Source: an uncultured SAR86 cluster bacterium
Lineage (GTDB): Bacteria; Pseudomonadota; Gammaproteobacteria; Magnimaribacterales; D2472
Assembly: GCA_902559345.1 (NCBI GenBank)
Contig: CACEHH010000005.1
Span: forward strand, 578-64,577
Reading direction: 5' to 3'
Length of the DNA stretch: 64,000 nt
Below, piece after piece: positions 1-64,000 of the stretch. Every line of letters begins with the position of its first letter. Within the stretch, counting starts at the first letter, position 1. A program made the position numbers and the translations under genes. Under the pieces are notes generated by a model. The model did not search any database and was not told the origin of the DNA. It saw nothing but the letters and a program-made list of their open reading frames with translations.

Positions 1-1
1 T

Positions 2-1144
2 TGTGTTCGAGATCTTTTATGCGGAATAGTTCCAAAAGATTTTGATATTGCTACTGATGCTACGCCTGAACAGATAAGGAAAATATTCAAATCATCAAGG
101 ATAATTGGAAAAAGATTTAAATTAGTTCATATATTTAATCGATCAGAATTAATTGAGGTCGCAACCTTTAGATCTGGAGAAAATATTTTAAATGATGGAG
201 ATTTAATTAAAGATCATTCAGGTAAAATCATTAGAGATAATATTTGGGGAACACTAGAAGAAGATACTTTTAGAAGAGACTTCACAATTAATGCATTGTA
301 CTACTGTCCTTCTACTCAAAAAATTGAAGACCATAATAATGGCATGAAGCATATTCATGAAAAAATTATTGTTTCAATTGGTGATCCTCAAAAAAGATTT
401 TCTGAAGATCCTGTTAGAAGTTTAAGAGCCATAAGGTTTAGCAATAAGTTGAACTTTAAAATTGATAAGGCTATCAAAGAAGCTATTTACGATAAGGGCC
501 ATTTACTTTCAAGCATTTCTAACGCTAGATTGTTTGATGAGTTTTGCAAGATTTTCTTAAATGGCATGGCTGAAAAAAACTTTAATAAATTGTTATCTTT
601 TGGTTTAAATAGATATTTGGTGAGAACAGATCCTGAACTAAATGAGTATACGTATAATGTAATGATTGAGGCCTTAAGAAATACTGATAAGAGATTGCAT
701 AACGATCAATCTGTTACTCCTGGGTTTCTTATTGCTGCCCTTCTATGGCCTCAACTTGTTGAAGCTTCCAAGCAAAAAGGTGAAATAAATCTAAGAAAAT
801 ATTTTAGATCAATGGATAGGATTTTAAGAGAACAACAAAAAATTACTGCAATCCCAAGAAAATTTCATGGTTATATAAAAGATATATGGGTCTTACAACT
901 CAAGCTACATAGCAGAATTGGCAAACAGCCATACAAAACTCTTAAACACCCTAGATTTAGAGCTGCTTATGATTTTCTATTGGTAAGAGAAAAGGCATCA
1001 GGTGAGAGTAGCTATTTAGGTAATTGGTGGACTAATTTTCAAAAAAATGACAACAATATTAAAAAGTCTTTAATTGAGAAATTGCATGAAAAAAATAAAG
1101 AAGAATCATTTAAAAAATTTGGTTTCTCTGAAGAGTTAAGATAA
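2..1144 (+). CDS. pcnB: Poly(A) polymerase I, 5'-truncated by the window edge
   Basis: Frame is open from base 2 (CVRDLLCGIVPKDFDIATDA), in frame with the 296..1144 ORF. Has the PAP I signature IIGKRFKLVHI, plus RRDFTINAL, EDPVRSLRAIRF and HPRFRAAYDFL. Confidence 0.92.
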   Translation, partial: CVRDLLCGIVPKDFDIATDATPEQIRKIFKSSRIIGKRFKLVHIFNRSELIEVATFRSGENILNDGDLIKDHSGKIIRDNIWGTLEEDTFRRDFTINALYYCPSTQKIEDHNNGMKHIHEKIIVSIGDPQKRFSEDPVRSLRAIRFSNKLNFKIDKAIKEAIYDKGHLLSSISNARLFDEFCKIFLNGMAEKNFNKLLSFGLNRYLVRTDPELNEYTYNVMIEALRNTDKRLHNDQSVTPGFLIAALLWPQLVEASKQKGEINLRKYFRSMDRILREQQKITAIPRKFHGYIKDIWVLQLKLHSRIGKQPYKTLKHPRFRAAYDFLLVREKASGESSYLGNWWTNFQKNDNNIKKSLIEKLHEKNKEESFKKFGFSEELR

Positions 1145-1171
1145 TCTATTAATTACAAATTAAATATTGTA

Positions 1172-1837
1172 ATGAAGCCAGCTTTAAACGAAATACCATT
1201 ACCAAAATATATTGCCATTGAGGGTCCAATAGGCGTTGGAAAGACTACGCTTGCAAACAAGATTGCTGAATCATTTAATTATGATGCTTTTTTAGAACAA
1301 CCTGCAGAAAATCCATTTCTAAAAAATTTTTATAGGAATCCAAGTCAATCTGCTCTTGCTACTCAATTATTTTTCTTATTCCAAAGAATGCAACAAATAC
1401 AAGACCTAAAACAACGCAGTCTATTTGAAAATGTTCGTGTTGCTGATTTTTTAATTGAAAAGGATCGGCTTTTTGCCGAAGTAACTCTTTCAAATGAAGA
1501 AATGATTTTGTATGACAAAGTATACGAACATATAACCATAGATGCACCTTCGCCTGATTTGGTAATCTATCTTCAAGCTCCTATTGAAATACTTAAAGAA
1601 AGAATCACCAAAAGAGGAAATATCAACGAACAATATCTGACATTAGATTATTTAGAAAGATTAAATGATGCATATTCAAGATTTTTCCTTGATTATACTG
1701 CAGCACCACTTTTAATTATAAATGCGGCGGATATCAACCTAGAATCAAGTGAAGATGATTATGAGGCATTAATTACAATGATAATGTCTAATCCTAAGGG
1801 GAAAAATTTTATTAATCCTCAGCCCTCAATCATTTAA
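1172..1837 (+). CDS. Deoxynucleoside kinase (dGK/dAK family)
   Basis: P-loop IEGPIGVGKTT, ENPFL..FY, PDLVIYLQA and RITKRG motifs; follows pcnB as in other proteobacteria. Confidence 0.88.
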   Translation: MKPALNEIPLPKYIAIEGPIGVGKTTLANKIAESFNYDAFLEQPAENPFLKNFYRNPSQSALATQLFFLFQRMQQIQDLKQRSLFENVRVADFLIEKDRLFAEVTLSNEEMILYDKVYEHITIDAPSPDLVIYLQAPIEILKERITKRGNINEQYLTLDYLERLNDAYSRFFLDYTAAPLLIINAADINLESSEDDYEALITMIMSNPKGKNFINPQPSII

Positions 1838-1846
1838 AGACTAATT

Positions 1847-3769
1847 GTGTCTCAAGAGATATATAGTCCTAAATCTGCTAACCCTCATATAAAAGATATT
1901 GAGGAATATCAAAAGCTTCATAAAGAATCTATAGAAAGTCCTAAAGAATTCTTTCAAAAGTTAGCAAATGAAAATATATCTTGGTTTAAGGATTTTAAAG
2001 AGGTTCATAATGATGATTTTCCGAACACTAAATGGTTCAGTGGTGGTCAAACCAATGTAAGCTTCAATTGTATAGATAGGCATTTAGAGAGTGATGCAAA
2101 TAAAACTGCATTAATATGGGAGGGGGATGATCCATCTTATTCTAAGAGCCTGACCTATCAAGAACTCCATGATGAAGTCTGTAAATTCTCAAATGTTCTT
2201 AAAAATCTTGGTGTAAAAAAAGGTTCAAGAGTTTGTATTTATATGCCTATGATAGTTGAGGCAGCCTTTGCAATGCTTGCGTGTACAAGGATTGGCGCTA
2301 TTCATTCGGTTGTTTTTGGTGGTTTTTCACCGGAGTCATTAAAAGATAGAATTCTTGATGCTGACTGTAAAATTGTAATTACGGCTGATGAAGGTTTAAG
2401 AGGCGGAAAAAAAGTTCCGTTAAAACTTAATGTTGATGAAGCTCTTAAAGGATGTCCAAATGTAAAATCCACTTTAGTTATAAAGAGAACTAGTGAAGAT
2501 ATTCCATGGGATGAAAATCGCGATATTTGGTATGAGGAATTATCTAAAGATGTTGAAACTACCTGTGATCCTGAGCCAATGGATTCTGAAGATCCCCTTT
2601 TTATACTTTATACATCTGGTTCAACTGGGAAGCCCAAAGGTGTATTGCATTCTACTGCTGGATATTTGTTAGGTGCTCATATTAGTTTTAAATATTTGTT
2701 TGGCATAAGGCCAGAAGATAAATATTGGTGTACTGCTGATGTTGGATGGATAACTGGTCATACATATATTTTGTATGGTCCTCTTTCAAATGGGGCTACA
2801 ACTTTAATGTTTGAAGGTGTTCCAACCTACCCTTCTGCATCAAGGTGTTGGGAGATATGTGATAAACACGAAATTAATATCTTTTACACTGCTCCAACTG
2901 CTATCAGAGCCCTTATGGCTCAAGGCGATGAGCCTGTTTTAAAAACTAAAAGAAATACTTTAAGGGTATTAGGCACTGTTGGTGAACCAATAAACCCAGA
3001 GGCGTGGGATTGGTACTACAGTGTTGTAGGTGAATCTAGATGCGATATTATTGATACATGGTGGCAAACTGAAACTGGCTCAGTTCTTATATCTCCAATT
3101 GCAGGCGTCACACCCACAAAACCGGGATCAGCTACTCTTCCTTTTTTTGGAGTAAAACCAGCGCTATATGATGAAAATGGTAAAACATTAGAAGGACCAA
3201 ATTCAGGAAACTTGGTAATGGAACAATCTTGGCCTAGCCAAATTAGAAGTGTTTATGGGGATCATCAAAGAATGATAGATACATACTTTAGTATGTATAA
3301 AGATATCTACTTTACTGGAGATGGAGCTAGAAGAGACGAAGATGGATATTACTGGATTACTGGAAGAGTGGATGATGTTTTAAATGTCTCAGGTCATAGA
3401 CTTGGTACCGCAGAGATTGAAAGCGCTCTTGTGCTTCATCCAAAAGTAGCAGAAGCTGCTGTGGTTGGATTTGACCATCCAATTAAAGGTCAAGGCATTT
3501 ATGCTTTTGTTACTTTAATGATTGGAGAGTCATTTAGTGACGAATTAAATAATGAATTAAAACAATTCGTAGCTAAAGAAATAGGTGCAATCGCAAGGCC
3601 TGACCTAATTCAAAATGCACCTGGTCTTCCAAAAACAAGATCTGGAAAAATAATGAGAAGAATTTTAAGAAAAATTTCCGAAGGCGATCTATCAAATCTT
3701 GGCGATACCACTACACTTGCAGATCCATCAGTTGTAGATTCTCTAATTAGCAATAAAATAAGCTTATGA
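1847..3769 (+). CDS. acs: Acetyl-CoA synthetase (AMP-forming)
   Basis: [14 protein letters not shown]-binding motif, [15 protein letters not shown] and [11 protein letters not shown]; 640 aa; GTG start. Confidence 0.96.
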
Positions 3770-4101
3770 AAAAAAATAGTTTATTAGTGATTGCCACACT
3801 TACTTTAGTTAGTTGTAATACAAATCAAAATTATGATAAGTCAATGCTACCTGACGCTGATCCTAAAGTTCTAAGTGAAGTGAATTCCAAAGTATTAATT
3901 TCTTGTATGCAAATGCCTGTGCCTCGACCACCTGTTCCTATAAATCCAAGTCATAAAGTGCCAACTAGCGAGGTATATGATCAGAATGATTGTGTTGAGA
4001 ACAAATTGTCTGATAATGAGCGTAAAAAAATTCTTAATGAGAGAAAAGAAAAAGAAAAATTTAATCTTGTAATTAATTTAGAAGATCAAGAAGAAGAGTA
4101 A
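3766..4101 (+). CDS. Hypothetical lipoprotein, proline-rich
   Basis: Signal peptide with lipobox ([17 protein letters not shown]); ATGA overlap with the acs stop. Confidence 0.65.
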
Positions 4102-4886
4102 CGATTTTCAACACTTTTTATTTTTTTATCATCTTGAAGTTTTATCAGGTGAGCCATAAGACTCATTTTTGCAATAGGATGGAGTATTTCAGGTACATCG
4201 TTATAAACTAATGGCAATAACTCATCAAGGTTGGAATTCTTATTTTTATCCACACATCTTAAGACTTTCGATTCTCTTGAGAGTCTATGTCTAATGATTG
4301 ATTGAATAGTTTTATAAGGATCTTCCATATAATTTCCATGACCTGGTGCGAAATAATTAATATCATAATCTTCTAACAGCCTTAAAGATTCTATATATTC
4401 AGTCATATTTCCATCTGGTGGAGCTATCACAACAGTTGAGCCATCCATAATATGATCACCAGTTAAAAGGCATTTATGTTTTTCTAAATAAAAGCACAGA
4501 TGATTTGATGCATGTCCTGGGGTATGAATTGTTTCAAGAGAGTATTCCTTTGTTGCAATAACATCTCCATGACTCAAAACTGTATCGGGTATAAAAGTTT
4601 CATCTTCCCATTCAGATTCTCTATCTACCAGTCTTCCAAACATTGGAATATCTAACTCTTTAGAAATGGGCAGTGCTGCAGGTGAATGATCTGTATGAGT
4701 ATGTGTAACTAGGATTCTTTTAATCTTACCAGCTCCCTTTTTTAAAATAGCTTGAATGTGTTCTTTAATATTTGGTCCTGGGTCTACAAGTGTTATGTCC
4801 TCTTGCCCTATTAAATAAGTATTAGTTCCTTGTCCAGTAAAGACGCCGCCATTAGGTGCAGTAATTTTAGTTATTAATTTATTCAT
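4086..4886 (-). CDS. MBL-fold metallo-hydrolase (LACTB2-like)
   Basis: THTHTDH metal motif, APN..FTGQGTNTYL, TPGHASNH, TGDH and APGHG. Confidence 0.9.
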   Translation of the reverse strand: MNKLITKITAPNGGVFTGQGTNTYLIGQEDITLVDPGPNIKEHIQAILKKGAGKIKRILVTHTHTDHSPAALPISKELDIPMFGRLVDRESEWEDETFIPDTVLSHGDVIATKEYSLETIHTPGHASNHLCFYLEKHKCLLTGDHIMDGSTVVIAPPDGNMTEYIESLRLLEDYDINYFAPGHGNYMEDPYKTIQSIIRHRLSRESKVLRCVDKNKNSNLDELLPLVYNDVPEILHPIAKMSLMAHLIKLQDDKKIKSVENRYSSS

Positions 4887-5677
4887 TAATGATCCTCATA
4901 ACCATCATCTCCTGGAAACAAAACCTTCCAAGTATCATTTTCTTTATAGAACTTAGGCAAGATAGGTTTAATGTCATCTTTTGTAAGTTTTTTTTGATGA
5001 TCGAGCATTGTTGTTGCGCTTTTAAAATTCATACATGATTTTAGGTTCTCTGTTGTTGGAAGAATCATCTGCATGTCTCCTTCTAAGGCTTTCTTAAGTG
5101 CTAGATTAGGACTAATCCATAAACTATGGGTTAGCTCCATGCCGTCATGTTGAACAATCTGATTTTCTGGTAAATATGCTATAAAAAATCTTGTATCAAA
5201 TCTTCTGGCTTCAAACTCAGGGGTAATCCAGTGAGATAATGGTGCAATGTTAGCGGTTGTGAGTGTCAAATCCTCTTTTTTACATATATCTAAAAGATTA
5301 ATTTCATTATTTATTAACATTTGTCTATAAGTATCGAATTTTGATTTATCTTCGCCTTCTAAATTAAGCAACTCTCCAGATCTTTTTGTAGCAAGAAGTA
5401 TCCCAACCTCCTCAAAACACTCTCTTATACATGCAGCCCAATAACTTAAACCTCCATTATTTAACCCAAGTATGTTCGAAGCTTTTAGATCATCATATCC
5501 ATCACAATATAACTCAAGGCTCTCTAAACAATCTCCTTCATCAATTTTGCCTCCAGGAAAAACATAAAGATTTCCAAATGGAGACTTCTTAGATCTTTTG
5601 ACCATTAAAACTTCCATACCATCATTGGTGTCTCTTAGAACAAGAACAGTTGCAGCAGGAGTTAAATTATTATTCAT
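4886..5677 (-). CDS. NUDIX hydrolase (NUDT19-like)
   Basis: PAATVLVLRD, VFPGGKID, AACIRECFEEVG Nudix box and HWITPEFEARRFDTRFF. Confidence 0.88.
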   Translation of the reverse strand: MNNNLTPAATVLVLRDTNDGMEVLMVKRSKKSPFGNLYVFPGGKIDEGDCLESLELYCDGYDDLKASNILGLNNGGLSYWAACIRECFEEVGILLATKRSGELLNLEGEDKSKFDTYRQMLINNEINLLDICKKEDLTLTTANIAPLSHWITPEFEARRFDTRFFIAYLPENQIVQHDGMELTHSLWISPNLALKKALEGDMQMILPTTENLKSCMNFKSATTMLDHQKKLTKDDIKPILPKFYKENDTWKVLFPGDDGYEDH

Positions 5678-5709
5678 ATATTTAATCGATATAGCTTAGA
5701 ATACTGCTT

Positions 5710-6600
5710 ATGCAAATTACTGACAATCTAAAAAATGATATCTCTAATGCTCCTACATGGTTTCTTGATACTATCGCCATAAAGCCAAGTGAAAAAATTT
5801 TAGAAGATGTTAAAGGAAACCTTTCATATTCTGTATGGCCCTCTTCATCTGAAAATAAGAATCTTATGATCTTTATTCATGGAACTGGCGCTCATAAAAA
5901 ATGGTGGTACCCAATTGCCCCTCAATTTGTAGACTACTCAAATATAATTGCTATTGATCTTCCGGGTATGGGCGATTCAGGTTTTAGAGAAAAGTATAGT
6001 ATCAAAGACTTTGGTCAATGCATCATTTCAATTATTGAAAAAGAGAAGTCTAATATGGATATTGATAGTATTTCTATCATAGGCCACTCTTTAGGAGGCC
6101 AAGTAGCAGGATACGTGGCTTCAGAAAAAAAAGATCTTGTCTCTAATTTAATCATGATTGATACCTTTATAAGGCCACCAGATTGGGATCCATCTCAAAA
6201 TGAAGGCGGGCCTTTAAGAATGATTAAATATTATCCAGATAAAACTACAATTCTAAAAAGATTTAGGCTTCTTCCTCAACAAGAATGCAATAATGAATGG
6301 TTTGTAAGATATATATCTGAGCATTCGGTTAGAGAAACATCAGAAGGATGGCGTTGGAAATTTGATGATTCAATGTTTAATAGTCTTGAAAGATTATTTG
6401 GATATAAATTCTCTTTTAGATGTCCTGCTCTTTTTATTCATGGAGCAAATAGCCTCCTAATGTCAGCAAATATTTTAGATAATATTAAAAAAATGTATTC
6501 TGAAATTATGGATTTTAATGAGGTCAATGGTGCTGCACACCATGTTCCCTTAGATAAACCATTAGAAATAGTTGATATAATAAAAAATCGTCTTTTTTAG
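5710..6600 (+). CDS. Alpha/beta-fold hydrolase
   Basis: FIHGTG oxyanion loop, DLPGMGDS, GHSLGG nucleophile elbow and C-terminal AAHHVPLDKP. Confidence 0.88.
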   Translation: MQITDNLKNDISNAPTWFLDTIAIKPSEKILEDVKGNLSYSVWPSSSENKNLMIFIHGTGAHKKWWYPIAPQFVDYSNIIAIDLPGMGDSGFREKYSIKDFGQCIISIIEKEKSNMDIDSISIIGHSLGGQVAGYVASEKKDLVSNLIMIDTFIRPPDWDPSQNEGGPLRMIKYYPDKTTILKRFRLLPQQECNNEWFVRYISEHSVRETSEGWRWKFDDSMFNSLERLFGYKFSFRCPALFIHGANSLLMSANILDNIKKMYSEIMDFNEVNGAAHHVPLDKPLEIVDIIKNRLF

Positions 6601-6608
6601 ATTTTTAT

Positions 6609-7979
6609 ATGAATTATTTTTATTTTTTCTTTTTCTTATTTCTATCAGTTCTAATATTAATAAAGCCGTTTATAAATATCATCTCAAATTGGGTCATGCG
6701 ATCTAAGAAGCTAACAATAACTGGGGCAATTACTTTTTTTGTAGGAGTTTTGTGTATATATATAAGTCTTAGTAATGAATTTTGGTATGAGCGTGTGTGG
6801 TTAATCACAACTTTTGTAATAGGAATCGCTCTTTTAATAAGAGCTTTAGTGATTATTTTCTTTTTTAGAAAAATTAAAAAAATGCTGCCCTATTTCATGG
6901 AGAACTATTATAAATTTTCAATACCAATCGCGCTTGTTCTGATTTATATATCAATTCTAATTGTATCTACCGATTATATTGGTCCTCAAAAAGATATTAG
7001 CTCTTGTAAATCGGACAAAGATATAGATGTTATATGTGAGTTTTTGAACCCTGAGGATATTGTAATTACTCCTGATAAGGAATTTCTGCTTATGTCAGAA
7101 TTTGGAGGTATAGGCCCATATGAAGAACAAAAACCTGGTTTTTTTGCATTATTAGATCTAAGAACAAAAAAAAGAATAATTCCAAATATAACTATCGCTA
7201 GTAATTCATGGGGCGACCCATCATGTAACAGAATTGATGATCAGCAGTATGGGCCACATGGGATAGATCTCGTGGAGCGTAATGACGGAAAATTTCAACT
7301 TGGAGTTATAAGCCATTATCCAGATGAAACTATTGAAATGTTTGAATTGATAAAAACTAATGGGTCATGGAATTTCATATGGAGGGGTTGTGTAGATGTT
7401 CCATACAAATATTATTTTAATGATATAAGTCTTAAAAAAGACGGTGGTTTTTTTGCATCACATATGTATGAAAGAGATATAACTCTTAATGAGTGGCTCA
7501 TAACCTCTTTACTAAAAAGAAATTCAGGATACCTTGTAGACTGGAATGATGGAAAGTTTAATAAAGTTGAAGGTACTGAAGGCAGTGGGCCAAATGGAAT
7601 AGCCTTAGATAGAAATTCCAACTTGCTCTATATTAATTACAATCAAGGTGATCTCATTACAAAGTTTGATCTTTCGATAAACAAAAAGATTCATAGTCAA
7701 TTCATAGAAGCGCCAGATAACCCTTATATTGATGGTGATTATATATGGGTTACTTCTCTAGATTTCCAACCAAATGATTTTGGAGAATGTGAATTTAAGA
7801 AAAGTTGCTCATTACCTTTTTCTATTTATAAATTAGATAAGAAAACATTAGAAGTCCTTGATAAATTCTCGTTCTCTAAAACAGTATTTGGATTACCAAC
7901 AGTCGCGGTTCCGGTTGGTGAAAACATTTATATGGGATCATTCCATTCTGATAGATTGGGTTATTTTAAAATAAATTAA
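6609..7979 (+). CDS. SMP-30/gluconolactonase/paraoxonase-like beta-propeller with N-terminal membrane domain
   Basis: NPEDI, GPHGID, FNDI, GPNGIA and APDN metal-propeller motifs; about 4 hydrophobic helices in the first ~120 aa. Confidence 0.72.
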   Translation: MNYFYFFFFLFLSVLILIKPFINIISNWVMRSKKLTITGAITFFVGVLCIYISLSNEFWYERVWLITTFVIGIALLIRALVIIFFFRKIKKMLPYFMENYYKFSIPIALVLIYISILIVSTDYIGPQKDISSCKSDKDIDVICEFLNPEDIVITPDKEFLLMSEFGGIGPYEEQKPGFFALLDLRTKKRIIPNITIASNSWGDPSCNRIDDQQYGPHGIDLVERNDGKFQLGVISHYPDETIEMFELIKTNGSWNFIWRGCVDVPYKYYFNDISLKKDGGFFASHMYERDITLNEWLITSLLKRNSGYLVDWNDGKFNKVEGTEGSGPNGIALDRNSNLLYINYNQGDLITKFDLSINKKIHSQFIEAPDNPYIDGDYIWVTSLDFQPNDFGECEFKKSCSLPFSIYKLDKKTLEVLDKFSFSKTVFGLPTVAVPVGENIYMGSFHSDRLGYFKIN

Positions 7980-7983
7980 TTTT

Positions 7984-8817
7984 ATGATTGAAGATTTTAA
8001 TTTTGATTCTATACAAATAAAAATACCAAAAAGGGCTGAAAACTCTCATAAGGGAAATTTTGGGAAAGTATTAGTAATTGGTGGGTCTGATGGCATGGGT
8101 GGTGCTGCAATACTTTCATCAGAGGCAAGTCTTTTTTGTGGTTCTGGTTTAGTTCATCTTCACACACATCCCAATAATGTAGAAGCAAGCTTAAAAAGAA
8201 ACCCAGAAATAATGGCTTTAGGTATAAATAATAATTATAAAGTCCCCAATGAAATGAATGTTATTTTATGTGGTCCAGGATTAAGAGATGATGATTGGTC
8301 ATATGATATATACAAAAAAACAATAACCAAAGATGGCAATCATGTGCTTATCTTAGATGCTGGCGCTCTTTATTTTTTATATAAATCTTATGCAAAATCT
8401 CCAATTTCAGACAAGCATTTAATACTTACCCCTCATCCAGGTGAGGCAAGTGCACTTTTAAATGTTCCAGTTGATGAAATTCAAACTGATCGATTAAAAG
8501 CTGCTAAGGAAATATCTAAAAAATATAATGCAGATGTAATTCTTAAAGGAAATCAAACTATAGTTTTTTCTAAGTTAAATGAAGGTGCTCTCTTATGCAA
8601 TGAAGGGGGTCCAGAACTTGCAACTGGCGGAACTGGTGATGTGCTTGCCGGAGTAGTATCTTCATTGATTGCACAAAAATTAAGTCACTTTGATTCTTGT
8701 GTTCTCTCCACGGCATTACATGCACGAGCAGGTAAAATTTTTAATAAAACCATAGGTGAAATCGGTTTAAATGCCTCATCCTTAATTCCAATAATTAGAG
8801 ACCTCTTAAATAAATGA
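7984..8817 (+). CDS. nnrD: NAD(P)H-hydrate dehydratase (stand-alone NnrD domain)
   Basis: SHKGNFGKVLVIGGS, GPGL, LDAGAL, LTPHPGEA, LKG and LATGGTGDVLAG; directly upstream of tsaE. Confidence 0.92.
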   Translation: MIEDFNFDSIQIKIPKRAENSHKGNFGKVLVIGGSDGMGGAAILSSEASLFCGSGLVHLHTHPNNVEASLKRNPEIMALGINNNYKVPNEMNVILCGPGLRDDDWSYDIYKKTITKDGNHVLILDAGALYFLYKSYAKSPISDKHLILTPHPGEASALLNVPVDEIQTDRLKAAKEISKKYNADVILKGNQTIVFSKLNEGALLCNEGGPELATGGTGDVLAGVVSSLIAQKLSHFDSCVLSTALHARAGKIFNKTIGEIGLNASSLIPIIRDLLNK

Positions 8818-9275
8818 AGATAATTACCTTGAAAAATGATCAAGCTACAAGCGAGCTTGGAAAACTAATTGCTAATGAGATACAAAAGTTAGATCAACAA
8901 TCTATAGAGATACATCTCGAGGGAGATTTGGGAACTGGTAAAACTTTTCTAACAAAGTCAATAATTAAGAATAGTGGATGGAGCGAACATGTAAAAAGCC
9001 CCACCTACACTCTGTGTGAAGAATATGAATTAAATGATCTAATTTTTCTACATATTGACCTATATAGAACTAATGAAGCCGATGATATTCTTATATTTGA
9101 TTTAGACAGGAATACCCACTCTAAAAAAGTAATAATAATTGAGTGGCCACAAAAATTAATACATGAAAGAGAGTTTGATTTAAAAATATTTTTTAAACAT
9201 ATTGATAATGGAAGAGAAGTCTCGATAATATCTAAAGACAATAAATTTGATAGCCTACTTAATACAAATGAATAA
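8814..9275 (+). CDS. tsaE: tRNA threonylcarbamoyladenosine biosynthesis ATPase
   Basis: LEGDLGTGKT, VKSPTYTL, HIDLYR and IEWP; nnr-tsaE-amiB order. Confidence 0.95.
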   Translation: MKIITLKNDQATSELGKLIANEIQKLDQQSIEIHLEGDLGTGKTFLTKSIIKNSGWSEHVKSPTYTLCEEYELNDLIFLHIDLYRTNEADDILIFDLDRNTHSKKVIIIEWPQKLIHEREFDLKIFFKHIDNGREVSIISKDNKFDSLLNTNE

Positions 9276-10518
9276 ATATCTTTATCTCTGTATAATTTTA
9301 TCTGCTTTTATTAGATCAAATGAAGTATCTTTTAACGAAGTAACAAAATTAGACAGCGATACCATTCAGATATCCTTTATATTAGAGAAGGTTTCATATC
9401 TGAAATCATATTCTCTTATCGAGCCATCAAGACTGGTGATTGATATACATGACAGTAGTCTTAAAAAAGAAATAAGTGAGGTCTATAACTTCCCAGTAAA
9501 GAAGATAAGTGCAACATCTGAAGAAAACTTAACCAGAATCGTTATAGATCTATACGAATATGTTAAATGGAAAAAACCAACTCAAACATATACTGAAAAT
9601 GGGATTTTGCTTAATCTAGAAATAGAAAAAGCAAAAAAATTAAAAAACAATATAAGAGATATAGTAATTGCGATTGATGCTGGTCATGGAGGAAGGGATC
9701 CTGGAGCTGTTGGAAGCAATGTCGTTGAAAAAGACATTACTTTGCTAATTGCTAGAGAATTAGAAAGAACCTTGAGAGATACCGAAGGATACCAAGCGGT
9801 TATGATAAGAAGTAATGATGAATCTGTTAGCCTAAATCAAAGATACCAAAATGCTAGAAAGTCTGGCGCTGATGCTCTTATTTCAATTCATGCTGACGGT
9901 TTTAGACTAGAGTCAGTTAAAGGTGCGTCTGTATTTGTATGGTCTAATGAAGCTTCAAGCAGTGTTGCAAGAAACTTATCTGAAAGGCAGAGAAAACGAA
10001 TACAAGCTCAAATAAAAGATATAAAACCATATGATTTTAATGAGGATGAAGCAATGATGATTTATCCAAGCACTTATAAAAATAAAATTGATCAAAGCTT
10101 AATTCTAGGAAATAAAATTTTAGAACAACTCAAGCGAGATCCTTTTACAAAAATCCATAAAAAAAATGTAGAGTTTGCTGATTTTAGAGTTCTAAAATCT
10201 GTTGATATACCATCTGTTTTAGTTGAATCAGGCTTTATTACAAATCCAGAAGATGCAGAAAGATTGAATAAGAAAGAAGGTAGAAGAATGATTGCTAGGT
10301 CTATTTTTCTTGGTATACACAATTATTTTAAAGAACAGGCTCCTTCAGGAACCTTGTTGCAAAATAATCAGGCTTATGTAAATTATACAGTCCAAGAAGG
10401 AGATACCCTTCTTGAATTAGCTATAAGGTTTGGCATAACAGTTGAATCAATAAGTAAAACCAATAACCTCAAAAATAATTCTATCTTTCAAGGTCAAATA
10501 CTTAGGATTCATATTTAA
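9268..10518 (+). CDS. amiB: N-acetylmuramoyl-L-alanine amidase with AMIN and LysM domains
   Basis: IDAGHGGRDPGA, EK, ISIHAD and SVLVESGFITN; C-terminal LysM (YTVQEGDTL..LA). The ATG at 9268 gives a signal peptide. Confidence 0.9.
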   Translation: MNKYLYLCIILSAFIRSNEVSFNEVTKLDSDTIQISFILEKVSYLKSYSLIEPSRLVIDIHDSSLKKEISEVYNFPVKKISATSEENLTRIVIDLYEYVKWKKPTQTYTENGILLNLEIEKAKKLKNNIRDIVIAIDAGHGGRDPGAVGSNVVEKDITLLIARELERTLRDTEGYQAVMIRSNDESVSLNQRYQNARKSGADALISIHADGFRLESVKGASVFVWSNEASSSVARNLSERQRKRIQAQIKDIKPYDFNEDEAMMIYPSTYKNKIDQSLILGNKILEQLKRDPFTKIHKKNVEFADFRVLKSVDIPSVLVESGFITNPEDAERLNKKEGRRMIARSIFLGIHNYFKEQAPSGTLLQNNQAYVNYTVQEGDTLLELAIRFGITVESISKTNNLKNNSIFQGQILRIHI

Positions 10519-10527
10519 TTAAATTTT

Positions 10528-12516
10528 TTATGACATATCATATGGGTCTACATCAAAAGACCACTTTACTTTTTTGCTCTCTGGCCAAGTCTCAAATTCT
10601 TTAATTAAAAATTTTAGTATTCTGTTTAAATACGCTTTATTTGAAGATTTTATAACTAAATGGCTTCTTATATTCCCTTTAATTTTAAAAGGTATTGATG
10701 GGAGCGGGCCAATAATACCAACTCCCTTTCGATTATCTAATGTAAGACTAGCTCTATTCAAAAAATCTAAACAGTTTTTGGAATTAGGAGAAGTGGTTCT
10801 CAAAATACATATGCTTGAGTATGGTGGTAAGCTTAAATTCTTATTAACACTTAGGCATTGATCTGCAACCAGTTGATAATCACCTGTTTTAATTTGTTTT
10901 AGATTTATATCATCAGGATACCTTGTTTGAATAATAACTTTAGCAAGATTGTTATTCCTGCCCGCTCTTCCGGAAACTTGAATAAGTTGTTGTGATATTT
11001 TTTCAAGAGCATTAATCTCAGGACTTATTAATCCGCTATCAGCATTTAAAATTACACATAATGTTACCTTTGGAAAATCATGACCTTTAGATAACATCTG
11101 AGTTCCAACTAAAATAGCCTCTTCACTATTATTAGCCTTCTTATAAATTTCTTCCATAGATCCTTTGCGTCTAGTTGAATCATAATCAACTCTTATGATT
11201 GGCACTTTTGAAAAAGCGTTTTCTAGAACTTCCTCAACTCTTTCAGTACCACTTCCATATAAATTAATTTCTTTTGAAGAACAGTCAGGACATTCTTTGT
11301 TAATGGGATAGACTGATTCGCATTTGTGACAAATTAATTTATTTTTAGACTTATGAAAGACTAAATTTGACTCACATTCGCCACATTCAGCAACCCAACC
11401 ACAGTTATCACATTCATATAATGGAGCAAACCCTCTCCTATTTATAAAAATTAAAACCTGTTCTCCTTTTTTTATTGTTTCTCCAATAATGGTTAGTGTT
11501 TGTAATGCTAATCCACCCACTAGAGGAGAATCATTAATATCAAGCGGTATTAACTTTGGAGGTTTTTTACCATCTATTCTTCTTAGTAAATCAAATTTCT
11601 TATATTTCTTTTCCTTAACAAGTTTTAATGTCTGAAGAGATGGGGTTGCTGATCCCAAGAAAATAGGAATATCTTCAAGCTGAGCTCGCTTTATTGCTAA
11701 ATCTCTTCCAGAAAACCTAAAACCTTCAGACTGTTTATAAGACTGATCATGCTCTTCATCAACTATGATGGCGCCTAAATTCTTAAGGGGCATCAAAACA
11801 GAGGATCTAGTTCCAATGACTATTCTAATTTCACCAAATTTGGATCTTAACCATACTTTAAATCTTTGATTAGGTGTTAATCTAGAATGGTAGACCCCAA
11901 TATCTCCACTGAATCTATTTTTAAATCTCGATACTAATTGAGGGGTTAAGTTGATTTCTGGAACTAATATAAGAACAGATTTTTTTTCTTGTATAAGCTT
12001 TTCTGCTAATTGTAAATAAATCTCAGTTTTGCCCGAGCCAGTTACTCCATATATTAACGAGGGTTTAAAATTTTTAATTCTCTTGAGTTTTATTAAATTA
12101 CTTTCTTGCTCCTTGGTTAGCTTAAAATTCTTATCAGATTTATTTATGTCGTATTCGCTAGATTCACCTAAAGGTGCAATTATTTTATTACTTTGTTTCC
12201 TTAATAGAGTTGGCATAAAAGAGAAAAACACCTCTCCAATTGGATGATGATAATAATCTGCTGCCCAAAGAATGGTCTTGAAAATTGATTTATCAAAACA
12301 TACTGATTCTTCGGTTGTTGAAATTATCTCTTTTATAGCTACTGATTTATGAAACGAGCTATGTTGTGAAATTTTACTCACTACTATACCTATAACAACC
12401 TTCTTACCAAAAGGAACTATAACCCTTGTACCTTTTTTAATATGTGCAACAGATTTATAGGTAAAGCAACTCCTAATTGGTAGTCCAATTGCTATATCAT
12501 AATAAAAAATATTCAT
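10528..12516 (-). CDS. priA: Primosomal protein N' (replication restart helicase)
   Basis: GVTGSGKTE, DEEH, GSATPS, four CxxC pairs, QVSGRAGR and DVDP. Confidence 0.96.
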   Translation of the reverse strand: MNIFYYDIAIGLPIRSCFTYKSVAHIKKGTRVIVPFGKKVVIGIVVSKISQHSSFHKSVAIKEIISTTEESVCFDKSIFKTILWAADYYHHPIGEVFFSFMPTLLRKQSNKIIAPLGESSEYDINKSDKNFKLTKEQESNLIKLKRIKNFKPSLIYGVTGSGKTEIYLQLAEKLIQEKKSVLILVPEINLTPQLVSRFKNRFSGDIGVYHSRLTPNQRFKVWLRSKFGEIRIVIGTRSSVLMPLKNLGAIIVDEEHDQSYKQSEGFRFSGRDLAIKRAQLEDIPIFLGSATPSLQTLKLVKEKKYKKFDLLRRIDGKKPPKLIPLDINDSPLVGGLALQTLTIIGETIKKGEQVLIFINRRGFAPLYECDNCGWVAECGECESNLVFHKSKNKLICHKCESVYPINKECPDCSSKEINLYGSGTERVEEVLENAFSKVPIIRVDYDSTRRKGSMEEIYKKANNSEEAILVGTQMLSKGHDFPKVTLCVILNADSGLISPEINALEKISQQLIQVSGRAGRNNNLAKVIIQTRYPDDINLKQIKTGDYQLVADQCLSVNKNLSLPPYSSICILRTTSPNSKNCLDFLNRASLTLDNRKGVGIIGPLPSIPFKIKGNIRSHLVIKSSNKAYLNRILKFLIKEFETWPESKKVKWSFDVDPYDMS

Positions 12517-12574
12517 TTTTTAATTGTAATGAAATTAAATTTTGCTATAGTTCTCATCCTAATTTAATTTTATT

Positions 12575-12823
12575 ATGAAAAAAGGCATACATCCTGAATA
12601 CCGTGAAGTACTATTCCATGATATTAGTGTGGATGAGTACTTTATTATTAATTCAACACTAAGCACGGATAAAACAAAAGAGTGGGAAGATGGAAAAACT
12701 TATCCATATTATCCTGTTGAGGTGTCGTCTTCTTCGCATCCTTTTTATACTGGTAAACAAAAAATTATTGATACTGGTGGTAGAGTACAGAAATTTGAAG
12801 AAAGATTTGGTAAAAAGAAATAA
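12575..12823 (+). CDS. rpmE2: 50S ribosomal protein L31, type B (Zn-independent)
   Basis: [16 protein letters not shown] and [22 protein letters not shown]; 82 aa; no cysteines. Confidence 0.95.
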
Positions 12824-12828
12824 CTTTA

Positions 12829-13284
12829 TCAATTTAAACCTGAACTCCCAAATCCTTTAGTGCCTCTTACTGACTCATCAAAATCTTCAACTACTTTAAA
12901 ATTTGCTTGGACTATAGGCACAATAATCATTTGAGCTATCCTATCTCCAGGATTAATTTCAAAATCAGCATCTGATCTATTCCAAGCTGGAACCATTAAT
13001 TCTCCCTGATAGTCTGAGTCTATAAGTCCTACTAAATTTCCTAAAACAATTCCATGTTTTGATCCAAGTCCTGATCTAGGTACAACCAATGCTGCTAGAT
13101 TCTCATCCTCTAGATACATAGCAAAGCCAATGGGTATCATTAACGTTTTACCTGATTCTAAATTTAATTTAGTCTCTATACATGCCCTTAAATCAAGTCC
13201 AGCAGAGCCAATCGTTTCATATTCTGGAAGGGGTATCTTATCTCCCATAAGTGGGTTAATTATCTTAACTTTTATATTTTTCAA
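12829..13284 (-). CDS. dut: dUTP diphosphatase
   Basis: [30 protein letters not shown] and [10 protein letters not shown] motifs; TTG start after AGGAAG. Confidence 0.96.
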
Positions 13285-13441
13285 ATCTAAGCTTCCTATA
13301 ATTTTACTAATTTTAACTTAGATTTGCCTGAAGAGATGTTATTCGATAAAGACTTTATAGATAATAGAATATATATTTGTTTTACTTAATATTCATTATA
13401 GTATTGATATGTATGTTTCTGTTCTATAAAATCGCATTCCT

Positions 13442-13678
13442 ATGAGTAAAAAATGTCAAGTTACAGGTAAGATGCCTCAGTCTGGGAATAATGTTTCTCA
13501 TGCTAACAATAGAACTAAAAGGAAATTTTTTCCTAACCTTCATACGCATAAATTCTGGGTTGAATCAGAAAATAGATTTGTGAATCTAAAAGTTTCTGCA
13601 AAAGGCATGCGCATTATAGATAAGAAAGGTATTAGCCAAGTTCTTAAAGATATTCGTGCTCGTGGAGAAAAAGTTTAA
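13442..13678 (+). CDS. rpmB: 50S ribosomal protein L28
   Basis: [29 protein letters not shown]. Confidence 0.97.
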
Positions 13679-13687
13679 TTTAGTAAA

Positions 13688-14683
13688 CTATTTATAACCA
13701 ACCTCCTGTGCAAGAAAGACTGCTTCTTTTTGCAAAGAACCTAACTTACTTACATTTATATCGTCTTCTATAAAACTACCCCAATCTTTTATAGAGTTAG
13801 CGATATCAGCTTCTTTTAGAACTGGATACTCTTTGTTTGCTGATGCATAGAAATCCTGAGCGCTATCTGATGATAAATACTCTAAAAGCTTTTGGGCATT
13901 TTCTTTATTTTTAGATGTTTTTACTACGCCTGCTCCAGATATATTTACGTGAACTCCCCTACCAGATTGATTGGCCCAGAATAATTGTAGATTGTCATAT
14001 TTAGGATCGTCTAATAACCTGGCTAAGTAATATGTATTAACAATTGTCACGCCGCATTGGCCACTTGATACTGCTTTAAGAGCATTTGTATCGTTTGAGA
14101 AAACTTCTGTAGCTAAATTAGCAACCCACCCAGAAACAATCTCTTTAGCTTGGTCATAACCGTAAGCATCAATCATGCTAGCCATAAGAGATCTGTTATA
14201 AACTTTCTTTGATGTTCTTAAGCATAATTTTCCTCTCCATTTTGGATGAGCTAAGTCTTCGTATGATGAAAAGTCACCTTCTGAGAACTGATCGCTAGAA
14301 TAAACGATAGTTCTTGCTCTTTTAGAAAGCCCAAACCATTGACTGTCTGGATCTCTTAAGTATGAAGGAATATTATCTTCAAGAATAAATGAGTTAATTT
14401 TACTAAAAATATTTCTATCTGTTGCTTGCCATAGTACTCCTGCATCAACAGTCATAAATATATCAGCTTTTGATTGTTTGCCCTCTGCAACGATTCTTTC
14501 CATTAACTCTTGGGCATTTCCAGATAGTAGATTAACTTTGATTCCAGTATCTTGATAAAAATTTTCTAAAATCGGTTCGAGTAGCTGCGGTTGCCTTGAA
14601 GTATAAATTGTTAGCTCATCATTAGATTGATTAGCACAAGAAACTAAAAAAAATAAAGAAAATATGATATAAAATTTTTTCAT
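13688..14683 (-). CDS. Fe(III) ABC transporter substrate-binding lipoprotein (FutA/IdiA/FbpA family)
   Basis: YTSRQ, TVDAG, GLSKRAR, KVYNRSL and VNTYYL (tandem Tyr iron ligands), GVHVNISGAG; lipobox LVSC; ATG at 14683 follows GAGG. Confidence 0.88.
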   Translation of the reverse strand: MKKFYIIFSLFFLVSCANQSNDELTIYTSRQPQLLEPILENFYQDTGIKVNLLSGNAQELMERIVAEGKQSKADIFMTVDAGVLWQATDRNIFSKINSFILEDNIPSYLRDPDSQWFGLSKRARTIVYSSDQFSEGDFSSYEDLAHPKWRGKLCLRTSKKVYNRSLMASMIDAYGYDQAKEIVSGWVANLATEVFSNDTNALKAVSSGQCGVTIVNTYYLARLLDDPKYDNLQLFWANQSGRGVHVNISGAGVVKTSKNKENAQKLLEYLSSDSAQDFYASANKEYPVLKEADIANSIKDWGSFIEDDINVSKLGSLQKEAVFLAQEVGYK

Positions 14684-14731
14684 TTTTAACCTCACAAGAA
14701 TGAAGATTTATTTTTTAGGTGTGCGAAATTA

Positions 14732-15889
14732 TTATATCTTATTATCACCAGAGGCATGACTAATAAAAAAATTTTTCAAAAATCCTGCTTTGTTAACACT
14801 TGTTAGTCCGATATTTCTTAACAATTTTATATAAACATTATTTGATCTAAATAAATCTACAAAAAAATCCATAGACTTAAGCATTAAATAATTCATATTC
14901 TTTCTTCTTATCTCATATTTTTTAAGGATTAAGCGTTTGTCTAATAACATCTTCTTTTCATAAGCTTTTATTAGCTCTTCACAAAAAACATCGGCATCTG
15001 CAAAACCTAGGTTAATTCCTTGTCCTGCTAAGGGATGTATTGAATGAGCTGCATCACCAATCAAAACAGTAGAGTCACAAATATACGTATCAAAATGATG
15101 GTTAAAAAGATTAAAAGATAAGATATTAGAAAAAATGTTAATATTTGCCCCAATTTTTTTTTCAAAATAAGCAATATTTTCATTTACATAATCCTCTGGG
15201 GCTTGATTTAATATTTTTGCTTTATCGACAGACCAGACAATTGTATGTGTTGATAGCTCTTCATGATCAGGCAATGGCATAATTGCAAAAATACCTTTTT
15301 CAGAAAATATTTGATGCGCTATATCGACATCCTCTAGATCACACTTTACAGTAAAAGTTATTGCAATTTGTTTGTAGTCTCCTACGAAAGGCTCTAAAGA
15401 AGCTATTTTTGCAACATTTGAATTTCTTCCATCACAACCCGCTACAAGTTGAGAATATATAGTCTGATTATCTGAAAGTATGATTTCACAAGACTTGTTA
15501 ATTTCAACCTCTTTTATGTCTTCGATTTGAGTCTCAAACAGAGTTTTTTTTATCACCCTCTTTTGAAGAGCTGACTGAAGATCATTAAAGAAAACCACAT
15601 AGGATAAATCTTCAGAATTAATTTCCTCTGAAGAAAAGTCTATTTGTCCTGTACCCTCCCCATCAATTACATTTATTTTTTTAATCTTTGAATGTCTAAT
15701 ATCTATACCTAGCTTATCTAGAAGTTTCTTTGAGTATGGATTTAAGGTTAAAGTTCGTATATTTTCTTTTGAAAAAGGTTTATTAATAGATTTTTCAATA
15801 ACAATAGAATCTATATTTTTAGAATCTAGTCTTAAAGATATATAGCTACCTATAATTCCACCGCCAGATATGGTAACGATAGGATTCAC
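14732..15889 (-). CDS. FAD-dependent ubiquinone hydroxylase, UbiH/UbiI/UbiF family (UbiI-like motif)
   Basis: GGGIIG, GCDGRNS and LIGDAAHSIHPLAGQGINLGFAD; downstream of pepP. Confidence 0.85.
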   Translation of the reverse strand: MNPIVTISGGGIIGSYISLRLDSKNIDSIVIEKSINKPFSKENIRTLTLNPYSKKLLDKLGIDIRHSKIKKINVIDGEGTGQIDFSSEEINSEDLSYVVFFNDLQSALQKRVIKKTLFETQIEDIKEVEINKSCEIILSDNQTIYSQLVAGCDGRNSNVAKIASLEPFVGDYKQIAITFTVKCDLEDVDIAHQIFSEKGIFAIMPLPDHEELSTHTIVWSVDKAKILNQAPEDYVNENIAYFEKKIGANINIFSNILSFNLFNHHFDTYICDSTVLIGDAAHSIHPLAGQGINLGFADADVFCEELIKAYEKKMLLDKRLILKKYEIRRKNMNYLMLKSMDFFVDLFRSNNVYIKLLRNIGLTSVNKAGFLKNFFISHASGDNKI

Positions 15890-15893
15890 AAGA

Positions 15894-17189
15894 TTAAGAC
15901 ATTAATGATTCAATTTCACGAGGGTCAGAGGGTACTTTTTTAGTAAGGTTTTCATTCCCATCATCGGTCACCAGAATATCATCTTCTATCCTTACTCCAA
16001 TTCCCTTCCATTTATCATCAACATTCATTGAACTGCTTATATAAATTCCTGGTTCTATTGTTGTAATCATTCCAGGCTTGAATTTCATAAAATCATCTCC
16101 TTCCATATAATCTCCAGCATCATGAACATCAAGCCCAAGCCAATGGCCTATTTTATGCATATAAAAATCTTTATAAGCTCCTGATTTATGTAACTCTTCG
16201 GGATCCCCATCTAACAAACCAATTTTAACAAGACCTTTCGTTATAACTTTTTCAGAAATTTCTTGAGGCTCCATAATACTATTACCTGGACGTACACATT
16301 CTATTGCGGCATTCATGGCTTCAAGCACAATCTCATATACTTTAAGTTGCTCCTCAGAAAACTTACCACTAATTGGAAAGGTTCTTGTAATATCTGCTGC
16401 ATACATTTCGTATTCACATCCAGCATCAACTAACAATAAATCCGACCCATTAAGAGCTTGATTATTCTCTACATAATGGAGCACACATGCATTTTCCCCA
16501 CCAGCAACAATTGGATTATATGCAGGATATCTAGCGCCACGTTTTGAAAATTCATGAATATATAAGCTTTCAACATGTTGTTCTAAATCTCCTTTTTTTA
16601 CTGATTTCATAGCAGTTATATGAGCCTCAGCAGAAATATCACATGCCTTTTTAATTAAATCTATTTCATGATCATCTTTTATAAGACGAGCATTGCCAAT
16701 CAATGAACTTGCATCGATTATATTGATAGATTTACTGTGGCGATCTTTGGATGAGGCTGCAGTAGTCCAATCGATTACTTTCTGATCAAAACCTGATTTT
16801 TTACCAATAGGATATAGAACTTGTTCAGAACCATAAAGTATGTCCGGGAGCATTGAGTCAATCTGAATATTATCAAAAGCTTTATCAAATAAAAAATCTT
16901 CAACTGCACCTATAGGGCCTGCTCTATATCCATCCCATATTTCTTTAAGCTTATCTTTTGGAGGAACAAACATAATTGAGTTTATGCCATCTTTATTATT
17001 TACAATAGCAATCAAAGATTCTGGCTCACAAAAGCCAGACATATAATAAAAACTACTATCTTGCCTAAAGGGGAACGTTGAATCAGCATTTCTATATTGC
17101 AAATCAGCTCCAGGAATTAGTAGTACAGAATTCTCAGGCAATATATCCTTTAAATTATTTCTTCTATTTTTATATATAGTCTTATCCAT
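15894..17189 (-). CDS. pepP: Xaa-Pro aminopeptidase
   Basis: FRQDSSFYY, LHY, DAGCE..YAADITRT, HKIGHWLGLDVHD, TIEPGIY and GVRIEDD. Confidence 0.95.
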   Translation of the reverse strand: MDKTIYKNRRNNLKDILPENSVLLIPGADLQYRNADSTFPFRQDSSFYYMSGFCEPESLIAIVNNKDGINSIMFVPPKDKLKEIWDGYRAGPIGAVEDFLFDKAFDNIQIDSMLPDILYGSEQVLYPIGKKSGFDQKVIDWTTAASSKDRHSKSINIIDASSLIGNARLIKDDHEIDLIKKACDISAEAHITAMKSVKKGDLEQHVESLYIHEFSKRGARYPAYNPIVAGGENACVLHYVENNQALNGSDLLLVDAGCEYEMYAADITRTFPISGKFSEEQLKVYEIVLEAMNAAIECVRPGNSIMEPQEISEKVITKGLVKIGLLDGDPEELHKSGAYKDFYMHKIGHWLGLDVHDAGDYMEGDDFMKFKPGMITTIEPGIYISSSMNVDDKWKGIGVRIEDDILVTDDGNENLTKKVPSDPREIESLMS

Positions 17190-17251
17190 TTGAGTATTTT
17201 ACTCTTTTAAACAAACTTTCCAATTCATTAAAGTAGAATTAAACTATTAAA

Positions 17252-17446
17252 ATGTCTAAATCCAAAAATTCATCTTCTAAGGTTTTTGAAAAAAAATTAG
17301 ATTTACTAATAAAAAGATTTGAAGAGCAGAAAGGTATTATAAACTCATATGTTAAAAGAGAAAGGGAGTGGAAAAAAGATAAACTGCTTCATAAAAAAGA
17401 AGTAAATCGTCTTGAAAAGATTTTAAAAAAGGTAACAGATGAGTAA
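17252..17446 (+). CDS. Small coiled-coil protein (TIGR02449/ZapB-like)
   Basis: 64-aa charged coiled-coil sequence overlapping the zapA start, where Pseudomonas-type genomes carry such a gene. Confidence 0.6.
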   Translation: MSKSKNSSSKVFEKKLDLLIKRFEEQKGIINSYVKREREWKKDKLLHKKEVNRLEKILKKVTDE

Positions 17447-17705
17447 AGTAGAAACAGTTTCTCTTAGAATATTTGGAAGAGATTTAACTCTAGCCTGCCC
17501 TCCTAAAGAAAAAGATAATCTTATTAAAGCTGCGAAACTATTTAACGAAGAGCTTGATAATATAAATGATAAAAATAATGCCCTAATCATTGCTGGCCTA
17601 ACTTTGGCAAATAAATTGCTATCTAGTGACACAAAATCAGACAAAGTTAGTGATTTAGATTTCTCAAAGCTCATAAATAAAATTGAAAAGGCTATAGAAA
17701 AATAG
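17439..17705 (+). CDS. zapA: Cell division protein ZapA
   Basis: VSLRIFGRDLTLACPPKEKDNLIKAA and IIAGLTLA; pepP / zapA / 6S / ygfA synteny. Confidence 0.85.
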   Translation: MSKVETVSLRIFGRDLTLACPPKEKDNLIKAAKLFNEELDNINDKNNALIIAGLTLANKLLSSDTKSDKVSDLDFSKLINKIEKAIEK

Positions 17706-17742
17706 CCTTTATCTTATATTTGAACTCAACTATACTTTAATT

Positions 17743-17910
17743 ACATTCTGGTTCATGCGCTAATGTGTTAATAAATTTGAACCGATACTAATAATTAGGT
17801 GATTTTCCACTGTCCTTGTTGTGCAATACCTATAAGGGAAGCCTGATCTGACATGATATTCACCACCTGAACTTTCGGTTCAGGTATAGCGCATAGCGGT
17901 GACCTGGTTT
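17743..17910 (+). ncRNA. ssrS: 6S RNA (ends approximate)
   Basis: GC-richer non-coding stretch between zapA and ygfA, the canonical ssrS site. Terminal pairing ATGCGCTA/TAGCGCAT, internal hairpin CCTGAAC-TTTCG-GTTCAGG, and TATACT -10 element at 17731-17736. Confidence 0.85.
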
Positions 17911-17929
17911 GTTAGCCTCTGTAAAATTT

Positions 17930-18499
17930 ATGGTGAAAAATAAAATTCGAAAATCACTTCTTGAGCAGGGGCAACTTTTATCTAAAAAGTTCATCAGAGA
18001 AACAAATCTAAAAATTCAAAATATCGTAATAAATGAAATAAATATTAGAACTTCTAAAAATACACTACTTTATTTTCCCTATAGAAATGAAATATCTGTC
18101 GAGTTAATAATAAAGGAGTTATGGAAATATTCTAATAATATTTATATGCCCAGAATAGTTTCTAAAAATAAATTGAAATTCAATCGATTAAAAAGACTTG
18201 AAGTATTTAAAAAAAATAAATATGGCATAAAAGAAATAGCAAGCAGTGATTATCTCTCTGCTGTGTACTTTGATACTATGTTTATACCTTTTGTTGGTGT
18301 AGATAAGAATGGAGCTAGGCTTGGTTATGGTGGTGGTTATTTTGATAGGGCTCTAGAAAAAATAAACTTGTCAGTTCAAAAGCCCTTGATTGTTGGAATG
18401 GGATACGATTATCAAATTGTTAATGAATGTTTTGGGGAAAATCATGATATTAAATACGATATTGTAATAACAGAAAGCCATATACTTTCTTATGAGTGA
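17930..18499 (+). CDS. ygfA: 5-formyltetrahydrofolate cyclo-ligase
   Basis: KNKIRK, YFPYRNE, NKYGIKE, PFVGVDKNGARLGYGGGYFDR and HD; the ATG at 17930 is preferred over the TTG at 17909. Confidence 0.92.
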   Translation: MVKNKIRKSLLEQGQLLSKKFIRETNLKIQNIVINEINIRTSKNTLLYFPYRNEISVELIIKELWKYSNNIYMPRIVSKNKLKFNRLKRLEVFKKNKYGIKEIASSDYLSAVYFDTMFIPFVGVDKNGARLGYGGGYFDRALEKINLSVQKPLIVGMGYDYQIVNECFGENHDIKYDIVITESHILSYE

Positions 18500-18528
18500 A
18501 TTATAAAATACGATTCTTATATACACAT

Positions 18529-20812
18529 ATGAATAAATCATTTAAATATTTTTTTCTACTTTTTTCATCATTAATACATGCAGAATCTATAGTTATTGAT
18601 GCCAATCTAGATGAAGCCGAATGGGAAAAAGCTTACATTATCAACGAATATTACGAAACTGTTCCGTATACCCTAAAGCCTGCTGAAGTTCAGACTGTAA
18701 CAAAAATTATCTCTAATAAAGAAGGTATATATATAGGATTTACTAACTATCAGGACAATGATTCGATGTTGTCAAACAAGTCAATGAGAGATGAGAATAC
18801 TAATAACGTAGAACAAAATGGGGTTGCAATAGACTTTGATGGAGATGGTTTAAAGGCTTATATGTTTATAGCTACTCTTGCCAATATCCAAAGAGATGGT
18901 ATCAGGCGTTTAGGAGGATGGCCTGAGTTTGATTGGGATGGGGACTGGGAGGTTAAAACAAAAGAATATGATGGATATTGGGTATCGGAATTCTTAATTC
19001 CCTGGAATGTGGTTTTGATGAAAAATGTTGATGGTCTTGAAAGAAATATTAAAATCACAACATTCAGATATATTGCAAAGGACCAATCCTGGCTCAATGA
19101 TACAAAGACAAGTGGATTTAGAACAGATTTTTTATCTAATTTGAGAGATATCAAAGTTAATAATTTTACAAAAAGAAAGCTCAACTATTTTCCATATATA
19201 TCAAAAACATATAATTCTGTTACTGGTTTTAATGAAAATAAAGTTGGTGCAGAAGTCTTTTTAAATACTGGAACGGGTAAACAGATTAATCTAACTCTTA
19301 ATCCTGACTTTGGACAGGCGGAAAGTGATGAGGTAATTGTGAATTTTTCTGCTCAAGAAACTTTCTATTCAGAAAAAAGAGCATTCTTTAACGAGAATCA
19401 ATCTCTATTTGATCTATCTCATTATGATAGATATAGAGTTATTAATACCAGAAGAATTGGCGCAGCCAGTTCTTATGATTGTCAGTTATCTGCCAATGAA
19501 GATAATTGTAATGATGCAAAGAAAAGTTATACGGATATAGATTTTGCTTTCAGATACACCCAAAAAAAATAATAACAGCGATGTTGGAATATTTGTTGCC
19601 CAAGAATCAGATGAGTCATTCACCAAAGGAAGAAATTTTTATGCTCTAAGGTCAAAAAATAAAATTGGAACAAGGTCCATTGGTTATTTTCTTACGCATG
19701 TTGTAGATAATTTTACAAATGAAAAAGCTACTGTAAATGTAATTGATTTTACAAATGTTAAATCAAATAAATTAACTTTATATACAGATCTCCTCTCTTC
19801 AGAAAAAGAAGGCGTTTCCGGCTTTGGCTTAAGATCACAATTTGTTTATAAGCCAAGTCTGCTAAGCAGAAGGACTGGAAGCGTTTTATATTTTGAAGAT
19901 AGTTTTAAGCTTAATGATTTTGGATATCTTAAAAAGAATGATTGGTTTCATATAGGATTAGGTTCAGATATTACAAAAATTGATTTCGAAGAATCTAGCG
20001 CGATTAAAGAAAGAAAAATTGGTATTGATTTTAACTATGATTCTGATACATCAGGAAACTCTAATCCTACTCAAATAAGACAAGAATATAATTATAAATA
20101 TAAGGACACTTCTAGTTTTCAGGCCTCATGGGATCTTAAAACATCTGGGAAAGATACGACAATTACAAGAAAAAATATTGATTTCCCATTTGTGAAGAAT
20201 AATAGAAGTTTTAGCTTCAACCTAGATTATGAATCACCAAGCTATGGCACTTGGGAGTATGACTGGAGGGTTGGTTATGAAACCGCCAATAAATATAAAA
20301 CATGGAGTTCTGAGGGATATGAAAGGAGGTTTGCTAAAATTGCAGGCTCTTTATATCCTCTTGATGATTTTAAATTAGGCTGGCAATTTAGAGTTAGAGA
20401 AGAGGATGAATGGCTTAATTGGATTGAAGGCAATCAGCTTGCTGCCTATGATTTAACTCAAAGGATTATTTCTATCAACGGAAACTGGTTCAAAGGATCA
20501 AAACATGAAATAAGACTAAAAAGTCAGTTTGTAGCATTGGAGGCAGAAAACCCTATTAGTCTTATCACTGATAAGGCGGGCTATCTATATAATCATAATT
20601 CAAATGTAAAACCTTTCACAGACGGTATTACTTCTTTTCAAGTTAGGTATAAATATGAAATTGCGCCTCTGTCCTATATCTACCTAGTCTATACAAAAGG
20701 TGGAAGAGTTTATGATGATGAGAATGAGAGGAATACATCAGATGTATTTAAAGATCCTTGGGAAGATCCTGATAATGAAATCTTTTCTTTAAAATTTCGC
20801 TTAAAGTACTAA
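18529..20812 (+). pseudogene. DUF5916-like outer-membrane protein with N-terminal CBM9-like domain, split by a 1-nt frameshift (ORFs 18529..19572 and 19544..20812)
   Basis: Signal peptide, IDANLDEAEW, WVSEFLIPW and LTLNPDFGQAESDE..NFSAQETFYSEKRAFF. The frame changes at the A8 run 19562-19569. The second half ends in a beta-barrel-type C-terminus (FSLKFRLKY). Confidence 0.72.
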
Positions 20813-20823
20813 TTCAAAATCTT

Positions 20824-22374
20824 TTACTTCAAGAAATCTAAATATGCTCTGTTATTACTCTCTTCTTTAAAGGGAGTTCCACATTTATCAAGATGTTTTG
20901 TTAGCAAAGATTTATTCTTATTTGGATCTTCGATACCAATTAAAATATTTCCATAGGCTGAGCCAATGTTTCTATAATGGAATAAGGAAATATTCCATTT
21001 TGTTCCAAAGTTTTTTAAGAAACCTAATAGCGCTCCTGGCTTCTCAGGAAACTCTCCATTAAAAATTCTCTCATTATGCCCAGACTCATCAGGGCTTGTC
21101 ATTCTTCCGCCAACCATATGTCTTAAATGATCATTAGAGATATCATTGTCAGTATAGTCATTAAATTTATATTTTAATTTTTTAAGCCTCTCTTTAAGTT
21201 TTAGAAAACTTTTCTCCGAAGAAGTTCTTATTCCAACAAGAACAAAGGCATCTCGTTTGCCAGATTTTCTATAATTAAACTCTGTCACAGACAATTTACC
21301 AAAAACCTTAGCAAGCTTTAAAAAACTTCCTGGCTCCTCAGGAATTTTTATGCTGAGAATCTTTTCTCTGTTTTCTCCAAGCTCAGATCTTTCAACAATA
21401 AATCCCAATTTCTGAAAATTAACATTTGCACCGGAGCTTAATGCAAGAAGATTCTTTTTTTGCATCCTTTTTGAATATAATTTTAAACCCGCAAGCGCAA
21501 CTGCTCCAGATGGCTCAGATAGAACTCTAGTATCTTCAAAAATATCTTTTACAGCTGCACAAACTTCATCAATATTTACGGTCATTACTTCATCAACGCA
21601 CTCTTTTATAACATCAAGATTATGTTTTCCAACTTGAGAAACGGCAACACCGTCTGCAAATAAGCCAACTCTTTTAAGTAAAACTCTTTTGTTTGATTTA
21701 AGCGCCTCTGTTAAACATGCTGAATCATCGACTTCAACTCCTATGATTTTAATTTTTTTATTGTTTTGTCTTACCCAAGCAGATATGCCAGCTAATAACC
21801 CTCCTCCACCTACAGGTACAAAAATTGCATCATAATTAATACCATCCTCTAATATTTCTTTGCCTATAGTGCCCTGTCCTGCAATCGTATAAGGATCATC
21901 AAATGGATGAACGAATGTATATTTATATTTTTTAGATATTTCGCCTGCCTTCACAAGCGCATCAGCAAGGTTCTCTCCATAAAGAGTAACTTTTGCACCA
22001 AGTCTTTTAACAGCATTTAACTTATTCTCAGGAGCTGTTACAGGCATTACTATATTGCAACTTATATTTAATCTTTTACAAGCAAGTGCTACTCCTTGAG
22101 CATGATTTCCGGCTGATGCCGCAATTATCCCAAATGATTTTTGCTTATCTGATAAGTTAACTATTTTGTTATAAGCTCCTCTATTTTTGAAAGAAAATAT
22201 TGGCTGTAAATCTTCTCTTTTTAGATAAATATTGTTTTGTTCCTTTAAAGATAAATTAATAGCATGAGTTGTTGGCGAATCAATAGCCACATCATATACA
22301 GAAGCCTCTTCTATTAACTTAAGATATTTTTTTGAATTCTTAAATTTACCAGTTTTTTTTATTTTTAGTCTCAA
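20824..22374 (-). CDS. ilvA: Threonine ammonia-lyase, biosynthetic
   Basis: KREDLQPIFSFKNRGA (PLP lysine), ASAGNHAQGV, VGGGGL and two C-terminal regulatory repeats (WNISLFHYRN). Confidence 0.96.
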   Translation of the reverse strand: MRLKIKKTGKFKNSKKYLKLIEEASVYDVAIDSPTTHAINLSLKEQNNIYLKREDLQPIFSFKNRGAYNKIVNLSDKQKSFGIIAASAGNHAQGVALACKRLNISCNIVMPVTAPENKLNAVKRLGAKVTLYGENLADALVKAGEISKKYKYTFVHPFDDPYTIAGQGTIGKEILEDGINYDAIFVPVGGGGLLAGISAWVRQNNKKIKIIGVEVDDSACLTEALKSNKRVLLKRVGLFADGVAVSQVGKHNLDVIKECVDEVMTVNIDEVCAAVKDIFEDTRVLSEPSGAVALAGLKLYSKRMQKKNLLALSSGANVNFQKLGFIVERSELGENREKILSIKIPEEPGSFLKLAKVFGKLSVTEFNYRKSGKRDAFVLVGIRTSSEKSFLKLKERLKKLKYKFNDYTDNDISNDHLRHMVGGRMTSPDESGHNERIFNGEFPEKPGALLGFLKNFGTKWNISLFHYRNIGSAYGNILIGIEDPNKNKSLLTKHLDKCGTPFKEESNNRAYLDFLK

Positions 22375-22413
22375 TTTAAATCACGCGCTATGTTTTTCTA
22401 GTATTATAACTGT

Positions 22414-23052
22414 ATGAGCACTGCAAAGATAAGTGTTGCAAAAAAAGCAATAAATCATATTGAAAAAAATCTTTCAAAAAACACAATTTTAGGAATTGGA
22501 ACTGGCTCTACTGTAAATTTTTTTATTGAAGAGCTTGCTAATTATAAGAATCTTTTTCTTGGAGCAGTATCAAGCTCAGAAGCATCATCAAATCTACTAA
22601 AAGATAAAGGTATTGAGGTTTTTAGTTTAAATGATGTTAATGGTCTTGAGTTTTATATCGATGGCGCTGATGAAGTTTCTCCTGAAAATTTTTTAATAAA
22701 AGGTGGTGGTGGTGCACATACAAGAGAAAAAATAGTTGCATCTGCATCTAAAGAATTTATTTGTATAGTTGATCAATCTAAGTTAGTCCAAAAACTTGGA
22801 GCCTTTCCCCTTCCAATAGAAGTAATACCTGAGAGTAGAAGCCTTGTAGCAAGAAAGATAGTTACTATGGGGGGAAATCCAATCTATCGCAACGGATTTA
22901 TAACAGACCAAGGAAATCAGATATTAGATGTGGAAGGGATCGATATTTCAGAACCAGAAAAACTTGAAGCAGCAATCAATAACATACCTGGTGTGGTGGA
23001 TAATGGAATATTTGCTTTTAATAAGCCAGAAATAGTTTTAGTGTCTGATTAG
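22414..23052 (+). CDS. rpiA: Ribose-5-phosphate isomerase A
   Basis: [15 protein letters not shown] and [15 protein letters not shown]. Confidence 0.96.
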
Positions 23053-23057
23053 TTTTA

Positions 23058-23582
23058 TTATAAGAGTTCTTCAATTTTTGTTATTAATTCAATAGAATCT
23101 GGTTTAACTTTGGAGCCATAAGTTTGAACAACAGAACCATCTCTTGAAATTAAGTATTTATTAAAATTCCATGATGGGCTGTAACCGCTTTGAGCAATGA
23201 GTTTCTTGTAAAAAGGATTAGCTTTTTTGCCTCTAACTTTTGATGTTGCAAACATTGGAAAATTAACTCCATATTCAGTAGAACAAAATTCAGCTACGTC
23301 TTCCTCATTAGAATATTCCTGCATGAAATCTCTGGAAGGAATTCCAAAAACAACAAATCCTTTTTCTTTATAATTTTCATATAGCTCTTGCAATGATTCA
23401 TATTGATATGTGTATCCACATCTACTAGCCACGTTAACGACCAATATAACCTTATCTTGAAACTCGCATAAATTAATTGTTTCACTTGAGTCTAACAAAC
23501 GCATTTCAGTATTTAATATATTAGAACAACTATAGCTATATGATGACAATAATAAAAATAAGGTCAGTAATGATTTATTCAT
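23058..23582 (-). CDS. Glutathione peroxidase family protein (Cys-type, with signal peptide)
   Basis: LVVNVASRCGYTYQY, PSRDFMQE and WNFNKYLI. Confidence 0.93.
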   Translation of the reverse strand: MNKSLLTLFLLLSSYSYSCSNILNTEMRLLDSSETINLCEFQDKVILVVNVASRCGYTYQYESLQELYENYKEKGFVVFGIPSRDFMQEYSNEEDVAEFCSTEYGVNFPMFATSKVRGKKANPFYKKLIAQSGYSPSWNFNKYLISRDGSVVQTYGSKVKPDSIELITKIEELL

Positions 23583-23596
23583 AATATATATAATAC

Positions 23597-23683
23597 CTAA
23601 CTAATAGGTGTTATTGCTGATAAAGATGATACAAAAATTGTAATTAAAAAAATTATCTCAATATTATCTCTAAATTTATCCAT
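23597..23683 (-). CDS. Putative 28-aa small membrane protein MDKFRDNIEIIFLITIFVSSLSAITPIS (not in ORF track)
   Basis: ATG at 23683 with AAGG 6 nt upstream and TAG at 23597-23599; one hydrophobic stretch; ends 14 nt before the peroxidase start. Confidence 0.55.
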   Translation of the reverse strand: MDKFRDNIEIIFLITIFVSSLSAITPIS

Positions 23684-23696
23684 AAAAAACCTTTTT

Positions 23697-23725
23697 AAAA
23701 AGAGATGGAGGGACTAAGCCCTCCA
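23697..23725 (-). terminator. Intrinsic terminator-like hairpin
   Basis: 7-bp GC-rich stem, 6-nt loop and a pyrimidine/U tail on the minus strand. Confidence 0.6.
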
Positions 23726-23772
23726 CAATTCCAGAGTGTCAGCAAACTAATAGGGGAGAGGAGTGCTGACAT
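23697..23772 (-). ncRNA. Putative small RNA or 5' leader: hairpin with C-rich loop followed by a terminator-like hairpin
   Basis: Stem TGTCAGCA/TGCTGACA (23737-44, 23764-71) with loop CUCCUCUCCCCUAUUAGUU, then stem TGGAGGG/CCCTCCA (23706-12, 23719-25) followed by UCUCUUUUU on the minus strand. Confidence 0.62.
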
Positions 23773-23777
23773 CTATT

Positions 23778-23805
23778 ATTATATCTATTTATAATTAATT
23801 ATCAA
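23778..23805 (-). promoter_or_regulatory. Sigma70-type promoter TTGATA-16 nt-TATAAT
   Basis: Perfect -10 and 5/6 -35, placed so that transcription would start at the base of the first hairpin (~23772). Confidence 0.55.
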
Positions 23806-23875
23806 CAATATTTATAAAATAAAATGGTTTTTTTTATGTATAATGCTTTTTTTACATTAAATTTGGAGAAATACT

Positions 23876-26029
23876 TTGAAAGGAACAGTTATATATGATG
23901 TTAGGGATGAAGTAGCAATACTTACAGTAGACAATCCACCAGTTAACCCCCTCAGCGATGGTGTCAGAACAGGACTTTATGAGTCTTTGATTAAAGCCGA
24001 AGAAGATTCTACAGTTAAGGGTATAGTTTTAACAGGTAATGGAAGAGCTTTCATTGCAGGAGCGGATATATCTGAATTTGGAGGAAATGTTGAAGGAGTA
24101 AGTTTAAATGAAGTATTTAGCAAATTAGAGAACTGCTCAAAGCCTGTTGTTGCTGCAATAAATGGTATTGCATTGGGTGGTGGCCTGGAGACTGCGCTTT
24201 GTTGTAATTATAGAATAGCTGATAAAAACGCATTTGTTGGTCTTCCAGAGGTCAATTTAGGATTATTACCAGGAGGTGGTGGAACTCAAAGGCTACCTAG
24301 ACTAACTGGGCCAAGTGAAGCTCTTAAAATGATGTTATCAGGGTCTCATGTGCCTGCCAAAAAAGCCTTAAATATGGGAATTGTTGACAAAATATCAGAG
24401 AATGTCGTCGAAGAATCTATTGATTTTGTTAAGGAAGTGGCTGAAAACACAGAAAATCATCCAAAGGTTAGAGATAACAATGAAAAAATGATAGAAGCAC
24501 GAGGTAATGATAATATTTTATTAGAAGCTCAAGCAATGGCTGCAAAAGGAAGAAAAGGACAATTTGCACCTGGTCAGATTATTAAATGTGTTGAAGCAGC
24601 AATAAATTTGGATGATTTTGATGAAGGTTTAAAAAAAGAGGGTGAATATTTCTTAGAATGTCTCCTTCACCCGCAAAGAGAGGCAATGATTCATATATTT
24701 TTTGGTGAGAGAGCAGCATCAAAAATCTCTGATGTACCAAAAGATACTAATGTGAAAGATATTAAGAAAGCAGGAATTATTGGATCTGGAACAATGGGTG
24801 GTGGAATAGCTATGTGTTTTGCTAACGCTGGCATTCCAGTTCATATTATTGATCAAGATGAAGATAACTTAAACAGAGGTATGTCGGTTATAGAAAAAAA
24901 TTATGACTTTATGGTTGGGAGGGGGAAATTATCTGAAGAACAGAAGGATACTGTTTTTGGTTTGGTTTCTTCAAGTTTAGATTATAAGGATGTTTCTGAT
25001 TGTGATATTGTCATAGAAGCTGTATACGAAAACTTAGAACTTAAACATGAGATATTTAAATCTTTGGATGAACATGTTAAGGAAGGGGCTATCCTAGCAA
25101 GTAATACATCCGGTTTAGATATAGACTCCATAGCATCAGTTACTAAAAGACCTGAAATGGTAGTAGGTACTCACTTTTTTAGTCCTGCAAATATAATGCG
25201 TCTACTAGAAGTGGTAAGAGGTGAAAAGACATCTGATGAAACTTTAGCAACAATAATGTCTATAGGAAAGAGACTTAAGAAGGCTGCTGTTGTGTCATTA
25301 AATGCTCCTGGCTTTATAGGCAACAGAATGCTATTTGGCTATACAGCCCAAGCAAATATGTTGCTTTTAGAAGGTGCCCTTCCCCATCAAATTGATGGAG
25401 CACTCGAATCATTTGGACTTAATATGGGTCCTTTTAGAATGATGGATCTTGTGGGATTAGATTTAGGCTGGAGAGCAAGAAAATTAAGCGGAAAAGAATC
25501 ACCACTTCATGCAAAGATAGGTGATGAATTATGTGAGCAAAATAGATTTGGTCAAAAAAATAGCGCTGGATATTACAATTATTCAGAAGGATCTAGAGCG
25601 CCTAATCCAGCACCAGAAAATGAAGAAACCTATGAAAAAATATCAAATGAAAATGGTTTTACAAGAAGAGAGATTTCAGATGAGGAAATTGTTGATAGAT
25701 GTATATTAGCCCTTATTAATGAAGGTGCTGATATTTTATCTGAAGGTGTTGCTCAAAGAGCAGCTGATATAGATGTGGTTTATATAAATGGTTATGGATT
25801 TCCCATATGGAGAGGTGGCCCAATGCACCATGCAAACTCGATGGGGCTAGAAGTGGTTATTGAAAAATTAGAAAAATATAGAGAGCTTACTGGTAATGAT
25901 GTCTATAAACCTAGTGACATGCTTATAAAATTAGCAGAAAACGGTCAAAAATTAGGAGAAGCTCCTGCAAAAGACGATAGAAAAGAAAAGCTAGGCTTTG
26001 AAATGTCTTCTGTTGCTAATAATTTTTAG
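23876..26029 (+). CDS. Multifunctional enoyl-CoA hydratase / 3-hydroxyacyl-CoA dehydrogenase (FadB/FadJ-type)
   Basis: FIAGADI, GGGLE, PEVNLGLLPGGGGTQRLPRL, GSGTMGGGIA, ASNTS, HFFSPAN and GFIGNR. Confidence 0.93.
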   Translation: MKGTVIYDVRDEVAILTVDNPPVNPLSDGVRTGLYESLIKAEEDSTVKGIVLTGNGRAFIAGADISEFGGNVEGVSLNEVFSKLENCSKPVVAAINGIALGGGLETALCCNYRIADKNAFVGLPEVNLGLLPGGGGTQRLPRLTGPSEALKMMLSGSHVPAKKALNMGIVDKISENVVEESIDFVKEVAENTENHPKVRDNNEKMIEARGNDNILLEAQAMAAKGRKGQFAPGQIIKCVEAAINLDDFDEGLKKEGEYFLECLLHPQREAMIHIFFGERAASKISDVPKDTNVKDIKKAGIIGSGTMGGGIAMCFANAGIPVHIIDQDEDNLNRGMSVIEKNYDFMVGRGKLSEEQKDTVFGLVSSSLDYKDVSDCDIVIEAVYENLELKHEIFKSLDEHVKEGAILASNTSGLDIDSIASVTKRPEMVVGTHFFSPANIMRLLEVVRGEKTSDETLATIMSIGKRLKKAAVVSLNAPGFIGNRMLFGYTAQANMLLLEGALPHQIDGALESFGLNMGPFRMMDLVGLDLGWRARKLSGKESPLHAKIGDELCEQNRFGQKNSAGYYNYSEGSRAPNPAPENEETYEKISNENGFTRREISDEEIVDRCILALINEGADILSEGVAQRAADIDVVYINGYGFPIWRGGPMHHANSMGLEVVIEKLEKYRELTGNDVYKPSDMLIKLAENGQKLGEAPAKDDRKEKLGFEMSSVANNF

Positions 26030-26048
26030 ACATTTTATAAATATAATA

Positions 26049-26615
26049 TTAGGCCCTAATGTAGACTTTTGTCCCTAATTGGACTTGGTTATATAACAGT
26101 ATTACATCATCATTAAACATTCTTATGCATCCATGTGATGCTTTTTGGCCAATTAAGCCCTCTTCATGTGTTCCGTGAATATAAATATATCTATTATAAG
26201 AATCTACCCCAATACCTTTATTTACGCCCTCCTCTTCACCATCTAACCATATTATCCTGGATGTTACCAAATCATCTTCTGTATCGAGGTTGTTTTTTAT
26301 TATTGATGCGATCCTTTTTGTGTCAATTCTTGAGATAAAGATAGTATTTAACGGTGTTCCATCACCAATCATATCTTTGATGGAATGCATTCCAAGTGGT
26401 GTTTTAAAGGAATTCTCTGTATTACCTTCTCCATATTTAGATGATGAAATTGGAAAACTGCTTATAATTTTTTCATTTTCAAGCAAATAAAGCCTTTGTT
26501 CTGAGATATCAATTAATATATTTGTTTCAATTTGAATATTATTAGCCACAATAATCGAGTTAAAATTAAAAAGTAACAAACATAATATTATCTTTTTTAA
26601 ATCAATTTTTTCCAT
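26049..26615 (-). CDS. L,D-transpeptidase (YkuD domain)
   Basis: IDISEQRL, FPISS, KTPLG and IYIHGT..SHGCIRM catalytic motif. Confidence 0.9.
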   Translation of the reverse strand: MEKIDLKKIILCLLLFNFNSIIVANNIQIETNILIDISEQRLYLLENEKIISSFPISSSKYGEGNTENSFKTPLGMHSIKDMIGDGTPLNTIFISRIDTKRIASIIKNNLDTEDDLVTSRIIWLDGEEEGVNKGIGVDSYNRYIYIHGTHEEGLIGQKASHGCIRMFNDDVILLYNQVQLGTKVYIRA

Positions 26616-28057
26616 ATGTAGCGTAATAAAGTTATAAATATAATTATAAACGAAATAATATATGATAATAAATAGCCGTAAATATTGTAAAAACTACTTT
26701 TATCAATGAGTTTGACTTCACCTTCAAGTATTCCAGAAATTCCTTTATCTAATTTAGAGACAATTGTCCCATTATTATCAATTATTGCTGAAATTCCATC
26801 ATTTGTTGATCTTATGGTCCATTTATTATTTTCAATAGATCTAATTCTTGTAATACTTAAATGGTGATAAGGTCCAATTGAGTTTCCAAACCATGTATCA
26901 TTTGAAATATTTATCATTAATAAAGAACTTTTGTTCATTTTTCTTATTGAATTTCCAAATGCAATATCAAAGCATATAGGTGCAGCAATATTTATATTTT
27001 CAAGTATTCTAATATTTTTTTGATTTGTTGGGCCATGAGATACATTTGACATTGGTAAATCAAAAAAATCTATAACTCCCCTTAAACTAGATATGAATGG
27101 TATATATTCACCAAATGGTACTAGATGCATTTTTTTATAGGAATCTTTGTATTTAAAACTATAAATACTGTTATATGTTGAATTATTCTCAATATCCCAG
27201 GCACCCATTATTAATTTATCTTTATTCGGAACTTTATTTATAAATCTATTAAAATTATTACTTTTAATATAATAGGGCAGCTCAGCTTCTGGAATAACAA
27301 CTATTTCTGATTCATCTGATACAGATTCTAACAATCTAATTAAATTATCTTCAATTGTTTTGTAATAATTATCTTTGTACTTTAAGAAAGGATCGGAAGA
27401 TGGTTGAATGATTGATATTTTTACTCCTTTATCTATTTCAATTACCTGTTTATGATTTGGTATTACAGATATTAGTATTAGAAGAATAGGAATAAGTAAC
27501 TTTCTTTTTTTATGATAAGAAATTACAAGGTACAAACATAAAATATATATTATGAAAGAGGCAGAGGTTACACCAAATAAAGGATATATATTTTGAGTAA
27601 GGGTATCTAAATAGATATTACCAGGAATTAACCATGGAACACCATTAAGTAAAAAGTACCTTGTAAATTCACTCACTATTAAAATGCTTGATACAAACAA
27701 AATTAGATGTAAGTCTTTATTAATTTGAATCTTATTTAAAATAGTTCTTATGATAATAAGAGGGTATGTAAATACTATTGTAAGAATAATCACTAATAAT
27801 ATATATATAAAAAAAGATAAAGCTATAGAGGTCTCTCCATAATAGTAAACACTTACTATTATCCATGACATTCCCAATCCCCAATGTCCAATTCCCCATG
27901 AAATTATCTTTATAAATCTTGATACCTCCTCATACAAAATTAAATAAATGAGATATGAATAAGAAATAAATATTAGTATCTTGATAGAGAAGGGTGCAAA
28001 AGAAAATATCCCAACTATTCCAAAGATAAATGGAACTAATAGACTCTTTATATTCAT
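26597..28057 (-). CDS. lnt: Apolipoprotein N-acyltransferase
   Basis: Multiple TM helices; PEAE, YKKMHLVPFGEYIP, ICFD, ISNDTWFG and RSTNDGISA. Confidence 0.93.
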   Translation of the reverse strand: MNIKSLLVPFIFGIVGIFSFAPFSIKILIFISYSYLIYLILYEEVSRFIKIISWGIGHWGLGMSWIIVSVYYYGETSIALSFFIYILLVIILTIVFTYPLIIIRTILNKIQINKDLHLILFVSSILIVSEFTRYFLLNGVPWLIPGNIYLDTLTQNIYPLFGVTSASFIIYILCLYLVISYHKKRKLLIPILLILISVIPNHKQVIEIDKGVKISIIQPSSDPFLKYKDNYYKTIEDNLIRLLESVSDESEIVVIPEAELPYYIKSNNFNRFINKVPNKDKLIMGAWDIENNSTYNSIYSFKYKDSYKKMHLVPFGEYIPFISSLRGVIDFFDLPMSNVSHGPTNQKNIRILENINIAAPICFDIAFGNSIRKMNKSSLLMINISNDTWFGNSIGPYHHLSITRIRSIENNKWTIRSTNDGISAIIDNNGTIVSKLDKGISGILEGEVKLIDKSSFYNIYGYLLSYIISFIIIFITLLRYIWKKLI

Positions 28058-28911
28058 GGATTCTTGGTTACTTTGAATTTTTTAATTCTTCTACTGTCCG
28101 TATCAAGAACCTTGATTGAAACATTGCTTATCTTGATCTTATCTCCTATTTTTGGAAGAACTCCAAATTTTGATATAAATAGCCCTCCTAAAGTTTCAGC
28201 ATCGATTGATAAGGGGTCTATCTCAAGCCCAAAGAAACTTATAAATTCTTCTAGTTCTATCTTTGAATCAACGCTAAAAGTGTTTTTTGATAGTTCTATA
28301 ATTTCATCAAGTTCGACATCATGCTCATCTTCAATCTCCCCAACGAGCTCTTCGAGAATGTCTTCAATAGTAATTAATCCACAAATTGCTCCATATTCAT
28401 CCATTACAACAGCTAGATGTGATCTGTCTTCCTTAAATTCTTCTAAAAGAGAGTCAATTTTCTTAGTTTCTGGAACAACATTTAGGTCTCTGAGCATTCC
28501 AGTGATATCAAATTCTATACTGCCCTTAAATAATTTAGGCAAAATATCTTTTGCTAATAGTATCCCTACTACTTCATTTCGCTCATTACCTAGTACAGGG
28601 TATCTAGAATGACCAGAGTCTATAATTTTCTTAATAATTTCATTGGTATCTTCATCTATATTTATCGTGACCATATCAATTTTGGGTACCATTATCTCTT
28701 TAGCAGTGATATCTCCAAGCTTGATAGCTTTGCTTGCTATTGATTCAGCTTCTTTATCTATTACTTTCTGATCAACAGCATCCTTTAGAAAATCTGTAAC
28801 CTCTGATACAGATTGAGTTTTGATAAAGAATGGGTTTCTGAAGTATTTTTTTATTTTTCCAATAAATCCCGATGGGGGCTGGCTTTCTTCGTTATTTTGT
28901 TTTTCACTCAT
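28054..28911 (-). CDS. corC: CBS-domain Mg/Co transport-associated protein CorC (YbeX)
   Basis: IMVPK, SGHSRYPV, LLAKD, DEYG..GLITIEDILEELVGEIEDEHD; ybeY-corC-lnt order. Confidence 0.9.
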   Translation of the reverse strand: MSEKQNNEESQPPSGFIGKIKKYFRNPFFIKTQSVSEVTDFLKDAVDQKVIDKEAESIASKAIKLGDITAKEIMVPKIDMVTINIDEDTNEIIKKIIDSGHSRYPVLGNERNEVVGILLAKDILPKLFKGSIEFDITGMLRDLNVVPETKKIDSLLEEFKEDRSHLAVVMDEYGAICGLITIEDILEELVGEIEDEHDVELDEIIELSKNTFSVDSKIELEEFISFFGLEIDPLSIDAETLGGLFISKFGVLPKIGDKIKISNVSIKVLDTDSRRIKKFKVTKNP

Positions 28912-29361
28912 TTATTTATAAGGGTTATTAATATTTAATTTTTTTAATATGGCGATTTCTTTTTTCTCCATAAATTCAGCCATTTCATCATCTTTGTGAT
29001 CAAACCCTAATATATGATATATCCCATGAACTAACATGTGAATCATATGATCGTCAAAAGTTTTACTTTGTTCCTTTGATTCTCTTTTAATAAAATCATA
29101 GTTTATTGCTATATCTCCTAAGTCTCCAGTATGAGAAGACGAAATATCTTCATTTGTAAATGATAAAACATTTGTTGATGAGTTTTTATTTCTAAACTTT
29201 TTATTAAGAGAAATCATCTCTTTGTCATCAACTATTCTTATATTTATTGATGAGTCTCTTAAGCCTTCATCGAAGGATATATTTTTATAAGCTGATTGAA
29301 GCTTGGTCACAAGACTTTCATCTAATACTAAATCTTTGGAATTAGAAATAATTAGACTCAC
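28912..29361 (-). CDS. ybeY: rRNA maturation endoribonuclease YbeY
   Basis: LNKKFRNKNSSTNVLSF, LGDI and HGIYHILGFDH. Confidence 0.95.
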   Translation of the reverse strand: MSLIISNSKDLVLDESLVTKLQSAYKNISFDEGLRDSSINIRIVDDKEMISLNKKFRNKNSSTNVLSFTNEDISSSHTGDLGDIAINYDFIKRESKEQSKTFDDHMIHMLVHGIYHILGFDHKDDEMAEFMEKKEIAILKKLNINNPYK

Positions 29362-30321
29362 TTATAATCCAGTTTTTTCTTCAAAATATTTGTATGCATC
29401 TATAATTTTTTTTACCAAAGGGTGTCTGACAACATCTCTTGATGAAAAGTCTGTAAAGCCAACTCCGTCTGTCTCCTTAACTACCTCTATTGAATGAGAT
29501 AAACCTGACTTTATTTGTTTTGGTAAATCAATTTGGGTTAAATCACCATTAATAACTAAATGTGAACCAAAACCCATCCTAGTAAGAACCATTTTCATTT
29601 GTTCTTGTGTAGTATTTTGGCTTTCATCAACAATGATAAAAGAATTATTAAGCGTTCTTCCTCTCATATATGCAAGAGGGGCTATTTCAACAATTCCTTT
29701 CATCAAAAACTTTTCAGTCTTATCTATTCCTAACATTTCATATAGAGCATCATAGAGAGGTCGCAAATAAGGGTCTACTTTTTGTGATAGATCGCCAGGA
29801 AGGAAGCCTAATTTTTCACCAGCCTCTACAGCAGGCCTTACAAGAATAATTCTATCAACTTTTTCATTTAGTAGGGCGTCTACTGCGGCTGCAACGGCTA
29901 AGTAAGTTTTTCCGGTTCCAGCAGGACCTATACCAAAATTAATTTCATATTTTTTAATATTATCAATATAAATTCTCTGATTCTTCCCTCTGGGAATAAT
30001 GCTTTTCTTTGGGGTCTTTATTTTTATCTCTTGATTGTTGGTTTTGTTATCAAGGTCTTGTATGCAAAGATGCAAGGTTTCTTTGGTTATCTCTGTTCCT
30101 TGCCCAGCTGCCTCATACAATCTTTTTAAAGCATCTTTAGATGAATTTACATTCTCTTCATCGCCATGAATTTTAAGGTTATTGCCATTTTGAAAAATCT
30201 TAACACCAAAGGTCTTTTCAACAAACTTAAGATTTTCATTTAGCTCTCCTACAAACCTAATCATAATATTTGCATCAGAAGGTTTTAGTTCTAGATTAGA
30301 TAGCGCTGAATCTTTAGACAT
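29362..30321 (-). CDS. ybeZ: PhoH-like ATPase (YbeZ)
   Basis: GPAGTGKTYLA, RPAVEAGEKLGFLPGD, PLAYMRGRT, DESQN and DVVRHPLV. Confidence 0.93.
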   Translation of the reverse strand: MSKDSALSNLELKPSDANIMIRFVGELNENLKFVEKTFGVKIFQNGNNLKIHGDEENVNSSKDALKRLYEAAGQGTEITKETLHLCIQDLDNKTNNQEIKIKTPKKSIIPRGKNQRIYIDNIKKYEINFGIGPAGTGKTYLAVAAAVDALLNEKVDRIILVRPAVEAGEKLGFLPGDLSQKVDPYLRPLYDALYEMLGIDKTEKFLMKGIVEIAPLAYMRGRTLNNSFIIVDESQNTTQEQMKMVLTRMGFGSHLVINGDLTQIDLPKQIKSGLSHSIEVVKETDGVGFTDFSSRDVVRHPLVKKIIDAYKYFEEKTGL

Positions 30322-31646
30322 TAATTTTGTAAATTACCTCTTAAACAATTTGGAAGAGCTTCATTAACTTGAATGTTAATGATTTGGCCAACTAAATCAA
30401 TATCACTTGATGAAAAGTTAACGATACGATTGCATATTGTTCTTGCTTGAAGTTGTCCAGGATCTCTTTTTGATTGCCCATAAACTAGACAATTTTGAAC
30501 TGTGCCAACTTTTTTTCTGCTATAGCCAAAAGAAAGTTGATTTAATCTATTTTGAAGAATATTTAATCGCTCTTTCTTCTCTTCTTGAGCAACATCATCA
30601 GGCATATCAGACGCTGTTGTATTTGGTCTTGGACTATAAATAAAACTAAATGATTCATCAAATTTTACATGATTGATAATATCCATGGTCCCTTCGAAGT
30701 CTTCCTTGGTTTCACCAGGGAATCCAACTATAAAATCTGATGAAAAGCTCATTTCTGGTCTAACTGCTTTTATTTTATCTATTAAGTTCAGATACTTCTC
30801 AACATTATATCTTCTTCTCATCAACTTTAAGATTCTGTCAGAGCCACTTTGAACAGGAAGATGAACATGGCTAACTAATTCAGGAACTCTATCATACACT
30901 TCAACCAAATCATCTTTGAATTCATGAGGATGACTTGTTGTATATCGAATTCTTTCAATGTTTTCGATCTTAGCTATTAATTCAATTAACTTGGCAAGTG
31001 AAGATTTATCACCCTTATAAGTTCCTTTAAAATTATTTACATTTTGTCCAAGTAAATGAATTTCTCTTGTCCCCTTATCGGCCAAAACAGATACCTCATT
31101 TAAAATATCTTCAATTGTTCTTGATACTTCATGTCCTCTAGTTTTAGGTACAACGCAAAAAGAACAATATTTATTACAGCCTTCAATAATTGATACAAAA
31201 GCCGAAGGATCTCCTTTTCCTTTAACAGGGATATGAGAAAATTTTTCTAGTTTTGGGAAAGATATGTCAACTTGATTAATGTTGGTTTCTTCTTTCTGAT
31301 TATATAGTTCTGGAAGCTTGTGAAGTGTTTGAGGACCAAAAACAATATCTACTGCTGGCGCCCTCTTAATAATCTTGTCTCCTTCTTGTGAGGCTACACA
31401 TCCACCGATAGCAATCTTTAGATTAGGATTTTTATCTTTTATCTTTCTCCATCTGCCTATTTGATGAAAAACTTTCTCTTGAGCTTTTTCTCTGATTGAA
31501 CATGTATTTAATATCAACAAGTCTGCCTCATCTTCAGTTTTAGCTAGCTCAAAATTTTCTTTTTCCTCAAGCAAATCAAACATTTTTTCAGAATCATATT
31601 CATTCATCTGACAGCCATGAGTTTTGATAAATAGTTTTTTAGTCAT
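30321..31646 (-). CDS. miaB: tRNA-2-methylthio-N6-dimethylallyladenosine synthase
   Basis: [18 protein letters not shown] and GCVA; radical-SAM motif CNKYCSFC; TRAM-like tail. Confidence 0.96.
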
Positions 31647-31703
31647 CTTATTAAATTTTTATAACTTTAATTCCCTTCTTTAAATGCCATATAATTAAGT
31701 ATC

Positions 31704-32030
31704 ATGAAAACAAAATGTGTTTACAAGATAATTTTTATCCAACTTGGCGAGATTTATGAAGTTTTTGCTAAAAAAATCTACCAAAGTGATATGTATGGCT
31801 TTGTCGAGGTGGAAGAGTATATCTTCAATAAAGATAAACAGCTAGTAGTTGACCCAAGTTCTGAGAAATTAAAAAATGAATTCTCAAATGTTGAAAGAAG
31901 CTATATACCAATCAATTCAATTATGCGTATTGATAAGGTAAATGAAATGGGGGAAGCAAAGATAAAAGAGAATAAGGGACAAGTATCGCCTTTGCCTCTT
32001 AATATCCAACCATCAAATAAGAAAAATTAG
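31704..32030 (+). CDS. DUF1820 family protein
   Basis: YKIIF..GEIYEVFAK..SDMYGFVEVEE..VVDPSSEKLKNEF..RSYIP; divergent from miaB as in Pseudomonas-type genomes. Confidence 0.8.
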   Translation: MKTKCVYKIIFIQLGEIYEVFAKKIYQSDMYGFVEVEEYIFNKDKQLVVDPSSEKLKNEFSNVERSYIPINSIMRIDKVNEMGEAKIKENKGQVSPLPLNIQPSNKKN

Positions 32031-32031
32031 C

Positions 32032-32580
32032 CTAGTCAGGCATAAAAAGCCTTTTATAAAATTTTAATTCCTCAACAGATTCTTTTATATCGCCTAATGC
32101 TCTATGAGATCCATTCTTTTCATAAACCTGCGCTTCATTCATCCATCTAACAGCTACTTCCTTGAAAGAAGAAACATCGATATGTCTATAGTTAAAATAT
32201 GATTCAAGTCTTGGCATATACTTAAATAAAAATCTTCTATCATGAGATACTGTGTTCCCACACATTGGAGAAACTTTTTCCCCTACATACTTGGATATAA
32301 ATTCTAAAGTTTCAATTTCTGCAACTTGTTCAGTAATGTTACTGCTTTTCACCTGATTGATTAATCCAGATGAGCCATGATGACTCTGATTCCACTCATC
32401 CATAGCGTCTAGGATTTCTAATGGTTGAGAAATTACAAGATTTGGACCCTCAGCAATAATATTTAGATCTGAATCAGTAACCAAAGTTGCAATTTCAATA
32501 ATTTTTTCTATTTCTGGATCAAGACCCGTCATCTCAAGGTCGATCCAAATTAAGTTATCCCTAGATTGTAATGTCTTCAT
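32032..32580 (-). CDS. orn: Oligoribonuclease
   Basis: LIWIDLEMTGLDP, CGNTVSHDRRFL, YRHIDVSS and HRALGDIKES. Confidence 0.96.
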   Translation of the reverse strand: MKTLQSRDNLIWIDLEMTGLDPEIEKIIEIATLVTDSDLNIIAEGPNLVISQPLEILDAMDEWNQSHHGSSGLINQVKSSNITEQVAEIETLEFISKYVGEKVSPMCGNTVSHDRRFLFKYMPRLESYFNYRHIDVSSFKEVAVRWMNEAQVYEKNGSHRALGDIKESVEELKFYKRLFMPD

Positions 32581-32621
32581 CTCTTTTTATAATCACCTCT
32601 TTAGTGTATTTTGTTCTTATT

Positions 32622-33479
32622 ATGGAAAAAGTTCAAACCGGACAAGTTATTGAATTCTATTCTAATAGGTGTCTTGTTAAAACAGATTTTGGCGAATTTG
32701 CTTGTATAGCAATTAAAAATGTTGTTGTTGGAGATTATGTTGAGCTAGAAATTATCCAAGACAGCAAAAAACTTCTTGGGAAAATACTTAAAATTAATAA
32801 AAGAGCTTCAATGCTATCAAGGTGGGATGGCAATAAAGAAAAACTATTTGCTGCTAATATTACTCATGTAGGATTACTAGTTGCACCAAAGCCTAAAACA
32901 ACAAATGAGTTTATTGATAAGTGGATATTAAATGCGAGATTATCGAAAATTGAACCATTTATATTAAATAACAAGATTGATTTTAATTCAAATAATGAAT
33001 ATAGAAAAAAGCTAGATATTTACAAAAATATTGATATAAAAATAATTAATTGCTCAGCAAAGTATGGCAATAACCTAGAAGAATTAGTTGATTATATTAA
33101 AGGTAAATGCGTAGTGTTTGTTGGAAACTCAGGCGCTGGCAAATCTACGCTTACTTCAAAAATTATTGGAAAAGAATTAAGAACGAATGAACTATCAAAT
33201 GACCAGGGTGTTCATACTACCTCAATATCTTCATTATATGAATTATCAAACAATATTAAGATTATTGATTCGCCAGGAATGCGCGATATTGAGTTAATTA
33301 AATATTCAAAAGATAAAATAATTAAGGGATTCTCAGAAATACTAAAGTCATCCAAAGATTGTAAATTTAATAACTGTAACCATATTAACAATGATGGATG
33401 CAATGTAATTAAAGACTTACTTGATGGCGTTATAGATAAAAGTAGATACAATAATTTCATAAAATTTAGAGATAGTTAG
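32622..33479 (+). CDS. rsgA: Ribosome small subunit-dependent GTPase A
   Basis: Circularly permuted GTPase order NKID, GNSGAGKS, GVHTT, DSPG; CKFNNCNH..GC Zn finger; ATG at 32622. Confidence 0.94.
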   Translation: MEKVQTGQVIEFYSNRCLVKTDFGEFACIAIKNVVVGDYVELEIIQDSKKLLGKILKINKRASMLSRWDGNKEKLFAANITHVGLLVAPKPKTTNEFIDKWILNARLSKIEPFILNNKIDFNSNNEYRKKLDIYKNIDIKIINCSAKYGNNLEELVDYIKGKCVVFVGNSGAGKSTLTSKIIGKELRTNELSNDQGVHTTSISSLYELSNNIKIIDSPGMRDIELIKYSKDKIIKGFSEILKSSKDCKFNNCNHINNDGCNVIKDLLDGVIDKSRYNNFIKFRDS

Positions 33480-33482
33480 CAA

Positions 33483-34223
33483 ATGAATAAAAAAACTCAC
33501 TTCGGATATAAAGAAGTTGATGAATTTGACAAAAGTAAATTTGTTGGTGATGTATTTACATCTGTATCTAAAAACTATGACATTATGAATGATGCTATGT
33601 CTTTTGGAATGCATAGACTTTGGAAAAGAATACTTGTTGAATTAGCCGCTATTGGAGAAAATGATGTTGTGCTAGATATTGCAAGTGGCACAGGGGATAT
33701 ATCAAAGCTTATTTCTAAAGAATATCCTAATACTAATATTTTTATGAGCGATATAAACTATGACATGCTAAATGAAGGAAGAAATAGAGCAATTGATGAA
33801 AGCTTTGATTCAAATTGTTCATTTTGTCAGCTTAGTGGAGAAATTTTACCGTTTAAAGATAATACATTTGACCTTATAACTGTTGGTTTTGGGCTAAGGA
33901 ATTTTACAAACAAGGAAAGGGGTCTTATGGAAATGAAAAGATGTCTAAAGAAAAATGGAAAGCTATTAATTTTAGAATTTTCAAAACCAATCAACTCAAC
34001 TTTTTCTAAAATATACGACTGGTACTCTTTTAATATTCTTCCAAGGCTCGGATCAGTGCTTGCAAATGATTCAGAAAGCTATCAATACCTAGCAGAGTCA
34101 ATAAGAATGCATCCCAATCAAGAATTATTAAAAAATATGGTGTTGAATTCAGGTTTTAAAGAATGTAAATTTTATAATTTACTCAATGGGGTGGTTGCTA
34201 TTCATATTGGTAGTGATGCTTGA
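33483..34223 (+). CDS. ubiE: Ubiquinone/menaquinone C-methyltransferase
   Basis: THFGY, YDIMNDAMSFGMHRLWK, LDIASGTGD, FGLRN and YLAESI. Confidence 0.96.
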   Translation: MNKKTHFGYKEVDEFDKSKFVGDVFTSVSKNYDIMNDAMSFGMHRLWKRILVELAAIGENDVVLDIASGTGDISKLISKEYPNTNIFMSDINYDMLNEGRNRAIDESFDSNCSFCQLSGEILPFKDNTFDLITVGFGLRNFTNKERGLMEMKRCLKKNGKLLILEFSKPINSTFSKIYDWYSFNILPRLGSVLANDSESYQYLAESIRMHPNQELLKNMVLNSGFKECKFYNLLNGVVAIHIGSDA

Positions 34224-34713
34224 TATTACAAAACCCTTTAATAAACTTATTAAAGATATTGAAGAATCTTCTCCCAGCCTTAAGAAGTCTTTAGCTGAAA
34301 TTTCTCCACTAAGTTTCTGTTTAAATATTGAAGGGCATAAAAATATTTATATAACCTTAAACGGTAATCATTCTGATATTGGTTTTAAGAAAAACAATCA
34401 TCGATTTGAAATAAAGGCATCTACAATTGAACTACTTCAAGTTATTGTTTCCGGGAAAATAAATAAAAACCTCATAAATGGAGATGCAGAGCTAGCCATT
34501 GTTCTCCTTAATGCAATCTACAAATCAAATATTGATTTTATTTACCTTATTGATAAATATTTTGGGAATTTACCTGCTGTGTTTACGTATGCTATTGTTA
34601 ACAAAGTCTTTAACTCCTCTGAAGTATATCGTGATAATGAACAAAGAAAGATACGAAAACGTCTTAGGGATTTAGCAATAAGACTAGATAGATTAGAGGC
34701 TATAAAAGTTTAA
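34216..34713 (+). CDS. ubiJ: Ubiquinone biosynthesis accessory factor UbiJ-like (divergent)
   Basis: Between ubiE and ubiB; SCP2-like segment (INGDAELA) and C-terminal coiled coil LRDLAIRLDRLEA. Confidence 0.7.
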   Translation: MLDITKPFNKLIKDIEESSPSLKKSLAEISPLSFCLNIEGHKNIYITLNGNHSDIGFKKNNHRFEIKASTIELLQVIVSGKINKNLINGDAELAIVLLNAIYKSNIDFIYLIDKYFGNLPAVFTYAIVNKVFNSSEVYRDNEQRKIRKRLRDLAIRLDRLEAIKV

Positions 34714-36200
34714 TGAATTTCATAATAGTTACATACGAATTATTAAAAATGCTTTTTATAGGTCTTAATAAAGGTATTTTTTATAAGCCCAATGGTAAAA
34801 AACTATCAATTTATTTAGAATCTCTTGGGCCTATTTTTACAAAATTTGGGCAGTTATTATCAACAAGGACAGATATTTTAGATCTTGAAACTGCTAAAGA
34901 GCTTGAGAGTTTGACGGACAGTTGTAAGCCGTTTGATGTTGTAATATTCAAAAAAATAGTTGAGTCAGAGTTGGGTGATTCTATTGAAAATATTTTTGAT
35001 TCTTTTGAAGAAACGCCTTTAGCAGCTGCTTCCTTAGCTCAAGTTCATTCAGCAAAGCTTAAAGATGGAAATGAAGTTGTTATAAAGGTGCTTAGACCAA
35101 ATATTAAAAAAAGTGTAAATAAAAATCTTAGATTATTAAAAGCTGCCGCAAAAATTTTTTCATATTCATATAAAGATAGCTATAGGCTAAAGCCGAATGA
35201 AGTTATTAAAGATTATGAATCAACAATCTTAAAAGAACTTGATCTGAGGCTTGAAGCATCAAATACAAACCTCACAAGAAAGAATTTTATTAACTCAAAT
35301 GAGTTATATATACCTGAGGTATATTGGGATTTAACCACTTCAAATGTAATGGTGCTTGAAAAAATTGATGGCATTCCATGCACGGACATTAAACAAATAG
35401 AAAAATATGGTATTGACAAAAAAGAGTTGGCTGAAAACGGGGTAATGATTTTTCTAAAGCAAGTTTTCAGAGATAATTTTTTCCATGCTGACATGCATCC
35501 TGGAAATATCTTTGTCTCAAAAGAAAACACAAATAACCCAGGTTATATTGCTGTTGATTGCGCAATTACAGGATCACTATCAAATGATGAAAGATATATA
35601 TTGGCGCGAATGTTGCAGGCAGTTCTAAAACAAAACTATAAATCTCTTTCTAATTTGTTTATCACATCAGGCTGGGTAAATGCTGATACAAATAACATTG
35701 AGCTTGAAAATACTCTTAGGGCCTGTTGTGAGCCTATATTTGAAAAACCATTATCTGAGATAGAGTTTGGTAAGCTTCTTCTATATCTTTTTCAAAGTAC
35801 TAGACAATATGGCTTATCTATACAGACCTCTCTAGTCTTGCTTCAAAAAACTTTAATACATATTGAGGGCATGGGAAGACAAATCTACCCAGAACTAGAT
35901 TTTTGGGCTATTGCAGAACCATATCTTGATAACTGGTTAACAGAGCAGTTTAGCCCTTTAAAGCTTAAAGATTATATAGTGGAGAATAAGGAAGAAATCT
36001 TGCTTAAAGCGTCAGAATTTCCTGGTATTTTGTACGAGGCTTTGGATGAATTAAAAAGTTATTCTAAATCCAAACAATCAAATGATAAAAAAGTTGAAGA
36101 ACTCGAACTTCAATTATCTAAGCAAAAATACCTCATTCGTATTATTGGTATTGGTATTGGTATAATGATAACAATTGTTATATTGCTGGTATTTGCATAG
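34713..36200 (+). CDS. ubiB: Ubiquinone biosynthesis kinase-like protein
   Basis: LGPIFTKFGQLLSTR, AAASLAQVH, VIKVLRP and FFHADMHPGN. Confidence 0.95.
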   Translation: MNFIIVTYELLKMLFIGLNKGIFYKPNGKKLSIYLESLGPIFTKFGQLLSTRTDILDLETAKELESLTDSCKPFDVVIFKKIVESELGDSIENIFDSFEETPLAAASLAQVHSAKLKDGNEVVIKVLRPNIKKSVNKNLRLLKAAAKIFSYSYKDSYRLKPNEVIKDYESTILKELDLRLEASNTNLTRKNFINSNELYIPEVYWDLTTSNVMVLEKIDGIPCTDIKQIEKYGIDKKELAENGVMIFLKQVFRDNFFHADMHPGNIFVSKENTNNPGYIAVDCAITGSLSNDERYILARMLQAVLKQNYKSLSNLFITSGWVNADTNNIELENTLRACCEPIFEKPLSEIEFGKLLLYLFQSTRQYGLSIQTSLVLLQKTLIHIEGMGRQIYPELDFWAIAEPYLDNWLTEQFSPLKLKDYIVENKEEILLKASEFPGILYEALDELKSYSKSKQSNDKKVEELELQLSKQKYLIRIIGIGIGIMITIVILLVFA

Positions 36201-36209
36201 GAGTAATTT

Positions 36210-36389
36210 ATGGGGTTTGGTTGGCAAGAATTATTAATTATTCTTTTAATAGTAGGGTTAATCTTTGGTACAAGTAAATTAAGAAATATTGGTTCTGATC
36301 TTGGTGGAGCTGTGAAGGGTTTTAAAAAAGGCATCAAAGAAGAAGAGTCTGAAAAAGAAGAAAAAAATAATACAGAAAAAGAAGACTAA
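36210..36389 (+). CDS. tatA: Twin-arginine translocase subunit TatA (59 aa, not in ORF track)
   Basis: Translates as [59 protein letters not shown]; AGGAG ribosome-binding site; precedes tatBC. Confidence 0.95.
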
Positions 36390-36392
36390 AAA

Positions 36393-36638
36393 TTGTTTCA
36401 GATTGGCTTTTTAGAAATCATTATAATTTTGGTTTTAGGTCTAATAATAATTGGTCCTAATAGAATTCCTGTGGTGGTGAAAGCAGCTCTTAAATTTTAT
36501 AAAAGAATTCAAAAAAAGTTCACTAATTTTAAAAAAGATGTTGAAAAAGAGATAGGAGTCGATGAGCTAAATAAAGATATTTTTAATGAACTTAGAATGG
36601 AAGAATTAGAAGAAACAAAAGAATCTGAAAATGACTAA
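36393..36638 (+). CDS. tatB: Twin-arginine translocase subunit TatB
   Basis: MFQIGFLEIIIILVLGLIIIGPNRIP. Confidence 0.92.
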   Translation: MFQIGFLEIIIILVLGLIIIGPNRIPVVVKAALKFYKRIQKKFTNFKKDVEKEIGVDELNKDIFNELRMEELEETKESEND

Positions 36639-37335
36639 AGATTCTATTTCAAATCATCTCTTAGAGCTTAGAAATAGACTTCTAAAGGTTATAGTCTTAT
36701 TTGTAATTTTTTCAATTATTGGCATTCCTTTTGCATCAGATATATATGGATTTGTTGCTGACCCATTAATCAAATTATTACCAACAGGCAGCAGCATGAT
36801 TGCAACTGAAGTTGCTTCGCCTTTTATGGCGCCAATAAAATTAGTCTTATATATGGCTTTATTGTTTTCAATGCCATGGTTGTTTTATCAAATTTGGATG
36901 TACGTATCGCCAGGTCTTTATAAGAATGAAAAAAGCTTTACTGGCCCTTTAATGTTTTCAACTGTCGTACTATTTTTTAGCGGTGCAGCTTTTGCATTTT
37001 TTGTTGTATGTCCAATCATATTTAAATTCTTTATAGTTATGGCGCCAGATTCTATCCAAGTTATGACAGATATAAATCAATATCTTGGATTTATATTTAA
37101 GCTTGTATTTGCTTTTGGAATTGCATTTGAAATCCCTGTCGCAACTATTCTATTGGTTAAAAGCGGCATCGCAACAAAGGCATCTTTAGCTAAAGCTAGG
37201 CCTTATTTAATTATTTTATTTTTGGTTATTGGTATGCTTTTAACCCCACCAGATATTTTTTCACAATTATTTTTAGCGATACCAATGTGGATATTATTTG
37301 AATTAGGGATATTGATATCTAGAGATAAAAATTAA
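36631..37335 (+). CDS. tatC: Twin-arginine translocase subunit TatC
   Basis: HLLELRNRL, PGLYKNE, AFEIPV and LTPPDIFSQ. Confidence 0.96.
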   Translation: MTKDSISNHLLELRNRLLKVIVLFVIFSIIGIPFASDIYGFVADPLIKLLPTGSSMIATEVASPFMAPIKLVLYMALLFSMPWLFYQIWMYVSPGLYKNEKSFTGPLMFSTVVLFFSGAAFAFFVVCPIIFKFFIVMAPDSIQVMTDINQYLGFIFKLVFAFGIAFEIPVATILLVKSGIATKASLAKARPYLIILFLVIGMLLTPPDIFSQLFLAIPMWILFELGILISRDKN

Positions 37336-37928
37336 GAAATTTTATTTAAATTAATTAAGGTTCTGTAAAAAAACCAGGGAAGTATCAACCACGGCATTTG
37401 AGATTGAAGCATTATAGTTCGGTCATTAAATTCAAACAAAGTTGGGTTTAAATATGGCCCTAATGGTGATAAAGGAGCCCATGAAATCGGTTTACCTTCT
37501 GCTAGCTGGTCATGGTAAAGAAACATCTCAACTAAAATATTTTGACTAACACACCAAAAAAGGAAAACAGCGAAAGCGCTCCATTTCCATTCTTTAAAAA
37601 CTGAATTATCTCTTCCATGAGTTAACCACATTAGCAAGGTTCCTCCCAGTAAAACTGATCCAGCATCTCCCATTGAATTTAGAAGCCAGTTTATATTTTT
37701 AGGAAGCCATGTATTAAGTGCTTCAGACCTTCTAATGTCTACTGAATATCCATCAACCCAACCATATGTAAACCAAAGCTCCCAACCAAGAGCACAAATG
37801 ATGATACCAACTATATAAAATGAAGAAGCCCAATCTGGCATCTTAGATCTGTTTGTTAGAAAGATGAACAGTGGTATAAAGACTGCTAAATAAACAACTG
37901 TTATTACTCTAATCTCTTCAAAGGACAT
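37332..37928 (-). CDS. Hypothetical Trp-rich integral membrane protein
   Basis: 198-aa ORF with about 5 hydrophobic segments; co-oriented with the upstream operon. Confidence 0.7.
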   Translation of the reverse strand: MSFEEIRVITVVYLAVFIPLFIFLTNRSKMPDWASSFYIVGIIICALGWELWFTYGWVDGYSVDIRRSEALNTWLPKNINWLLNSMGDAGSVLLGGTLLMWLTHGRDNSVFKEWKWSAFAVFLFWCVSQNILVEMFLYHDQLAEGKPISWAPLSPLGPYLNPTLFEFNDRTIMLQSQMPWLILPWFFYRTLINLNKIS

Positions 37929-37931
37929 GCA

Positions 37932-38513
37932 TCATAACCCGAGCCTGTCAGTCCAATTATCATCTGATGGCCTTTTATGATTAACAACCATTTCGACAAG
38001 CTCTTGGGGGGAATCAGATATTAATAATTCTTGTAAGTTTGCAGATGAGATAAAACCTTCATCAACTGCTTTATTAAACCATTTAAGAAGATGATCATAA
38101 TATCCTTCAGTATTTAATATACCAACAGGTTTGTTAATGATACCGAGTTGATTGCTTGCCATAATCTCAGCAAGTTCATCCAGAGAACCCACTCCACCTG
38201 GAAGAACAATAAAAGCATCTGATCTGGACATAAATTCATCCTTTCTATCAAGCAAAGTTTCTGATACAACAATCTCATTTAATCTGGGATTTGCTAGCTC
38301 CAAAGCATGTAAAGATTTTAGTGATATTCCTAAGACCTCAACACCATTATCAAGGGCTGTATCAGAAATAATTTTCATAAGGCCAACATTTCCGCCCCCA
38401 AAAACTACATTAATACCTTTTTTAGCAATGTATTCTGCAACAGACACTGCAGCCTTGGCATATTCTGGGTTCTTACCCTCATGGGCTCCACAAAAAATTG
38501 ATATATTTTTCAT
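37932..38513 (-). CDS. LOG-family nucleotide phosphoribohydrolase (TIGR00730)
   Basis: FCGA, VFGGGNVGLM, RK and LPGGVGSLDE. Confidence 0.92.
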   Translation of the reverse strand: MKNISIFCGAHEGKNPEYAKAAVSVAEYIAKKGINVVFGGGNVGLMKIISDTALDNGVEVLGISLKSLHALELANPRLNEIVVSETLLDRKDEFMSRSDAFIVLPGGVGSLDELAEIMASNQLGIINKPVGILNTEGYYDHLLKWFNKAVDEGFISSANLQELLISDSPQELVEMVVNHKRPSDDNWTDRLGL

Positions 38514-38520
38514 AAATTAT

Positions 38521-38958
38521 TTAAGTTTTAAAATTAAAAGTTACTGGTCCTTTATTGGTAAGAGTTATTTCCATAAGTGCTCCAAACTTTCCTTCATGTA
38601 CATTTATGAATAGTTTTCTGAACTCATTTACAAATTCATCATACATCAATTTGGCATCCTGGGGTTTTGCCGCCCTATGAAAACTTGGCTTACTTCCTTT
38701 GTTTGTAATTGCTGCTAGAGTGAATTGACTTACTATTAAGACTTCTTCATTAGAATCTTTTAATGATAATGATGTTATCCCCTTAGGGCCATCAAGCATT
38801 CTAAAATTTATAATCTTATTAACCATTTCATTAATTTTTTCATGAGTATCATTTTGTTCGACACATACAAATATCAAACAGCCATTACCTATTGAAGAAT
38901 AAAGCTCATCCTCAATGATAACTTTAGCGCTTGAAACTCTTTGAACTGTAGCTAACAA
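38521..38958 (-). CDS. dtd: D-aminoacyl-tRNA deacylase
   Basis: VQRVSSA, VSQFTL, PSF, GKFGA and NKGPVT. Confidence 0.94.
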   Translation of the reverse strand: MLATVQRVSSAKVIIEDELYSSIGNGCLIFVCVEQNDTHEKINEMVNKIINFRMLDGPKGITSLSLKDSNEEVLIVSQFTLAAITNKGSKPSFHRAAKPQDAKLMYDEFVNEFRKLFINVHEGKFGALMEITLTNKGPVTFNFKT

Positions 38959-38961
38959 ATT

Positions 38962-39978
38962 TTATCTGTCTTCAAGTTCTTCTTCCCATTGACCTAAGGA
39001 AGCGAGCTTATTCATTTCTGCTCTATGAGATAACTCATCTTGAGAAATAAATACATTTTCTTTCTTACCTCCCCAGGCCTTTAATGCTGGCGCTTGTAAA
39101 GCTCTTCCATAAGAAAAGCTTAATTTCCATGAGAAGCCACCAATCTTATTCATTGCATCTAAATGAGCTGTTGCCAAAACATCAGATTGGCCTCCTGATA
39201 AGAAAGTAACTCCAGGAAGATCTGAGGGAACATTTGCAATTAAGCATTCCAAAGTTTTCTTAGCAACCTCTTCTATACTAGCTTGAACATCAGCGCTTTT
39301 TCCAGAAGTAACCATATTTGGTTTCAAAAGGGTTCCTTTAATATTAACTCCCTTGTCTTCAAGATGAGAAAATAGAGACTTTAAAGAACGTTTGGTTGCC
39401 TCATAACATTCATCGATGGAGTGTTCTCCATCCATCAAAACTTCTGGTTCTACAATAGGTACCATCCTATTGTTTTGTGCATGTTTTGCATAATCAGCTA
39501 AGGCCTGCATATTTGCATCAATACATTTATCTGTTGGAGTTCCATCCCCAATATTGATTACAGCTCTCCATTTAGTGAATTTTGCTCCCATTGCTACGTA
39601 TTCTTTTAGTCTCTCATCAAGACCATCTAGTCCAACTGTTACTGTTTCTCCAGGACAATCATCAATAGGTTGAAGGCCTTTATCTACTTTTATTCCTGGA
39701 AGGGCGCCTTGATCTAATATTAAATCCCTTAATAATGTTCCGTCTGCAGCAGATTGCCTTAAAGTTTCATCAAATAATATTACTCCGCCTATATTCTCTT
39801 TCATGCCCTTTGATCTAAAGAGCATCTCTCTGTAATCTCTTCTATTTTCTTCTGTCGACTCAACTCCAATTGAATCAAACCTTTTACCACAAGTTGGATT
39901 GCTTTCATCAGCGGCTAAAATACCCTTTCCATCTGCAACAATAAAAGCAGCAATTTCTTCTATATTATTAAGTGACAT
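38962..39978 (-). CDS. Fructose-bisphosphate aldolase class I
   Basis: GKGILAADES, GIKVDKG, KWRAV, VPIVEPEV, TLLKPNMVT (Schiff-base Lys), FLSGGQS and FSYGRALQ. Confidence 0.95.
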   Translation of the reverse strand: MSLNNIEEIAAFIVADGKGILAADESNPTCGKRFDSIGVESTEENRRDYREMLFRSKGMKENIGGVILFDETLRQSAADGTLLRDLILDQGALPGIKVDKGLQPIDDCPGETVTVGLDGLDERLKEYVAMGAKFTKWRAVINIGDGTPTDKCIDANMQALADYAKHAQNNRMVPIVEPEVLMDGEHSIDECYEATKRSLKSLFSHLEDKGVNIKGTLLKPNMVTSGKSADVQASIEEVAKKTLECLIANVPSDLPGVTFLSGGQSDVLATAHLDAMNKIGGFSWKLSFSYGRALQAPALKAWGGKKENVFISQDELSHRAEMNKLASLGQWEEELEDR

Positions 39979-39981
39979 AAT

Positions 39982-41136
39982 TTAACTCCCAGTCTCTTTT
40001 GAATTCAAAGCTTCAATTGATGGCAAAACCTTACCTTCCATAAACTCTAAAAAGGCTCCTCCGCCTGTTGAACAATATGATACATCATCTTGTTTAATAT
40101 ATTTATTTATTGCAGACAATGTTTCGCCTCCTCCAGCTAAAGAGAAAGCTGCAGATTTAGCTATAGCCACTGAAAGATCTTTTGTTCCTTTTTCAAAAAA
40201 ATTATTTTCAAAAACTCCCATTGGACCATTCCAAAGAATGGTTTTAGCATTATTGATTAAAGAGATGGTTTCTTGTTCAAGACATAAATCCAAGATCGTT
40301 TCATCATCTGCAATTTCATTAGCTTGTCTTTCTTTTATATCGTCTCCTTCAAAGGTTTTGGATGTAACAACTCTATCGGGCAAAATAATTTTTCCCTGAT
40401 GATAAATATGCTTTGCTTTTTCAAGCATTGAATCTTCAACTAAAGAATTGCCTATATTTTTTCCTGTAGCTTTTAAGAAAGTATTCGCAATACCGCCGCC
40501 AACAACAATATAATCTGCTACTGAATTAATGTGCTCTATAAGCTCAAGTTTTGTTGATACTTTAGCGCCACCAATAATGGCAACATACGGACTTTCGAAA
40601 TTATTAAGAGCCTTAGATAAAAACTCATTCTCCTTTTCAAGCAATATTCCTGCGCAAGCATTATTTGAATTCTCAATTGCCGAATGGGTTGAAGCTTGCT
40701 CTCTATGAGCGGTTCCAAATGCATCAAAAACATATAAATCGCCAAGACTACCTAATTTTTGTCCTAAATTTTTACAATTTTCTTTCTCACCCTCAAAAAA
40801 TCTTATATTTTCTAACATTTGAATATTTGATGCACCTTTAAATATATCTTTAGAATCTAAATTATCAATTATCTCAACAGATTGATTAATAATTTTACTT
40901 AAAGATAATGCTACGGGCTTTAAAGAGAATTTTTCTTCAAAATTTTCCTCGGCTGGCCTTCCCAAGTGGCTAATTAATAATATTTTTGAATTGCTATTTA
41001 ATGCATAATTTATTGTAGGTATGCTGGCTTTAATTCTTGTTAAGTCTAATACATTGCCATCTTTAATTGGCACGTTCATATCAACTCGTATGACAATATT
41101 TTTATTGGTTATATCTAGAGATGATAAATTAATCAT
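39982..41136 (-). CDS. pgk: Phosphoglycerate kinase
   Basis: RVDMNVP, SHLGRP, LENIRF, DAFGTAHR, WNGPMGVFE and STGGGAFLE. Confidence 0.97.
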   Translation of the reverse strand: MINLSSLDITNKNIVIRVDMNVPIKDGNVLDLTRIKASIPTINYALNSNSKILLISHLGRPAEENFEEKFSLKPVALSLSKIINQSVEIIDNLDSKDIFKGASNIQMLENIRFFEGEKENCKNLGQKLGSLGDLYVFDAFGTAHREQASTHSAIENSNNACAGILLEKENEFLSKALNNFESPYVAIIGGAKVSTKLELIEHINSVADYIVVGGGIANTFLKATGKNIGNSLVEDSMLEKAKHIYHQGKIILPDRVVTSKTFEGDDIKERQANEIADDETILDLCLEQETISLINNAKTILWNGPMGVFENNFFEKGTKDLSVAIAKSAAFSLAGGGETLSAINKYIKQDDVSYCSTGGGAFLEFMEGKVLPSIEALNSKETGS

Positions 41137-43117
41137 TGATTAATGATTTTGCTGTTTTAATAACATTCTCTTTAGTAAATCCAAAATGCTCAAGCAACTC
41201 ATTTCCTGGCGCAGACTCACCAAAAGTTTCAATTCCTATAACTTTATCGTTTCTATTTAAAATTTTGTACCATGAGTTCGGATGGCTGCACTCTACTACA
41301 AGTATAGGCTTGTCCTGATTTATAATTGTATTTTGATAGTCTTCACTTTGTTCTAGGAAGATATCTAGAGAGGGCATCGATACAACATTTGCGCTAATTG
41401 AATCATTTTTTAATTCTTTTGCAGCATCAAGGGCTAATTGAACTTCACTTCCTGAGGCAACAATAGTCATATCCATGTTTTCATTTGTATCAAGCAAATA
41501 TCCTCCCATAGAAATTAAGGACATCTGATCAGGTGTCCTTTCTATAGCTGAGGTTCCCTGTCTGCTAAAAATTAAACATGTAGGAGTTGATTTAGAGCTT
41601 ACTGCATTTTTCCAAGCAATCGCAGTTTCTACTAAGTCTGCTGGCCTCCAGCTATTCATATTTGGCGTAGATCTAAGTGTCACCATATGTTCTACGGGTT
41701 GATGTGTAGGACCGTCTTCTCCTAATGCAACTGAATCATGCGTATACACAAATATATTTGGCAGCCCCATCAAGGCTGAAAGCCTAACAGCATTTCTAGC
41801 ATAATCAGTAAATACTAAAAAAGTTGCCCCATATGGCTTTATGCCCCCATGAAGAACCATTCCATTCATAATAGCTGACATCCCAAACTCCCTGACACCA
41901 TAATTAATATGATTACCTGATGGATTGTCATTTGAAAATGTTGAACTAGATGCCGAAAAAGTATTATTTGATGGTGTTAAGTCTGCCGATCCACCAATCA
42001 GCTCTGGCATTTCTTTTACAAAAAAGTCTAAACATACCTTTGAAGCTTTTCTTGTCGCCATTGATGAGTTATTTGAATGGCATTCATCGAGAAATTTATT
42101 AAAACTTTCATCAAAATTTTCTGGGACATCTCCATTCATTCTTCGATGAAGCTCCATTGACTTTTTTGGATATTTTTCTTTATAGCTTTGAATTAAGCTA
42201 TCCCAACTTGAATTCACATCAGATCCAGCATCTTTTGCATTCCAAAAGTTATAAACTTCATCTGGTACCTCAAATGAAGGAAAGCCCCAACCCAAAGCCT
42301 CTCTAGTTTCCTTAATCTCTTCATCTCCTAGCGGAGCTCCATGAGTATCTGCTGTGCCTGATTTATTTGGCGAGCCATAACCTATTGTAGTTTTACAAAA
42401 AATCATTGAAGGTTTTTTTGATTCATTTTTTGCCTCGGAAATTGCTTTATCAATTTCTTCAACATTATGTCCATCAACACACACAGTATGCCAACCATAA
42501 CTCTCAAATCTTTTTACTGAATCGTCTGTAAACCAATTTTCAACCTCACCATCTATTGATATTCCATTTTGATCATAAAAACACACTAATTTACCTAAAT
42601 TATGGGTGCCAGCGAAGGAGCAGGCCTCGTGTGAAACACCCTCCATTAAACAACCATCACCAAGAAAAACATAAGTAAAGTGATCAATAGGCTTTATGTC
42701 ATCTTCATTAAATTCAGCAGCTAATATTTTTTCTGACATAGCCATTCCAACAGCATTTGCAATGCCTTGACCCAATGGACCAGTTGTTGTTTCTATACCA
42801 ATATCGATATCATATTCAGGATGTCCTGGTGTTTTAGAATTTAGTTGTCTGAAGTCTTTAAGATCGTCTATTGAAAGGTCATAGCCTGTTAAATGCAACA
42901 AACTATACAAGAGCATTGAGCCATGTCCATTTGATAATACAAATCTGTCTCTATTAAACCATGTAGGATTAGAGGGATTATGTTTCAGATGATTAGCCCA
43001 AAGAGCTGTTGCAATTTCTGCCATTCCCATTGGCATACCAGGATGACCAGAATTTGCTTTTTGAACAGCATCAATTGATAAAAATCTAAGAGCGTTGATA
43101 GAATCTGATTGCTGCAA
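41129..43117 (-). CDS. tkt: Transketolase
   Basis: SGHPGMPMG, RDRFVLSNGH, TTGPLGQG, GDGCLMEG and GEDGPTHQP; likely TTG start at 43117 after AGGA. Confidence 0.96.
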   Translation of the reverse strand: MQQSDSINALRFLSIDAVQKANSGHPGMPMGMAEIATALWANHLKHNPSNPTWFNRDRFVLSNGHGSMLLYSLLHLTGYDLSIDDLKDFRQLNSKTPGHPEYDIDIGIETTTGPLGQGIANAVGMAMSEKILAAEFNEDDIKPIDHFTYVFLGDGCLMEGVSHEACSFAGTHNLGKLVCFYDQNGISIDGEVENWFTDDSVKRFESYGWHTVCVDGHNVEEIDKAISEAKNESKKPSMIFCKTTIGYGSPNKSGTADTHGAPLGDEEIKETREALGWGFPSFEVPDEVYNFWNAKDAGSDVNSSWDSLIQSYKEKYPKKSMELHRRMNGDVPENFDESFNKFLDECHSNNSSMATRKASKVCLDFFVKEMPELIGGSADLTPSNNTFSASSSTFSNDNPSGNHINYGVREFGMSAIMNGMVLHGGIKPYGATFLVFTDYARNAVRLSALMGLPNIFVYTHDSVALGEDGPTHQPVEHMVTLRSTPNMNSWRPADLVETAIAWKNAVSSKSTPTCLIFSRQGTSAIERTPDQMSLISMGGYLLDTNENMDMTIVASGSEVQLALDAAKELKNDSISANVVSMPSLDIFLEQSEDYQNTIINQDKPILVVECSHPNSWYKILNRNDKVIGIETFGESAPGNELLEHFGFTKENVIKTAKSLIND

Positions 43118-43204
43118 GTTAATTTTTCCTATTGGTTTTATGGATAATAATATTTTTGTAGTAAAAAGCATAGATAAAATTGATTTTTTTGATATAAAAT
43201 ATTC

Positions 43205-43222
43205 AGATTGTGATCACAATCT
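43205..43222. promoter_or_regulatory. Perfect 18-bp palindrome AGATTGTGATCACAATCT, candidate operator between tkt and metK
   Basis: Exact inverted repeat read from the sequence, in the divergent intergenic region. Confidence 0.45.
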
Positions 43223-43269
43223 TTTTTTAAAGAAATTTCTTCACAGTCAAAATTTAAGGGAGAGAACGA

Positions 43270-44424
43270 ATGAGTTATATTTTTACATCGGAATCAGTTT
43301 CCGCCGGACATCCAGATAAGGTCTGTGATCAAATTTCAGATGCTGTTTTAGACGCATATTTAGCAGAGGATCCAAATAGTCGAGTAGCATGCGAAACAAT
43401 GATTAAAAACAATATGGTATATATCGCTGGGGAGATAACTTCACTTGGAAGTCCAGACCTAGAACCAGTTGTTAGAAAAACAATTAATGATATTGGATAC
43501 GATACTGATGAATATGGTTTCAATGGAGATACCTGTGAGTTTACAAATCTTGTTTTTGAGCAATCACCTGATATCTCACAAGGCGTCACTGAGGGTGAGG
43601 GAGAAAATCTTGAACAGGGTGCTGGAGACCAAGGTCTTATGTTTGGTTATGCGTGTACAGAAACAGACTCGTTAATGCCCCTGCCTATTGATCTATCTCA
43701 TAGACTAGTAAAAAAACAGGCAGACGTTATGAAAAGTAACGGACTAGCCTGGTTGAGACCAGATGCTAAAAGCCAGGTAAGCGCAATTTATTCTGATGAT
43801 GGAAAGACTATTGAAGGATTATCTGCAATAGTTCTTTCAACCCAACATGACGAAGATGTAACGCAAGAAGAGATTAAAGAAGGGGTTATGGAACAAATCA
43901 TTAAACCGATAGTACCTGAGGAATGGATTTTAGACTCAACAAAAATTTATATAAACCCAACCGGTAAATTTGTTATTGGTGGTCCTGTAGGTGACTGCGG
44001 CCTTACAGGGAGAAAAATTATTGTTGATACTTATGGTGGTATGGCTCGGCATGGTGGCGGAGCCTTCTCAGGCAAAGACCCTTCTAAAGTTGACCGATCT
44101 GCAGCTTATGCAGCTAGGTATGTAGCAAAGAATATTGTTGCAGCTGGTTTGGCTGATTATTGCGAAATACAGGTCTCATATGCAATAGGTGTTGCAAAAC
44201 CAACTTCAATAAATGTAAATACTTTTAATAGCGAAAAAATATCAAAAGATGCTATTGAAAAAATTGTAGAGGAGAAGTTTGATTTAAGGCCAAAAAGCCT
44301 TATTAACATGCTTGATCTTAAAAGACCCATTTATCTTCCAACAGCTGCTTACGGACACTTTGGTAGAACTGATATTGACTTATCATGGGAAAAAACTGAT
44401 AAGGTTTCAGAAATCTCACAATAA
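43270..44424 (+). CDS. metK: S-adenosylmethionine synthetase
   Basis: [23 protein letters not shown] and [16 protein letters not shown]. Confidence 0.97.
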
Positions 44425-44449
44425 TAAATTAAATATATAAGGAAATAAA

Positions 44450-45844
44450 ATGGAAAATGACTATAAAGTAGCAGATATTAATTTGGCAGAATTTGGCAGA
44501 AGGGAAATCTCTCTTGCAGAAAATGAGATGCCTGCATTAATGGCTTTAAGAGAAAAATATAGATCAGAACAACCTCTTGCTGGCGCTAAGATTATGGGCT
44601 GTATTCATATGACAATACAAACTGCTGTTTTAATGGAAACATTAACAGATCTTGGAGCTGAACTACGATGGTCATCTTGTAATATATTTTCGACACAGGA
44701 TCATGCTGCAGCTGCGATGGCGGCTAAAGGAATTCCAGTTTTTGCATGGAAGGGTGAAACAGATGAAGAATATGAATGGTGTATAGAACAAACTATTTGT
44801 AAAAATGGAAAGCCTTGGGATGCAAATATGATTCTTGATGATGGCAGTGATCTTACTGCAATGGTTCATGCAAATTTTCCAGATATGTTGGAAACTATTC
44901 ATGGCGTGTCTGAAGAAACCACAACAGGAGTTCATAGACTTAAAGAAATGCTTGAAAAAGGTGAGCTAAAAATTCCTGCTATTAATGTAAATGATTCAGT
45001 CACAAAAGCAAAAAATGATAACAAATACGGCTGTAGGCATAGTCTTAATGATGCTTTAAAAAGAGGTACTGATATGCTGCTTTCTGGAAAGAAAGGTTTG
45101 GTAATTGGTTATGGTGATGTTGGTAAAGGTTCTGCAGCAAGTCTTGCTCAAGAGGGGATGATTGTTAGTGTTGTTGAATCTGATCCAATTTGCGCTATGC
45201 AAGCATGCATGGATGGCTTCTCAGTAGTTTCTTGTTATAAAGATGGTGTCGTAACAAGAGATCCAAAGGATATTAATATGTCTATTATGGGAGATACTGA
45301 TTTAATTGTTACTACAACAGGTAATGTTAACGTATGTGATTCTGCGATGATAAGCACTCTTAAAAATACAGCGGTGGTCTGTAATATTGGTCATTTTGAT
45401 AATGAAATTGATACGGCTTATATGAGAGAAAACTATTATTGGGATGAAATAAAACCTCAGGTTCATAGGGTTTTTAGAGATACAGCACCTGATGGAACTC
45501 CAGACTTATCAAGTAAAGACTATATTATCTTGCTCGCAGAAGGCAGATTGGTAAACCTAGGGAATGCCACTGGTCATCCAAGTAGAATTATGGATGGTTC
45601 ATTTGCAAATCAGGTTCTGGCTCAGATACATTTATACAAACAAGGTTTTGCAAATGTTAATGATGCCGATAAAAGATCTGAAATGATTACTGTCGAAGTT
45701 CTTCCAAAGAAGCTAGATGAAGAGGTTGCAAGTCTTATGGTTCAAGGGTTTGGCGGGACAGTTACAAAACTTACTCAGGATCAAGCTGACTATATAAATG
45801 TTCCACAAGATGGACCATTCAAGGAAGAAAGCTATAAATATTAA
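44450..45844 (+). CDS. ahcY: Adenosylhomocysteinase
   Basis: [35 protein letters not shown] and [15 protein letters not shown]. Confidence 0.97.
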
Positions 45845-45889
45845 GATATAAATTTCAAATTATGGGTATTTATGCTCATAATACATCTT

Positions 45890-45973
45890 GTGAATATTTA
45901 TAAAACTGTCCTTATTCTTGGTTCTTTTTTAATACTCTATAGCTGTGGAGTAAAAGGCCCCATAATTTTTTAA
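45890..45973 (+). CDS. lptM: LptM/YifL (LppL)-family small lipoprotein, 27 aa: MNIYKTVLILGSFLILYSCGVKGPIIF (not in ORF track)
   Basis: Signal peptide plus lipobox LYSC followed by GVKGP (family motif CGxKGPL); immediately upstream of dapF as yifL is in E. coli. GTG start at 45890, with an in-frame ATG at 45872. Confidence 0.8.
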   Translation: MNIYKTVLILGSFLILYSCGVKGPIIF

Positions 45974-46006
45974 AATTTAGTGTTCTTTTAAGAGAAGTAA
46001 AGATTA

Positions 46007-46792
46007 ATGATTAATTTTGAAAAATGGCATGGCAATGGCAATGACTTTGCCATCATTAATTCTATTGAGAACAAAATAAAGTTAAATAAAAGCTTTATAC
46101 GAAAAACTGCTGACCGTAATAAAGGTATTGGTTTTGATCAGTTAATTCATATTGGATTACCTACAAAACATGATTATGACTTTTTCATTAGGTTCTATAA
46201 CTCCGATGGTTCTGAAGCTGGAATGTGTCTTAATGGAATTAGATGTGCAGCTAAATATATTTGGAATAATAATCTTTTTCCTCTAGGACAAATAGAAATC
46301 CAAACAAGAAGAAAAAATCTTAAATGTTCACCAAAGAATAAAAATAATGTCTCAGTTCTTATTGATTCGCCAATAGAGATGCAGACCCCAGACTTGGAAC
46401 ACAATACAATTAAAAAAGTTCTAGGTGATGATTTTTTTCTTTCACACACTGGAAATAATCATCTTTGTGTTAAGAAAAAATCTATAGATAGAGTTAACTT
46501 AGAAGAGCTTTATAAAAATCTAGAAAATGTTTTAAAGAAATATGAATGTAATCTTTCAATTTTTAAGAAAAATAAAGGCCTTATTCAAATTAGGACATAT
46601 GAAAATGGAACAGGTGAAACTCTGTCATGTGGATCTGCTGCATTGTGTGTAGCTGCAAAATTCTTAGCAGATAATAAAAATTCATTAAAAATAAGTTCGA
46701 TTGGTGGAGAATTAGAATTTAGCTTTCATGAAGATGTTATATTAATGTCTGGTCCAACTAATTTTATATATAAAGGAAATGTGAATGAGTAA
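46007..46792 (+). CDS. dapF: Diaminopimelate epimerase
   Basis: FEKWHGNGNDF, GIGFDQ, NSDGSEAGMCLNGIRC and RTYENGTGETLSCGS. Confidence 0.92.
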   Translation: MINFEKWHGNGNDFAIINSIENKIKLNKSFIRKTADRNKGIGFDQLIHIGLPTKHDYDFFIRFYNSDGSEAGMCLNGIRCAAKYIWNNNLFPLGQIEIQTRRKNLKCSPKNKNNVSVLIDSPIEMQTPDLEHNTIKKVLGDDFFLSHTGNNHLCVKKKSIDRVNLEELYKNLENVLKKYECNLSIFKKNKGLIQIRTYENGTGETLSCGSAALCVAAKFLADNKNSLKISSIGGELEFSFHEDVILMSGPTNFIYKGNVNE

Positions 46793-47405
46793 AAAATTAG
46801 ATCCAAAAGATGTGGAGTTGTTTCTTTTAGATAATCTAAACTTCTTTGAATCTAGAGAGTCCTTAGTTAGTGAACTAAAATTTAGACACTCTTCAAGCTC
46901 GGCATCATCTATTCTTGAGAGGCAAGTAAAAAAGCTAAGAGAAGAGCATCAAAATTTAATGGATCTTTTATCATCTTTTATTGCAACAGCTTCTGTTAAT
47001 GAAGACCTTTTTAATAAATCAAAAGATTTAACGCTTAAAATCTTAGCATCAAGCTCTAAGAAAGAAATTATTAAAACCGTTGAATCAAGTTTCAGTAATG
47101 ATTTCAAGGTAGATAAATGTTTGCTTAAGTTTTATAAGGATAAGGAAATAGACAAAATAGAAAGCTCTACAGAATTATCTTTACATAAAGGAGCTATTTA
47201 TTGTGGGTCTTTTTCCTCAGAGAAAATGAATTTTTTATTTAATGATAAAAAAATTAAATCTATGGTGGTTTCAGTAATTATGTCAAATAATGAAATTGGG
47301 TTATTAAAGCTCGGTAGTTATGATCGAACAAAGTACCTTGGTGATGAAGATACAACCTTTATTCAATACATCCGAGATATTTTAGAAACAAAGCTAGCTC
47401 TATAG
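46785..47405 (+). CDS. DUF484 (YigA) family protein
   Basis: FLLDNLNFF, SILERQVKKLR and DTTFIQY; sits between dapF and xerC. Confidence 0.85.
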   Translation: MSKKLDPKDVELFLLDNLNFFESRESLVSELKFRHSSSSASSILERQVKKLREEHQNLMDLLSSFIATASVNEDLFNKSKDLTLKILASSSKKEIIKTVESSFSNDFKVDKCLLKFYKDKEIDKIESSTELSLHKGAIYCGSFSSEKMNFLFNDKKIKSMVVSVIMSNNEIGLLKLGSYDRTKYLGDEDTTFIQYIRDILETKLAL

Positions 47406-47408
47406 TAT

Positions 47409-48305
47409 ATGGAAAATTCTATTTTTGCTCTTAATGATGTTAAGGAATATCTAATATTTGTTTCTCAAGTAAAAAATCTTTCGGAGAATACTACAAAGTC
47501 ATACGAACGTGATCTTAAAAAGCTTTGCACTTTTCTAGATAATATCCAAGTAACAAATTACTCTCAAATTAACGCTGATATTTGCTCAGCATGGATTGGT
47601 GATTTGTATTCTCAAAATAATAATCCAAGAAGTATCCAAAGACATCTTTCTTCTGCCAAAGGGTTTTTTCGATTCCTTAAAAAAAATAATCTAATTACAT
47701 CTTCTCCATTCGAATTAGTTACAGCTCCAAAATCGCCTAGTAATTTACCGGATGTTTTATCTCCAGAGGATGTAGAGCAGCTGCTAAATTTTAAGCCAAC
47801 AAGCTTAATTGAAATTAGAGATATGGCTATTGTTGAAGTTATGTATTCATCTGGCTTAAGGGTTACCGAAACTGTCAATATTAATATTGCAGATTTTGAA
47901 GAAGAGATGAGCTTTCTTAGAGTGCTAGGAAAAGGATCTAAAACTAGGCTTGTCCCTATGGGAAGGTTTGCCGTATCTGCAATAAATAATTGGATAGTTG
48001 AACGTAAGAAAATAGCTACAAATACTGATGCCCTATTTCTAAATTCAAAAGGAACAAGGTTAACTGTAAGAAGTGTTCAGTTAAGACTCAAAAAAATGGC
48101 TCTTAAACAAGGTCTTCCACCAATTCATCCTCATATGCTTAGACACAGCTTTGCAACTCATATGCTTGAATCAAGCGGTGATCTAAGAACAATTCAAGAG
48201 CTCCTAGGTCACAGCTCATTATCAACAACTCAAATTTATACTAAATTAGACTACCAACACTTAGCAAAAATTTATGACAAGTCACATCCAAGAGCAAAAA
48301 AATGA
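47409..48305 (+). CDS. xerC: Tyrosine recombinase XerC
   Basis: [27 protein letters not shown] and [22 protein letters not shown]; dapF-yigA-xerC-yigB order. Confidence 0.94.
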
Positions 48306-49006
48306 TTAAACAAATTAAAATGATAACTTTTGACCTAGATGACACTCTATGGGATAACGTTCCTACAATTACAAGAGCTGAAATTGATACCAGGCAGTGG
48401 ATTGAGGAAAGAGTTGGCAAGGTTAGCTGGGGTGATTTTAATGACTTTATTAACTTAAGGGATGATCTTATAAAAGAAGACGCTAGCATTGAATGGGATA
48501 TAAGCAAGCTTAGAAAAGAGATTTTTAGAATAAAGCTTGATCATATCAAACCCTCGAGCTTAAGAGATAAAATCGTAGATGAGGCGTTTTCTGTATTTAT
48601 GAATAAAAGACATGAAATTTTATTATTTGATGGTGTAGCTGATGCTCTTAAGGCCCTGTCTGAAAAATATATACTAGGAGTTCTAACTAATGGTAATGCT
48701 GATGTGTACAAATTTAATATTGGTAAATATTTTAGATTTGCGATTAGCTCTCTTGAAGCAAAAGCTAGCAAGCCGAATAGATCTCATTTTGATTTGGCAG
48801 TTAAGCAGGTAGACGGAGTTACTTTTAACGAAATTCTTCATATTGGAGATCATCAGATTAATGATATTTTATTTGCCCACAAGTTAGGCATAGACACTTT
48901 ATGGTTTAATAATAATAATGCTACATGGGATCAAGATTTTGAGAAGCCTGATGAATTTAATTCATGGGAACTACTTACACAGATTATAGAAAACAAATAT
49001 GAGTGA
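48302..49006 (+). CDS. HAD-superfamily hydrolase (YigB-like)
   Basis: [15 protein letters not shown] and HIGDHQIND. Confidence 0.9.
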
Positions 49007-49229
49007 TAAAGATTTAACAGAAGCGCTTAAGCGAATTATTGAAAAAGAGTTAAGCAAATTTAGCAAGCTTTTGCCAAAAGATGTCATTTCTGATGTTGAG
49101 AAGAAAATATCTCCTCAAGTTGAAAGCATCATTGAACAAAGTGGATATGTTAAAAAATCAAAATATAAAAACCTTGAGAAAATCATAGATGATCTTGAAA
49201 AAAGAATTGATATCCTAGAAAAAGATTAA
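48999..49229 (+). CDS. Probable UbiK/YqiC (BMFP)-like accessory protein
   Basis: 76-aa helical protein with GYVKKSKY and a C-terminal coiled coil (LEKRIDILEK); size and position fit, but the sequence is divergent. Confidence 0.55.
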   Translation: MSDKDLTEALKRIIEKELSKFSKLLPKDVISDVEKKISPQVESIIEQSGYVKKSKYKNLEKIIDDLEKRIDILEKD

Positions 49230-49813
49230 AGTTGATTCAAATATGTATCTATTCTTTCTGCATTCATCACGAATGTTGATTTTAGTTTTTGCGAGGCATC
49301 CTTTACTTCGTTGATGTTTACAGCCTCGCCTACCTGGATAACTCCTATCATTGCCATCATCACATGAGGATCACATTGATAAACATAAACTCCTTCTGTG
49401 TCTAAGGTAACGCTTATATCCATATTCATTTGTCCATTCCACTCCTTTGCGCCAGCTGGAATCATTCCTTCAATAGTGGCTGAATTGTGAGATGCGTCTA
49501 CAGCCTTAAAATGGATGGTATCTCCTTTAGAAACTTTTAATACAGCTGGTTCAAATATCATCTGTCCACCATCACCACTATTAAGCATTTTCACAATATG
49601 TTCAGACCCTTCAGAAAGTTCAACCTTTTTTACTATTGCTGGGGCTTGCGAAGCAACTGGGCTTGTAGCAGAAGAACTGCCGCAATCTTGGCCTTCTAGA
49701 CAAACCTTTACAGGTACTAATAATCTATTTTTTACAGCTTCATCATATTTTTTTCCGTTAAAAAGCAGTAAAAAACATAAGGGTAGTAGTAATAAAAATA
49801 TTTTATTTTTCAT
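49226..49813 (-). CDS. Pseudoazurin-type blue copper protein with cytochrome c5-like N-terminal extension
   Basis: HIVKMLN..MIFEPA..GDT, type-1 Cu ligands SHNS and CDPHVMMAM; N-terminal hydrophobic helix and RLLVPVKVCLEGQDCG; ATG at 49813 after AGG-poor overlap with the dsbA end. Confidence 0.85.
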   Translation of the reverse strand: MKNKIFLLLLPLCFLLLFNGKKYDEAVKNRLLVPVKVCLEGQDCGSSSATSPVASQAPAIVKKVELSEGSEHIVKMLNSGDGGQMIFEPAVLKVSKGDTIHFKAVDASHNSATIEGMIPAGAKEWNGQMNMDISVTLDTEGVYVYQCDPHVMMAMIGVIQVGEAVNINEVKDASQKLKSTFVMNAERIDTYLNQL

Positions 49814-49820
49814 ATTTTTT

Positions 49821-50444
49821 TTAGGAATTAGGTCTTTGGAGCTCAATTACGTAATCTAATATATCAAGCATTTCTTTATATGATCTTTTTGTTTCAATAA
49901 TATATTTACCATCAACAACAAGCATAGGAGTGGCATCTATCTTAAGTTGTTTTGCATGTTTTGCATCACGATTAATTTTTTGCTTAATTGTAAACGAATT
50001 TAAATACTGTTCTGTTATCTCTGGCGCAACCCCAAAATTTTTAAGAAAATCTTGGATTCTTTTTGTCGTCTGCAAGAAATTTCCTTCTTTATGGATTGTT
50101 ACAAAAACCGCTGAATGTGTTGATGAATCCAATTTAAGAGCATCGATTGTGTAATAAAGAGATGCGTGGAGTCTATGAATATCACTCCATGGAACTGGCA
50201 TTTTTGTGAATTTAACATCAGCCCCTTGTTTAGATGCCCAATCATTAATAGCAGGTTCGAAAGAGTAACAACCCCCACAGCCATACCAAAAAGATTCAGT
50301 TACTTCGACTATTCCGTCTTTTTTAACAGGAAGAGGATTGTCAACAATCCTATAATCTAATCCCGGTCGAAAATCAGCACTTACAGATATAGTAAAAACG
50401 GCCAAAAATAGTATTACAAATGTATTTTTTAAATAATTTTTCAT
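49821..50444 (-). CDS. dsbA: Thiol:disulfide interchange protein DsbA
   Basis: Signal peptide, EVTESFWYGCGGCYSFEP and cis-Pro loop ATPMLVVDGKY; downstream of cytochrome c4. Confidence 0.88.
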   Translation of the reverse strand: MKNYLKNTFVILFLAVFTISVSADFRPGLDYRIVDNPLPVKKDGIVEVTESFWYGCGGCYSFEPAINDWASKQGADVKFTKMPVPWSDIHRLHASLYYTIDALKLDSSTHSAVFVTIHKEGNFLQTTKRIQDFLKNFGVAPEITEQYLNSFTIKQKINRDAKHAKQLKIDATPMLVVDGKYIIETKRSYKEMLDILDYVIELQRPNS

Positions 50445-51106
50445 TGATATAACCCATGCATATAATTTGCTAGCGCGTCGATCTCATTATCAGTCAGATT
50501 TTCTGCGATTGACTGCATAACTAGTGAAGATTCTCCAGCATTCCTTTCTTTTGATCTATAAGCTTTTAGCGAAGATGTTAAATAACCAATCTGTTGGCCA
50601 GCTATAGCAGGATACCCTGCCAAATTATTTCCTTGTCCATAAACCCCATGACAAGATGTGCATGCTGGTATTTGTTCCTTCATATTCCCAAACCTGTATA
50701 ACTGTGTTCCAAGTGAAAGCAATTCTTCATCATTTCTTGCTTGACCTACAGTTGCATTATAACTCGAATAGAAAGCGGCTATATCTAATAAATCCTTATC
50801 GCTTAATGTTTTCAAATACGGAATTACTGCCATCATTAAAACATTATTTCTTTCTTCATCTCTAAAATGCTTTAGCTGTTCAAGTAGGTATTTCTGATTC
50901 TGTCCAGCGAGTTTAGGCCAATCTGTACTAATACTGTTTCCATCAACACCATGGCAAGCAACACATGATTCAACTAATTGCGAGCCCTTATCTGCATCAC
51001 CAGAAATAAAAATTTCTGGCATTTGCATTTCTTTAGATTTATCATCAGCAGCGCTCAAGCCTATTGAAAAGCTGAAGAAAGCTATGAGAATTAATGAATG
51101 CTTCAT
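50441..51106 (-). CDS. Diheme cytochrome c4
   Basis: Two CxxCH motifs (CVACH, CTSCH), PKLAGQ and a signal peptide; divergent from engB. Confidence 0.94.
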   Translation of the reverse strand: MKHSLILIAFFSFSIGLSAADDKSKEMQMPEIFISGDADKGSQLVESCVACHGVDGNSISTDWPKLAGQNQKYLLEQLKHFRDEERNNVLMMAVIPYLKTLSDKDLLDIAAFYSSYNATVGQARNDEELLSLGTQLYRFGNMKEQIPACTSCHGVYGQGNNLAGYPAIAGQQIGYLTSSLKAYRSKERNAGESSLVMQSIAENLTDNEIDALANYMHGLYQ

Positions 51107-51174
51107 CGAAAATTAAAATGTGTGTCTTGTTGGAGTGTATTATAAACATAGGTTGATATGATATAAACGATTAA

Positions 51175-51756
51175 ATGAAAAACCTTTTTAAAAATACAGA
51201 GTTTGTTTTTGGCGTAACAAACTATAAAAATCTTCCCGAAGATGCTGGTTATGAAATTTTGCTTGCAGGAAGATCTAATGCTGGCAAATCAAGCGCCCTA
51301 AATGCCCTTACGGATAATCCAAAATTAGCCAGGATAAGCAAGACACCAGGAAGAACAACCGAGATTAATTTTTTTAAAGTTAATGATAATTTGATGCTTC
51401 TTGATCTGCCAGGATATGGGTTTGCAAAATCTAGTAAAGCCAAAAAGAAAGATTGGGGTCCGCTATTGGGAGAATACTTTCAAAAAAGAAAAGCGCTAAC
51501 AGCAGTAATAATTTTCATGGATATCAGACATCCTCTCAAAGAAAGTGACTGGGATATGATTCAACTTTGTAGAGATTTCAATGTGCCTTTTATCCCGGTA
51601 CTTACTAAAAGCGATAAGTTATCAAATAATAAAATTGCTAATGCAATTAAGCATGTTCAAAACAAAATTCACGAGGCAGACTCAATAGCTGTTTCGTCAA
51701 AAGATATCACTGGTTTTGACAAGCTTTCGAAAGAAATACTAAACTTTATAAATTAA
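51175..51756 (+). CDS. engB: Ribosome biogenesis GTPase EngB (YihA/YsxC)
   Basis: GRSNAGKSS, SKTPGRT, DLPGYG and TKSDKL. Confidence 0.96.
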   Translation: MKNLFKNTEFVFGVTNYKNLPEDAGYEILLAGRSNAGKSSALNALTDNPKLARISKTPGRTTEINFFKVNDNLMLLDLPGYGFAKSSKAKKKDWGPLLGEYFQKRKALTAVIIFMDIRHPLKESDWDMIQLCRDFNVPFIPVLTKSDKLSNNKIANAIKHVQNKIHEADSIAVSSKDITGFDKLSKEILNFIN

Positions 51757-52259
51757 TGCTTGAATATCAAAAACAAGATTGTGATTTAACGCTACAAGAA
51801 GGTTTAGAGTGTTATTACAACTCGTTTCCTGAGTCTACGGAAGTGCTCATGGACACTCAAGAGTCTGGGACCATGATGCGAGACCATGACTGCACACACG
51901 TAATTTTTGGTTTAGATATTTCTTTAGAGCAGGAAGCTATTTTGGATACCTGGGTTATATGGGGCAGTAAATGGAAACTAAAGTATTTACTTGGATACAA
52001 TAAACTTCCTGAAATTAAACAATTAACTAAAGATTTATTTAAAGAGCTAGGCATTTTGGGTTTTTTAAAACTATATTGGAGAGTTGTCAGTATAAAAAGA
52101 AAGGTTATATTTAGAGCTTTTAAAATGAAGAAGAAATGGCCATTTAAAGTTCCAGAAGAATATCTCTCTATGAAAATCTCAGATCTGAGAGAAAAACATG
52201 GCATCCAAGTATTGCTTGGAGAGGAAATGAAATACGTTCCAATAGAGCGAGTTAATTAA
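51756..52259 (+). CDS. Hypothetical protein with Coq4-like metal-binding motif
   Basis: HDCTH-x11-E (HDCTHVIFGLDISLEQE) and C-terminal ISDLREKHGI, both reminiscent of the Coq4 family. Confidence 0.55.
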   Translation: MLEYQKQDCDLTLQEGLECYYNSFPESTEVLMDTQESGTMMRDHDCTHVIFGLDISLEQEAILDTWVIWGSKWKLKYLLGYNKLPEIKQLTKDLFKELGILGFLKLYWRVVSIKRKVIFRAFKMKKKWPFKVPEEYLSMKISDLREKHGIQVLLGEEMKYVPIERVN

Positions 52260-52263
52260 TCAT

Positions 52264-52710
52264 ATGAGTAATAAGATACCTCCACCAATAGTAACTTTAT
52301 TCTTTGGTCTATGTATTTACTTATCGAGACCATACTTTCCTGAATTTAGTTCTTCCTTGCTAAACTCATTAAGTGTTATTTCATTCGTGGTTGGGATATC
52401 TATTTTTGTAGCAGCAGTAAGTTCATTTAAAAAGCAGAAAACTACTGTCAATCCGATATCAATAGAAAAAGCATCCTCTTTAGTTATTAACGGGATATTT
52501 AAATATTCCCGAAACCCAATGTATTTAGGAATGTCATTTATATTGGTTGGTTTAGCTTTTAAATTTAATTTAATAGGCGGTCTATTGTTCACCAGTATAT
52601 TTATGTCATTTATAACAATATTTCAAATTAAACCAGAAGAAGTTGCTATGGAGAAACTTTTCAAACAACAATGGAAAGACTACATTAAAAATGTAAGGAG
52701 ATGGTTATAA
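52264..52710 (+). CDS. Isoprenylcysteine carboxyl methyltransferase / PEMT-family membrane protein
   Basis: TTVNP, LVINGIFKYSRNPMYLG, IKPEE..LF and Y..VRRWL. Confidence 0.88.
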   Translation: MSNKIPPPIVTLFFGLCIYLSRPYFPEFSSSLLNSLSVISFVVGISIFVAAVSSFKKQKTTVNPISIEKASSLVINGIFKYSRNPMYLGMSFILVGLAFKFNLIGGLLFTSIFMSFITIFQIKPEEVAMEKLFKQQWKDYIKNVRRWL

Positions 52711-52716
52711 AAATTT

Positions 52717-55389
52717 TTAATGAGCTTCATTCCAATTAGATCCTATTGCTGCTTCAGCAATTAAAGGAATATTTAATTCTACAGTTTGCTCCATAGTATC
52801 TTTCATCTTTTCCATTACAGTATCAGCATTATCTTTTGGACACTCAAAAACTAATTCATCATGAACCTGCATGATCATCTTTACATCTGGCATTTCGTTT
52901 GAGAGAAGTTCATCAATATCGAGCATAGCTTTTTTAATAATATCTGCAGCTGATCCTTGAAGTGGGGCATTAATAGCTGCCCTTTCAGCAGCTTGTCTTC
53001 TTAAACCATTAGCAGCATTGATTTCATTAAGGTAAAGGCGTCTTCCCATAATGGTTTCTACATATTTATCTTCTTTTGCTTGGGCTTTTATATTGTCCAT
53101 ATAATCTCTAACACCGGTGTATCTTGCAAAATAAGTATCTAAATATTCTTGGGCTTCTCCTCTAGGAATGCCTAGCTGCCTTGTAAGCCCAAAAGCCGAC
53201 ATGCCGTACATTAATCCAAAATTAATGGCTTTAGCGCTTCTTCTTTGGTCTTGACTCACATCATCTATTGCAACACCAAAAACTTCTGCTGCAGTTGATG
53301 AATGAACATCGATATCATTATTAAAGGCATGAGTTAAATTTTTATCTTGAGATAAATGAGCCATGATTCTTAATTCGATTTGGGAATAATCAGCCGATAT
53401 AAGAACATTTCCTTTTTCGGGTACAAAAGCTTCTCTTATTCTTCTGCCCTCAGCAGTCTTTATTGGAATATTCTGAAGATTAGGTTCTGTAGATGATAGC
53501 CTTCCTGTTGAAGTTACTGCCTGTTGATATGAGGTATGTATTCTTTCTGTCATAGGATTTTCTATGTTTATAAGACTGTCAGTATATGTTGATTTTAGTT
53601 TTGCTAATGTTCTGTATTGCAAAATAATTTTCGGTAACTCATATTCTTCTGAGAGTCTTTTAAGAGTATCTTCATTGGTTGAAGGTTGTCCTTTTGGTGT
53701 CTTTTTAAGAACTGGCAAGCCTTGTTTTTCATATAAAATTTCAAGAAGTTGTTTTGGAGAATCCAAATTAAACTCTTCTCCAGCTATCTTATAAGCTTCC
53801 GATGAAAGGCCGTCTATCTTTTCTCCAAGTTCTTTAGAGTGATTAGCTAATTTTTTCTTATCTATCTTTGCTCCATTTTGCTCAACCCGTGATAAAACAT
53901 GAACAAGTGGGTATTCAATATCCTCTAATAGTTTTTCTTGAACAGGCTTTTCTTTAAGCATTGGTGCTAAAACATTGTAAAGTCTCAAAGTTATGTCAGC
54001 ATCTTCAGCTGCATAATCTGATGCGATATCTAACTTAACTTCAGCAAAACTAATTTGCTTTGAAGCAGTTCCAGTTACATCGGTGTATTTGGTAGTTGTA
54101 TAATTCAAGTAATAATCTGCCAGCCTGTCCATTCCATGCCTAGTTGCAGTACTGTTCAACACATAAGACATCAACATGGTATCAGCAAGAAATTTTGTCA
54201 TTTTAATTCCATGCCTAGCTAAGATTGGAATATCAAATTTCAAATTTTGCCCTACCGCTTTATCCTGATTTTTTTCTATAGCTGGACCGAGATTTTCTAC
54301 TACATAGTCCATGTCTAATTGCTTTGGGCAATCTTCATAAGAGTGTGCGATTGGTATATAACAACCTTCATTTTCAGAAACGGATAGAGAAATGCCTATT
54401 AAATTTGCTGAAACTGTGTTTACAGAATCTGTCTCTGTGTCTATAGCAAAAGCTTTTGATTTATTAATCTTAGCAATCCAAGCTTTAAGCCCTTTTTCAT
54501 CCAAAATAGTTTCATATTTAGAATCTTTTTTAGGAGCTTCTTTTTCTTTGTTTTTGTCGACTGCCTTAAATTCTAATTCAGCAAAAATTTTATCAAGCTC
54601 CACTTCATTAGGATTAAATGCTAAAAGATCTTCAAATGATTGATTTATATCAACATCATTCTTTAGAGAAACTAGCTCAACGTTTCTATCGAGGTCATCG
54701 AGAGCATTTCTAAGATTTTCTCCAACAACTCCTTTTATTGATTCAGCGTTTTCTTTAATGCTATTTAGATCGCCATATTCATTTAGCCATTTAGCTGCCG
54801 TCTTTTGTCCTACTTTTGGAACTCCTGGTATATTGTCAGAAGTATCCCCTACCAAGGCAAGCATATCTCTTATTTGATTTGGTTTTACGCCGAATTTTTC
54901 AAATACGCTCTCTTCATTAAAAATTTTATGCTTCATCGTATCCATCATTGTGATGTGTGGATCTTCAACAAGCTGCATAAGATCTTTGTCTAAAGAAGAA
55001 ATAACACATTTATATTTTGCATCTTTTGCCATCTTTGTGATTGTTGCAATCACATCATCTGCTTCAACACCCTCTATTTCAATCAAAGGGAATCCTATTG
55101 CACGACAAATTGATTTAACAGGAATTAACTGGTCTCGCAATTCGTCTGGCATAGGTGGTCTATTAGCTTTATATTCCGAATATATATCACTTCTAAAGGT
55201 TTTTCCTTTAGCATCAAATACAACAATTATTGATGATCCTTCGCTGTCTTTTTTGAGATTCATTAGCATGTTTGTAACTCCCTTCACCGCGCCTGTAGGC
55301 TGGCCAGAAGAAGTGCTTAATGGAGGCATTGCGTGGTAAGCTCTATAAAGATAAGAGGACCCATCTATAACAAATATTCTATCTTTCAT
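52717..55389 (-). CDS. polA: DNA polymerase I
   Basis: 5'-3' exonuclease (IDGSSYLYRAYHA), 3'-5' exonuclease (AIDTET) and polymerase motifs DYSQIELR, AKAINFGLMYG and QVHDELV. Confidence 0.98.
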   Translation of the reverse strand: MKDRIFVIDGSSYLYRAYHAMPPLSTSSGQPTGAVKGVTNMLMNLKKDSEGSSIIVVFDAKGKTFRSDIYSEYKANRPPMPDELRDQLIPVKSICRAIGFPLIEIEGVEADDVIATITKMAKDAKYKCVISSLDKDLMQLVEDPHITMMDTMKHKIFNEESVFEKFGVKPNQIRDMLALVGDTSDNIPGVPKVGQKTAAKWLNEYGDLNSIKENAESIKGVVGENLRNALDDLDRNVELVSLKNDVDINQSFEDLLAFNPNEVELDKIFAELEFKAVDKNKEKEAPKKDSKYETILDEKGLKAWIAKINKSKAFAIDTETDSVNTVSANLIGISLSVSENEGCYIPIAHSYEDCPKQLDMDYVVENLGPAIEKNQDKAVGQNLKFDIPILARHGIKMTKFLADTMLMSYVLNSTATRHGMDRLADYYLNYTTTKYTDVTGTASKQISFAEVKLDIASDYAAEDADITLRLYNVLAPMLKEKPVQEKLLEDIEYPLVHVLSRVEQNGAKIDKKKLANHSKELGEKIDGLSSEAYKIAGEEFNLDSPKQLLEILYEKQGLPVLKKTPKGQPSTNEDTLKRLSEEYELPKIILQYRTLAKLKSTYTDSLINIENPMTERIHTSYQQAVTSTGRLSSTEPNLQNIPIKTAEGRRIREAFVPEKGNVLISADYSQIELRIMAHLSQDKNLTHAFNNDIDVHSSTAAEVFGVAIDDVSQDQRRSAKAINFGLMYGMSAFGLTRQLGIPRGEAQEYLDTYFARYTGVRDYMDNIKAQAKEDKYVETIMGRRLYLNEINAANGLRRQAAERAAINAPLQGSAADIIKKAMLDIDELLSNEMPDVKMIMQVHDELVFECPKDNADTVMEKMKDTMEQTVELNIPLIAEAAIGSNWNEAH

Positions 55390-55452
55390 GATTAAGTTTT
55401 ATATGATGTATTATGACTCTTGTTTTTCTATAATGGAAAAAATTAAATAAAA

Positions 55453-55938
55453 ATGTTTAAAAAGATTTTCAATACTCATTTCGAATTAGGGGTCGCCGTT
55501 TCTTCAGTAATGATAGTTGTATTGGCCATCGCAATGGATTTGATATTCTTCCTGCAAGCTTGTCCGATGTGTATATTAACTAGATATGTTTTTATGCTTG
55601 TTGCCGTCTCTGGGCTTATAGCGTTTTTAATAAACAAAAAGGTTGCTGGCCATATCTTAATACTAATCTCTAGTATTTTAGGCTTGTTGGTAACATCAAG
55701 ACAGATTTATATACAAAATATGTCTTTAGAATATATAGATATGCTCTCAGGGTGCAGCATGCCGTTTCATACCCAGGTTGAATATTTTGGTCTTATCGAG
55801 GCGATATCAAGAACTCTGGCAGGAGGTCCAAGTTGTGCAGAAGATGGATGGCGATTTGTATTAAATTTTGCTGAATGGGGTTTTGTATTTTTCTTTATAT
55901 ACTTAATATCAACATTATTTAAGATGAGACGTGTTTAA
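55453..55938 (+). CDS. dsbB: Disulfide bond formation protein DsbB
   Basis: Four TM helices, ACPMCILTR and a second periplasmic Cys pair (GCSMP...PSCAE). Confidence 0.88.
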   Translation: MFKKIFNTHFELGVAVSSVMIVVLAIAMDLIFFLQACPMCILTRYVFMLVAVSGLIAFLINKKVAGHILILISSILGLLVTSRQIYIQNMSLEYIDMLSGCSMPFHTQVEYFGLIEAISRTLAGGPSCAEDGWRFVLNFAEWGFVFFFIYLISTLFKMRRV

Positions 55939-55950
55939 AATCCCTTTTTT

Positions 55951-55965
55951 TGTAGTAAAGCTACA
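55951..55965. promoter_or_regulatory. HexR-like operator TGTAGTAAAGCTACA upstream of pckA
   Basis: Exact fit to the palindromic TGTAR-N5-YTACA pattern; in the long intergenic region ~190 nt before pckA. Confidence 0.5.
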
Positions 55966-56156
55966 CAATATATCAACAAAAAATCCTTTATTTAAAGCAA
56001 TTTAAAATATCATTGACTTTTTTAGGCTAATAAATTTTACTAGACTACATATTTATTTAAATAATTGCTAACGTAACATATATTATAGGTACATAATTAT
56101 TTCCTCTAAATATATAATTATTCTCCCCAAGTACCTATAATATTTGTTAGTAATAT

Positions 56157-57710
56157 ATGAACAATCAATCTCAAACTTCTCAGGCTCTTGAGCTTAGCAC
56201 TGAAGAGCTTATCCAAGCTGCAGTTGATAATGGCGAAGGGGTCATTGCTACCAATGGTGCGTTTTCAACAGCAACTGGTGAAAGAACAGGAAGAAGTCCT
56301 GATGATAGATTTATAGTTAAAGAACCAGGAACTTCTGATCTCATAGATTGGGGTCAGATTAACAAGCCTTTTAAAGAAGATGCATTTGATGCCCTGTGGA
56401 ATAAAGTTGAATCATATTTAGCAGAAAATAATAGGTATGTGTCTTTTGTTCATGTTGGGTCACATGATGAGCATTATTTACCTGTTAAAATTACCACCGA
56501 AACTGCATGGCATTCTCTTTTTGCTAGACTAATCTTTGTTTGCACAGAAAGCTATAACCCTTCAAAAAAACAAGATTGGCAAATTATTAGCGCGGCTAAT
56601 TTTGAATGCGTTCCTGAAGTAGATGGAACTAATTCAGATGGTTGTGTTGTTATTAATTTTGCTAAGAGAAAAGTAATTATTGCTGGTATTAAGTATGCAG
56701 GTGAAATGAAAAAATCTATGTTCTCGGTTCAAAATTTCTTACTTCCTGAAAAAGGAGTTTTGCCCATGCATTGTTCTGCAAATGTAAATACAAAAGGCGA
56801 TGTTGCATTGTTTTTTGGTCTTTCAGGAACTGGCAAAACAACTTTGTCTGCTGACCCACAATGCTCATTGATTGGCGATGATGAACATGGCTGGAGTCCT
56901 GGGTCAGTCTTTAATTTTGAGGGCGGTTGTTATGCAAAAACAATTAACCTCACAGAGGAAAATGAACCAGTTATATTTAAAGCAATCAAACATGGCAGTG
57001 TTATCGAAAATGTATTCCTAAACGACGCAAACGAACCTGATTATTCAAATACCTCGCTATCCGAAAATGGAAGATGTTGTTACCCGAGATCTCATATCGA
57101 TGCTGCAGTCGATGAAAATGCAGCTGGAGAGCCAAAAACTGTAATATTTTTAACATGCGACTTAACTGGCTTAATACCTCCTGTATCTATTTTATCTAAA
57201 GAAAGTGCTGCTTATCATTTTCTCAGTGGTTATACGGCTAAGGTAGGTTCTACTGAAATGGGTTCTAGATCTGATATAGAGTCTACATTTTCAACATGTT
57301 TTGGAGCTCCTTTCTTTCCTAGGCCAGCCAACGTGTATGCTGATCTGCTTATGGAAAGGGTCGAAGATTTTAGTGCAAAAGTCTATTTAGTTAATACAGG
57401 TTGGACTGGTGGGCCATATGGCGTGGGCTCTAGGTTTGACATTCCAACAACTAGAAGAGTTGTTAATGCCATTCAAGATGGAGAGCTTGATGGAGTAGAA
57501 ACTGAGACGGTTCCAGGACTTAATTTAAGCATTCCTATAGAAGTTGATGGAGTTGATTCTAATTTACTTAATCCAATCAATACATGGGAAAATAAGGAAG
57601 AATATAATAAATACCTGAAAGAACTAATTATAAAGTTTCAAGAAAACTTTAAGAAATTTGATGTTAAACCTGAAATAGTAAAAGCTGGTCCGGGATTTAA
57701 TGACAAATGA
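56157..57710 (+). CDS. pckA: Phosphoenolpyruvate carboxykinase (ATP)
   Basis: [30 protein letters not shown] and [18 protein letters not shown]. Confidence 0.97.
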
Positions 57711-59220
57711 ATCATTAATAAATAGGCTCAATGATCTCAAAAATAATGGGTTCTTCGATCGCTTGGTTATCAAAAGAGGAATCGAAAAAGAATTTTTTAG
57801 GGTTGATAAAAAGGGCTTCATTTCTAAAAAATCACATCCAAAATCTCTAGGATCTGCATTAAAAAATAAATACATTACGACTGATTTTTCAGAAGCTCAG
57901 GTTGAATTAGTAACTCCGACGTTTGAGGATGTTGACGAGCTTTATGACTTTTTATATTCCCTTCATGTCTTTGTTGCAAATAATTTAGAAGATGGTGAAA
58001 TGTTGTGGCCTTTTTCTATGCCCCCTAAGATTAAAGACGAATCCGAAATTAATATTGGATATTATCATCAGTCAGGTGATGGTTTATTAAAACATGTTTA
58101 TAGAAAAGGCTTGAAAGTTAGGTACGGTGCAACCATGCAGTGTGTTTCAGGTATGCACTATAATTTTTCTATAAATCAAAATTCTTTTTCTGCCTTATTT
58201 AACTCGACTGACCAAAAAAGCATTAATGATGCATACCTTGGCCTTATACGAAACTTTAAAAGAATCTTTTGGTTTGTATTATCTGAATTTGGGCAAACAA
58301 ATGTAGTTGATAAGTCCTTTGTAAAAAATAGAAGCCACAACCTTAGTGAATTAAATAAAAATGATTTGTACTTGGAAAATGCTACCTCTTTGAGAATGAG
58401 TGAAATTGGATACCAAAGCGAGGCACAAAAAAGTCTAGACATTAAATACAACTCGCTAAGCGGGTTTCTTCAAAAAATTAAAAATGCGATTACTGTTCCT
58501 TTTGTGGATTATAAAAAGAAGGGATTGCTGGATTCAAATGGAGAATACCATCAAATATCTGATGGAGTTATACAGATTGAGAATGAATATTATGATTCAA
58601 TAAGACCAAAAAGGTCTGCTTCTAATAATTTAAGACCATACGACCTCTTAAAAGATTTTGGCATTGAATATCTGGAGATTAGAGGGGTTGATATTTCGCC
58701 ATCTGATATAACTGGAATGTCTAAGCATCATATAAGGTTTCTTGATCTTATACTTATATATTGCTTAATATCACCAAGCCCCAAAATGACGCCTGAAGAA
58801 AAAAGCGAAATAGACGCAAATGAAAAGGTTTCAATATATGAAGGTAAAAATAAAAACTCTAAGATAAATATAGATGGAAATAAAGTTAGCATTAAAAGTG
58901 CTAGAAAAGACATGCTTGAGAGTCTAAAAAATATTGCTGATTTTATGAATGATAGTGATTTATTCCATACCGCTATTAAGCACGTAACAAAATTGCCCAA
59001 AGGCCAACTTCCAAAGGTTTCATTTCATAAAGATGGGGTTGAGAAATCTAAATCAAATCTTTTAGAGCTAAAATCTTCAGAAGGTAAATATATTGATAGT
59101 ATTAAAAAAGAGGCCGAGCTATCATTAGAAGAGCTAGAGAAGATGCATATAGATAGTGAAGAAGAAATGAATGAATTTGTTAAAAACTATAATTTAAGTC
59201 TTTTAGGGGAGAAATTATGA
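57700..59220 (+). CDS. gshA: Glutamate-cysteine ligase
   Basis: [41 protein letters not shown] and [13 protein letters not shown]. Confidence 0.95.
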
Positions 59221-60215
59221 AAGCATTACAATGTGTTGAGCTGGGTATGCCAGACAAGTTAGAAGTGAACGAGGTTCCAGATCCTGAGGTTCTTCCGGAT
59301 CATGTTTTAATTGAAAATAAAGCAGCCAGTGTAAATTTTCCTGATGTATTAATGATTCAGGGTTTGTACCAATTTCAACCAGAATTACCTTTCACTCCTG
59401 GTGGTGAGTCTGCTGGAATAGTATCTGCCGTTGGTGATGGGGTTGAGAATATTGAGGTTGGTGACAGAGTGTTTGCTATGACAGGATTAGGCGCATTTTC
59501 TCAAAAAATTGTTGCTCCCAAACATGCTGTTGTAAAAATTCCTGATTCTATGGATTTTGAAACTGCTGCCGCACTACCTATGACATATGGAACATCCCTA
59601 TATGCTCTTAAGCAAAGAGCTGAACTAAAAGAAGGGGAAACTCTTTTAGTGCTTGGAGCCGCTGGTGGGGTTGGCTTGGCTACTGTAGAGCTTGGTAAAG
59701 CAATGGGCGCTAAAGTTATTGCAGCAGCATCAACGCAAGAGAAAGTAGATTTATGCAAGAAACATGGTGCTGATGAAGGATTTATATACCCAATTGGAAA
59801 ACTAGATAGAGATCAACAAAAAGAACTTTCCTCTAAAATCAAAGAACTAACAGGAGGCATGGGCGCAAATGTTGTCTACGATCCTGTTGGTGATGATTAT
59901 TCTGAACCTTGTATTAGAGCAACAGCTTGGGATGGAAGATATTTGGTTATTGGTTTTGCCGCAGGGGAAATTCCAAAAATTCCTATTAATCTCGCCCTTT
60001 TAAAAGGCATGAAGATAGTAGGTGTTTTTTGGGGAGCCTGGGTTGGAATGTTTCCAGAGGAAAATAAGAAGAATTTTGAAGAGCTATTCAAACTTCATTC
60101 TGAAGGAAAAATAAATCCTGAAGTGTCTGATTCCTTTAACTTAGATGATGGTGCTCAAGCCATAGCTCATTTAAAAGATAGAAAGGCAAAGGGCAAAGTA
60201 ATTATTAAGATTTGA
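59217..60215 (+). CDS. NADPH:quinone oxidoreductase family (MDR superfamily)
   Basis: VNFPDVL, PFTPGGE, LGAAGGVGLA, VYDPVG and IGFAAG. Confidence 0.9.
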   Translation: MKALQCVELGMPDKLEVNEVPDPEVLPDHVLIENKAASVNFPDVLMIQGLYQFQPELPFTPGGESAGIVSAVGDGVENIEVGDRVFAMTGLGAFSQKIVAPKHAVVKIPDSMDFETAAALPMTYGTSLYALKQRAELKEGETLLVLGAAGGVGLATVELGKAMGAKVIAAASTQEKVDLCKKHGADEGFIYPIGKLDRDQQKELSSKIKELTGGMGANVVYDPVGDDYSEPCIRATAWDGRYLVIGFAAGEIPKIPINLALLKGMKIVGVFWGAWVGMFPEENKKNFEELFKLHSEGKINPEVSDSFNLDDGAQAIAHLKDRKAKGKVIIKI

Positions 60216-61567
60216 AATTATTTTTGAAGAAAACATTAATCATTCTATTTTCTTTATTGATAGTTTCATGCGGAGGTGGTTCATCTTCTGCGTCTGATAT
60301 GGACAACGATCCAATTGCCCCGCCCCAAACATATCCTACTCACCCACTTGTTTGGGATGTTGTAACACCAGAATCTGTTGGGATGAGTTCTTCAGGTTTA
60401 GAACAGGCCTTTGATTACGTATTTCAAGATGGCTCTTTTACACAAGCTGCCGTAGTAATAAAAGATGGCAAATTGGTTTATGAAAGATATAGGGGTATGA
60501 CCGACAATGAGGCAAATATACTTGCTTCAACATTAAGCGAGAATGGTGATTTTTATAAAAGTCTCTATGCGCAACGTAATCAAAATAGTTATATTAGTTC
60601 TTGGTCAACAGCAAAATCATTTGCCAGCTTTTTAATTGGGATTGCGGTTGAATCTGGTGCAATTAACTCGATTGAAGATTCTGCATCAAACTATATTACA
60701 GAATGGTCATCTGATGAAAGATCATCAATTTCCATTAAAGATTTATTAGATATGCGCTCAGGCTTGCCGCCAGCCTGCTTCAATTTTGTAACAGGTGAAA
60801 TAGGAGAATGTCTTAATGCTAGTGATTCAAGTAGTGGAGGTAATATTGTTTATGCCGATGACCAGCTCACAAAATGTATTGATAGAGATCTTGCCGCCGA
60901 GGGTGTAACTCATCCATGGTTTGAGAACGGATTAACTGTTTATTCAAGAGGTGCATTTCAGTATTCTAATTGTGACACTATGGTGCTTGGAGAAATAATC
61001 TTCAGAGCTACAGGACAAGATATTCAAACCTATGCAGAATATAATTTATTTTCAAAAATTGGTATTGATGCCTCTTGGTGGAGAGACTTTACAAGCTCAG
61101 GACAATCTAACGGAAATTATTTAGCCTATTGTTGTTTAGACAGCACAGCCAGAGATTTTGCCAAATTTGGGCATATGCTTTTACTTAATGGGATTTGGGA
61201 AGGAAGCAATCAGAGATATAGCTCTTACGTTGACCTCATAAAAAACTTAAATTCATACGGTTTACAATTTTGGACCATATGTGCAAAAGCACAATCAAAC
61301 TCAAATTGTGATGATTGGATAATTTCAACTATTGGTTTTGATGGACAATACATAATGATAGATTTTCAGAGAAATATAGTGGTGGTTAGATCAAGTTTAT
61401 ACACTCCAATACAAAATCTTTCACAAGATAGAAAAATGAAACTAAACCCAAATAACTTAACTCAGTCTAATTGGATTGCAACCGTGCCTAATGGGTTAGG
61501 TTCATCAGCAACCCCAAATATAAGTGTAAGTGCTTTTTATGAGCTGGTGACAAATTCAATAAACTAA
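60212..61567 (+). CDS. Serine hydrolase of the beta-lactamase class C-like family, lipoprotein
   Basis: Lipobox LIVSC, SWSTAKS (SxxK), LLDMRSGL, FQYSN, TARDFAKFG and GFDGQY. Confidence 0.85.
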   Translation: MKLFLKKTLIILFSLLIVSCGGGSSSASDMDNDPIAPPQTYPTHPLVWDVVTPESVGMSSSGLEQAFDYVFQDGSFTQAAVVIKDGKLVYERYRGMTDNEANILASTLSENGDFYKSLYAQRNQNSYISSWSTAKSFASFLIGIAVESGAINSIEDSASNYITEWSSDERSSISIKDLLDMRSGLPPACFNFVTGEIGECLNASDSSSGGNIVYADDQLTKCIDRDLAAEGVTHPWFENGLTVYSRGAFQYSNCDTMVLGEIIFRATGQDIQTYAEYNLFSKIGIDASWWRDFTSSGQSNGNYLAYCCLDSTARDFAKFGHMLLLNGIWEGSNQRYSSYVDLIKNLNSYGLQFWTICAKAQSNSNCDDWIISTIGFDGQYIMIDFQRNIVVVRSSLYTPIQNLSQDRKMKLNPNNLTQSNWIATVPNGLGSSATPNISVSAFYELVTNSIN

Positions 61568-62199
61568 TTACTAGTTACTGATTGGTAAGTTAGAGATAGT
61601 CTCGATAGATCAAATGGAGGCCTGAACACTCCAGCAAACTCACCATTGGGATTTAATAAAATAATATTATTAACATGATTATCTAAATGGGAGTGATCCA
61701 TAGAGTCGTTACTTGGCATAACGTTGTTAACAGATAATTGTGTAGCTAGATTTAAGAGCATTGGTCTAGTATTAGAAACTCCGATAAAGTCTTTATCAAA
61801 ACCCTTAGCATATTTATCTATATCTTCAGGAGTATCTCTTTCGGGATCAATAGAAACCAGCACCCATTGTTTGTCTTCCAAAGGATACTCCTTTTCTCTA
61901 AGAATCTTAATTAACCTCGACATCTGATACATGGTTGTAGGGCATTCATCAGGGCATCTAGTAAATCCAAAATACATTAATGTCCATTTCTCGTTTAAGT
62001 CAGATTTATCAAATTCTCTTCCGCTTGCAGAGTAAAAACTAAAATCAGAAATCTGTTTTGGATTCTCAAATAAAAAGAGGCCATTTACTAAAAGCTCGTT
62101 TGTACTAAGGGTTCTTGGCGTTGTTAATTTGTTTATAAAAAGTGTCAAAACAACAAATATAAATAAAGCTATTAGAAGTATATTTCTCTTTATGGTCAT
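61564..62199 (-). CDS. SCO1/SenC copper chaperone
   Basis: FGFTRCPDECP (CxxxC), SIDPERD and a conserved His; next to ctaB and ctaA. Confidence 0.93.
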   Translation of the reverse strand: MTIKRNILLIALFIFVVLTLFINKLTTPRTLSTNELLVNGLFLFENPKQISDFSFYSASGREFDKSDLNEKWTLMYFGFTRCPDECPTTMYQMSRLIKILREKEYPLEDKQWVLVSIDPERDTPEDIDKYAKGFDKDFIGVSNTRPMLLNLATQLSVNNVMPSNDSMDHSHLDNHVNNIILLNPNGEFAGVFRPPFDLSRLSLTYQSVTSN

Positions 62200-63065
62200 T
62201 AGTTTGAAATTAAAAAGTGGTCTATTAGCAAAGCTAAAAATATTAAAAATATATAATAAATAGAGAATTGAAAGGTCTTCATGGCATCCTCATCGTCTTT
62301 GCTGAAATAAAGATTAACAGAGTAATATAAAAATACAGTGCTCAATACTAATGCAGAAAAAAGATATATTTCTCCAGACATTAATACCACATAAGGCAAT
62401 ACGCTTACTATAAATAAAATGACTGTGTATAAGACGATTTGTAATTTTGTAAAGATGACTCCATGAGTTACAGGCAGCATAGGTATCGACTCTTTGGCAT
62501 ATTCATCTTTTCTATAAATTGCTAGTGCCCAAAAATGCGGAGGGGTCCAAACAAAAATTATCAATACAAGCAAGAGAGCGTATGGGTCTATAGTGTTTGT
62601 TACAGATGACCAGCCAAGTAGAGGTGGCGCAGCGCCTGCCAAACCGCCAATTACAATATTTTGTGGTGTAGCTCTTTTTAAGTAAATTGTATAAATAAAA
62701 GCATAGCCCACAAGAGATGCTAGCGTTAAGATCATTGTAAGGGTGTTAACAAAAAAATATAAAATTAAGGAGCCTGATATTCCAAGAGCCAAGGCAAACA
62801 TAGATGCGTGGGTTGGTGAGAGCTCTCCTTGAGGCAGAGGTCTTTGATCTGTTCTTGTCATCGATGCATCAGTATTTCTATCTATTACCTGATTAACTGC
62901 TGCTGCAGATGCTGCACAAAAAGCTATCCCCAATAAAGCTACAAATAAGTATCTAAAAGACTGAACTTGTTGTTCCGCTAACAACATTCCAACAAAAGCA
63001 CATATAAGCATCATATAGACCACATTTGGTTTACATAGCTGATAGTAACTTTTTAAAAGTGTCAT
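62199..63065 (-). CDS. ctaB: Protoheme IX farnesyltransferase (heme o synthase)
   Basis: LCKPNVV, NQVIDRNTDASMTRTDQRPLPQG, WTPPHFWALA and DEYAKESIPMLPV. Confidence 0.95.
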   Translation of the reverse strand: MTLLKSYYQLCKPNVVYMMLICAFVGMLLAEQQVQSFRYLFVALLGIAFCAASAAAVNQVIDRNTDASMTRTDQRPLPQGELSPTHASMFALALGISGSLILYFFVNTLTMILTLASLVGYAFIYTIYLKRATPQNIVIGGLAGAAPPLLGWSSVTNTIDPYALLLVLIIFVWTPPHFWALAIYRKDEYAKESIPMLPVTHGVIFTKLQIVLYTVILFIVSVLPYVVLMSGEIYLFSALVLSTVFLYYSVNLYFSKDDEDAMKTFQFSIYYIFLIFLALLIDHFLISN

Positions 63066-64000
63066 TTTTTCCAAGCTAGATAGTTAATTGTAAAAGTCGC
63101 AAGAAGCAACAATGCTGCGACTAGGTTATGAGCTATTGCAACATACAAAGGTAATACATATACAACATTAATTATCCCAAGAGTTATTTGTGTTAATAAT
63201 AAAATGCCCAAAGTTGAAGCTAATGGGGCTGCATCAGAAAACCAGAGCCTAGACATTAGTATTAAAAATATTAACGTTAGTAATAAAGCGGAGACTCTGT
63301 GTGAATAATGAATGGCCACTCTCGCTGGATTATCCAACAAGCCATACAAATAATTGGGCCCAACTTCTTGATTGAGGTTAAATCCATTTTTAAAGTCCAT
63401 CTCAGGCATATAGCTTCCTTGGCAAGTAGGAAAATCTGCGCATGCTAGAGAGGCATAGTTAGTGCTAGTCCAAACCCCAAGAAAAATTTGAAAAATTAAT
63501 ACGCCAAATGCTATCGAGGCTATAACTTTTAAATTTGAAATATTAATTTGATTAAATATCTCAAAATTACGAGACTTTAAATAGATAAAATACAAAAGCA
63601 TAAGGGTTGCAAACCCGCCAAAAAGATGTGTTGTAACAATTATAGGTAATAGTTTAAGGCTAACTGTTAAATAACCAAATAAGCCTTGGCAACATATAAG
63701 TATCAAAAGAAAAATAGTCCATCTTTGGATGGATTTATTGTTTGTTTTTTCAGACGAGAGAAAAACTAGCAGAATTGCTATAAAACCTAGTGCAGCAGCA
63801 AAAAGCCTATGAACTTGTTCTGGTATTGCTTTGTTAATGTCATATGGATATGTTGGGAATCTGCTTTCTGCTATGGCTATCTCTACCTCATCATTCGGCC
63901 AAAAAACAAACCCATAGCAACCAGGCCAGTCTGGGCATCCCAAGCCTGCATCAACCAATCGAGTCCATGCGCCCAAGGCAATAACTACAAATGCCATACA
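63062..64000 (-). CDS. ctaA: Heme A synthase (COX15/CtaA), 5' end beyond the window edge
   Basis: LGAWTRLVDAGLGCPDWPGCYG, EQVHR, ACADFPTC, IHYSHR and AHN. Confidence 0.93.
   Translation of the reverse strand, partial: CMAFVVIALGAWTRLVDAGLGCPDWPGCYGFVFWPNDEVEIAIAESRFPTYPYDINKAIPEQVHRLFAAALGFIAILLVFLSSEKTNNKSIQRWTIFLLILICCQGLFGYLTVSLKLLPIIVTTHLFGGFATLMLLYFIYLKSRNFEIFNQINISNLKVIASIAFGVLIFQIFLGVWTSTNYASLACADFPTCQGSYMPEMDFKNGFNLNQEVGPNYLYGLLDNPARVAIHYSHRVSALLLTLIFLILMSRLWFSDAAPLASTLGILLLTQITLGIINVVYVLPLYVAIAHNLVAALLLLATFTINYLAWKK

Follow-up and report, generated by a model that had tools for sequence, protein, structure and literature searches.

Genes and features at the locus

The window, by which we mean the whole stretch of 64,000 nucleotides that was analysed from an uncultured SAR86 bacterium, contains a minus-strand gene that appears to join the N-terminal part of a cytochrome c5 to a pseudoazurin domain. 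The gene, its parts and the neighbours that bear on its interpretation are listed below.

49226..49813, minus strand: whole gene of the c5-tail/pseudoazurin chimera, an ORF of 195 aa plus stop
49754..49813, minus strand: residues 1-20, hydrophobic N-terminus, either a signal peptide or an uncleaved signal anchor (from sequence and AF2)
49679..49753, minus strand: residues 21-45, putative c5-type docking tail with the Cys pair C38/C44 (from conservation and the c5 alignment)
49628..49678, minus strand: residues 46-62, variable Ser/Ala/Pro linker (from alignments A1 and A2 and low pLDDT)
49229..49627, minus strand: residues 63-195, pseudoazurin head (from TIGR02375, PF00127, AF2 and Foldseek)
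49487..49489, minus strand: His109, predicted first type-1 Cu ligand, invariant in alignment A2
49349..49375, minus strand: predicted ligand loop C147-D-P-H150-V-M-M-A-M155, conserved in the family alignments
49821..50444, minus strand: dsbA (PF01323), immediately upstream of the chimera with a gap of 7 nt
50441..51106, minus strand: dihaem cytochrome c4 (two PF00034 domains, two CXXCH), first gene of an apparent c4-dsbA-X operon and predicted docking partner of the tail
48302..49006, plus strand: HAD hydrolase (PF00702), the conserved downstream flank of the slot
61564-62199, minus strand: SCO1/SenC, oxidase assembly, about 12 kb from the chimera
62199-63074, minus strand: ctaB, oxidase assembly, about 12 kb from the chimera
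63062-63997, minus strand: ctaA, oxidase assembly, about 12 kb from the chimera

The reading frame opens with an ATG at 49813 and closes with a stop codon at 49226-49228; an alternative reading of 206 aa, from a TTG at 49846, would overlap dsbA. The c4 and dsbA genes overlap by 2 nt. Homologues of the chimera number 1576 at E ≤ 1e-3; the best 120 of these are all at least 73% identical, and 108 of those 120 are likewise 195 aa long. The protein has four cysteines (C13, C38, C44 and C147), and a scan of all 195 aa found no CXXCH haem motif. A preliminary description made from the sequence had noted the absence of this motif and had listed the same parts (hydrophobic N-terminus, tail, Ser/Ala/Pro linker and a complete pseudoazurin domain with its ligands); it had also placed c4 and dsbA upstream on the same strand and SCO1, ctaB and ctaA some 12 kb away. 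The ORF and its surroundings are as it stated. Public databases label the protein merely "pseudoazurin".

Contigs from RNA libraries of three studies match the gene at 95-99% identity, a kind of match that cannot prove transcription, and a single 1200-nt contig covers the entire chimera gene and most of dsbA. In the alignment of RNA-library contigs, X2, X4 and X5 have uncovered stretches and X1 has two odd joints (likeness at least 90, sides of 20-31 letters), to which we attach no meaning.

The pseudoazurin head

The assignment of the head to the pseudoazurins draws on several methods. TIGR02375 matches residues 76-194 with 133 bits against a curated equivalog cut-off of 109.85, and PF00127 matches the head with E 7e-17. 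The set of type-1 Cu ligands is complete (H109 and C147-x2-H150-x4-M155); H109 never varies in alignment A2, where C147, H150 and M155 are each at least 90% conserved. The AF2 model, with pLDDT of 88-97 across residues 61-195, has beta strands and two C-terminal helices (167-178 and 187-194), which is the cupredoxin sandwich plan of pseudoazurins. With Foldseek against the PDB, the best 27 matches were all pseudoazurins, among them 1zia with a TM of 0.90 and 43% identity. A head of this sequence would be expected to bind copper.

Unlike the usual soluble pseudoazurin, which has about 124 aa after a cleaved signal peptide, the chimera carries, after its hydrophobic N-terminus, a tail and linker that put some 42 further residues in front of the domain. 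The extra segment could have been a routine pseudoazurin leader, as the preliminary description allowed. Since the second pseudoazurin of the same genome is a plain soluble form without a tail, this explanation does not hold. In a tree of the heads (36 rows, 125 columns, quick method), the chimera heads of the window's own family clustered with G301 of family f234 and three of the named MAGs (SH-aLRT 88), and the plain SAR86 paralogues stood separately (SH-aLRT 87). The backbone of this tree and the placement of a third family are not resolved, so we make no claim on one versus several origins.

The N-terminal segment and its kinship with cytochrome c5

Residues 5-19 are hydrophobic and lack an A-x-A cleavage motif as judged by eye, while the leaders of chimeras in other SAR86 families end in VSA, IFA or LGA. 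AF2 places one helix over residues 5-31 with low confidence; pLDDT is 43-64 for the N-terminal 60 residues and below 50 for residues 45-58, too low for a description of the fold. The tail that follows (residues 21-45, KKYDEAVKNRLLVPVKVCLEGQDCG) is nearly invariant among 13 family members and the linker is variable. Residues 18-45 are the best conserved part of the protein outside the copper site and are kept across three head types. The K-P-V-G core of canonical c5 tails is degenerate in the chimera clade (VPVK).

Close relatives provide the evidence for homology. The chimera (P0001) and the c5 of G340, a genome of the same family, share 25 of 58 N-terminal residues (43%, E 2e-16), and the G348 chimera shares 30 of 46 with the same c5 (E 5e-21). 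A third chimera, that of G353, matches the c5 of its congener G405 with E 5e-14, the linker included in the match. SAR86 c5s in turn align with the P. aeruginosa c5 (chain 8smr_L) end to end and ungapped, tail included, with E 3e-29 and 4e-22, and the chimera tail is thereby joined to the P. aeruginosa tail by transitivity, from P0001 to the G340 c5 and from there to 8smr_L. When small c5-type ORFs were picked by their haem domain alone, the tail preceded the head in 18 of 20.

More distant comparisons were less productive. When the 11,186 six-frame ORFs of the chimera's genome were searched with an HMM of 18 diverse gammaproteobacterial c5 tails, the chimera itself was missed (E > 100). An iterated HMM of the clade's own tail, run against a decoy database, gave distant c5 tails E values of 0.2-1.8, which the best decoy of an unbiased set matched or surpassed. 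A query with a single 30-aa tail against 300 gammaproteobacterial genomes returned only matches of E 0.07-0.9, among them three c5 tails and one distant chimera, which we treat as a lead and not as a statistic. Because the distant-tail HMMs fail, the case for a homologous tail is built on close relatives and on transitivity; on these alignments, homology of the N-terminal segment to the c5 N-terminus is strongly supported. The c5-like segment of the preliminary description is thus recovered through the SAR86 c5s. Of the two separate searches that it had proposed, the one with the C-terminal domain led to the pseudoazurins, and the one with the tail led to the c5s of close relatives; an HMM of diverse c5 tails did not lead back to the chimera.

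Replacement of the haem head at the c5 slot

Gene order places the chimera where other SAR86 genomes have a c5. In sister genomes the slot HAD, X, dsbA, c4 is filled by a monohaem c5. The window reads dapF-DUF484-xerC-HAD, chimera, dsbA-c4, engB...polA, and G040, a genome from the same taxonomic order, reads lysA-dapF-xerC-HAD, c5, dsbA-c4, engB-polA. The HAD flank is common to G040, G340, G353 and others. At nucleotide level, the congeners G340 (c5) and G426 (copper head) can be aligned collinearly at 75% identity across c4 and dsbA and for 86 nt into gene X, where the match is lost until the HAD flank. These alignments strongly support a replacement in situ of the c5 haem head by a cupredoxin, in which the gene would have retained its own N-terminus, tail and linker. 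The exchange of a c5 head for a cupredoxin, proposed in the preliminary description, accordingly gains support from slot equivalence, tail identity and the break in the DNA of congeners.

The two forms were then counted in 201 genomes of the order. The chimera is present in 99 and a full-length c5 in 77, and none of the 201 carries both. A tail-less c5 occurs in 24, all of which also have the chimera, and it lay immediately downstream of the chimera in all four loci inspected. Some genomes carry a third head, a haem protein, on the same tail, and seven genera are polymorphic for head type. The fusion is real and no lone oddity: the copper head belongs to a set of three that replace one another on this tail. 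The c5 haem domain was not found in the window's own genus (0/19 genomes) or in its own genome (G000, 71.7% complete), which agrees with the expectation that genomes with the fusion would lack a c5. The mutual exclusion of chimera and full-length c5 shows functional equivalence and is not evidence of a selective agent.

Respiratory inventory and proposed electron path

The genome encodes a bc1 operon, c1 included. Among the genomes checked, there is one COX1 per genome (3/3), the oxidase being A-type, and one COX2/CuA domain per genome (5/5). The CoxB subunit II carries a fused cytochrome c domain, as in caa3-type oxidases. With one haem-copper oxidase per genome there is no NorB or cbb3, and with one CuA domain per genome there is no NosZ-type CuA domain. 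NosZ was judged via the CuA profile PF00116; the propeller profile PF18764 was uninformative and missed all control genomes. A search for nirK found none in 3/3 genomes, and so the nitrite or N2O reductase partner that would have suited a conventional pseudoazurin was not seen in the genomes checked. The genome also encodes a SO2930-family dihaem cytochrome adjoining a NosD-like beta-helix protein.

A function for the tail is suggested by the P. aeruginosa bc1-c4-c5-cbb3 supercomplex (8SMR/8SNH; Di Trani et al. 2023). In that structure c4 and c1 are touched by a 16-residue tail at the N-terminus of c5, whose head travels from c4 to the oxidase and back (PMC10556555). We modelled the window's own c4 with residues 20-66 of the chimera and obtained a score of 0.74 (runs 0.72, 0.76 and 0.74) against 0.00 for the best of three controls. 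Of 80 solved complexes, 58 attain the mark for this score, as do 2 of 110 mismatched pairs; these counts hold only roughly here, since our own alignments were used. The runs agreed in at least 95% of contacts, with partner pLDDT of at least 48. In the modelled interface, tail residues 35-42 and 44-45 face c4 residues 120-125 and 215-221, some of which are invariant in alignment A3. As a like complex had already been solved, the result shows likeness, may simply echo that structure, and is not independent proof.

By homology with the P. aeruginosa supercomplex, the tail (residues 21-45) would clamp the chimera onto c4 and onto c1 of bc1, and the flexible linker would allow the head to swing. 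The second haem of c4 could then reduce the copper head, which would pass the electron to the sole terminal oxidase, the A-type enzyme with a cytochrome c domain on subunit II. Docking in SAR86, and the direction and partners of electron flow, are drawn by analogy. Since the solved complex feeds cbb3 via CcoP and SAR86 has a caa3-type oxidase, the acceptor side is an extrapolation. The "anchor" of the preliminary description is indeed c5-derived, but it is better described as the docking tail that binds c4 and c1 in P. aeruginosa than as a mere membrane anchor. Our preferred reading, which we regard as probable, is that a pseudoazurin has taken the place of the haem head in what was a c5 gene, and that the product works as a tethered copper carrier that takes electrons from bc1-c4 to the caa3 oxidase. 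A metal-economy advantage of the copper head, through the sparing of iron, is plausible.

Alternative readings

The proposed path might fail at either end. At the acceptor end, the tail may merely hold the pseudoazurin near its electron source, with electrons going to some other periplasmic acceptor (peroxidase-like, or the SO2930-family dihaem cytochrome and its beta-helix partner) and not to the terminal oxidase. Characterised pseudoazurins feed nitrite reductase, N2O reductase and cytochrome c peroxidase, a candidate dihaem cytochrome lies beside a NosD-like protein in this genome, and the presence of a plain soluble pseudoazurin means that copper carriers here may serve another acceptor. 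Against this, no nirK, NosZ-type CuA domain, NorB or cbb3 was seen in the genomes checked for each, and the chimera fills the exact slot of the c4-to-oxidase shuttle c5 and excludes it; we consider a different acceptor decidedly unlikely. At the donor end, the N-terminal segment may have no docking role and serve only as signal anchor and spacer for a membrane-tethered pseudoazurin that, like cytochrome c_y or c552, diffuses in the plane of the membrane. The degenerate K-P-V-G core, the lack of an obvious signal-peptidase site by eye and the single long AF2 helix over residues 5-31 would all fit such a protein. Yet conservation outside the copper site peaks at residues 18-45 and is retained through three head types, and the model sets the strand of the Cys loop on conserved c4 surfaces, possibly via likeness to 8SMR, which makes a loss of docking unlikely.

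A different objection accepts the head replacement and doubts that it concerns iron. The cause could be neutral turnover of cassettes by recombination among SAR86 populations, or selection on redox potential, haem-lyase load or copper availability. Heads are swapped without a change of metal too, since the third type found on this tail is once more a haem protein. Only one haem is saved per molecule, and c1, c4 and the cytochrome c domain of CoxB still need haem c. Seven polymorphic genera are what frequent recombination would give. Nothing in this analysis counts against such causes, and we hold them to be quite possible, if somewhat short of an even chance. A broader proposal takes the c5 tail to be a universal plug for the bc1-c4 socket, with SAR86 populations holding a set of heads (c5-type haem, second haem type and copper pseudoazurin) at one locus, exchanged by within-gene recombination, and with the copper allele favoured at low iron. 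This is a tentative idea that we would rate as doubtful; if it were true, allele frequencies at one locus would report the iron and copper economy of heterotrophic bacterioplankton.

Relation to known systems and significance

The closest likeness is to P. aeruginosa c5 (8SMR/8SNH), with which the chimera has in common the plan of N-terminal tail, linker and mobile head; the tail is homologous through the SAR86 c5 intermediates, and we count the neighbourhood of the SAR86 locus, with c4 and dsbA, as a further likeness. The differences are that the chimera head is a type-1 copper cupredoxin without CXXCH whereas the c5 head is a class-I haem c domain, that the PVG core of the chimera tail is degenerate and its N-terminus may stay uncleaved, and that the SAR86 oxidase is A-type (caa3-like) and not cbb3. 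Tethering in general has precedents. Cytochrome c_y of Rhodobacter has a redox head that a flexible linker ties to an anchor at the N-terminus (PMC7876108), and the lipid-modified azurin Laz of Neisseria indicates that a cupredoxin can be tethered (PMC10452240). These carriers are held by a transmembrane helix or by a lipid, neither of which is homologous to the c5 tail, and neither protein is described as the product of a head exchange at a cytochrome gene.

Soluble pseudoazurins (Achromobacter cycloclastes 1ZIA, Paracoccus pantotrophus 4BWU) belong to the same family as the chimera head by equivalog score, ligand set and fold. The chimera differs from them in its c5-derived N-terminal extension of about 60 residues, in its position at a c5 locus and, in the genomes checked, in the lack of nirK or a second CuA domain. 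Searches of the literature on SAR86 with pseudoazurin or cupredoxin, and on pseudoazurin with c5, membrane anchors or bacterioplankton, found no description of a c5-tail/pseudoazurin chimera.

Plastocyanin and cytochrome c6 of cyanobacteria and algae, one with copper and the other with haem, can stand in for each other in carrying electrons from a bc-type complex to its acceptor, an alternation classically tied to metal supply. There, two genes are regulated within one cell; in SAR86, by contrast, the exchange is genetic and inside one gene, with the tail kept, and differs by species or strain. To our knowledge, copper-for-iron substitution has so far been documented mainly in phototrophs and ammonia-oxidising archaea. 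SAR86, an uncultured heterotroph, ranks among the most abundant marine bacterial groups, and its chimera is a concrete candidate for such a substitution in a respiratory chain.

The 2023 supercomplex presented c5 as a tail-docked swinging arm on bc1-c4, and the SAR86 locus indicates that this arm is modular, with the tail kept and the head exchanged, in one of the cases by a copper protein. It thereby offers a natural experiment on what a swinging head must be and what it need not be. As one easily typed locus that is polymorphic within genera, it can be scored in ocean metagenomes against measurements of iron and copper. Relatives show the swap repeatedly, and it may adjust respiration to the supply of metals.

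Architecture and neighbourhood of the chimera

The gene that joins a c5-type tail to a pseudoazurin was described in outline before any database search. All the parts named then, including copper ligands and the lack of a CXXCH motif, are present in one ORF.

Parts of the chimera gene (window positions or residue numbers)
49226-49813, minus: single ORF of 195 codons, ATG at 49813, stop codon at 49226-49228
Residues 1-20, minus: hydrophobic N-terminus, from sequence
Residues 21-45, minus: tail, KKYDEAVKNRLLVPVKVCLEGQDCG, from sequence
Residues 46-62, minus: Ser/Ala/Pro-rich linker, from sequence
Residues 63-195, minus: complete pseudoazurin (TIGR02375, PF00127)

The head reaches 133 bits on NCBIfam TIGR02375, against a cut-off of 109.85, and matches Pfam PF00127 at E 7e-17. 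Its predicted copper ligands are H109, C147, H150 and M155, and inspection of the whole ORF found no CXXCH. An AlphaFold2 model from a 21-row alignment gave pLDDT values of 88-97 across the head versus 43-64 in the first 60 residues, and the top 27 Foldseek matches in the PDB were all pseudoazurins (1zia, TM 0.90, 43% identity). Searching 5.8 billion proteins returned 1576 relatives at E<=1e-3; the best 120 of these are all at least 73% identical, 108 of the 120 are 195 aa long, and any database name they carry is 'pseudoazurin'. An alignment of 13 relatives shows a nearly invariant tail (F18...G45) and a variable linker. By eye, the N-terminus of the window's clade lacks an A-x-A cleavage site; leaders in other families end in VSA, IFA or LGA. 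A 76-aa Lys/Glu-rich ORF (48999-49229, plus) converges on the chimera, with a 4-nt overlap at the chimera's stop codon. This ORF has no Pfam family, is missing from the corresponding gap in G040 (another genome of the order), and is possibly not a gene.

The window's own genome (G000; 924 kb, 34 contigs, 71.7% complete, 32% G+C) has the gene context that was first reported. Immediately upstream, on the same strand, come dsbA, 7 nt away, and dihaem cytochrome c4, which overlaps dsbA by 2 nt; SCO1, ctaB and ctaA are found about 12 kb away. DsbB (PF02600; 55453-55938, plus) is encoded 5 kb from dsbA, and both halves of the disulfide system thus flank the c4-dsbA-chimera operon. The conserved tail cysteines C38 and C44 are likely a substrate of this system. 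Metatranscriptomic libraries from three studies yielded contigs with the gene at 95-99% identity, and one contig covers 49129-50330, that is, the entire chimera gene and most of dsbA; these matches record presence in RNA libraries, not transcription.

Exchange of the head within the c5 gene

The preliminary description proposed that the haem head of a cytochrome c5 had been swapped for a cupredoxin, and comparison with close relatives bears this out. In G040 (97% complete), the order is lysA-dapF-xerC-HAD, gene X, dsbA-c4, engB-polA, and X is a 147-aa monohaem c5. In G340, from the window's family, the same slot holds a 136-aa c5 whose first 58 residues align ungapped with the window protein (25 identities, E 2e-16). 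The chimera of G348 matches the G340 c5 at 30 of 46 residues (E 5e-21), and that of G353 matches c5 from its congener G405 (E 5e-14), the similarity extending through the linker. G340, with a c5, and its congener G426, with the copper head, share collinear DNA (75% identity) across c4, dsbA and the initial 86 nt of X. The two sequences diverge past that point and regain collinearity in the HAD flank; the head was therefore exchanged within the gene. As far as sequence comparison goes, these close relatives settle the c5 origin of the N-terminus, and the chimera is a c5 gene with a replaced head.

Distant c5 tails gave weak comparisons with the window protein. A 30-residue N-terminal query reached only E 0.07-0.9 in 300 gammaproteobacterial genomes, its matches including the N-termini of three monohaem c5 genes and one distant chimera. 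When c5 genes were chosen by haem domain alone (211 of 301 genomes have the domain; three of the genomes counted are flagged unpublished), the 30 loci returned contained 20 small c5-type ORFs, 18 of which had the tail [AI]xxR[IL]xP[VI]GxV after the leader. An HMM of these 18 tails did not recover the window protein from G000; among 271 other pseudoazurin-type proteins, it matched 12 at the N-terminus with E<0.01 (best 1.6e-10). With an HMM of the clade to which the window belongs, matches to distant c5 tails were no better than E 0.2-1.8. The c5-type haem domain is also C-terminal in open frames of about 510-700 aa from many Gammaproteobacteria (L027, L032, L033, L035, L036, L043, L045-L048), which share a conserved upstream region.

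Distribution of the heads in the order

We surveyed the order in 201 genomes from 22 genera and four families, sorting the listed matches by the part of the query matched. The figures are plain counts given without a statistical test, since relatives are not independent.

Gene types among the 201 genomes
Chimera: at least 99 (lower bound, with 60 weaker matches outside those listed)
Full-length c5: 77
Chimera and full-length c5 together: 0
Tail-less c5, chimera present in all: 24
Neither: 25

Genera mixed in head type
g277: 7 chimera, 7 c5
g284: 14 chimera, 8 c5
g283: 9 chimera, 7 c5
g288: 2 chimera, 4 c5
g289: 2 chimera, 1 c5
g275: 2 chimera, 3 c5
g273: 2 chimera; 4 others checked have a third head

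Five c5-bearing genomes of genus g2 with unlisted matches held only a plain pseudoazurin on checking. Across the survey, the expectation that fusion genomes lack c5 held for the full-length form, and in 24 genomes the chimera coexists with the tail-less form. Within the window's genus the chimera occurs in 18 of 19 genomes and in G000, and c5 in none of the 19. Four of the 24 tail-less c5 genes were fetched (L081:3522-3836, L082:3682-4035, L083:3622-3939, L084:3528-3875). Each has its own leader and starts directly downstream of the chimera, no more than about 45 nt past its stop (one overlaps), as if an ancestral c5 had been split by insertion of the pseudoazurin head.

Thirteen of the 25 genomes with neither gene belong to genera g273 and g272. 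All five that were checked have a 134-159-aa open frame matching the N-terminal 45-63 residues of the window protein, and in the two genes fetched the same slot holds the same tail joined to a different monohaem head, which both c5 queries failed to detect.

Third head (PF00034; weak SoxX/c550-like NCBIfam matches)
L098:3327-3731 (G376)
L099:3059-3481 (G304)
L108-L111 and L113

Since this head is of the haem type, heads have also been exchanged without a change of metal. The form occurs in five named records, including the single-cell genome SCGC AAA076-P13, which is among the named relatives with the same N-terminus and is given as a genus of the SAR86 cluster in PMC9771814; AAA168-P09 is also a carrier.

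Metagenome representative P0291 (355 aa) has both heads on one tether, a c5 haem domain (PF13442) and a pseudoazurin (PF00127), behind a hydrophobic helix (by eye) and a short c5-type tail. In P0259, P0266, P0267 and P0360 a pseudoazurin follows an N-terminal helix and a c5-type tail without cysteines, so copper heads occur on c5 tails in other architectures too. The metagenome representatives P0242, P0244, P0251 and P0328, between 685 and 2938 aa long, each contain 3 to 10 pseudoazurin-like stretches and are tandem cupredoxin arrays.

Predicted docking of the tail and the respiratory chain

In the Pseudomonas aeruginosa bc1-c4-c5-cbb3 supercomplex (Di Trani et al. 2023, PMC10556555), c5 is held on c4 and c1 by an N-terminal tail of 16 residues, and its linker and haem head are mobile. 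Density for the head lies over c4 or beside CcoP, so c5 ferries electrons to the oxidase from the second c4 haem. SAR86 c5s align with that c5 (chain 8smr_L) end to end and ungapped, tail included (E 3e-29 and 4e-22), whereas the crystallised Azotobacter vinelandii c5 (1cc5) starts only past the linker.

A complex model of G000 c4 residues 21-221 (8-row alignment) with chimera residues 20-66 scored 0.74 (runs 0.72, 0.76, 0.74; best of three controls 0.00), passing a mark that 58 of 80 solved complexes reach, as do 2 of 110 mismatched pairs; these counts are only rough here because own alignments were used. At least 95% of contacts were shared between runs, with partner pLDDT at least 48. In the model, tail residues 35-42 and 44-45 are in contact with c4 residues 120-125, 130, 134, 138, 155-156, 215 and 218-221, several of the c4 residues being invariant. 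Since a like complex has already been solved, the result indicates likeness and is not independent proof.

G000 encodes Rieske, cytochrome b, c1 and c4, and a CoxB with a fused cytochrome c domain adjoins CoxA. There is one COX1 per genome in the three genomes checked and one CuA domain per genome in five. The further expectation that fusion genomes lack nirK agreed with its absence from all three genomes searched; the NosZ-propeller search lacked a positive control, so its outcome carries no weight on NosZ. At an unrelated locus, G000 also encodes an ordinary soluble pseudoazurin of 146 aa (contig C6, L053:1393-1833, minus; TIGR02375, 132.8 bits). On contig C18 (L118:1723-2754 and 2760-4013, minus), an SO2930-family dihaem c-type cytochrome (TIGR03806) adjoins a NosD-like parallel beta-helix protein (TIGR03805); this is a conserved pair that may serve as an alternative redox partner.

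Proposed history and function

The full-length c5 would be ancestral, given how widely the tailed form occurs in the class. A pseudoazurin head inserted into it would then have split the gene into chimera and tail-less c5, and in lineages such as the window's genus the latter would have been lost. The sequence of steps given here is likely, though inferred; resolution in the head tree is too low for counting origins of the copper head.

Tethered cupredoxins and the alternation of copper and haem carriers are known, and the dock-and-swing mechanism of the tail is already published for c5. Our literature search, which had most subscription journals outside its range, found no description of a cupredoxin head on a c5 tail at the c5 locus or of the head polymorphism.

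By analogy with c5, the chimera is most likely a tethered copper shuttle from bc1-c4 to a caa3-type oxidase. The tail would dock on bc1-c4 and the linker would let the copper head swing, accept an electron from c4 and hand it to the cytochrome c domain of the oxidase. Iron sparing, raised as a possibility in the preliminary description, is a reasonable candidate motive for the copper head.
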